Shown here: piece after piece, positions 1 through 5,512 of the stretch | How positions within the stretch are numbered: the first letter of the stretch is position 1 | Layout: every line of letters starts with the position of its first letter | Source: a virus | Taxonomy: Duplodnaviria; Heunggongvirae; Uroviricota; Caudoviricetes | Strand: one strand, 5' to 3' | Virus record (IMG/VR): IMGVR_UViG_2706794670_000011 | Length of the DNA: 5,512 nucleotides | The notes under the pieces: model-generated | Told to the model about the DNA's origin: nothing | Database searches by the model: none | The model's input: the letters and a program-made list of their open reading frames with translations, nothing else | Position numbers and translations under genes: made by a program

Positions 1-6
1 CTTTAG

Positions 7-384
7 AGTAACGTTGGGTTTTTCTGCTCATTATTAGCTCCTTCTGATGCCATTCTATTTCAGGAAGGAGTGTCCGTTAAACTCAGGCTACCTCAATTTG
101 CGCTGGGAAGTGGTGCGCAAGTTGCGTCTAGTGGCGATATTTATGGTTCAGTGTGGGAAAACAACTGGTTAAGCACATGGCTGCATAATCATGTCGTTCG
201 GGATATTCGTCTTGGCAGCATTGAATATAAAAACGTATGGCGCGACTACGGCTTTGGCGATGCGTCAGGTTATGTTTTAACAGCCGCAATTAACAGCAAT
301 GCGGATGATATTGTCGACACTGTTGCCAGAAGGCCAATTCAGAAATTGATTGGGGGAATATGGTACAACGTGGGGAGTGTTTAA
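7..384 (+). CDS. Tail fibre protein, C-terminal segment (stf-like); 5' part lies upstream of the window or is truncated
   Basis: Open frame from 7 to TAA at 382-384, directly followed by a tfa gene (TAAGATG junction). Its last ~60 aa align with the C-terminal end encoded on the minus strand at 1478-1660 (VRDIRLGS...[17 protein letters not shown] vs VRDVRLGT...[17 protein letters not shown]). An in-frame TAG sits at 4-6. Confidence 0.6.
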
Positions 385-385
385 G

Positions 386-913
386 ATGATGCACCTGAAA
401 AATATTAAGGCCGGGAATCCGAAAACACCGGAACAATACCAGCTAACTAAAAAAGCGGGCGTGGTATGGCTCTTTTGCGAAGATGGCAAAAACTGGTATG
501 AGGAACAAAAGAATTTTCAGCCAGACACCATAAAAATTGCTTACGATGAGAACAACATCATCGTTGCTGTCAGTAAAGACGTTTCAACTATTAATCCTGA
601 AGGGCTAAGCATAGTTGAAGTTCCTGATATTACGGCAAATCGTCACGCAGACAATAACGGAAAATGGATGTTTCTGGATGGTAAAGTAGTAAAGAGGGAA
701 TATACAGAACAGGAACTGCAACAACAGGCCGAATCACAAAAGGCCGCATTGCTTTCCGAAGCTGAATCAGTCATCCAGCCGCTGGAACGAGCTGTCAGGC
801 TGAATATGGCAACAGACGAGGAACGCACACGACTGGAAGCATGGGAACGCTACAGTGTTCTGGTCAGCCGTGTGGATACGGCAAATCCTGAATGGCCACA
901 AAAGCCTGAATAA
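386..913 (+). CDS. Tail fibre assembly protein (Tfa family chaperone)
   Basis: ATG at 386 ([14 protein letters not shown]...) one base after the stf stop, with GGGGAG 8 nt upstream. N-terminus and length match the Tfa family and are homologous to the convergent copy at 942-1475 ([14 protein letters not shown]...). C-terminus ([22 protein letters not shown]) is homologous to the tfa remnants at 2698-2781 and 3597-3830. The ORF track begins at 350, but 386 is the more likely start. Confidence 0.85.
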
Positions 914-918
914 AAATT

Positions 919-938
919 AAGGCCCGATAGCGGGCCTT
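919..938. terminator. Hairpin between convergent tfa genes, likely bidirectional intrinsic terminator
   Basis: AAGGCCCG-ATAG-CGGGCCTT: perfect 8-bp GC-rich stem with 4-nt loop in the 28-bp gap between the two tfa stop codons. An A/T run (TAAAAATT) flanks it on one side. Confidence 0.5.
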
Positions 939-941
939 CTC

Positions 942-1475
942 TCATTCTGGTTGTTCGGGAAACGTTACTGGCAGGCTGGAGGTGTCTGTGGATTCAACCT
1001 TCTGCGCATAGAGCATCCACTCGGTTAATTTTTGTTTATTCTCATCGGAAATGATGCCCAGCTGTAGCTGAGAGTCCCACAGCTGGGTTTTATCCCTGAC
1101 GAGCTGCAGCAGGCTCTGCTTTTCATTTTCCGCTTGTTGCCTTTGCTCTTCCTCGGTATAAGTTCGCTTTATCACCGCACCATCTTTGAACATCCAGTTG
1201 CCCGAAATATCAGCCCGGCGATTTGCTGTAATATCAGGCAACTCAACGACACTTAAACCTTCTGGATTAATTGCTGATACATCCTTGTCTATAGCAATAA
1301 TTATTCCCTCAACTGTGTAAGCCAGTTTTATTGTATCCTCCTGAAAGTTTTTTAATTCCTCATGCCAATTTTTTCCATCTTCGGACCATAACCAGATAAC
1401 ATCAAAATTCTTTGTTAGCTGGTATTGTTCAACGGTTTTTGGATTACCTGCGACAATGTTTTTTAAATGCTGCAT
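942..1475 (-). CDS. Tail fibre assembly protein (Tfa family), alternative copy
   Basis: 177-aa ORF starting [37 protein letters not shown], homologous along its length to the plus-strand Tfa at 386-913. Its ATG sits 2 nt after the stop of the upstream 49-aa stf' C-terminal ORF (TAATCATG). Confidence 0.85.
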
Positions 1476-1477
1476 GA

Positions 1478-1624
1478 TTATACCTGCGATACGTTATACC
1501 ATGTTCCGTTAATTAACTTTTGTATTGGTCTGAATACTGCCGGATCATCACCATCGACTTCACCGATAATACCAAGCCCCGTGATTACATGGCCTGATTT
1601 TTCATACATCACGCCTTTCTTCAT
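1478..1624 (-). CDS. 49-aa ORF encoding the conserved C-terminal end of the alternative tail fibre, detached from stf' by an in-frame amber codon
   Basis: Minus-strand [51 protein letters not shown]. It is in the same frame as the stf' ORF, separated only by TAG (1628-1630) plus one codon. It is homologous to the last ~45 aa of the plus-strand stf. Confidence 0.5.
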
Positions 1625-1627
1625 GGT

Positions 1628-2392
1628 CTAAACAACTCGTGTGCCAAGTCTGACATCTCTCACATAGCGGGAATCAAAGTTACCGTAATCCGAGGGATTA
1701 ACACGTCCCGTAATATTTATGGTTTTATTACTTTGAATGCTTCCGGAGACAAAGCGCATAACATGGACGTTATTAGCATAAACATCCAGATTACCATCGC
1801 CTTTTTGTTTAAAGCCCGTGTCATTATCACCCAATACAATCGAATTACCGCCAAGAGCACTGGATGTTCCGATACCCAGTGCACCATTCAGTTGACCACC
1901 AGANNNNNNNNNNNNNNNNNNNNNNNNNNNNNNNNNNNNNNNNNNNNNNNNNNNNNNNNNNNNNNNNNNNNNNNNNNNNNNNNNNNNNNNNNNNNNNNNN
2001 NNNNNNNNNNNNNNNNNNNNNNNNNNNNNNNNNNNNNNNNNNNNNNNNNNNNNNNNNNNNNNNNNNNNNNNNNNNNNNNNNNNNNNNNNNNNNNNNNNNN
2101 NNNNNNNNNNNNNNNNNNNNNNNNNNNNNNNNNNNNNNNNNNNNNNGGTGCTTCCTGTTTTCCCTAAGGCAAACGCACCAACATGACTTGCTTTTAATGT
2201 GATATCGGAGGAACCATCAAAAGCCACATTGCTTATTTTCCTGGCAGTTTTTAATTTTGCAGCTGTAGAAGCATTGCCGGATAGTTCACCAGAAAGGCCA
2301 CCGCTGAATGTTTGTCGATTAGTCCAGGTATTCGCTGTACTGAGTAACGGTATTTTCTCCCCGCTTGTGCCGAGTTCTCGTAAACCGAGGTT
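1628..2392 (-). CDS. Alternative tail fibre variable C-terminal segment (stf'); ends at in-frame TAG; middle part masked by Ns
   Basis: Minus frame is open from the crossover-like site (~2392) to TAG at 1628-1630. Translation (...ANTWTNRQTFSGGLSGELSGNASTAAKLKTARKISNVAFDGSSDITLKASHVGAFALGKTGST[81 masked]SGGQLNGALGIGTSSALGGNSIVLGDNDTGFKQKGDGNLDVYANNVHVMRFVSGS...) is typical of phage side tail fibre distal domains. The GTG at 2227 that the ORF track uses as start is probably internal. Confidence 0.65.
   Translation of the reverse strand, partial: NLGLRELGTSGEKIPLLSTANTWTNRQTFSGGLSGELSGNASTAAKLKTARKISNVAFDGSSDITLKASHVGAFALGKTGSTXXXXXXXXXXXXXXXXXXXXXXXXXXXXXXXXXXXXXXXXXXXXXXXXXXXXXXXXXXXXXXXXXXXXXXXXXXXXXXXXXSGGQLNGALGIGTSSALGGNSIVLGDNDTGFKQKGDGNLDVYANNVHVMRFVSGSIQSNKTINITGRVNPSDYGNFDSRYVRDVRLGTRVV
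1904..2146. other. Masked or unknown sequence (run of 243 N) inside stf'
   Basis: Continuous N run seen directly; content cannot be evaluated. Confidence 1.
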
Positions 2393-2400
2393 TTAGATAA
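2375..2400. promoter_or_regulatory. Candidate 26-bp crossover site for a Hin/Gin/Pin-family DNA invertase (hix/gix/pix-like)
   Basis: TTCTCGTAAACC-GA-GGTTTTAGATAA: two 12-bp imperfect inverted half-sites around a 2-bp core, located where the stf' frame opens and ~55 bp upstream of the invertase gene, the canonical position. The match to known crossover sites is from memory. Confidence 0.6.
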
Positions 2401-2454
2401 TGGCGGTTTCTGGCCTGCATGGCATGATTTGTGCTTTTGGACGGGAGATTCAGC

Positions 2455-2697
2455 GTGCTGATTGGCTATGTAAGGGTATCAACAAATGACCAGAATACAG
2501 ACCTGCAACGAAACGCTCTTGTTTGTGCAGGATATGAACAAATATTTGAAGATAAATTAAGCGGAACAAGGACAGGCCGACCTGGATTAAAACGTGCTTT
2601 AAAGCGCCTTCAAAAAGGTGACGCACTGGTTGTCTGAAAACTGGACTGACTGGGGCACTGTATGCGGCATCTTGTCGTGCTGGTGGTGGAAGCCTAG
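2455..2697 (+). pseudogene. pin: Serine DNA invertase (Pin/Hin/Gin family), disrupted: N-terminal ~80 codons with three in-frame stops, fused to a tfa 3' fragment
   Basis: GTG start at 2455 with GGAG 7 nt upstream. Translation MLIGYVRVSTNDQNTDLQRNALVCAGYEQIFEDKLSGTRTGRPGLKRALKRLQKGDALVV*KLD*LGHCMRHLVVLVVEA* carries the serine-recombinase N-terminal catalytic motif (YVRVST) and the family WKLDRLGR motif with W and R replaced by TGA (2635-2637, 2647-2649). The C-terminal two-thirds, including the HTH domain, is absent. Confidence 0.8.
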
Positions 2698-2781
2698 AAA
2701 AAGTATCGGGTGTTGCTGAACCGTGTTGATACATCAACTGCACCTGATATTGAGTGGCCTACGAACCCTGTCAGGGAGTAA
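2698..2781 (+). pseudogene. Tail fibre assembly protein 3' fragment (last ~28 codons), fused in frame behind the pin remnant
   Basis: [27 protein letters not shown] is nearly identical to the C-terminus of the tfa remnant at 3597-3830 and homologous to the C-terminus of Tfa at 386-913. The Trp codon of the conserved EAW motif is TAG here (2695-2697). Confidence 0.6.
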
Positions 2782-2830
2782 TCATTGGGATTATGCCGCA
2801 GCACGTCTTAAGCAAGAACGTGCTGCGGTT
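2698..2830 (+). repeat. Direct repeat copy 1 (tfa 3' end plus downstream hairpin)
   Basis: Manual alignment of 2704-2830 against 3753-3880 gives 9 mismatches and one 1-bp indel over ~127 bp. It contains the hairpin CCGCAGCACGT-(11 nt)-ACGTGCTGCGG at 2796-2828, followed by a T-run at 2839-2844. Confidence 0.85.
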
Positions 2831-2835
2831 GGATG

Positions 2836-3504
2836 CTATTTTTTCCCTGAAGCGGAAAACATTACTACAGTACCTTGAACCCTGGTTTTAACATTCTCGA
2901 AATGCTCTGAGAGTATATGTGTTAAGCCTTCTTCGGAATCTTTTGTGTTTGAAAAGATGCCTTTCTGATTGTAAATGCGCATCAGTTTTTGACCGAAGCT
3001 ATTGTGCACAACTCCATCGCCAAGAATTGTGGCTCCGTATAGAGTTCCATCGTCAGTTAAGGCCTGCGCCGCATTGCGTATTACACAGCTTTTTGTAGAT
3101 ATATTTCCAGGCAGGCAGTGAAGAAGGTAAAACATGGAAATGGAATCAAATTGACCATGTAACGCCGCGGGATAAGGTTCAAAAACATCATGGCTAATTT
3201 TATGTTTAATTTTTGATTCCCCAGCCCTTGTAGATGCCGCGTTCAGGCTAGCTTCGTTCAAATCCATTAAAGATATCAGACTACTCTCAGGTACGTGAGT
3301 AAGGTAAAACCCAGTTCCAACACCAATATCCAGATGGTTGTTACCTAAATGTTCCAGAAAGTGTGGAAGAAGGTGTTCCTTTGTAGGACATCCCCATGCA
3401 AGCCGATTTGATACTCCCAAAACCCACCAGTCATAAAGCTTTAGGGTAAGTGGTGTGTAAATTTTAGCCCCATCATCTGTGTTTGTTTTCATTGATTTCA
3501 CCAT
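2836..3504 (-). CDS. Class I SAM-dependent methyltransferase (Rossmann fold), substrate unknown; probable prophage cargo (moron) gene
   Basis: 222-aa ORF (218 aa from the second ATG at 3492, which has GGTGA 5 nt upstream). Motif I LDIGVGTGFY (GxGxG SAM-binding loop), an acidic residue at the end of the next strand (LISLMDLNE), a later FDSISMFYLLHCLP segment and ALTDDGTLY. No DPPY/NPPY or PC-ENV motifs, so it is not an obvious DNA methyltransferase. Confidence 0.75.
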   Translation of the reverse strand: MVKSMKTNTDDGAKIYTPLTLKLYDWWVLGVSNRLAWGCPTKEHLLPHFLEHLGNNHLDIGVGTGFYLTHVPESSLISLMDLNEASLNAASTRAGESKIKHKISHDVFEPYPAALHGQFDSISMFYLLHCLPGNISTKSCVIRNAAQALTDDGTLYGATILGDGVVHNSFGQKLMRIYNQKGIFSNTKDSEEGLTHILSEHFENVKTRVQGTVVMFSASGKK

Positions 3505-3533
3505 GTTATAGTTTTATTTGTGAATTAAATCAA
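3505..3533 (-). promoter_or_regulatory. Candidate sigma70 promoter for the methyltransferase gene
   Basis: On the minus strand, TTGATT - 17 bp - TATAAC lies immediately upstream of the first ATG, in an AT-rich gap. It is speculative, and the spacing to the preferred second start is tight. Confidence 0.25.
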
Positions 3534-3596
3534 TTATGGCGATGAATTACAAGGGGTTAAATGCTGCCGCAGCATAGCGATATTGAAATAGCCTAG

Positions 3597-3830
3597 TATG
3601 CTTCGATACAGCAGGAGCCGAATGGCTGGAAGACCGTCACCACACAGTTCTACATCCAGGAATTTAGTGAGTATATTGCGCCACTGCAGGATGCTGTAGA
3701 TCTGGAAATCGCAACGGAGGAAGAAAGATCGTTGCTGGAGGCATGGAATAAATATCGGGTATTGTTGAATCGTGTTGATACATCAACTGCACCTGATATT
3801 GAGTGGCCTGCAAATCCTGTCAGGGAGTAA
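3597..3830 (+). pseudogene. Tail fibre assembly protein C-terminal remnant (~77 codons, no start codon)
   Basis: Frame open from 3597 (stop at 3594-3596) to TAA at 3828-3830. Translation ...[57 protein letters not shown] is homologous to the C-terminal third of Tfa at 386-913. There is no ATG and no N-terminal Tfa domain. Confidence 0.7.
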
Positions 3831-3880
3831 TCATTGGGATTATGCCGCAGACACGTCGTATGCAGGAACGTGCTGCGGTT
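3747..3880 (+). repeat. Direct repeat copy 2 (tfa 3' end plus downstream hairpin)
   Basis: Partner of 2698-2830. Hairpin at 3845-3878 (CCGCAGACACGT...ACGTGCTGCGG) has a 1-nt bulge relative to copy 1. Confidence 0.85.
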
Positions 3881-3944
3881 AGTTTGTGAGCTTTCGATAG
3901 TGGTTGTTATTTTTGCCCTTATTTGTTCCGGAGGCCATGGTTCA

Positions 3945-4115
3945 ATGGTCCGTCTGCCCCCTGTGGTGATGTCAGCAAAATCAGCCACTGCGCGAACCAC
4001 AATAGCCCGGGAAGATGCTGAAGATCACCAGGTAAAGCTGTCAGCGCAGAAACTGGAAGAACTGCTCGCATCAATGGTTAAGGATGAGGTTGATCGCAAT
4101 GATGGGATTTATTGA
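3945..4115 (+). CDS. Hypothetical small protein (56 aa), doubtful
   Basis: ATG at 3945 with GGAGG 10 nt upstream; MVRLPPVVMSAKSATARTTIAREDAEDHQVKLSAQKLEELLASMVKDEVDRNDGIY*. No family recognised. The frame continues open for 29 codons after the TGA at 4113-4115. Confidence 0.2.
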   Translation: MVRLPPVVMSAKSATARTTIAREDAEDHQVKLSAQKLEELLASMVKDEVDRNDGIY

Positions 4116-4209
4116 CGTCAGCGAGAGCAGAAGGAAGAACTGAATAACCTGAATGATTTACGCTCAATCAGAGCGATGGCGATTAGCGGCAATCACGCTC
4201 GATAAAATT

Positions 4210-4234
4210 AACCTCGGTGATCATCCGGGGTTTT
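4210..4234. terminator. Hairpin between convergent genes, possible bidirectional terminator
   Basis: AACCTCGG-TGATCAT-CCGGGGTT (8-bp stem, one mismatch) followed by TTTT on the plus strand and preceded by an A/T run, a few nt from the rha stop at 4241-4243. Confidence 0.4.
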
Positions 4235-4240
4235 GCATTC

Positions 4241-4833
4241 ATTAAAACCGCATCAACCTTTCCACCAATTGTTCTTTACGGGCAACGATCCACCCATGTT
4301 GCTCCAGATAAAATTTAAACCGTTCCAGAGTGCATACCATCGCATCGGCGGGGACTTTTTCTGTGAACTCGACCTGANNNNNNNNNNNNNNNNNNNNNNN
4401 NNNNNNNNNNNNNNNNNNNNNNNNNNNNNNNNNNNNNNNNNNNNNNNNNNNNNNNNNNNNNNNNNNNNNNNNNNNNNNNNNNNNNNNNNNNNNNNNNNNN
4501 NNNNNNNNNNNNNNNNNNNNNNNNNNNNNNNNNNNNNNNNNNNNNNNNNNNNNNNNNNNNNNNNNNNNNNNNNNNNNNNNNNNNNNNNNNNNNNNNNNNN
4601 NNNNNNNNNNNNNNNNNNNNNNNNNNNNNNNNNNNNNNNNNNNNNNNNNNNNNNNNNNNCCGAAAAGTTGGCTGATGTAAATTCGGGAGAGCAGTCGAGT
4701 GTGTCAATCTTAGCTAAAACGTGTTTATGTTGTTTATCGAAGTAGTCGGCAACAGCTTGAGAGGTGGTAACCAGGCGACCATCTTTGAAAAAGACTTTTG
4801 GTGACTCGTTAGAAAAAGTTATAGCTGTATTCA
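4241..4833 (-). CDS. Phage regulatory protein, Rha family (N-terminal Rha domain visible; centre masked; C-terminal part in a different frame)
   Basis: ATG at 4833 (minus) with GGAG 9 nt upstream. N-terminus MNTAITFSNESPKVFFKDGRLVTTSQAVADYFDKQHKHVLAKIDTL matches the Rha-domain pattern (...TTS..VA..F.K.H..VL..I..L). After the N-run the only protein-like minus frame is ...QVEFTEKVPADAMVCTLERFKFYLEQHGWIVARKEQLVERLMRF*, ending at 4241-4243. Confidence 0.6.
4378..4659. other. Masked or unknown sequence (run of 282 N) inside the rha locus
   Basis: Continuous N run seen directly. Confidence 1.
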
Positions 4834-5409
4834 TATGTGATGACTCCAATTAATTGGATGATCACCACCTCTGACGCCAATCAGGGAGGTGGTGAGACGT
4901 ACAGGGTTGGCGTAACCGGTCATCACAAAACCCGGCGCGGATTTCTCCGCCCCTGCACGCCCCACCATAATGCGAATGTGGCAATGCTTAACGCAAAAAA
5001 AACCGCAAACGCGGCTATGCGTTGTGATGTTATCCGAGACGCCAATCCCGACAACCGATTTTGCGGTTGTGTGAGGAATATAGCCCCGGAGAACAAAAAC
5101 TGTCAACGGGCAAAAAAATTTCCGTTATCAGGAATGTATAAAATTAAAGCGATCGAGCAAAAAATCCTTTCTGCAAAACTAAAAAAGATTTCAATAAAAT
5201 CAGGCAGTTAAAAACACGGAAAACGGTATAAAAAAGCGCCTCAAAATCCTGTTTTTTCTTTCAGATACAATGTCTTATTGCATTTTTTAAAACATGTCAG
5301 TGTGGTACATGGATATCGATACCATCGCCAATTATAAACTGGGCGGTGCACAGCAACATGATAGCGTACGCCTCGATCCGTGGGTGTTTATGTTCTCAGC
5401 AGGATATCG

Positions 5410-5512
5410 GGTAATGACTCCAACTTATTGATAGTGTTTTATGTTCAGATAATGCCCGATGACTTTGTCATGCAGCTCCACCGATTTTGAGAACGACAGC
5501 GACTTCCGTCCC
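5410..5512 (-). mobile_element. IS1 insertion sequence, right end (partial; continues beyond the window)
   Basis: GGTAATGACTCCAACTTATTGATAGTGTTTTATGTTCAGATAATGCCCGATGACTTTGTCATGCAGCTCC... matches, from memory, the reverse complement of the IS1 right terminus, including the ~23-bp terminal inverted repeat at 5410-5432. Confidence 0.9.
5425..5512 (-). CDS. insB: IS1 transposase InsB, C-terminal end (partial)
   Basis: Minus-strand translation ...GRKSLSFSKSVELHDKVIGHYLNIKHYQ* with stop at 5425-5427, the characteristic InsB C-terminus. Confidence 0.85.
   Translation of the reverse strand, partial: GRKSLSFSKSVELHDKVIGHYLNIKHYQ

Follow-up and report, generated by a model that had tools for sequence, protein, structure and literature searches.

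Does the pair of convergent tail-fibre units in the left half of this viral sequence form a working host-range switch, or what is left of one? The window, the whole 5,512-nucleotide stretch that was analysed, had been described in an earlier note as carrying a classic invertible tail-fibre segment of the kind known from Mu G, P1 C and e14 P. The kind was recognised correctly, with Mu G-gin as the closest match, but the window does not hold a working switch. Positions 1-2700 are very probably what decay has left of an invertible tail-fibre cassette of the Mu G-segment/gin type, frozen and non-functional. Since the window is identical to several Shigella sonnei assemblies, we place these positions at the right end of a defective lambdoid prophage at ompW-trpA in that species. 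The S. sonnei loci L072-L074, L076 and L079 match the window across all unmasked bases, and the accession CP037997 is S. sonnei FC1653. Positions 1904-2146 of the window, within stfY, are masked as N; the full stfY sequence was taken from the identical locus L073.

Two alternative tail-fibre C-termini, each with its own tfa gene

The convergent stf-tfa organisation claimed in the earlier note holds, with one unit on the plus strand up to position 913 and the other on the minus strand from 942 to 2374. In the X arm, stfX (96-384, plus strand, stop codon 382-384) retains the final 96 codons of one of the alternative tail-fibre C-termini, its 5' part having been cut off by IS600. It matches the tail-fibre family PHROG 454 (E 6e-32), and the 918-aa Stf that is intact in S. 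sonnei locus L071 ends in an identical sequence; the last 66 residues of stfX resemble the Mu S' tip in PDB 8ju3 (E 7e-13). Directly behind it lies tfaX (386-913, plus strand), an intact tail-fibre assembly chaperone gene of the Mu U type. The 175-aa product matches Pfam Caudo_TAP (PF02413; E 8e-37, 126.8 bits against a cut-off of 22.1) and is 82% identical to Mu U, with 58 of the last 60 residues the same. A G+C-rich hairpin at 919-938, between the two convergent tfa genes, is terminator-like by its match to the consensus (an 8-pair stem with 6 G-C pairs, then a T run).

The Y arm mirrors this order on the minus strand. Its chaperone gene, tfaY (942-1475), is also intact and of the Mu U' type; the 177-aa protein matches Caudo_TAP (E 5e-34, 117.8 bits, same cut-off), is 85% identical to Mu U' overall and at 59 of its last 60 residues, and shares 55% identity with TfaX. 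Both Tfa proteins match PHROG 136. The second alternative C-terminal (variable) part, stfY (1478-2374, minus strand; PHROG 454, E 2e-76), is promoterless, adjoins the crossover site and has a tip 52% identical to that of Mu S. It is a pseudogene: an in-frame amber codon at 1628-1630 (minus strand) replaces the glutamine codon CAG with TAG 50 codons ahead of the natural stop, a position that is still CAG in the otherwise near-identical E. coli homologue L068. Because of this amber codon, the fusion reading frame in the inverted S. sonnei genomes is split into 875 aa and a 48-aa tail ORF. Thus two alternative fibre C-termini with their own tfa genes are present in convergent arrangement, the X arm truncated by IS600 and the Y arm nonsense-mutated.

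That the two C-termini share about their last 60 residues, as had been proposed, was confirmed by BLASTP: the final 62 residues align at 40% identity (E 2e-8), bounded at the two ends by VRD[IV]RLG and a 12-residue motif. Pfam returned nothing for the stf fragments except a sub-threshold gp37_trimer match, and the assignments above come from PHROG and PDB sequences. Judged from its homology to the Mu S and S' tips that have been crystallised or studied alongside TfaMu, the shared tip plausibly works with Tfa; a role of the tip in Tfa binding appears in a secondary account (PMC9608196). The pairing of tip and Tfa is crossed relative to Mu. We also considered the two Tfa proteins as chimeras of N- and C-terminal parts of Mu U and U'. 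This idea found no support, since the N-terminal 112 residues do not discriminate U from U' and only the last 60 do so.

A single gix-type crossover site remains

At the recombinase side of the Y arm, positions 2375-2400 (TTCTCGTAAACCGAGGTTTTAGATAA) form a 26-bp crossover site of the gix type, the last one remaining in the window lineage. It conforms to the gix/hix type, is identical to Mu gixR (read from the Mu genome, AF083977) at 23 of 26 positions, and is unique in the window, where chance would yield 0 matches with 3 mismatches or fewer allowed. It is exactly here that the stfY frame opens, which bears out the earlier description of a crossover-like site at that point.

No second site occurs in the window, nothing else there exceeding 16 of 26 matches, in agreement with the earlier note's doubts about one. 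The weak half-site resemblance it pointed to at 8-27 scores at background level, is not among the best matches and lies inside IS600. Its suggestion that the left site simply lies upstream did not hold. A search tolerating up to 5 mismatches found a single site in each of six identical window-type S. sonnei loci of 20.5 kb and no partner within 9.6 kb upstream, with IS600 interrupting stfX at 95/96. The bounding pair of inverted sites is thus missing from the window and from these six loci. The absence of an inverted partner within a few kb upstream was the earlier note's own ground for abandoning its reading, and on that ground the window copy fails as a switch. The same search succeeded in sister genomes, where the partner lies 2.9-3.06 kb away.

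IS600 forms the left boundary

The left edge of the window (1-95, minus strand) is the terminal 95 nt of IS600, a member of the IS3 family, whose terminus ...GGCTACCTCA ends at position 95 and truncates stfX. The chromosomes of Shigella and E. coli contain window positions 17-93 in 67 exact copies; these agree up to the CA at 94-95 and diverge beyond it, marking a common boundary, and none of the 67 carries the window's junction. A full copy of the 1,265-bp element, at 96% identity, is annotated as IS3-like element IS600. Its terminal inverted repeats are imperfect, and the left boundary was set by BLAST against another copy. Homology to intact stf begins at position 96, and the 3-bp target duplication is absent at this IS600.

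To the left of IS600, window-type loci carry unrelated phage lysis or other early-region genes and no tail genes. IS600 has replaced everything to the left of 96: two-thirds of the X arm, counted from its 5' end, along with the left site and the stf constant part. The constant part and the left site could lie elsewhere in the chromosome after an IS600-mediated rearrangement. By itself the window matters little; it records how IS elements drove a prophage host-range switch of S. sonnei into decay. It also accounts for the breaks that short-read assemblies show at this place, between IS600 and IS1.

The adjacent invertase gene is a stub with a candidate enhancer

Beyond the crossover site, a gin-type serine invertase stub (2431-2690, plus strand) reads through 68 codons to a TGA at 2635-2637. 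About 18 degenerate codons follow, with one more in-frame stop inside and another closing the stretch, and homology ends near 2690. The stub covers positions 2-69 of the 145 of the Pfam Resolvase profile, matches the PHROG DNA invertase and is 86% identical in amino acids and 91% in nucleotides to codons 1-79 of Mu gin. Alignment to e14 pinE shows that the remainder of the gene has been lost: a full-length invertase would have a catalytic domain, an E helix and a C-terminal HTH, but next to the site only about the first 85 codons survive.

Two Fis-like 15-mers within the stub (2500-2514 and 2548-2562, starts 48 bp apart) make up a candidate recombinational enhancer at 2500-2562. Both are identical in Mu gin, where the surrounding region (window 2455-2636) differs at 5 of 182 positions (97% identity); the Fis consensus matches 10 times in 326 nt, a density at which a chance pair of this kind is not unusual. 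Enhancers of this recombinase family sit inside the invertase gene, about 100 bp away from one of the sites (PMC3798978, citing Kahmann 1985). The stub may still carry a Fis enhancer.

The IS600 cut, the lone site, the truncated invertase gene, the loss of the stfX 5' part and the stfY amber codon together mean that the module in the window is not a working switch. The system is of a known kind, and the window copy is an ordinary fossil of it that is no longer able to flip.

Intact sister copies occur in both orientations

Intact loci with two sites were found in S. sonnei (L071, L075, L077 and L078) and E. coli (L001, L068 and L069), the sites being in inverted orientation. The intact sister copies of S. 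sonnei (lineages 1 and 2) and of E. coli (ST131) show both orientations; within S. sonnei, L071 and L078 are opposite to L075 and L077. Between a lineage 1.5 genome (CP179997) and a lineage 2.3 genome (CP179990) the difference is a precise inversion with flanks that are 99.94-99.99% identical, and the inverted interior (9095-12018) shows 0-2 substitutions depending on the genome pair. The outer half-sites remain with the flanks and the inner half-sites with the segment, and flank-type and segment-type polymorphisms switch within a shared 12-nt core, ACCTCGGTTTAC. A recombinant junction predicted in silico from EC958 was found in real E. coli genomes at 100% identity over 479 nt, and the recombinant junction is carried by 151 E. 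coli genomes versus 375 with the parental one. Both orientations with exchange at the site centre are thus observed, in the sister copies only; inversion is not possible in the window lineage, since one site is left.

In the intact form, two inverted 26-bp gix-like sites 2.9 kb apart bound the segment; one falls within stf (codons 615-623), and the second immediately precedes the invertase gene. Strand exchange by a serine invertase at the site centres fuses the stf constant 5' part to one of two C-terminal parts, X or Y, each about 300 residues long and with its own Tfa chaperone behind it.

S. sonnei and hundreds of E. coli genomes have this gin stub in common, and all sister copies found in both orientations carry it. 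As every flipped copy has the same truncated gin, the invertase would be supplied in trans, and we infer that a trans-acting enzyme causes the inversions in the sister genomes. The 3' half of gin is matched in 58% of E. coli genomes, and one ST131 strain has a full-length invertase gene by aroA. A broader reading, which we put forward tentatively and with about as much doubt as conviction, is of a cassette family that has no invertase of its own and is still flipped in nature by that of another prophage. The stub may then be kept for a Fis enhancer that inversion requires in cis, and the window's lone gix site and enhancer would remain a potential substrate for invertases acting in trans, along with other gix-like sites in the chromosome. 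That near-identical genomes carry an orphan G-type segment, its invertase gene dead, in either orientation points to prophage cross-talk of the kind recently demonstrated for PinQ and e14, and makes the wider cassette family of moderate interest. In comparative genomics, orientation differences at this locus are to be read as programmed inversions and not as misassemblies.

Alternative explanations

Could the module still serve as a host-range switch in this genome, with its partner site farther upstream and its invertase encoded elsewhere? Sister copies with the same truncated gin in both orientations show that the cis elements are usable in trans, and such use has been demonstrated for PinQ on e14 (PMC12529663). 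Against this stand the six identical loci, which lack a second site over 9.6 kb upstream, and the position of IS600, which abuts codon -96 of stfX and has lysis or other early-region genes beyond it. Nor is there an stf 5' part to fuse to, and stfY carries its amber codon. We consider a working switch very improbable. The orientation differences themselves might instead reflect RecA-dependent homologous recombination between inverted stf repeats, and some relatives do contain extended inverted repeats within the segment, such as one of 783 nt at 99% in L068. The arms beside the sites are unrelated in S. sonnei and EC958, however (64 of 238 positions identical), the polymorphism switch is confined to the 12-nt core, and the junction found at 100% identity is the one predicted for central-dinucleotide exchange. 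From the breakpoint mapping we reject homologous recombination as the cause of the inversions, and we give this route the least credence of all.

The remnant might also be kept for a host function, for example if the tfa genes or Stf fragments hindered the adsorption of other phages. Both tfa reading frames are intact amid decay, and the e14 P segment plays such a role in K-12, through a chimeric StfE2 (PMC12529663). The two intact genes could therefore reflect some retained use. Yet the sequence upstream of the two units yielded no sigma-70-like promoter, stfX lacks its start and 5' part, and stfY is promoterless and nonsense-mutated. Intact short genes in a clonal species prove nothing, and S. 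sonnei is too clonal for the state of the tfa genes to be informative. Retention for the host thus has a slim chance at best, and decay of an invertible cassette remains our preferred reading.

Relation to known invertible segments

Mu G is the nearest counterpart, with S/U and S'/U' units, gixL and gixR, and the sis enhancer. It shares the gene order and the gene sizes (U 175 aa, as TfaX; U' 177 aa, as TfaY), is 81.6% identical in nucleotides across U and U' and on into the 3' end of S', and in both cases the variable part opens with QETVN..A.NAVQ immediately past the site. The cassette differs from Mu in carrying the 614-residue N-terminus of a lambdoid Stf (Pfam phage_tail_N) where Mu has its 170-residue Sc, and in its truncated gin; the window has in addition lost one site and one arm to IS600.

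A G-gin-like cassette also exists in a Shigella chromosome as the B segment of S. boydii, whose 5' constant region is not the same. Shigella is known to contain defective invertase genes, and Hin, Gin, Cin and Pin have been documented to complement one another. Tominaga et al. reportedly described in 1991 the B segment with pinB, together with pinD and the defective pinF of other Shigella, in three subgroups. The subgroups of that study contrast with the window, which belongs to S. sonnei.

The e14 P segment of K-12 (stfP-tfaP/tfaE-stfE), likewise invertible and made up of stf and tfa genes, lies beside an invertase gene in a defective lambdoid prophage. It is 1797 bp long, has different inverted repeats (TTGGTTTGGGAGAAGG) and retains an intact pinE, in contrast to the truncated gin of the window; the stub is nearer to Mu gin (91%) than to pinE (68% mean column identity over the whole pinE alignment). 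Both orientations of e14 P coexist in cultures (PMC4272514), and its inversion in trans by PinQ of another prophage changes the phage sensitivity of the host (PMC12529663). P1 C/cin and Salmonella H/hin belong to the same recombinase family, with 26-bp sites, a Fis-dependent enhancer near one site and central-dinucleotide exchange (PMC3798978); the Salmonella H segment carries a promoter instead of fibre genes.

Structure of the cassette

The window copy is a fossil of an already known kind of cassette, the Mu G-gin type: a single crossover site is left, the constant stf part and the invertase are missing, and of the two arms one is down to 96 codons and the other is nonsense-mutated. ORF listing and translation place two convergent fibre units within window 1-2700. 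On the + strand, the open frame of the stfX tip ends at 384 and is directly followed by its chaperone gene tfaX (386-913); on the - strand, the long frame of the stfY variable part runs from 2374 down to 1478 and precedes tfaY (942-1475). Two interruptions fall in the stfY frame: an in-frame TAG at 1628-1630 and, at 1904-2146, a run of masked bases. Pfam Caudo_TAP recognises both Tfa proteins with scores far over threshold; they also match PHROG 136, and the stf pieces match tail-fibre PHROGs. The 26-bp gix-like site TTCTCGTAAACCGAGGTTTTAGATAA at 2375-2400 is the sole copy in the window, with 0 expected by chance. ORFs, profiles and site search thus bear out the earlier note's description of convergent stf-tfa units with a site at this position, and the terminal motif it saw in both stf C-termini is confirmed by 40% identity over a 62-residue stretch of the two fibre tips. 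The N runs are not true to length: 243 N (1904-2146) stand for 255 nt in the matching S. sonnei locus L073 (11519-11773), and 282 N (4378-4659) for 247 nt (14005-14251).

Beyond the site, the 68 residues encoded at 2431-2637 align with the first half of the catalytic domain of resolvases/invertases (Pfam, PHROGs). This gin stub differs from Mu gin at 5 of 182 positions within 2455-2636 and contains two Fis-like 15-mers, identical in Mu, whose starts are 48 bp apart. Enhancers of the Hin/Gin-type recombinase family lie inside the invertase gene, ~100 bp from one site (PMC3798978, citing Kahmann 1985), and it is plausible that the stub has kept such a candidate enhancer. Invertase-gene homology stops near 2690, exactly where a tfa 3' fragment starts. 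That fragment is the first of two 118-nt direct repeats (2684-2801 and 3733-3850; 90% identical), both tfa 3' fragments, which flank a class I SAM-dependent methyltransferase gene (2836-3504, - strand). The coincidence of the two ends suggests that gin was cut by the same event that brought in the methyltransferase cargo.

Relationship to phage Mu

By sequence comparison, phage Mu is the closest relative of the cassette. Across Mu, D108, SfMu and related phages, gin DNA is 91-95% identical to the window stub and site; 23 of 26 site positions are shared with gixR in the Mu genome itself, and Gin residues 1-79 are 86% identical to the stub. Mu U is 82% identical to TfaX and U' 85% identical to TfaY, the tfa genes are equal in size (175 and 177 residues), and window 386-1531 is 81.6% identical to the Mu stretch covering U and U' and reaching into the S' 3' end. 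Tips and chaperones are paired crosswise compared with Mu (window 96-1624 vs Mu locus L081 1400-2760). The StfX tip resembles Mu S' (its last 66 residues match PDB 8ju3 with E 7e-13, and the S tip, 5yvq, more weakly), yet TfaX ends like U, with 58 of its C-terminal 60 residues identical; the StfY tip resembles S, yet TfaY ends like U', with 59 of 60 identical. In their first 112 residues the Tfa proteins show no distinction between U and U' type.

IS600 at the left end

The left end of the window is IS600 sequence, which the earlier note overlooked. A scan of reference genomes found 67 exact copies of window 17-93 on chromosomes of Shigella flexneri and E. coli, all alike up to the CA at 94-95 and divergent thereafter; a full copy is annotated IS600 (1,265 bp). 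Likeness to other E. coli tail-fibre modules starts at 96, so ORF 70-384 is IS sequence fused to the last 96 stfX codons, and the weak half-site previously proposed at 8-27 is IS600 sequence. In window-type loci a complete IS600 lies directly upstream, followed by phage lysis or other early-region genes rather than tail genes, and the 3-bp target duplication around it is absent. The left flanks of this IS600 copy differ between S. sonnei assemblies (L070 8447-9710 vs L073 8448-9710). Together, the varied flanks and missing duplication indicate that rearrangements took place among IS600 copies after insertion.

Intact sister copies in both orientations

Two S. sonnei genomes, L071 and L078 (CP179997, lineage 1.5), are identical to the window from 96 onward and encode a 918-residue Stf. 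Its codons 615-623 cover the partner site TTCCTGTAAACCGAGGTATTCGATAA, which lies 2.9 kb from the first site in inverse orientation. Both sites are also present in E. coli ST131 EC958 and in the relatives L068 and L069. In L075 (CP179990, S. sonnei lineage 2.3) and L077 the segment is reversed, with flanks 99.94-99.99% identical to those of L071/L078 and 0-2 substitutions by genome pair in the interior (9095-12018). Outer half-site polymorphisms travel with the flanks and inner ones with the segment, which confines the exchange to the common core ACCTCGGTTTAC. These inverted sisters and the relatedness to Mu uphold the earlier reading of an invertible tail-fibre segment. The amber position is TAG in the window vs CAG in the E. 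coli homologue L068; owing to this TAG, the fusion protein of the inverted S. sonnei genomes stops 50 codons early.

We also built the recombinant junction of EC958 in silico, with exchange at the central dinucleotide; real E. coli genomes contain a perfect 479-nt match to it (100% identity). The recombinant junction occurs in 151 E. coli genomes vs 375 for the parental one; both counts are approximate, since modules whose arms have been homogenised, L068 for example, are scored as parental. ST131 strain 4/0 carries the recombinant junction, and strains 4/1-1 and 4/4 the parental one. Coding capacity in ST131 depends on orientation (L001 4281-7203 vs L082 280-3105): in EC958 (L001; parental) stf is annotated as a pseudogene without C-terminus, whereas in strain 4/0 (L082; inverted) it is intact, at 941 residues. 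The fibre arms of L068 form a 783-nt inverted repeat (5060-5842, 7279-8061; 99% identity) and differ in their tips only, suggesting gene conversion between them.

The sole mildly unexpected point is that intact sisters occur in both orientations though they lack an enzyme of their own. Since all genomes compared for orientation have the same truncated gin, we infer that the invertase is supplied from elsewhere, in trans. In support, the 3' half of gin is matched in 58% of complete E. coli genomes, and inversion of e14 in trans by PinQ has been demonstrated (PMC12529663). ST131 strain 2019_APHA also has a full-length 190-residue Din-type recombinase near aroA (L083 3746-4318). This recombinase adjoins a P2-like invertible fibre module and is a candidate for the enzyme flipping the orphan cassette.

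Genomic setting

L072, L073, L074, L076 and L079 equal the window at every unmasked base, CP037997 (S. sonnei FC1653) among them, and many assemblies encode a TfaX protein identical to that of the window. A search allowing ≤5 mismatches found no second gix-like site in 20.5 kb of window-type loci. Rightward, the locus continues with the methyltransferase, Rha, Ash, an ompW fragment, IS1 and trpA, an order shared with EC958 at 99.5% identity. The ompW 3' fragment (5294 to ~5408) is the prophage's right attachment side, adjoined by trpA in relatives, and is cut by an IS1 end from ~5409 (the observation spans 5294-5512). With IS600 at its left, the window is IS-bounded, as expected of a short-read contig.

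Comparing L068 and L069 with L001 and L070-L079, the prophage right end (truncated gin, tfa fragments, methyltransferase) occupies two chromosomal places, one beside potB-pepT and one beside ompW-trpA; the truncated-gin form apparently travelled within a mobile phage. A mosaic joint with EC958 lies at ~1650, with ~99% identity rightward and ~75% leftward, the latter covering fibre tip, both tfa genes and the other tip. The change falls at the VRDVRLG codons of stfY, so that the conserved motif coincides with a recombination boundary.

Follow-up and report, generated by a model that had tools for sequence, protein, structure and literature searches.

We found that the amber codon interrupting the alternative tail-fibre cassette stf' in a decayed Shigella sonnei prophage is very probably an ordinary nonsense mutation that has made the cassette a pseudogene, with no unusual decoding involved. 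The window, that is, the whole stretch of 5,512 nucleotides that was analysed (IMG/VR record IMGVR_UViG_2706794670_000011), comes from S. sonnei and is a decayed remnant of a lambdoid prophage located beside ompW and trp. The mutation and the codon from which it arose, the distribution of the allele in S. sonnei, and the lesions that surround it were all observed directly. Judged from its sequence, stf' appears to be the promoterless alternative cassette of an invertible segment of the Mu G/e14 P type, and the lesion affects a familiar type of system, in a species whose genes are well known to decay.

The amber codon lies at 1628-1630 on the minus strand, where it is the reverse complement of plus-strand cta (minus-strand translation of 1478-2413). 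It separates the stf' reading frame from a downstream ORF of 48 codons and is in frame with both; the TAG is followed by ACC (1625-1627) and then by the ATG that opens the small ORF, with the frame unchanged. The small ORF (1478-1624, minus strand, stop codon included) encodes 48 amino acid residues, the 49 given in the preliminary description having included the stop codon. The stf' cassette upstream of the amber codon, which we take from the crossover site described below to codon 258 before the stop, occupies 1631-2379 on the minus strand, and part of it is covered by an N mask at 1904-2146. An unmasked copy of the locus was available in another IMG/VR record, IMGVR_UViG_2869953405_000008 (hereafter L008), which, read in the opposite direction, matches the window with 100% identity. 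In this copy, stf' matches the Pfam families gp37_C and gp37_trimer. The N runs of the window (1904-2146 and 4378-4659) are 243 and 282 nt long, and their equivalents in L008 are 255 and 247 nt; because the lengths differ, the window is not collinear with its source across the masks, and coordinates and frames that cross them are unreliable.

The preliminary description had stated that homology between the two tail-fibre ends of the window crosses the TAG, and had therefore regarded the small ORF as the severed end of stf'. Both statements held. In a BLASTP comparison, the end of the plus-strand fibre (window 97-384) and the end of stf' were 40% identical over 62 residues (E = 2e-10) in an alignment that spans the stop and far exceeds what chance would give. 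The C-terminal 250 residues of stf' also matched two solved fibre proteins of phage Mu, S' (8JU3, E = 2e-57) and S (5YVQ, E = 8e-16), both of which aligned over the amber site to their own C-termini. The alignment with Mu S runs from FDSRYVRDVRLGT through INGTWYNV and covers the mutated position, so that the C-terminus of Mu S aligns with the 48-residue ORF, and the motif RPIQK-ING-WYNV is conserved between tips that are otherwise divergent. Intact E. coli fibres end in exactly the sequence of the 48-residue ORF. Because intact homologues run on through the site with CAG, the ORF is the detached last 48 residues of the stf' tip, a leftover reading frame and no separate gene. Apart from this, the similarity of stf' to the alternative cassette found in E. 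coli relatives breaks off at about 1644, where VRDVRLG has its G; the homology between the two cassettes, and that with E. coli TUM10008, ends at the same place. The last ~55 codons thus behave together with tfa as an exchangeable tip-plus-chaperone module; since the homology ends five codons before the stop, the amber codon lies just inside this module.

The ancestral codon was sought in two collections. With window 1400-1900 as the query against 5,426 complete E. coli genomes, we found near-identical copies (98.6-98.8% identity), and in the E. coli loci OZ040035 (L002), NCTC86 (L003), and SF-088 (L004, a P2-like prophage) the amber position is occupied by CAG (Gln) and the fibre ORF is continuous past it. 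A degenerate 32-mer spanning the site retrieved 18 loci from the viral contigs of IMG/VR, the source included, twelve with CAG and six with TAG; the same 32-mer had no match in the genome contigs collection. In all the CAG loci a single frame stays open across the site, extending over as many as 908 codons before it and 49 after it, and no intact homologue among the E. coli and IMG/VR loci compared ends at the amber position with a separate small gene after it. The original codon, for which the preliminary description had proposed alignment with intact tail fibres, is accordingly CAG.

The TAG was found only in loci nearly identical to the window, every other homologue having CAG, and a 61-mer of the TAG version centred on the site was present in 0 of the 5,426 complete E. 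coli genomes. The closest CAG loci (L016 and L017) agree with window 96-1903 at all but 2 of its 1808 bases, the exceptions being 790 and 1630, and at 1630 the plus strand has A in the window and G in both of these loci. Given the CAG homologues and this small difference, the amber codon is the product of a single recent C to T transition on the coding strand (G to A at plus-strand 1630) that converted Gln to a stop. A sense codon in close orthologues with an otherwise collinear sequence is the pattern of a nonsense-mutation pseudogene. That the sequence beyond the stop has not decayed any further counts against a pseudogene, but the mutation is too recent for this to be informative. Our search of the literature on this S. 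sonnei prophage lesion found nothing relevant.

The allele is widespread. Exact look-ups showed that each of the two truncated ORFs, of 48 and 203 residues, occurs in 1000 or more contigs bearing the name S. sonnei, with the strain Ss046 entry Q3Z104 among the matches, and the 48-residue ORF was indexed in 2201 blocks that include several complete S. sonnei chromosomes. The intact CAG version (253 residues) was present on 27 contigs named S. sonnei. As the CAG allele survives within the species, the TAG is a near-fixed within-species SNP.

In the window, the two 3' fibre cassettes face each other, and each has its own assembly gene. The plus-strand pair consists of stf and tfa (386-913, 175 residues, intact; Pfam PF02413, E = 7.9e-37) and the minus-strand pair of stf' and tfa' (942-1475, 177 residues, intact; PF02413, E = 4.8e-34); both small genes between the fibres thus belong to the Caudo_TAP family. 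The distal part of the fibre is where the Tfa chaperone binds (PMC9608196). Directly upstream of stf' is a Pin/Gin-type crossover site of 21 nt, TTATCTAAAACCTCGGTTTAC (2380-2400, minus strand), which was the one match in a search of the window in which 0 were expected by chance. The window therefore holds a single site instead of a pair of inverted sites of ~26 bp; the second site was lost with the event that brought in IS600, and S. sonnei 53G and L020 each have the two. Next to the site is a remnant of the invertase gene pin (2455-2637, plus strand), in which 60 codons, covering only the N-terminal resolvase part (positions 2-69 of the 145 of Pfam profile PF00239), end at a premature TGA. 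No intact serine invertase is thus adjacent to the segment; pin is also truncated in E. coli relatives, where it is annotated as an incomplete recombinase. The assignment of stf' to the side tail fibres of the Lambda Stf/Mu S type draws on the prophage tail-fibre N-terminal domain PF08400 in the full-length E. coli homologue of 934 residues, on gp37_C in the truncated ORF, and on the matches to Mu S and S'. In the orientation of the window stf' is silent, having an in-frame TAA at the crossover site (AII*NLGLRELG...) and no constant 5' part. In Mu, one fibre set is expressed at a time, as determined by the orientation of the segment (PMC11821841).

The other fibre is damaged more severely. The left end of an IS600 element occupies window 1-95 on the minus strand, with the ATG of orfA at 31-29 and its ORF continuing beyond the window; in L008, both the orfA and the rve transposase ORFs of IS600 are seen (Pfam labels). 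Fibre homology begins at 96, and what remains of stf is the ~96 C-terminal residues (96-384, plus strand). Since the plus-strand fibre is a full 918 residues in S. sonnei 53G (HE616528.1), where it follows Lom and J, the IS600 insertion has removed ~820 residues. The preliminary description had pointed to a TAG at 4-6 in the frame of this fibre and had suggested that both fibres may carry amber codons. The triplet is present but lies inside IS600 and is no codon of stf, and the hint of a systematic recoding of amber codons disappears with it. Past IS600, the DNA is unrelated to the fibre and encodes DUF1327, a holin, and a SASA-domain protein; a comparison of L008 with the constant part of the fibre (4023-5883 of the E. 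coli locus L002) gave no match. The DNA past IS600 also varies among S. sonnei strains (L023 versus L027 and L032), which suggests that IS600-mediated rearrangements underlie these differences.

At the right end of the window, a C-terminal fragment of ompW (5291-5512) is cut by the end of an IS1 element from about 5409, and an InsB ORF is seen at the start of L008; in E. coli relatives the ompW junction is the edge of the prophage, beside yciE and trp. An intact gene for a class I SAM-dependent methyltransferase of 222 residues (2836-3504, minus strand) lies between two direct repeats of ~145 bp with ~89% identity (2684-2830 and 3733-3880). Each repeat is a 3' fragment of a tail-fibre assembly gene; the first lies ~50 nt downstream of the stop of the pin remnant. 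The methyltransferase gene looks like cargo captured in the fibre region. Another decayed gene, a DUF4376 gene fragment with an internal stop according to the annotation of E. coli relatives, is found at 3900-4180, and genes for regulators of the Rha and Ash families (about 4253-5106, minus strand) appear intact.

Both orientations of the segment were found in related S. sonnei loci (the pairs L026/L030 and L028/L029) and not in the window itself. Between strain 53G (L026) and CP044151.1 (L030), the flanks are 100% identical and a segment of 2.95 kb is inverted, corresponding to 7209-10158 of L026 and to about 96-2404 of the window; the junctions swap exactly at the crossover-site core, ACCTCGGTTTAC. 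In the flipped state of CP044151.1, the constant part reads AAVIEYLGLRELGTSGEK, stops at the TAG after 875 residues, and is followed by the 48-residue ORF. In the case of UGZB01000001.1, the overlapping untrimmed ends of the contig (offset 4,933,332 bp) carry opposite orientations (L028 and L029), and this points to inversion within a single culture even though the local pin is dead. Inversion thus seems to continue although pin is a stump of 60 codons, and an invertase acting in trans is therefore implied. In two further loci (L014 and L020) the TAG is present and the segment is flipped; the mutation therefore appears to be older than at least some inversions, and it is certainly older than the IS600 event seen in the window. 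We also considered inversion by homologous recombination between long inverted repeats, an idea that originated from the ~775 bp common to the two cassettes of the E. coli locus L002, and rejected it for S. sonnei: the 53G locus has no long inverted repeat, and its breakpoints lie in the 12-bp core of the crossover site.

Several other explanations of the stop were weighed against the pseudogene. Apart from the prior probability of such mistakes, nothing speaks for an error of sequencing or assembly; the same allele occurs in six independent IMG/VR loci, and its presence on so many contigs and index blocks and on complete chromosomes excludes the read-level error that the preliminary description had named as a possible objection, leaving this explanation a negligible probability. 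The idea that the 48-residue ORF is a small gene in its own right, usually preceded by a shorter fibre gene, is refuted by the intact homologues. Gene callers do give it an entry of its own in S. sonnei records, one example being 'putative tail fiber protein (GpH)', but every CAG homologue is one continuous ORF, none ends at the site, and the 48 residues on their own have no Pfam match. The ATG situated 3 nt past the stop in the same frame raises the thought of termination-reinitiation at TAG-ACC-ATG, by which two polypeptides of 875 and 48 residues would assemble into a working tip, and some T-even-type phages do have a separate tip adhesin; S16 gp38 (6F45) gave a weak match. That ATG is, however, an ordinary internal Met of intact homologues (QTMKKG) and has no Shine-Dalgarno-like sequence ahead of it, the alignment with Mu S places the break within a single uninterrupted C-terminal domain, and no evidence of selection was seen; we therefore hold reinitiation to be very unlikely.

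Readthrough of the amber codon, either by a suppressor tRNA of the host or phage or as a programmed event, would give the full fibre. Here, the ancestral CAG means that a tRNA-Gln suppressor of the supE/glnV type would restore the original residue, and the downstream 48 codons are still intact. Against this, the stop is absent from all the E. coli homologues and from 12 of the 18 viral-contig loci and is thus not conserved, as it would be in programmed readthrough or recoding; one SNP separates the TAG and CAG alleles of the same species; and the cassette in this genome lacks a start, the constant part, and a working adjacent invertase. A scan of the 10.7-kb source locus found no tRNA genes. 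Readthrough is accordingly given very little chance, and we infer that the stf' amber codon is not suppressed. The preliminary description had left the choice between a pseudogene and amber suppression; its former branch is favoured by the decayed context, and the latter received no support. It is also improbable that the stop has acquired a function because the segment still flips by an invertase in trans, making the amber-bearing fibre phase-variable (complete versus tip-less), or because termination-reinitiation yields a two-piece fibre; if true, either would give the stop a role beyond plain decay.

The pseudogene explanation may be outlined as follows. In a segment of this type, two alternative 3' fibre cassettes with their own chaperone genes point towards one another, short inverted crossover sites bound them, and an invertase gene lies beside them. 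One C to T transition changed a Gln codon from CAG to TAG, 50 codons short of the natural end of stf'. The cassette is translatable only once the segment flips onto the constant 5' part, and translation then stops at 875 residues. The lost end comprises a variable stretch and the RPIQK-ING-WYNV motif, by homology to Mu S a part of the folded receptor-binding tip, and a fibre truncated in this way would presumably not fold, trimerise, or bind its receptor. The truncated stf' product is therefore expected to be non-functional. IS600 has taken the constant part together with most of the other cassette. Because the constant part of the fibre, one crossover site, and pin are already broken, the lesion has no further effect in this genome. 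The intact tfa' counts against a pseudogene.

For annotation, the 203- and 48-residue ORFs listed as 'tail protein' in more than 1000 S. sonnei assemblies belong together as the two pieces of a single cassette broken by a nonsense mutation, and a pseudogene label is what they should carry. As a clean SNP within the species, the CAG/TAG site could serve as a lineage marker. Beyond correct annotation, the importance of the finding is small.

Invertible tail-fibre segments are known from the G segment of Mu (S/U and S'/U', with Gin), the C segment of P1 (with Cin), and the P segment of the E. coli K-12 prophage e14 (stfP-tfaP/tfaE-stfE, with pinE). The S. sonnei element resembles all three in its variable fibre cassettes, which run in opposite directions and are each accompanied by a Caudo_TAP chaperone gene; in its inverted crossover sites of ~26 bp, which share the core given above and lie inside the fibre gene; and in the serine-recombinase gene alongside and the occurrence of both orientations among strains. 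The homology of its fibre C-terminus to both S and S' is a further likeness to Mu. Unlike the three segments, the system in the window is broken, with pin reduced to a remnant of 60 codons, the remaining cassette carrying an amber codon, and IS600 in place of one crossover site, the constant part, and most of one cassette; and unlike those of the myoviruses Mu and P1, the element is located in a lambdoid (J-Lom-Stf) tail module. Shigella genomes are known for the formation of pseudogenes and for decay driven by insertion sequences, and a near-fixed nonsense mutation beside IS600 and IS1 insertions and truncated genes is a typical example. In being a CAG to TAG change in a structural phage gene, the mutation is like those of laboratory sus/am phage mutants. 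Whereas such mutants need suppressor hosts, the present one is a natural allele of a defective prophage, whose 10.7-kb locus contains no evidence of a suppressor.

Follow-up and report, generated by a model that had tools for sequence, protein, structure and literature searches.

The invertase frame that begins at position 2455 of the window (the whole 5,512-nt stretch of Caudoviricetes DNA analysed here, IMG/VR record IMGVR_UViG_2706794670_000011) belongs to a pseudogene derived from the Gin/Pin family of serine invertases, and not to a functional member of that family. Taken as a whole, the evidence is best explained, with a probability of roughly 0.9, by the long-dead remnant of a Gin/Pin-type invertase standing at the right border of an invertible tail-fibre segment of the Mu-G/e14-P type. 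The invertible tail-fibre locus itself, in prophage Phi4 of the ST131 strain EC958, and its inversion, proposed to take place in trans, have already been published (Forde et al. 2014, PLoS One 9:e104400, PMC4134206); the tfa fusion, the allele series and the Chi coincidence reported here are small additions to that description. Their value lies mainly in annotation, where a 60-aa 'recombinase family protein' ORF and a small 'tail fiber assembly protein' ORF are in fact parts of one fused pseudogene. The locus is also a clear case of host-range modules being grafted between unrelated phage types and then decaying, and a reminder that a dead invertase gene is not the same as a dead switch, since close ST131 genomes differ in orientation and a paralogue most likely acts in trans.

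Identity and decay of the invertase stump

The frame from the GTG at 2455 opens with VLIGYVRVSTNDQ, and its translation contains the YVRVST motif with the nucleophilic serine. When the two TGA codons are repaired, codons 1-77 match the Pfam Resolvase family (PF00239, E=1.3e-21), the match spanning no more than profile positions 2-85 of 145. Over their full length they also align with residues 1-77 of Gin, a protein of 193 residues (PDB 4M6F/3UJ3, E=5e-41). An intact P88-type invertase, by comparison, covers PF00239 positions 2-144 and carries HTH_7 (PF02796) at residues 138-180, a domain that was absent from the repaired stump in the Pfam search. Helix E and the C-terminal helix-turn-helix DNA-binding domain are missing, and tfa sequence follows codon 77. 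At the DNA level, intact invertase genes of the P88 and Mu types share about 94% identity with the stump as far as about position 2656, and over 2660-2686 (GTATGCGGCATCTTGTCGTGCTGGTGG) the stump is identical to K-12 pinE.

In place of an uninterrupted ORF of about 190-200 codons, the frame has stops at codons 61 and 65 and loses its homology to invertases at codon 78. Of the D-R-L-G-R catalytic motif the stump retains D-(stop)-L-G-H, the first arginine being replaced by a stop and the second by histidine. The original prediction, made from the letters of the DNA, had proposed a Pin-type N-terminus with its catalytic serine, two nonsense codons within WKLDRLGR, and loss of the C-terminus at a recombination junction. 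All three proposals are borne out: the Pfam and Gin matches identify the N-terminus, both TGA codons are read in frame (Table 1), and 60% of the invertase is gone. The stump cannot yield an active enzyme.

Table 1. Features of the window, in order of position.
Feature	Position	Strand	Remarks
IS600 end (orfA start and terminal repeat)	1..95	-	Truncates the plus-strand Sv at 95/96
Tail-fibre variable part Sv, C-terminal remnant in the former invertible segment	96..384	+	ORF 70-384
Tail-fibre assembly gene, U-type	386..913	+	175 aa; Pfam Caudo_TAP E=7.9e-37
Alternative tail-fibre assembly gene U'	942..1475	-	177 aa; Pfam Caudo_TAP E=4.8e-34
Alternative tail-fibre variable part Sv'	1478..2374	-	From ORFs; 1904-2146 masked
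Right 26-bp crossover site, pix/gix type, TTCTCGTAAACCGAGGTTTTAGATAA	2375..2400	+	Single exact match, none in shuffles
Invertase pseudogene stump	2455..2686	+	Codons 1-77 and first base of codon 78, of ~193-199
Presumed Fis-dependent recombinational enhancer	2476..2539		~100 bp from crossover site
TGA for Trp61 of intact invertases	2635..2637	+	Inside WKLDRLGR; TGG kept in other stump copies
TGA for catalytic Arg65 (DRLGR motif)	2647..2649	+	In all copies read
Chi octamer GCTGGTGG	2679..2686	+	Sole Chi in the window; 3' end exactly at the joint
Last 31 codons and stop of lambda-type tfa	2687..2781	+	In frame with the stump
TAG replacing Trp of the tfa EAW motif	2695..2697	+	TGG retained in other alleles
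ybcY-like class I SAM-dependent methyltransferase, intact	2836..3504	-	222 aa; Pfam methyltransferase domains
Second tfa 3' fragment (tfaX-like)	3560..3830	+	Annotated as partial tfa in relatives
IS1 end	5410..5512		ompW-side prophage border; homology to E. coli relatives stops at 5409

The junction with tfa

The junction was mapped by DNA alignment to K-12 pinE, a P88-type invertase, Mu-type gin and the tfa ends of PhiR26_1 and 2G7b. The two parts meet between 2686 and 2687, to within about 3 nt, in codon 78 and in the reading frame of tfa: the DNA is identical to pinE up to GCTGGTGG and identical to tfa from TGGAAGCC onwards, the sequence from 2687 being TGGAAGCCTAGAAAAAGTATCGGGTG... The tfa piece is 98.6% identical at the DNA level to the 3' end of the intact tfa of PhiR26_1 and its relatives. 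With only its last 31 codons present, the fused tfa does not amount to a full-length Caudo_TAP domain (PF02413). The joint is near-blunt, as shown by the retention of both TGG triplets, and is for this reason ascribed to illegitimate and not to homologous recombination.

As regards the original prediction, the fusion and the in-frame switch to a tfa C-terminus both hold, the latter on the strength of the alignment to intact tfa, whereas the junction itself, which had been placed at about codon 80 and at 2689-2697, lies slightly upstream, in codon 78 (2686/2687). The Trp of the tfa EAW motif is indeed read as TAG. The prediction had also proposed an alignment to intact invertases and related loci, and had named a downstream region of other origin as the outcome that would speak against it; in that alignment the downstream region is tfa-derived.

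The Chi octamer that ends at the joint is found at the homologous position of the intact K-12 pinE. Moreover, the invertase DNA that was kept lies on the 5' side of Chi, which is the orientation that RecBCD recognises when it arrives from the deleted side.

A tail-fibre cassette in a lambdoid module

Upstream of the stump, two opposed sets of a tail-fibre C-terminus and an assembly gene are present, Sv/U on the plus strand and U'/Sv' on the minus strand. The relatives L036 and L044 match the window from position 96 at 99.9%. The IMG/VR contig UViG_2869953405_000008 (L021), which is 100% identical to the window, provides an unmasked copy of Sv' that matches Pfam gp37_C and gp37_trimer. The masked runs of the window at 1904-2146 and 4378-4659 do not have their true length, since 243 N stand for 255 nt and 282 N for 247 nt in L021. 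An in-frame TAG at 1625-1627 (minus strand) splits Sv' 49 codons from its end, and the plus-strand counterpart is open at that point.

Downstream of the stump, window 2684-3830 equals the lambdoid tfa-ybcY-tfaX module known from K-12 DLP12 and from PhiR26_1, 2G7b and ev243, except that the cassette and the invertase stump stand in place of the first ~160 tfa codons. In PhiR26_1 and 2G7b, which are intact, inducible lambdoid phages, stf and tfa are accompanied by a convergent ybcY-like methyltransferase and a second tfa fragment. The direct repeat in the window (2684-2830 versus 3733-3880, 88-89% identity) represents the paired tfa 3' ends and downstream sequence that normally flank the methyltransferase. 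Relatives whose sequence extends further upstream have, in this order, gpJ, lom and a long stf whose N-terminus is of the lambda type, followed by a crossover site, Sv, U, U', Sv', a second crossover site, stump, tfa end, ybcY and tfaX. From this order and from the normal lambdoid module it follows that a lambdoid side-tail-fibre operon received, by grafting, a cassette of the Mu-G/e14-P type; the stump/tfa joint, as read from the DNA, marks the right-hand end of the graft.

The tfaX fragment carries a TGG-to-TAG change of its own at 3593-3595, which is lineage-specific (the window has A at 3595 and EC958 has G). It is the third Trp-to-stop G-to-A change within about 1 kb.

Spread and allele series

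The same junction and all three stops are found in EC958, which differs from the window by 11 mismatches over 2147-4377. Among 5426 complete E. coli genomes, 426 cover at least 80% of window 2300-2900, and 36 IMG/VR contigs contain the 24 nt of the junction as an exact match. The stump is present at two or more chromosomal sites, in some cases adjoining ompW/trpA and in others adjoining potB. Since EC958, the 426 genomes and the 36 contigs share the junction or the region around it, sequencing error is excluded. This also settles the possibility, raised with the original prediction, that resequencing would expose the stops as errors, as stops and junction recur in EC958 and across assemblies. 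The junction is likewise present on a 2.5-kb contig (L012, JAEWTL010000008.1) binned into a 'Bacillota bacterium' MAG, the sole match in the scan of genome contigs; the contig is probably mis-binned or a contaminant and has no bearing on host range.

An allele series could be built from the reading frame in 40-odd loci. The junction and the TGA at codon 65 are common to every copy read. The least-decayed copies read ...CAGCEQ...TKTDRPGL...VVWKLD(stop)...EAWKKYRV, while derived copies gain C27Y and the change of Trp61 to TGA, and then the change of the tfa Trp to TAG; the window and EC958 carry all three, and one allele (L018) has yet another stop. All three changes are G-to-A. The stops at codon 61 and in tfa can be polarised as derived G-to-A changes because other alleles still have TGG there. 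At codon 65, CGC or CGG stands in the closest intact relatives, and a C-to-T change in one step is therefore not demonstrated. The original remark that several of the stops are consistent with G-to-A or C-to-T transitions thus stands for codon 61 and for the tfa TAG, while the proposed C-to-T change of CGA to TGA at codon 65 is not demonstrated. In a search with a chimeric query, made of the 5' part from the window and the 3' part of pinE, the best full-length matches were 88.5% identical (K-12 pinE), too distant to polarise codon 65, and an intact gene with more than 95% identity over the entire stump was not recovered. In a comparison along the stump aimed at selection on the enhancer, variable sites number 4 in 2455-2533, 12 in 2534-2600 and 5 in 2601-2686, in a sample too small and too phylogenetically dependent to carry weight.

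Inversion in ST131 relatives

The invertible segment of Phi4 measures 3106 bp, with crossover sites at 1484784-1484809 and 1487865-1487890, and its invertase has been described as 'severely truncated' (Forde et al. 2014, PMC4134206). Both published sites coincide exactly with the sites located here in EC958 (L001). PacBio contigs of EC958 were found in the alternative orientation, with about half of the reads of one culture inverted, and the invertase of Phi1, a prophage whose crossover sites are nearly identical to those of Phi4, was proposed to act on Phi4 in trans (PMC4134206).

Composites derived from the window were blurred by mosaicism and by a masked run, and the query for the inverted junction was built from EC958 with the crossover at the site centres. 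Many ST131 genomes, including JJ1886, JJ1887, MNCRE44 and 4/0, contain the predicted inverted junction in its full 920 nt at 100.0% identity; EC958, 4/1-1 and 4/4 have the other orientation. At a coverage of at least 80%, the inverted junction is present in 143 genomes and the EC958 orientation in 373, but these totals may include genomes with an intact invertase, from which the 100% full-length matches, unlike the totals, cannot stem. A direct comparison of EC958 with JJ1886 gives flanks that are 100% identical and a 3.1-kb segment inverted exactly between the 26-bp sites. No long inverted repeats able to support RecA-mediated inversion were found in the EC958 locus.

EC958, JJ1886, 4/1-1, 4/4 and many other genomes share, at 100% identity, an intact 199-aa invertase that belongs to a P2-like prophage; in EC958 it lies at 957668-958267, adjoining the published Phi1 site. 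The ST131 relatives therefore have a working switch in spite of the dead gene. The intact Phi1-type paralogue is most likely the enzyme that acts in trans. The original prediction held that the switch is frozen unless an invertase acts in trans, and the second half of this statement agrees with what is seen in ST131, where relatives with the same dead gene do invert (EC958/JJ1886; PMC4134206).

As a side observation, the annotation gives the tail-fibre gene of Phi4 as a complete ORF when the segment is in the JJ1886 orientation and as a pseudogene lacking its C-terminus when it is in the EC958 orientation, and a full-length fibre may be produced from only one of the two orientations. One further locus, L039, had been considered as an inverted copy (its cassettes are 99.9% identical) and was dropped as evidence, being a scaffold with N joints that merges P2-like and lambdoid prophages. 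In this scaffold N gaps connect the lambdoid locus with a P2-like tail region, and a second invertase copy, which is intact, is present; the scaffold looks like an assembly chimera formed through the shared repeat of crossover site and invertase.

A putative Fis enhancer in the retained DNA

In such systems the Fis enhancer is part of the invertase gene itself and is separated from the crossover site by about 100 bp (McLean 2013); the title of Kahmann 1985 likewise places an enhancer within the invertase gene. Window 2360-2656, which includes the 5' part of the invertase, is 91-94% identical to functional gin-type genes, and this stretch still includes the DNA that lies about 100 bp from the site. 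Within it, two 15-bp G...C Fis-type cores, which we take to be such by homology to the hin enhancer sequence, are located at 2476-2490 and 2525-2539. The GenBank record of Mu has no enhancer feature annotated. By analogy with these systems, the dead gene, through the 5' 230 bp that it has kept, probably supplies the Fis enhancer in cis in the relatives that still invert.

The switch in the genome of the window

The right crossover site matches, letter for letter, the Phi4_3prime site that Forde et al. 2014 list in their Table 3 (PMC4134206). The left, inverted site, which is present in relatives, was found neither in the window nor in the 4.9 kb upstream of it in L021. The ORFs upstream of the window in L021 are IS3-family orfA/orfB, 99.6% identical to an annotated 'IS3-like element IS600', and the point at which IS600 cuts Sv is evident because uninterrupted relatives match only from window position 96. 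Beyond IS600, L021 has an ORF that, from its DUF1737 and SASA-like motifs, is presumably a NanS-p-like esterase; the IS600 end and this ORF imply a large IS-mediated deletion or rearrangement of the prophage. At the other end, the ORF of L021 downstream of the window that ends in ...VIGHYLNIKHYQ is presumably IS1 InsB.

The region is therefore a decaying prophage remnant bounded by IS600 and IS1, in which the segment is of the invertible type but incomplete. With the segment truncated by IS600, and with no left crossover site in the window or in the 4.9 kb upstream of it, the switch is presumably frozen in this genome, in agreement with the first half of the original statement; unless a displaced left site lies further away, the sequence leads one to expect that inversion cannot occur here. 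The presence of both IS600 and IS1 may point to a Shigella-like host or an IS-rich E. coli.

Proposed history and alternatives

The history that we propose starts with an ancestral lambdoid prophage, which would have gained a cassette consisting of Sv, U, U', Sv', a crossover site and the invertase gene. Its right joint would have arisen when illegitimate, near-blunt recombination linked invertase codon 78 to about codon 163 of a resident lambda-type tfa. With that event the gene would have lost what remained of the catalytic domain, as well as helix E and the helix-turn-helix DNA-binding domain. Neutral decay of the stump would have brought the Arg65 stop that is common to the copies read, with C27Y, the Trp61 stop and the tfa stop as later changes. 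Relatives that kept both 26-bp sites, such as those with the ST131 Phi4, would still flip by means of the intact paralogue of the P2-like prophage (Phi1) acting in trans, while in the genome of the window IS600 would have cut away the left part of the segment together with the left crossover site, leaving the switch physically frozen. How the joint formed, which enzyme acts in trans and what the enhancer does are the parts of this history that we infer; the anatomy of the locus, its junction, the sharing of the stump among genomes, the order of two of its stops, the polymorphism in orientation and the existence of an intact paralogue are shown by the data above.

For the joint itself, RecBCD resection to Chi may have set the break point, on a post-hoc reading of a single event: resection of a linear donor would have begun at the distal end of the invertase gene and proceeded as far as Chi, and the Chi-ended tail would then have been joined to tfa. 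If the coincidence with Chi were general, it would offer a simple rule for the places where break points of prophage module exchange fall. Survival of the 5' 230 bp in all copies could similarly be due to the Fis enhancer close to the crossover site, and the cassette would then be an 'orphan' switch, dependent in trans on whatever Pin-family invertase is resident. That both ideas are right together, so that neither the break point nor the retained DNA is accidental, we regard as rather unlikely, though not far-fetched.

Several other explanations of the locus can be weighed against a dead invertase whose segment is inverted from elsewhere. One might suspect that stops and junction are sequencing or assembly artefacts and that the real gene is intact, given that the window has masked N runs and comes from a draft-derived viral contig; but with the same stops and junction in EC958, the junction region covered by independently assembled genomes (all 426 of them), the junction again in the IMG/VR contigs, and alleles that form a coherent series, this suspicion has next to no chance of being correct. 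The product of the stump might still be functional, either by readthrough of the TGA codons or as a 60-aa N-terminal peptide serving as a regulator or dominant-negative partner of the paralogue. PGAP does annotate a 'recombinase family protein' ORF of 60-64 aa in some relatives, and the first 26 codons vary little among copies. Even full readthrough, however, would give a protein without both motif arginines (one a stop, the other His) and without residues 78-193, and stops accumulate progressively, with an extra one in L018, as neutral decay predicts. The conservation of the 5' DNA could equally stem from an enhancer acting in cis or from recent common ancestry. We consider a functional product highly improbable.

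Somewhat less remote, though still very unlikely, is that the differences in orientation arose by RecA-dependent recombination at inverted repeats, or by replacement from other prophages, and not through an invertase in trans. Inverted repeats of at least 260 bp and 98.5% identity do occur at the segment ends in OZ040035 and NCTC86, and the tail-fibre cassettes are clearly mosaic. The repeats in ST131, by contrast, are only the imperfect 26-36-bp sites (PMC4134206 Table 3), the inversion there is clean, with its ends exactly at the sites and its flanks 100% identical, and inversion in about half of the PacBio reads (PMC4134206) is far too frequent for recombination on ~13 identical bases. Inversion by a trans-acting invertase remains the preferred reading for the ST131 relatives.

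Comparison with known systems

The closest known counterpart is Phi4 of EC958, which represents the same locus, with 99.5% identity over window 2147-4377, the same right crossover site, the three stops and the junction. The two differ in the tail-fibre cassettes to the left of about position 1640, and the copy in the window, unlike Phi4, has lost its left part to IS600 and has IS1 at its border. The tfa fusion, the nonsense codons and the Chi site are not described for Phi4 in Forde et al. 2014 (PMC4134206).

Among the characterized inversion systems, Gin (Mu), Pin (e14), Cin (P1) and Hin (Salmonella) all resemble the stump in their N-terminal catalytic sequence with the Ser9 nucleophile, and share with the locus of the window a 26-bp crossover site that precedes the gene by about 55 bp and a layout of Sv-U and U'-Sv' cassettes. 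Unlike these enzymes, the stump has 77 of ~193 residues and two stops, and lacks the DRLGR arginines, helix E and the DNA-binding domain. The cassette of the window is carried by a lambdoid prophage, and not by a genome of the Mu, P1 or P2 type.

Follow-up and report, generated by a model that had tools for sequence, protein, structure and literature searches.

A ybcY methyltransferase gene between two tfa 3' ends of a lambda-like prophage: a probable moron with proposed exchange by homologous recombination

The moron concept for lambdoid phages reportedly goes back to Hendrix, Juhala and colleagues. Classical moron descriptions stress non-homologous insertion. Boundary or linker sequences in modular theory are said to have been put forward by Susskind and Botstein and, for HK620, by Clark et al. 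2001. At the tail-fibre end, lambda picks up DNA from Rac and Qin through recombination that depends on Red-beta/RecA and uses stf/tfa homology, and the spacer between tfa and ea47 is permissive for insertion of a gene (De Paepe et al. 2014, PMC3945230); ybcY, repeats of a tfa' end with its hairpin and the hairpin as a recurring joint are not described there. In E. coli K-12, genomic SELEX with the RpoD holoenzyme placed divergent constitutive sigma-70 promoters in the ybcY-tfaX spacer (TTGATT-17-TATAAC for ybcY and ATGGCA-15-TTAAAT for tfaX), and an H-NS site was mapped in the same spacer (PMC3946193). The repeat structure is not discussed in the literature found to name ybcY, and searches on tfaX and tfaD returned nothing relevant either.

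Here, we report a comparative analysis of a 5,512-nucleotide stretch of tailed-phage DNA (the window) in which a methyltransferase gene, called YbcY in phage records and ybcY in the K-12 prophage DLP12, lies between direct repeats. The evidence for recombination was comparative throughout, the events being read from sequences. We consider it likely, with a probability of about 0.75, that the locus is a moron whose passenger, ybcY, lies between two tfa ends and is exchanged, and can be deleted, by homologous recombination. The repeat is real, yet it is an ordinary case of lambda-like phages gaining and losing cargo. The repeats and the elements within them are as follows.

2684-2830, plus strand: left direct-repeat copy (local alignment and shuffles)
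2688-2781, plus strand: left tfa 3' remnant, Tfa residues ~164-194 and TAA (alignment to intact tfa)
2796-2828: left hairpin, 11-bp perfect stem CCGCAGCACGT / ACGTGCTGCGG with an 11-nt loop
3733-3880, plus strand: right direct-repeat copy (local alignment)
3845-3878: right hairpin, CCGCAGACACGT / ACGTGCTGCGG with one bulged A, followed on the plus strand by a U-rich tract

In local alignment, the two copies were identical in 132 of 148 columns with one 1-nt indel, at a period of 1049-1050 bp; their score of 214 compares with an average of 21.9 and a highest value of 31 among 200 shuffles that preserve composition. A preliminary description of the locus had counted nine mismatches and one indel over the shorter intervals 2704-2830 and 3753-3880, and counting by eye from our alignment gave the same figures. 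It had also taken each copy to be a tfa 3' end with a hairpin, and in both copies a TAA stop codon closes the coding part (2779-2781 and 3828-3830) and a stable fold follows; the 5 bp that it gave between the repeat end and the methyltransferase stop are likewise correct, the repeat ending at 2830 and the ORF at 2836. Bases 2684-2687 of the left copy belong to a fused pin pseudogene and not to tfa, whose sequence starts at ~2688, and the length of the left repeat (147 nt) is set by this unrelated pin'-tfa fusion. The interval of about 900 bp between the copies holds, in whole or in part, the following features.

2836-3504, minus strand: ybcY, an intact 222-codon ORF for a class I SAM-dependent methyltransferase
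3505-3560, minus strand: putative ybcY promoter region, -10 TATAAC (3510-3505) and -35 TTGATT (3533-3528) with a 17-nt spacer
3561-3830, plus strand: chimeric relic ORF tfa', tfaX-like (PHROG 2341, E 4e-61, full length)

YbcY carries a Rossmann-like domain, with Methyltransf_12 (E 3.9e-9, 37.6 bits; cut-off 30) and Methyltransf_23, _25 and _11 all above their own Pfam cut-offs, and a glycine-rich SAM motif, LDIGVGTG, that is invariant in 26 homologs. Its AF2 model (pLDDT 91) has an alternating beta/alpha fold. The best Foldseek matches in the PDB were phosphatidylethanolamine N-methyltransferase, JHAMT, NodS, phosphoethanolamine methyltransferase and natural-product methyltransferases, and these nearest folds suggest an enzyme of small-molecule or lipid type, naming no substrate. 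A role as DNA methylase or in restriction-modification or anti-restriction was rejected: no DNA-methylase family of Pfam or NCBIfam was matched, the PADLOC comparison gave only a 14.6-bit match and the nearest folds are not DNA methyltransferases. On function, NCBIfam gave only sub-threshold matches, a PDB sequence search only E~1e-3 and the names in source records are generic. The true start is probably ATG 3492-3490 (218 aa), four codons after the annotated one; the PHROG 2132 profile (E 9e-156) and the 218-aa homologs both begin at residue 5.

The hexamers TTGATT-17-TATAAC can be read in the window at 3533-3505, in a spacer that is orthologous to and near-identical with the K-12 ybcY-tfaX spacer; a consensus scan gave TTAACC-16-CATAAT (3560-3533) as an alternative candidate. 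Base composition differs from that of the flanks, as in a moron, if modestly: GC is 41-43% in ybcY and 36.5% in the promoter, the lowest of the unit, compared with 46-51% in the flanks. The upstream region, earlier called AT-rich, is thus AT-richer than its surroundings by a modest margin (36-43% against 46-51% GC).

The interval had been thought to contain the methyltransferase gene and its upstream region only, which does not stand, because the right tfa fragment reaches left past the repeat within the chimeric ORF, which starts at 3561 and is tfa-derived from ~3654. Its N-terminal ~30 codons are unrelated to Tfa, the N-terminus matching phrog_3893 (E 3e-7), while the sequence from ~3654 corresponds to Tfa residues 137-194, with matches to tail fibre assembly PHROGs at the C-terminus. 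In the window the ORF is broken by TAG 3594-3596, leaving 11 aa; it is an intact 89 aa in most loci examined and 61 aa in the K-12 type. Pfam Caudo_TAP matched 3654-3827 (E 4e-25) over profile positions 77-130 of 131 and neither tfa fragment gave a full-length match, so both are relics; the intact tfa genes of the window lie at 386-913 (plus strand) and 942-1475 (minus strand). The Rfam family IS009 (RF02111) scored 110.8 bits at 3584-3787 and 46.4 bits at 2659-2738, both under its gathering threshold of 117, but reached 217.7 bits inside lambda tfa and 220.9 bits inside K-12 tfaR. Since the matched segment is the coding 3' part of tfa, IS009 probably represents a conserved piece of the tfa gene and not an sRNA.

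The point at which the ybcY upstream region meets tfa codon 137 (~3647-3654) is identical in every locus that has tfa', and phage Ayreon keeps the upstream region up to ~3647, with unrelated DNA beyond and no tfa'. Because the junction is the same in all loci, we infer that a single ancient non-homologous join created it. The earlier proposal of acquisition by homologous recombination between tfa 3' ends disagrees, as an account of how the duplication arose, with this fixed junction and with the Ayreon form.

Three further features lie outside the repeats or overlap their edges.

2431-2691, plus strand: pin' pseudogene, N-terminal part of a Pin/Gin-type serine invertase (Pfam Resolvase PF00239, E 4.6e-15, residues 11-68)
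3879-3905, plus strand: remnant (~25 nt) of a ~65-nt conserved post-hairpin sequence (right-flank alignment across classes)
3927-4205, plus strand: DUF4376-type (tail-fibre-chaperone-like) 3' fragment, the third relic in the zone (JJ1887 PGAP annotation only)

Comparison with intact pin and intact tfa placed the pin'-tfa fusion at a GGAA microhomology (~2688-2691). The pin' sequence is in frame with the tfa remnant and contains in-frame stops (TGA 2635-2637 and TGA 2647-2649); the remnant has TAG 2695-2697 in place of a tfa TGG codon, and tblastn with Tfa of PhiR26_1 aligned the left fragment to residues 163-194. In the corresponding locus of JJ1887 (99.4% identical), PGAP labels pin' as 'recombinase family protein, incomplete' and the right-hand fragment as 'DUF4376 domain-containing protein, internal stop, missing N-terminus'; a Pfam scan of 3927-4112 gave no match for the latter. 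A gix-like site at ~2373-2398 marks the right end of an invertible tail-fibre segment, to the left of the ybcY unit.

The left hairpin folds at -28.5 kcal/mol (z -4.8) on the plus strand and at -25.4 kcal/mol (z -4.7) on the minus strand, and is probably a bidirectional terminator. It lies 5 nt past the ybcY stop, giving the gene a predicted terminator of its own as in a moron, and is the constant partner of the ybcY 3' end in every left context, including three that lack tfa. A U-run follows the hairpin on the minus strand in most of the non-tfa contexts; in the window it is absent after the left hairpin on the ybcY strand, where the terminator role is predicted. The right hairpin folds at -24.1 kcal/mol (z -2.4), coincides with a terminator-like scan match made up of 3861-3877 together with GTTAGTTTGT, and has its variant also in the lambda b region. 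The ~34-nt hairpin marks module boundaries repeatedly: in lambda, Rac and Qin, where it occurs without ybcY, and beside ipaH and dinI-like genes. In an IMG/VR scan, it had at least 18 left-flank classes and at least 7 right-flank classes among the matches listed, its sequence variants reveal crossovers within it, and about 65 nt to its right are conserved in many lambdoid prophages. Lambda has a compensatory stem change and, in its b region, a second hairpin copy. Against Rfam, no match to an RNA family reached gathering level, the only hit being a weak one to CssrB (32.6 bits versus 76).

At 95% identity or more, ybcY is present in 3836 of 5426 complete E. coli genomes (~70%), in up to four copies, and all full-length rows sampled were at 98% identity or more. 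Enterobacter homologs (60-64% identity) are scattered over varied chromosomal settings that lack both tfa and the hairpin, and none of them pointed to a donor locus. The window-type order (pin', tfa 3' end, ybcY, tfa', DUF4376', rha) was found in ~411 complete genomes, a clonal sample in which ST131 strains are prominent among those listed, and the functional lambdoid phages PhiR26_1, 2G7b, PhiR68_2 and Turner have the same arrangement. To the left of ybcY lie a full tfa, a truncated tfa, the ynaE/ynaM spacer, ipaH or the katN operon, always with the hairpin, and to the right there are at least five continuations that diverge within the 3' part of tfa'. The recurring joint is the hairpin and not the coding part of tfa, because ybcY keeps the hairpin without a tfa 3' end in three left contexts. 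On this comparison, the unit that has remained whole comprises the hairpin, ybcY, its promoter region and the proximal part of tfa', with flanks that were exchanged many times.

The preliminary description had pointed to other cargo between the same boundaries, and to sites without cargo, as signs of such exchange. Other cargo was found: ea47 in lambda, an ipaH effector gene, a katN/yciEF-like operon, hydrolase-ompT and appY-ompT. In the window's own context, a simulated deletion product (2400-2830 joined to 3881-4370) was searched against the 5426 complete E. coli genomes and no empty site appeared among the best 40 matches, all of which were two-piece full structures with no single-piece match above them. 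Among 110 IMG/VR loci with the window's right flank (exact 33-mer), ybcY was present in 106, and none of the four exceptions was a clean empty site; L125 underwent an illegitimate deletion, L094/L103 show a transposase-like junction and L117 carries an inserted IS1. No examined locus had two ybcY copies, the tandem amplification that would be the reciprocal product of unequal crossing-over.

Empty sites were found in prophages at yecD-aspS, where a single tfa-hairpin without ybcY (stf-tfa-hairpin-dinI, e.g. in O104:H4) was present in the best 30 complete genomes at 99% identity or more, and the filled form (stf-tfa-hairpin-ybcY-tfa'-hairpin-dinI) in at least 11 genomes. Isogenic empty and filled prophages differ by 1049 bp, exactly one repeat period, and the empty-site junction falls within a 20-nt stretch, GAACGTGCTGCGGTTGGATG, common to both copies. 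The unit is therefore present or absent at the same place among close relatives, as a moron would be. The empty-site copy is of left type at every diagnostic position of the hairpin and the 5' patch, and a 3-nt patch is its sole difference from the left copy of locus L261; a pop-out deletion would therefore need a crossover in the last 20 nt of the ~220-nt repeat. The empty state could equally be ancestral.

Other traces of recombination come from the repeats themselves. A right-copy patch, TGCAAATCC, occurs inside left copies, including one in the window's pin' context with a 143-nt left remnant (L133/L049). Furthermore, ybcY is joined to three hairpin variants that track the left flank, plus one loop chimera, which places crossovers inside the short shared element and not in the long flanks alone. 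Later flank breakpoints lie within the 3' part of tfa' and inside the hairpin. Where losses of ybcY or tfa' could be resolved in other lineages (Ayreon, L125, L055, L094/L103 and L117), they went back to illegitimate deletions or to IS events, and their endpoints bear no relation to the repeats. Exchange and loss by homologous recombination, as first suggested, thus draw support from the 1049-bp pair at yecD, the patches and the hairpin crossovers, with the lack of an empty site among the best 40 matches for the window's own context on the other side.

On the preferred reading, the ybcY unit would be a self-contained passenger with transcription signals of its own: it would sit where the tail-fibre genes of a lambda-like prophage end and be read leftward from a putative sigma-70 promoter into a strong hairpin. 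The two repeats are the 3' ends of two tfa genes, each with the hairpin that normally trails tfa: on the left the resident tfa, cut to ~31 codons by the later pin'-tfa fusion, and on the right the relic tfa', the equivalent of K-12 tfaX. A single non-homologous join, long ago, would have placed codon 137 of a tfa from another phage next to the ybcY upstream region, giving tfa-hairpin-ybcY-tfa'-hairpin. RecA- or phage Red-type recombination, acting on homology of the tfa 3' end and hairpin and on wider flanks, could then move the unit between related prophages, convert patches between copies and delete or re-insert the unit, with the hairpin doubling as terminator and as short portable homology at module boundaries. 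For the unit to pass from one related prophage to another, outer flanking homology is enough, and the repeats are not required.

An unlikely alternative, though the least unlikely of the rivals, is a passive scar, in which the tfa ends are inert remains of a single old illegitimate join and never recombine with each other, and later variation arises from illegitimate deletions and from allelic replacement across the long outer flanks, with stf/tfa to one side of the unit and dinI/att to the other. The inner junction fixed at Tfa residue 137, the ST131-type context without an empty site among the best 40 matches, the illegitimate nature of the resolved losses, the left-type empty-site copy and copies that are still 89% identical and not homogenised all agree with such a scar. 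Against it stand the isogenic indel, which spans precisely one repeat period and has its junction where both copies agree, the right-copy patches in left copies, among them the 143-nt left remnant found with pin', and the three hairpin variants and loop chimera that place crossovers inside the short shared element.

Unlikely, too, in our view are two readings of the hairpin itself: as a maintained portable docking element, often with the ~65 nt, or as part of a ~100-nt element that is a conserved 3'-end RNA. As a docking element, it would let leftward-transcribed units (ybcY, ipaH, dinI-like genes, ea genes and stress operons) be stacked and swapped by short-homology recombination. Both are entertained because of the many flank classes, the internal crossovers, the compensatory change in lambda and the second copy in its b region.

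Pin-type invertases act on gix-type sites. It is very improbable that the hairpin is an attC-like site at which a site-specific recombinase moves hairpin-bounded cargo, as a dedicated cassette system would require. A ~34-nt hairpin that bounds many modules, with at least 18 left and 7 right flank classes, several junctions at or within it and a serine recombinase pseudogene next to the unit, could suggest such a system, but no recombinase consistently accompanies the hairpin (lambda b region, Rac end, yecD-site prophage) and the Pin-type invertase site is separate (~2373-2398). Moreover, the U-run after the hairpin in most non-tfa contexts is that of an ordinary intrinsic terminator, and the cargo has a putative promoter of its own (K-12 SELEX, PMC3946193). 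Crossover points vary within and beyond the hairpin, a pattern that fits general homologous recombination. An assembly artefact, that is, an apparent duplication from a collapsed or mis-joined repeat, is hardly credible: the window has two masked N runs, but both lie outside 2684-3880 and the same structure occurs in ~411 complete genomes, K-12 and sequenced phage genomes.

Known classes of mobile element were also rejected. For an integron-type cassette, the unit has a putative promoter of its own and variable junctions, and no integrase is adjacent in the window or in annotated relatives. For a transposon, IS or MITE, the unit is flanked by direct repeats of ~147 nt made up of gene ends, and neither an inverted repeat bracketing the unit nor a transposase ORF between the repeats was found. 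For a Gin/Cin/Pin invertible segment, the ybcY unit lies outside it, its repeats are direct and pin is a pseudogene.

The system is of a known kind, a probable moron, and reveals no new mechanism. It concerns one of the most widespread passenger genes of E. coli prophages, and the locus shows clearly, in natural genomes, how such cargo is retained and transferred, with a fixed unit, variable flanks, an isogenic pair and a shared hairpin joint. These features speak for mosaicism driven by homology where the tail-fibre genes of lambdoid phages end, a zone that also carries virulence cargo such as ipaH and ompT. As by-products, IS009 is apparently a tfa fragment, the ybcY start probably belongs four codons later and the protein is not a DNA methylase.

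Among described systems, the tfaD-ybcY-tfaX-appY-ompT segment of K-12 DLP12 has the same order as the window through the tfa 3' end and hairpin and the opposite-strand ybcY, and shares the spacer in which the divergent promoters of K-12 were placed and a chimeric tfa' (tfaX) that starts from Tfa residue 137. In K-12, however, ybcY survives only as a pseudogene, tfaD still covers residues 50-194, tfaX represents another 3' allele that lacks the second hairpin, and appY-ompT come next; in the window, the ybcY ORF is intact, the pin' fusion has left ~31 codons of the left tfa, tfa' carries a premature TAG, a second hairpin is present and the DUF4376 fragment and rha come next. The exchange within diverged stf/tfa homology and the tfa-ea47 cargo site of De Paepe et al. 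2014 (PMC3945230) resemble the present case, but exchange was measured there experimentally with marked prophages and is read here from the comparison of sequences. Modular-theory boundary sequences, like the hairpin, are short, conserved and non-coding and lie where flanking modules change; unlike them, the hairpin is also a plausible terminator and often has ~65 nt of conserved sequence to its right. Classical morons are extra transcription units with their own promoter and terminator, lower GC and a patchy presence among relatives; the ybcY unit has the lower GC and the patchy presence, with a putative promoter and a predicted terminator, but in the window it lies between 150-220-nt direct repeats of a neighbouring gene's end and its gain or loss amounts to one repeat period.

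The preliminary description took the methyltransferase gene, identified here as ybcY, for exchangeable cargo between direct repeats, and this reading is partly supported: cargo-free and alternative-cargo variants, as well as sequence traces fitting homologous recombination at the tfa end and its hairpin, agree with it, but the origin of the duplication does not. The window represents that end of a degraded e14/lambda-like prophage which carries the tail-fibre genes. An IMG/VR contig (L008) matches it at 100% identity, and positions 2400-4370 share 99.4% identity with E. coli ST131 genomes such as JJ1887, in which the prophage adjoins ompW'/trpA. The features, from left to right, are:

Leftmost part of the window: tail-fibre C-terminus
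386-913 (+) and 942-1475 (-): convergent pair of intact tfa genes
Right of this pair, minus strand: alternative fibre end
2431-~2691: pin invertase pseudogene, pin' (Pfam Resolvase, E 5e-15; two in-frame TGA stops, 2635-2637 and 2647-2649)
Between pin' and the DUF4376-type fragment: left tfa remnant, then the methyltransferase gene ybcY (2836-3504, -), then the right tfa fragment, tfa'
2796-2828: left hairpin (folding -28.5 kcal/mol, z -4.8)
3845-3878: right hairpin (folding -24.1 kcal/mol, z -2.4)
Right of tfa': DUF4376-type fragment, then Rha/ash module
4885-4972 (-): C4 antisense RNA (RF01695, 75.9 bits, above the gathering score)
4996-5070 (-): isrK (RF01394, 72.2 bits, above the gathering score)

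The tail-fibre C-terminus, the two tfa genes and the alternative fibre end together make up an invertible segment, which runs as far as a gix-like site (~2373-2398). Beyond it, pin' is joined in frame to the tfa remnant, from pin codon ~85 to tfa codon ~164, through a GGAA microhomology at ~2688-2691, and the fusion carries a further stop (TAG, 2695-2697). Positions 1644-2406 lie in the orientation opposite to JJ1887 (breakpoint ~2373-2398), and alignments in the two directions share 2380-2406, a stretch containing the gix/pix-like site TTCTCGTAAACCGAGGTTTTAGATAA. Since the window and JJ1887 carry the identical dead pin'-tfa fusion, a flip of the segment would need an invertase in trans; window positions 1-1643 are not strongly matched in the JJ1887 flank, which means that the two genomes differ in what the segment contains as well. 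The C4 RNA and isrK, which lie upstream of ash and rha (the rha ORF, ~4253-4849, being masked in part), make up a P1/Gifsy-like antirepressor control module. Masked N runs at 1904-2146 and 4378-4659 break the alternative tail-fibre gene and rha and leave the finding untouched. The last 104 nt (5409-5512), which we take to be IS1 terminal sequence, occur twice more in the related locus L009, and IS1 lies within or beside the right hairpin in L009 and L117.

A repeat search returned the pairs 2684-2801/3733-3850 and 2802-2830/3852-3880 at 90% identity, and local alignment joined them into 2684-2830 versus 3733-3880, with 132 of 148 columns identical and a single 1-nt indel; the period is 1049-1050 bp. 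The alignment scored 214, whereas shuffled sequences (n=200) averaged 21.9 and reached at most 31. The direct repeats flanking the methyltransferase gene are therefore real; the nine mismatches and one indel first counted over 2704-2830 and 3753-3880 were reproduced on the local alignment, and the gap between the left repeat and the methyltransferase stop is indeed 5 nt. Both copies contain the end of the tfa reading frame, its TAA stop and the hairpin. The repeat measures ~220 nt where the left tfa is full-length and 147 nt in the window, because the length here is set by the pin'-tfa fusion and not by the cassette.

About 250 related loci were compared, comprising annotated genomes and phages, 80 IMG/VR loci retrieved via the protein and others retrieved via DNA patterns; many are duplicates of the same contigs, and the genome sampling is clonal. 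Statements on recombination derive throughout from comparison of sequences, using the best-ranked rows of large BLAST outputs. On the inner right side the junction does not vary: tfa' always starts at Tfa residue 137. The ORF starting at 3561 (+) is chimeric: its first ~30 codons are unrelated to Tfa and match phrog_3893, the remainder matches Tfa 137-194, and the whole forms a family of its own (PHROG 2341). This relic, intact (89 aa) in most loci and broken in several lineages including the window (TAG, 3594-3596) and K-12, belongs to a unit that had been thought to hold only the methyltransferase gene and its upstream region. In phage Ayreon (L088, 2849-3200), tfa is followed by the hairpin, the last 36 nt of ybcY, an internal deletion and then the ybcY upstream region, which runs to about window position 3647 (~90% identity) and gives way to unrelated DNA in place of tfa'. 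The constant residue-137 junction and Ayreon point to one non-homologous join, rather than homologous recombination as proposed earlier, as the source of the duplication. We infer that a single event of this kind produced a true mosaic joint at 3647-3654, and that an older tfa-hairpin-ybcY arrangement without the second repeat existed.

At the other end of the unit, the hairpin is present beside the ybcY stop codon in every case. Three left contexts are without any tfa end, namely the ynaE/ynaM spacer of Rac-like phages, an ipaH effector gene and a yciE/yciF/Mn-catalase operon; in these, homology to the window starts exactly at the hairpin stem, and the U-run after the hairpin on the ybcY strand gives the shape of an ordinary intrinsic terminator. 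The ybcY upstream spacer contains TTGATT-17-TATAAC, and the promoter evidence comes from the K-12 ortholog: genomic SELEX showed sigma-70 holoenzyme and H-NS binding to its near-identical spacer, where promoters for ybcY and tfaX diverge (PMC3946193). The GC content is 41-43% in ybcY, 36.5% in the promoter and 46-51% in the flanks. Taken together, the constant inner junction, the ever-present hairpin, the probable promoter evidenced in K-12 and the GC contrast make the unit fit the definition of a moron, as the moron and linker concepts are generally understood.

The recurring joint is the hairpin and not the coding part of tfa. The same ~34-nt hairpin follows tfa in lambda, in which a C:G pair has become A:T on both arms, and a second lambda copy lies in the b region between ea47 and ea31 (L004 ~4770, lambda ~24162). 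It also ends the ynaE/ynaM spacer in K-12 Rac and Qin-type prophages, without ybcY. An IMG/VR scan gave at least 18 left and at least 7 right classes of hairpin flank among at least 67 distinct contexts (60+hairpin+60). Four right classes have ~65 nt of further conserved sequence in common, of which the window retains about 25 nt only (3879-3905). In many prophages (L166 3474-3600; L173; L180) this ~65-nt non-coding sequence (..TGGCTGGTGAACTTyCGATAGTGCGAGTATTGAATGATTTCCAGCyGTTAyyGATTTTAC) follows the hairpin and forms with it a ~100-nt element, for which an Rfam search gave no match. Hairpin variants track the left flank: ACACGCCTTA.. is retained in the ynaM-spacer class alongside four right partners of different kinds, ybcY among them. 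In turn, ybcY is paired with at least three hairpin types, one variant being chimeric within the loop. This places the crossovers within the shared element or its 3' stem, positions that fit short-homology recombination. Experimentally, lambda exchanges DNA with Rac and Qin inside stf/tfa homology in a Red-beta/RecA-dependent manner, and an inserted gene is tolerated in the tfa-ea47 spacer (De Paepe et al., PMC3945230).

Related prophages were searched for cargo-free sites, which were found at the yecD-aspS site but not in the window's own context. There, a simulated deletion product compared with 5426 genomes gave, among the matches listed, no single-piece match above the filled structures. 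Among loci sharing the window's right flank, 106 of 110 carry ybcY and the other four represent illegitimate deletions or IS events; the unit appears to be fixed in the window's lineage. At yecD-aspS, the empty form (stf-tfa-hairpin-dinI, e.g. O104:H4) occurs in at least 30 complete genomes at ≥99% identity (best 30 matches) and the filled form (stf-tfa-hairpin-ybcY-tfa'-hairpin-dinI) in at least 11, with the same DinI-like protein accession and host flank. Aligned to each other, the two forms show 96-98% identity on either side and a length difference of 1049 bp, which is exactly one repeat period. In the empty form, the single copy is identical to the filled form's left copy up to and including the hairpin and TTGGATG, save for a 3-nt patch in the filled locus L261; from there on it follows the right flank of the filled form, which places the junction within GAACGTGCTGCGGTTGGATG, identical in both copies. 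Judged by the alignments, this is the expected signature of gain or loss by homologous recombination, in either direction; in the case of deletion, the crossover would have to fall within the final 20 nt of the repeat.

The flanks vary on both sides. The left one is a full-length tfa in most phage-like loci, and elsewhere a tfa truncated at residue 8, 18, 50, 119, 147, 156 or 163. At least five right continuations diverge at different points inside the 3' part of tfa': DUF4376'/rha (window), hydrolase-ompT, appY-ompT, dinI-like, and another tfa allele that has a different hairpin. Further loci carry IS1 insertions or, in one case, a deletion. Left copies are patchy, several carrying the right-copy patch TGCAAATCC within otherwise left-type sequence, including L133 and L049, two loci with the window's own pin' junction. 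L068 and L075 contain a third tfa homolog some ~1.1 kb past ompT (~10927-11300, window orientation); it is divergent, with 70% amino-acid identity over residues 32-194, and hydrolase-ompT is thus also bracketed by tfa-derived sequence.

Shigella/EIEC-type loci (L067 6985-8628, stored orientation; L079, L065 and others; L150/L152/L153) carry a gene for a type III effector of the IpaH family (LRR + NEL, E 9e-77) beyond the hairpin, directly downstream of ybcY, flanked by a DUF4376 chaperone and tail-fibre gene on one side and by dinI and a host LytS-type kinase gene on the other. In L075 (6154-8112, stored orientation), two DUF892 (YciE/YciF-like) genes and a manganese catalase gene are stacked between a tfa 3' fragment and hairpin-ybcY. 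The Rfam family RF02111 'IS009' matches the 3' coding part of tfa, at full score inside lambda tfa and K-12 tfaR (L004 2924-3122; L164 1497-1695) and in the window at 3584-3787 (tfa', 110.8 bits) and 2659-2738; the family seems to be a conserved piece of a gene and not an sRNA.

The ORF at 2836-3504 encodes a class I SAM methyltransferase (Methyltransf_12, E 4e-9; three sister families above cut-offs), is assigned to the function-unknown family PHROG 2132 and is named YbcY in phage annotations, being the same gene as K-12 DLP12 ybcY. It occurs in 14 phage records and, at ≥95% identity, in 3836 of 5426 complete E. coli genomes at up to four places per genome, with ≥98% identity in every full-length row sampled; in E. 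coli CH4797 the match comprises the first 36 nt only. At ≥98% protein identity YbcY was detected in Escherichia and Shigella alone, save for fragments in three metagenome bins that bear the names of other taxa. Stand-alone homologs of 218 aa (56-90% identity) bearing generic names occur across Enterobacterales, and those examined in Enterobacter have varied chromosomal contexts without tfa or hairpin. The start usually annotated, ATG 3504..3502, lies directly against the -10 hexamer. Both the homologs and the PHROG profile begin at residue 5, which makes ATG 3492..3490 the probable true start and the 222-aa annotation probably four residues too long. An AlphaFold model (26 homologs) was confident (pLDDT 91), and its nearest solved structures were bacterial phosphatidylethanolamine N-methyltransferase, juvenile-hormone acid methyltransferase, NodS, phosphoethanolamine methyltransferase and natural-product methyltransferases (TM about 0.6, 13-21% identity). 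As these are small-molecule and lipid methyltransferases, identity as a DNA methylase was rejected. PADLOC and NCBIfam searches of YbcY returned nothing above threshold.

In the proposed course of events, one non-homologous join would have created the duplicated tfa end, and the unit would later have been exchanged by homologous recombination at the tfa end and hairpin. A literature search found no paper on the repeat structure itself. In K-12 DLP12, ybcY is a pseudogene between tfaD and tfaX. The arrangement is already annotated in K-12 and phage genomes and belongs to a known type: a moron that sits in the cargo zone following the tail-fibre genes and is moved by relaxed homologous recombination.

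Follow-up and report, generated by a model that had tools for sequence, protein, structure and literature searches.

Organization of the locus

The window, by which we mean the whole stretch of 5,512 nucleotides analysed here, carries towards its right end a Rha-family gene on the minus strand, a spacer, a fragment of the host gene ompW and the end of an IS1 element (Table 1). An earlier note, made from the letters alone, had described the spacer at 4850-5293 as an ORF-free, A-rich region of about 440 bp with nested inverted repeats, and had offered an operator or promoter for rha, a structured 5' leader or a small RNA locus as explanations. As it had said, the rha start lies directly downstream (AUG at 4834-4832, Shine-Dalgarno sequence GGAG at 4848-4845), and the N-terminus of rha matches Pfam Phage_pRha and TIGR02681. 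A 611-bp stretch recurs with 99.5% identity in E. coli 14EC017, within a lambdoid prophage whose rha is annotated 'Rha family transcriptional regulator', and 455 of 5426 complete E. coli genomes contain at least 80% of this stretch.

What, then, is the spacer upstream of rha? It holds two unrelated, known features and is not one unit of about 440 bp: the left 260 bp contain, on the same strand as rha, two Rfam-recognised sRNA genes, for IsrK and C4, and the structured leader of rha, and the right half is a prophage attachment-site arm that adjoins the ompW fragment. The description as A-rich suits the right part, where A makes up 42% of 5107-5293, but not the left, where it makes up 28% of 4850-5106. 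We consider it highly probable that 4831-5106 on the minus strand is an IsrK-C4 RNA switch gating rha translation and that 5107-5290 is the P arm of an ompW-prophage attachment site.

Table 1. Features of the rha-proximal spacer and its surroundings, in window coordinates
Feature	Position	Strand	Remarks
rha (Rha-family regulator)	4253-4834	-	regulated gene; partly N-masked in the window
45-codon ORF	4831-4968	-	positional homologue of Gifsy-1 orf45
Leader hairpin over rha ribosome-binding region	4836-4871	-	predicted fold
b2 (GUCAUCACA)	4844-4836	-	ends 1 nt before rha AUG
a2 target (UUGGCGU)	4874-4880	-	complementary to C4 a'
C4-type antisense RNA	4885-4972	-	Rfam RF01695, 75.9 bits, E 4.2e-14, positions 1-87/87
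a' (ACGCCAA)	4913-4907	-	in C4 junction
b' (UUGUGAUGAC)	4928-4919	-	loop of second C4 hairpin
IsrK-type sRNA	4996-5070	-	Rfam RF01394, 72.2 bits, E 1.5e-14, positions 1-77/77
IsrK intrinsic terminator	5016-5001 plus U-run	-	predicted; third hairpin
b1 (CAUCACAA)	5029-5022	-	in IsrK linker
IsrK hairpin 2	5050-5035	-	loop displays a1 (UUGGCGU, 5045-5039)
IsrK hairpin 1	5070-5051	-	
Sigma-70 promoter P-isrK	5077-5106	-	TTGACA, 18 nt spacer, TATATT; 11/12 consensus matches
A-rich P arm of attachment site (attR)	5107-5290		adjoins ompW duplication
Leftover native ompW 3' end (attR core plus B')	5291-5409	+	about 97% identical to ompW of K-12-derived strains
IS1 element end	5411-5512		100% identity to IS1 copies in >5000 plasmids

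An IsrK-C4 module on the rha strand

On the minus strand the sigma-70 promoter is followed by the IsrK sRNA, the C4 antisense RNA and the rha start, in that order. The Rfam covariance search that had been proposed as a check proved decisive, with both RNAs scoring above their gathering scores (50 bits for RF01394 and 45 bits for RF01695). Transcription is predicted to start near 5070. The -35 hexamer and a CCGGGGCTATATTCC stretch match the region upstream of isrK in Salmonella Gifsy-1, where deletion of the corresponding promoter abolishes transcription (PMC4825925). An A/T run upstream of the -35 hexamer was considered as an UP-element and rejected, its register misfitting the consensus and the run being unconserved in other loci.

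The IsrK-type RNA has three hairpins, the last of them a predicted Rho-independent terminator, and a sigma-70 promoter of its own in front. The Rfam family RF03163 (c4-a1b1) reaches 43.8 bits at 5083-5031, just below its gathering score of 46.7, although a1 and b1 are present and co-vary. For isolated IsrK the minimum-energy prediction prefers an alternative fold (-24.0) over the consensus (-20.5), and favours the pairing of 5068-5060 with 5009-5001. This is the second inverted repeat of the earlier note, which exists but had been misplaced by a few nucleotides: AACCGCAAA lies at 5001-5009 rather than 4993-5001, and TTTGCGGTT at 5060-5068 rather than 5058-5066. Considered as an anti-terminator, in which hairpin 1 would pair with the 3' half of the terminator, it was rejected as unconserved, the helices averaging 5.06 nt within a locus and 4.43 nt in cross-locus combinations over 15 other loci. 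We treat the pairing as probably lineage-specific or a product of chance.

C4 consists of a 17-bp closing stem enclosing two hairpins, and its RNAfold minimum-energy fold (-47.4 kcal/mol) is the Rfam consensus. Its a' element is complementary to both a1 and a2, and its b' element to both b1 and b2, the latter filling the gap between the rha Shine-Dalgarno sequence and the AUG. The GGAG itself lies within the palindrome UCCAAUUAAUUGGA; in the predicted leader fold all 12 positions from -15 to -4 are paired, and with them the whole Shine-Dalgarno sequence. The leader hairpin also includes GAGGUGGUGA (4871-4862), whose alternative partner is the 3' arm of C4 (4895-4886). The rha AUG is 51 nt past C4 on the same strand, and from this arrangement the two are presumed to be co-transcribed.

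The nested inverted repeats that had drawn attention to the region are thus present, CACCACCTC at 4863-4871 (one nucleotide from the 4864-4872 first given) and GAGGTGGTG at 4886-4894, within full arms of 10 nt that are 100% complementary (4862-4871 and 4886-4895). So are the ACCGCAA-type elements, as ACGCCAA at 4874-4880 and 5039-5045 and as TTGGCGT at 4907-4913. In terms of the module, the nested repeats correspond to the elements by which C4 recognises its targets, to the target copies of these elements and to the stem that closes C4. Perfect 9-mer inverted-repeat seeds no more than 120 nt apart number 3 in 4850-5293, compared with 0.32 in dinucleotide shuffles, and 3 were reached in 27 of 1000 shuffles, so the inverted repeats of this region exceed chance. 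The duplex between b' and the rha ribosome-binding region has an energy of -13.9 kcal/mol versus -11.1 +/- 2.2 when shuffled (60 of 500 as good), and for a' against the same region 126 of 500 shuffled targets were as good; single-element duplex energies are individually insignificant, with the exception of a' against IsrK (7/500). It is covariation across phages, and not this sequence alone, that supports the pairings.

Pairing is kept while sequence changes

Fourteen phage loci fetched by DNA similarity, together with Gifsy-1, made up a comparison set of 15. The tandem of isrK and then C4 is found in 15/15, at 45-60 nt upstream of the ATG of the downstream gene, which is an antirepressor/Ant, Bro-N or Rha-type regulator wherever it is annotated (12/15). 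Comparative alignment for compensatory changes, the second check that had been put forward, was as decisive as the Rfam search, the pairings co-varying across phages. Internal helices are 96.6% paired in the 15-sequence alignment (A1), with 17 pairs changed on both sides, and slid controls reach at most 45%; the three C4 helices have 100% of cells paired across the 15 loci, with 10 pairs changed on both sides. For a1/a' plus b1/b' in the same alignment, 97.6% of cells are paired and 14 of the 15 pairs have changed on both sides, giving a score of 0.741. Slid controls, the fairer comparison, reach at most 0.184; shuffles give 0.189, but they overstate significance since the 15 loci compared are relatives of one another.

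The targets behave likewise. The five-pair core of a'/a2 is 94.7% paired across the 15 loci, all five pairs (5/5) having changed on both sides. On the MAFFT alignment, where the variable leader falls out of register, b'/b2 is for that reason just 59% paired; b'/b2 was therefore assessed by an alignment-free comparison of own versus cross pairing, in which the b' loop matches its own ribosome-binding region over 9.8 nt versus 6.5 nt for those of other loci. The b2 element ends 0-16 nt before the ATG across loci. We propose that the a and b sequences constitute an immunity-specificity code that differs between phages. The a-type UUGGCGU is common to Gifsy-1, VT2-Sakai, phi296 and phiV10, among others, and the b-type UUGUGAUGAC is unique among the 16 loci compared. 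This three-way a/b covariation gives a clean picture of antirepressor immunity specificity diversifying.

Could the inverted repeats instead be DNA operators, palindromic protein-binding sites controlling the rha promoter, as the earlier note had suggested? Perfect 10-nt arms near the rha start would suit such a role, and protein control of promoters of this kind exists, the P1 C1 operator (Oc4) overlapping the c4 promoter. However, the repeats lie 170-240 nt downstream of the sole good promoter, within the transcribed leader, and their arms coincide exactly with Rfam helices and target sites. Not only do the repeat sequences vary between phages, they do so with complementarity retained, including three-way changes in a1, a' and a2, which is the signature of RNA pairing rather than of a conserved protein-recognition sequence. 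Operators are extremely unlikely on this evidence, and what stands of the original suggestions is the structured 5' leader and the small RNA locus, with a promoter present in front of them.

Reading frames through the module

The region is not strictly ORF-free either. The 45-codon ORF begins at an AUG (4968) in the C4 5' arm and ends in a UGA (4833-4831) that overlaps the rha AUG (AUGA, 4834-4831). A longer frame of 91 aa (4831-5106, minus strand), the last 45 codons of which correspond to Gifsy-1 orf45, matches Pfam PF10554 Phage_ASH with 53.8 bits versus a cut-off of 26; the match covers residues 9-83, and its span, 5082-4858, coincides with IsrK, C4 and a2. At the same place in the 99.5%-identical locus of E. 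coli 14EC017, PGAP annotates an 'ash family protein' (WP_001296031.1). A plus-strand ORF of 124 aa (4837-5211) was rejected as a gene, being without a Pfam, PHROG or NCBIfam match.

Does the region then encode a real 91-aa Ash family protein, conserved at the protein level, to which the RNA matches are incidental? Besides the Pfam score and the PGAP annotation, several PHROG 'transcriptional regulator' families match the ORF, the frame from the C4 AUG is open through to the downstream gene in 8/15 loci, and the C-terminal 45 codons are the counterpart of orf45, whose translation and coupling to anrP were demonstrated experimentally in Gifsy-1 (PMC4825925). Against this, the TTG start of the 91-aa ORF is the promoter -35 hexamer, so that its first ~12 codons lie upstream of the transcription start, the ORF spans an intrinsic terminator, and it has no NCBIfam match. 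The distances between conserved blocks vary by amounts not divisible by 3: among loci, the length of hairpin B is 18, 19, 20 or 22 nt, and the isrK-to-AUG distance, 101-114 nt, falls into every residue class mod 3. Depending on the locus, one and the same set of conserved nucleotides is read in another frame (GYANPVRLTT, RLRQPCTVHH, VTPTLYVSPP), and in four loci the ORF ends after 14-35 codons. Neither the reading frame nor the peptide of the 91-aa ORF is conserved between the loci compared; base changes keep pairing, not codons, and the Gifsy-1 authors likewise described conserved nucleotides and a variable peptide (PMC4825925). A genuine Ash protein is very improbable in the light of these changes, which argues that the 'ash' label is largely a by-product of the conserved RNA. 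Annotation pipelines either name this RNA module 'ash family protein' or merge it into long ORFs labelled 'transcriptional regulator'.

Relation to known systems

The IsrK-C4 module is real, functional-looking and a previously known kind of prophage RNA switch. Its closest counterpart in layout is Salmonella Gifsy-1 isrK-orf45-anrP-isrJ (Hershko-Shalev et al. 2016, PMC4825925). Shared with it are the homologous promoter core (TTGACA ... CCGGGGCTATATTCC), an IsrK with three hairpins and terminator, and a C4-type RNA ~25 nt downstream; Rfam C4 scores 69 bits in Gifsy-1 at the position of orf45 and STnc1160. Also the same are a 45-codon ORF with its start at AUUAUGGUGGGGCGU in the 5' arm of C4 and an overlap of its UGA with the regulator AUG (AUGA), the a-type (UUGGCGU / ACGCCAA), and a local hairpin containing the ribosome-binding site of the downstream gene. 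The two differ in the downstream gene, Ant-like AnrP there and Rha-family here, in the b' loop and the b1/b2 sequences, and in the middle of the 45-codon ORF, which is read in another frame. Gifsy-1 has isrJ, whereas none follows rha in the unmasked part of the window, and the module here is at the far right prophage end by attR, unlike that of Gifsy-1, which is by a Q-like antiterminator in the nin region. In lysogens IsrK and STnc1160 are highly transcribed (PMC7067206). Experiments on Gifsy-1 IsrK showed that it binds Hfq and trans-activates the long transcript, translation of orf45 and anrP being activated by IsrK in trans (PMC4825925).

The immI operon of P1 and P7, with its c4 antisense RNA, icd and ant1/ant2, has the same order of promoter, a1, b1, C4, a2, b2, ribosome-binding site and antirepressor; we took the P1 anatomy from the curated GenBank annotation. 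As at the present locus, the junction of P1 C4 holds a' and its second hairpin loop holds b', the lengths are 7 nt for a and 8-9 nt for b, and, according to Rfam and the curated P1 annotation, AUUAUGGUGGGGCGUG is the sequence of the C4 5' arm in both. In P1, however, a separate ORF, icd, has its ribosome-binding site covered by b2, and ant is coupled to icd, whereas at the present locus b2 lies against the rha AUG and the only ORF that could serve in coupling overlaps C4. Two promoters and the C1 operator (Oc4) are present in P1, and neither an operator-like element nor an icd-like ORF between b2 and rha was identified at the present locus. The P1 leader scores just 35 bits for isrK, and the ORF that begins at its C4 AUG ends after 14 codons. 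In its working the locus would resemble immI, yet it is distinct from the P1 operon.

The seqA and CI RNAs of satellite phage P4 have been described as structural homologues of IsrK and C4 (PMC3632133, PMC4825925), and we take the likeness from these published statements. The P4 immunity region (seqA / CI RNA / seqC) also has a processed antisense RNA with complementary sites up- and downstream in its own transcript, but CI acts by premature transcription termination of replication genes and not by blocking the ribosome-binding site of an antirepressor.

A model for the control of rha

By analogy with these systems, rha would be an antirepressor-type gene controlled by IsrK and C4. The promoter matches the sigma-70 consensus and would be active as its Gifsy-1 homologue is, transcripts starting near 5070. 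As in Gifsy-1, most would end at the terminator, giving an IsrK of ~75 nt, and a fraction would read through into C4 and rha. In P1/P7 c4 and P4 CI, RNase P matures the precursor into a stable RNA of ~77-90 nt, and an 88-nt C4 would similarly be excised from the read-through RNA here, its 5' end generated by RNase P. The a' element of C4 would pair with a2 and b' with b2, and the Shine-Dalgarno sequence would additionally be locked by the local hairpin. The a'/a2 and b'/b2 complementarity and its covariation across phages were observed in the present analysis; pairing by C4 together with the hairpin would keep Rha off by default, if repression follows P1 immI.

How might rha be switched on? 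IsrK carries a1 and b1, which could serve as decoys, and free IsrK might pair with the C4/orf45 segment of the long RNA and so open the start of the 45-codon ORF, whose AUG is located in the C4 closing stem. Ribosomes on this ORF would then unfold the hairpin over rha and start again at the overlapping AUGA. Both the ORF and its overlap with rha can be read from the sequence, and activation and coupling are taken from the Gifsy-1 experiments. To our knowledge, no single experimental system has yet brought together the P1 model, in which C4 represses, and the Gifsy-1 model, in which IsrK activates by way of orf45, and we infer the combined scheme from both.

The switch may be idle here, given that the host prophage in the window has decayed, with IS1, pseudogenes and masked stretches. 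Is the module therefore an inert relic, intact in sequence but out of use? The signs of decay in the window (IS1 at 5411, a truncated pin-like gene, tail-fibre-assembly remnants and masked stretches) would fit such an end. However, the 14EC017 prophage that carries the 99.5%-identical copy of the 611-bp stretch retains int/xis, repressor, lysis, head and tail genes, though IS3 and IS66 have inserted, the 611-bp stretch recurs among complete E. coli genomes, and all helices, target sites, promoter, terminator and AUGA overlap are intact. We regard a relic as quite unlikely, and keep to a module of functional appearance.

One further reading is speculative and quite unlikely: that IsrK-C4 of a decayed ompW prophage could act in trans as an RNA 'immunity code', cross-regulating the antirepressors of co-resident or superinfecting phages and satellites. 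If it were true, read-through would be tuned by the lineage-specific 9-bp pairing between hairpin 1 and the terminator. The discovery value of the module is small, both RNAs being above curated Rfam thresholds, the architecture having been dissected experimentally in P1 and Gifsy-1, and copies being common in E. coli.

The ompW attachment-site arm and IS1

An attachment-site arm accounts for the A-rich sequence at the prophage end better than a regulatory RNA does. The earlier note had pointed to recurring AAAATCCT and A-tract motifs; two copies of AAAATCCT do occur (5161-5168 and 5243-5250), but not above chance, 4 repeated 8-mers being observed in 5107-5293 versus 3.34 expected, with as many in 414 of 1000 shuffles. 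Nor is AAAATCCT conserved in the related PPompW arm, and AAAATCCT, the repeated 8-mers and the A-tracts were rejected as motifs, falling within shuffle expectation (414/1000).

Judging from the sequence, the P arm belongs to a lambdoid prophage integrated in the 3' end of the host gene ompW. A duplicated segment of the target gene adjoins the prophage-host junction, as in an attR; the ompW fragment matches Pfam OmpW positions 156-194 of 195, and the block identical between attL and attR is 5291-5328. In E. coli 14EC017 the prophage has int and xis at the opposite end. The same ompW 3' end site is used by the PPompW-type lambdoid prophages (LC567822 and relatives; bioRxiv 10.1101/2020.11.04.367953), where the LC567822 annotation gives a 121-bp 'duplication due to insertion'. 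Over 5171-5409, which takes in the proximal ~120 bp of the P arm (5171-5290) and the ompW fragment, identity to the right ends of PPompW phages is 87.6%. Distal to about 5170 the arm is unrelated, and the right end of PPompW_132418 has nleG effector cargo instead of isrK-C4-rha.

Within the P arm, CTGCAAAAC (5171-5179) is a candidate integrase arm-type site, one exact copy that is kept in PPompW, though as a single 9-mer it is a weak candidate; E. coli 14EC017 and PPompW_132418 carry three tandem copies of CTCTGCAAAAC beside int, in the P' arm. An IHF-like AATCAGGCAGTTA lies at 5197-5209. The IS1 element is inserted in the last codon of the ompW fragment.

Parts of an IsrK-C4 module upstream of rha

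The spacer at 4850-5293, upstream of the Rha-family regulator gene rha, falls into two halves: the left is a textbook-type IsrK-C4 antirepressor switch and the right is an attachment-site arm. A small RNA locus, one of the readings in the earlier note, is what scanning the window against Rfam turned up: isrK and C4 each match over their full length on the rha strand (gathering scores 50 and 45 bits, respectively). The promoter is positioned for transcription to start at the first isrK base, and RNAfold returns a C4 fold exactly matching the Rfam consensus (-47.4 kcal/mol). The rha SD is fully paired within a local hairpin in the predicted fold, and the ribosome-binding regions of other loci are likewise paired in predicted folds, at 6-12 of 12 positions.

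Features of the IsrK-C4 module and the adjoining IS1 end (positions in the window)
Feature	Position	Strand	Description
Sigma-70 promoter	5106-5077	minus	TTGACA, 18 nt, TATATT; 11/12 matches
c4-a1b1	5083-5031		Rfam, near-threshold match
isrK	5070-4996	minus	Rfam, full length, 72.2 bits
a1	5045-5039	RNA strand	UUGGCGU; upstream target of a', loop of IsrK hairpin 2
b1	5029-5022		CAUCACAA; IsrK linker, complementary to b'
Intrinsic terminator	5016-5001 + T-run	minus	isrK 3' end
C4 antisense RNA	4972-4885	minus	Rfam, full length, 75.9 bits
b'	4928-4919		UUGUGAUGAC; second C4 hairpin loop; not among the elements of the earlier note
a'	4913-4907	RNA strand	ACGCCAA; single-stranded, C4 junction
C4 closing stem, 3' arm		RNA strand	CACCACCUC
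a2	4880-4874	RNA strand	UUGGCGU; downstream target of a'
rha start	SD 4848-4845; AUG 4834-4832	minus	SD GGAG; space between SD and AUG filled by b2
b2	4844-4836		GUCAUCACA; between rha SD and AUG, complementary to b'
IS1 end	5411-5512		100% identity to IS1 in >5000 plasmids

The inverted repeats noticed beside rha are real: TCACCACCTC (4862-4871) and GAGGTGGTGA (4886-4895) are perfectly complementary over 10 nt each, and ACGCCAA and TTGGCGT lie at 4874-4880 and 4907-4913. On the RNA, GAGGUGGUGA (4871-4862) repeats the 5' arm of the C4 closing stem and is an alternative partner for the 3' arm. Perfect 9-mer inverted-repeat seeds number 3 versus 0.32 in dinucleotide shuffles, an approximately tenfold excess (27 of 1000 shuffles reach 3). 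A second inverted-repeat pair also exists, but at 5001-5009 and 5060-5068 rather than where it was first placed. In the minus-strand RNA it joins IsrK hairpin 1 to the terminator's 3' half by a 9-bp alternative pairing, which the predicted minimum-energy IsrK fold (-24.0) takes over the consensus (-20.5); no conservation of this pairing was found among 15 other loci.

Covariation across phage loci

A blastn search against phage genomes gave 285-288 records, from which 14 diverse loci were fetched (Stx phages, phiV10, Hafnia yong2, Salmonella SW-37 and 118970_sal3, mEp460, a P2-like Citrobacter phage and 2H10), and the Salmonella prophage Gifsy-1 and phage P1 were added. In all 14 fetched loci and Gifsy-1, isrK is followed approximately 25 nt on by C4, and the ATG of the downstream gene, annotated in most loci as an antirepressor, Ant, Bro-N or Rha-type regulator, lies 45-60 nt beyond C4.

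Comparative alignment revealed compensatory changes across phages. In a 15-sequence alignment of phage loci, the internal helices are 96.6% paired with both sides changed in 17 pairs, versus 38-45% paired in slid controls. The a1/a' and b1/b' pairings are 97.6% paired, both sides changed in 14 of 15 pairs, and they score 0.741 for covariation, where shuffles give 0.189 and slid controls no more than 0.184; the a'/a2 core is 94.7% paired, both sides changed in 5 of 5 pairs. The a' and target sequences are ACGCCAA/UUGGCGU in the window, GUGCAAA/UUUGCAC in PhiR12_2, UUUCCAC/GUGGAAA in mEp460 and GUAGCAA/UUGCUAC in Stx2a_JNE122398, and in each of these the changes appear jointly in a1, a' and a2. 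Since b2 was out of register in the MAFFT alignment, each b' loop was compared alignment-free with every leader: helices average 9.8 nt within the same locus versus 6.5 nt across loci, and b2 ends 0-16 nt ahead of the gene ATG, usually overlapping the SD. What the sequence comparison shows directly is the set of parts, the complementarities and their covariation.

That the inverted repeats are DNA operators, as the earlier note had also suggested, is scarcely credible: judged from the sequences compared, the covariation pattern is a signature of RNA-RNA recognition, unlike that of operators. An inert relic of such a module is very unlikely, and it too leaves the three-way compensatory changes unexplained.

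The ash frame and the 45-codon ORF

Strictly, the spacer is not free of ORFs as had been claimed, since a 91-aa ORF (4831-5106, minus) matches Pfam Phage_ASH (53.8 bits); in an E. coli locus of 99.5% identity, PGAP annotates it as 'ash family protein'. That a true Ash protein is encoded here is nevertheless highly improbable. Its TTG start is the promoter -35 hexamer, the ORF crosses the IsrK terminator, and the spacings of conserved blocks differ by non-multiples of three. The same conserved nucleotides read GYANPVRLTT, RLRQPCTVHH or VTPTLYVSPP, depending on locus, and in four loci a stop follows after 14-35 codons. An Ash protein likewise leaves the three-way changes unaccounted for.

The earlier view that no convincing coding frame exists therefore stands for a protein, but very probably not for a ribosome-transit ORF. 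A 45-codon ORF starts at an AUG (4968) within the C4 5' arm, and its UGA overlaps the rha AUG (AUGA, 4834-4831). Gifsy-1 orf45 likewise starts at AUUAUGGUGGGGCGU, has 45 codons and overlaps anrP by AUGA. It is translated, anrP translation depends on its translation, and its nucleotide but not its peptide sequence is conserved (Hershko-Shalev et al., PMC4825925). In the light of the translation of orf45 and the shared arrangement, the window very probably holds a ribosome-transit ORF ahead of rha.

Modulo 3, the distance from C4 AUG to gene ATG in the 15-sequence alignment leaves a remainder of 0 in 11 loci, of 2 in 4 and of 1 in none. An ORF of exactly 45 codons occurs in the window and in Gifsy-1 (the latter outside that alignment) despite different middle frames. 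These regularities may stem from selection for ribosome transit or from common descent. In SfV/mEp460-like phages (L006, L007, L011, L013, L014; L009:1282-1965), the isrK-C4 module lies in frame within a long annotated CDS, for example mEp460 gp41 (L011:1132-2283), labeled 'transcriptional regulator', 'peptidase' or 'Ash family protein'. This open frame extends approximately 465 nt ahead of the C4 AUG, in three loci running on into the Rha-type gene, and PHROG regulator families of 176-324 aa hold the isrK-C4 segment internally. These long CDSs may result from misannotation or may reflect genuine dual coding.

Relation to known switches

Element order and sizes are the same in the window and P1, whose curated record lists promoters P51a and P51b, a1, b1, a 77-nt c4 RNA, a2, b2, icd and ant1/ant2; b2 covers the icd ribosome-binding site, and a2 and b2 are annotated 'repression of icd ant translation'. 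The 'IsrK-C4 immunity system' is common to P4 (seqA, CI RNA), P1, P7, N15 and lambdoid prophages (Barquist et al., PMC3632133). The long isrK-orf45-anrP RNA of Gifsy-1 stays translationally silent until short IsrK, acting in trans, pairs with the orf45 (C4) segment and opens the orf45 start, anrP then being translated by coupling to orf45 (PMC4825925); Gifsy-1 lysogens strongly express IsrK and STnc1160 (PMC7067206).

By analogy, the window promoter would yield mainly IsrK, with some read-through. Excised C4 would hold the rha ribosome-binding region closed through a'/a2 and b'/b2, and the a1/b1 decoys of IsrK would titrate or remodel C4, allowing orf45 translation and Rha synthesis. For RNase P processing, repression and activation, we infer from P1, P7, P4 and Gifsy-1. 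The spacer features are real, probably functional, and already known. Curated models recognise both RNAs, experiments have characterised the system in close relatives, and 455 of 5426 complete E. coli genomes carry at least 80% of the stretch, making it common in that species.

The attachment-site arm

Only 5107-5293 is A-rich as described (42% A); 4850-5106 is 28% A. The reported recurrence of AAAATCCT amounts to two copies (5161-5168, 5243-5250), with repeated 8-mers in the A-rich part at chance level (4 observed versus 3.34 expected; 414 of 1000 shuffles equal that). Beyond it, host ompW is represented by its 3' end, 5291-5409 (approximately 97% identity to K-12-derived strains; Pfam OmpW positions 156-194 of 195), which IS1 cuts in the very last codon. 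A lambdoid prophage of approximately 54 kb in E. coli 14EC017 has the rha-'ash'-ompW' junction as its right end and keeps integrase, excisionase and a full head and tail gene set, with IS3 and IS66 insertions; integrase and excisionase adjoin reconstituted ompW at the opposite end. PPompW phages, lambdoid prophages integrated in ompW (LC567822 and relatives), carry an annotated 121-bp 'duplication due to insertion' at this site, and share 87.6% identity at their right ends with window 5171-5409 (proximal arm and ompW fragment). From a comparison of attL with attR, the crossover falls within 5291-5328. Together, these sequence matches identify 5107-5290 as the P arm of attR.

The window P arm has one exact CTGCAAAAC (5171-5179), a single 9-mer that, being kept in PPompW, is a candidate integrase site of the arm type. 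A putative IHF site is AATCAGGCAGTTA (5197-5209), which is similar to the IHF consensus and has AATCAATCAGTTA as its counterpart at that position in PPompW. The P' arm carries three tandem CTCTGCAAAAC copies adjoining int, in the interval from the ompW stop to the integrase gene (14EC017 attL, L018:48080-48118; a second comparison locus, L017:212-255), which are likely integrase arm-type sites; in 14EC017 a hairpin terminator (CTGGTCATCAAATGACCAG and a T-run) comes after them.

Other features of the window

Rfam hits to IS009 (110.8 bits, threshold 117, and 46.4 bits) and CssrB (32.6 bits), across 3584-3787, 2659-2738 and 2765-2827, lie at or beside two copies of a repeat of approximately 130 nt (about 2700-2830 and 3750-3880) that resembles tail-fibre-assembly C-terminal remnants. 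Two convergent tail-fibre-assembly genes (350-913, plus; 942-1475, minus) near a truncated pin-like invertase ORF (2431-2637, plus) appear to be left over from an invertible tail-fibre segment for host range. Amid these tail-fibre remnants, an intact 222-aa ORF (2836-3504, minus), corresponding to a class I SAM-dependent methyltransferase annotated in the related E. coli prophage, is prophage cargo.
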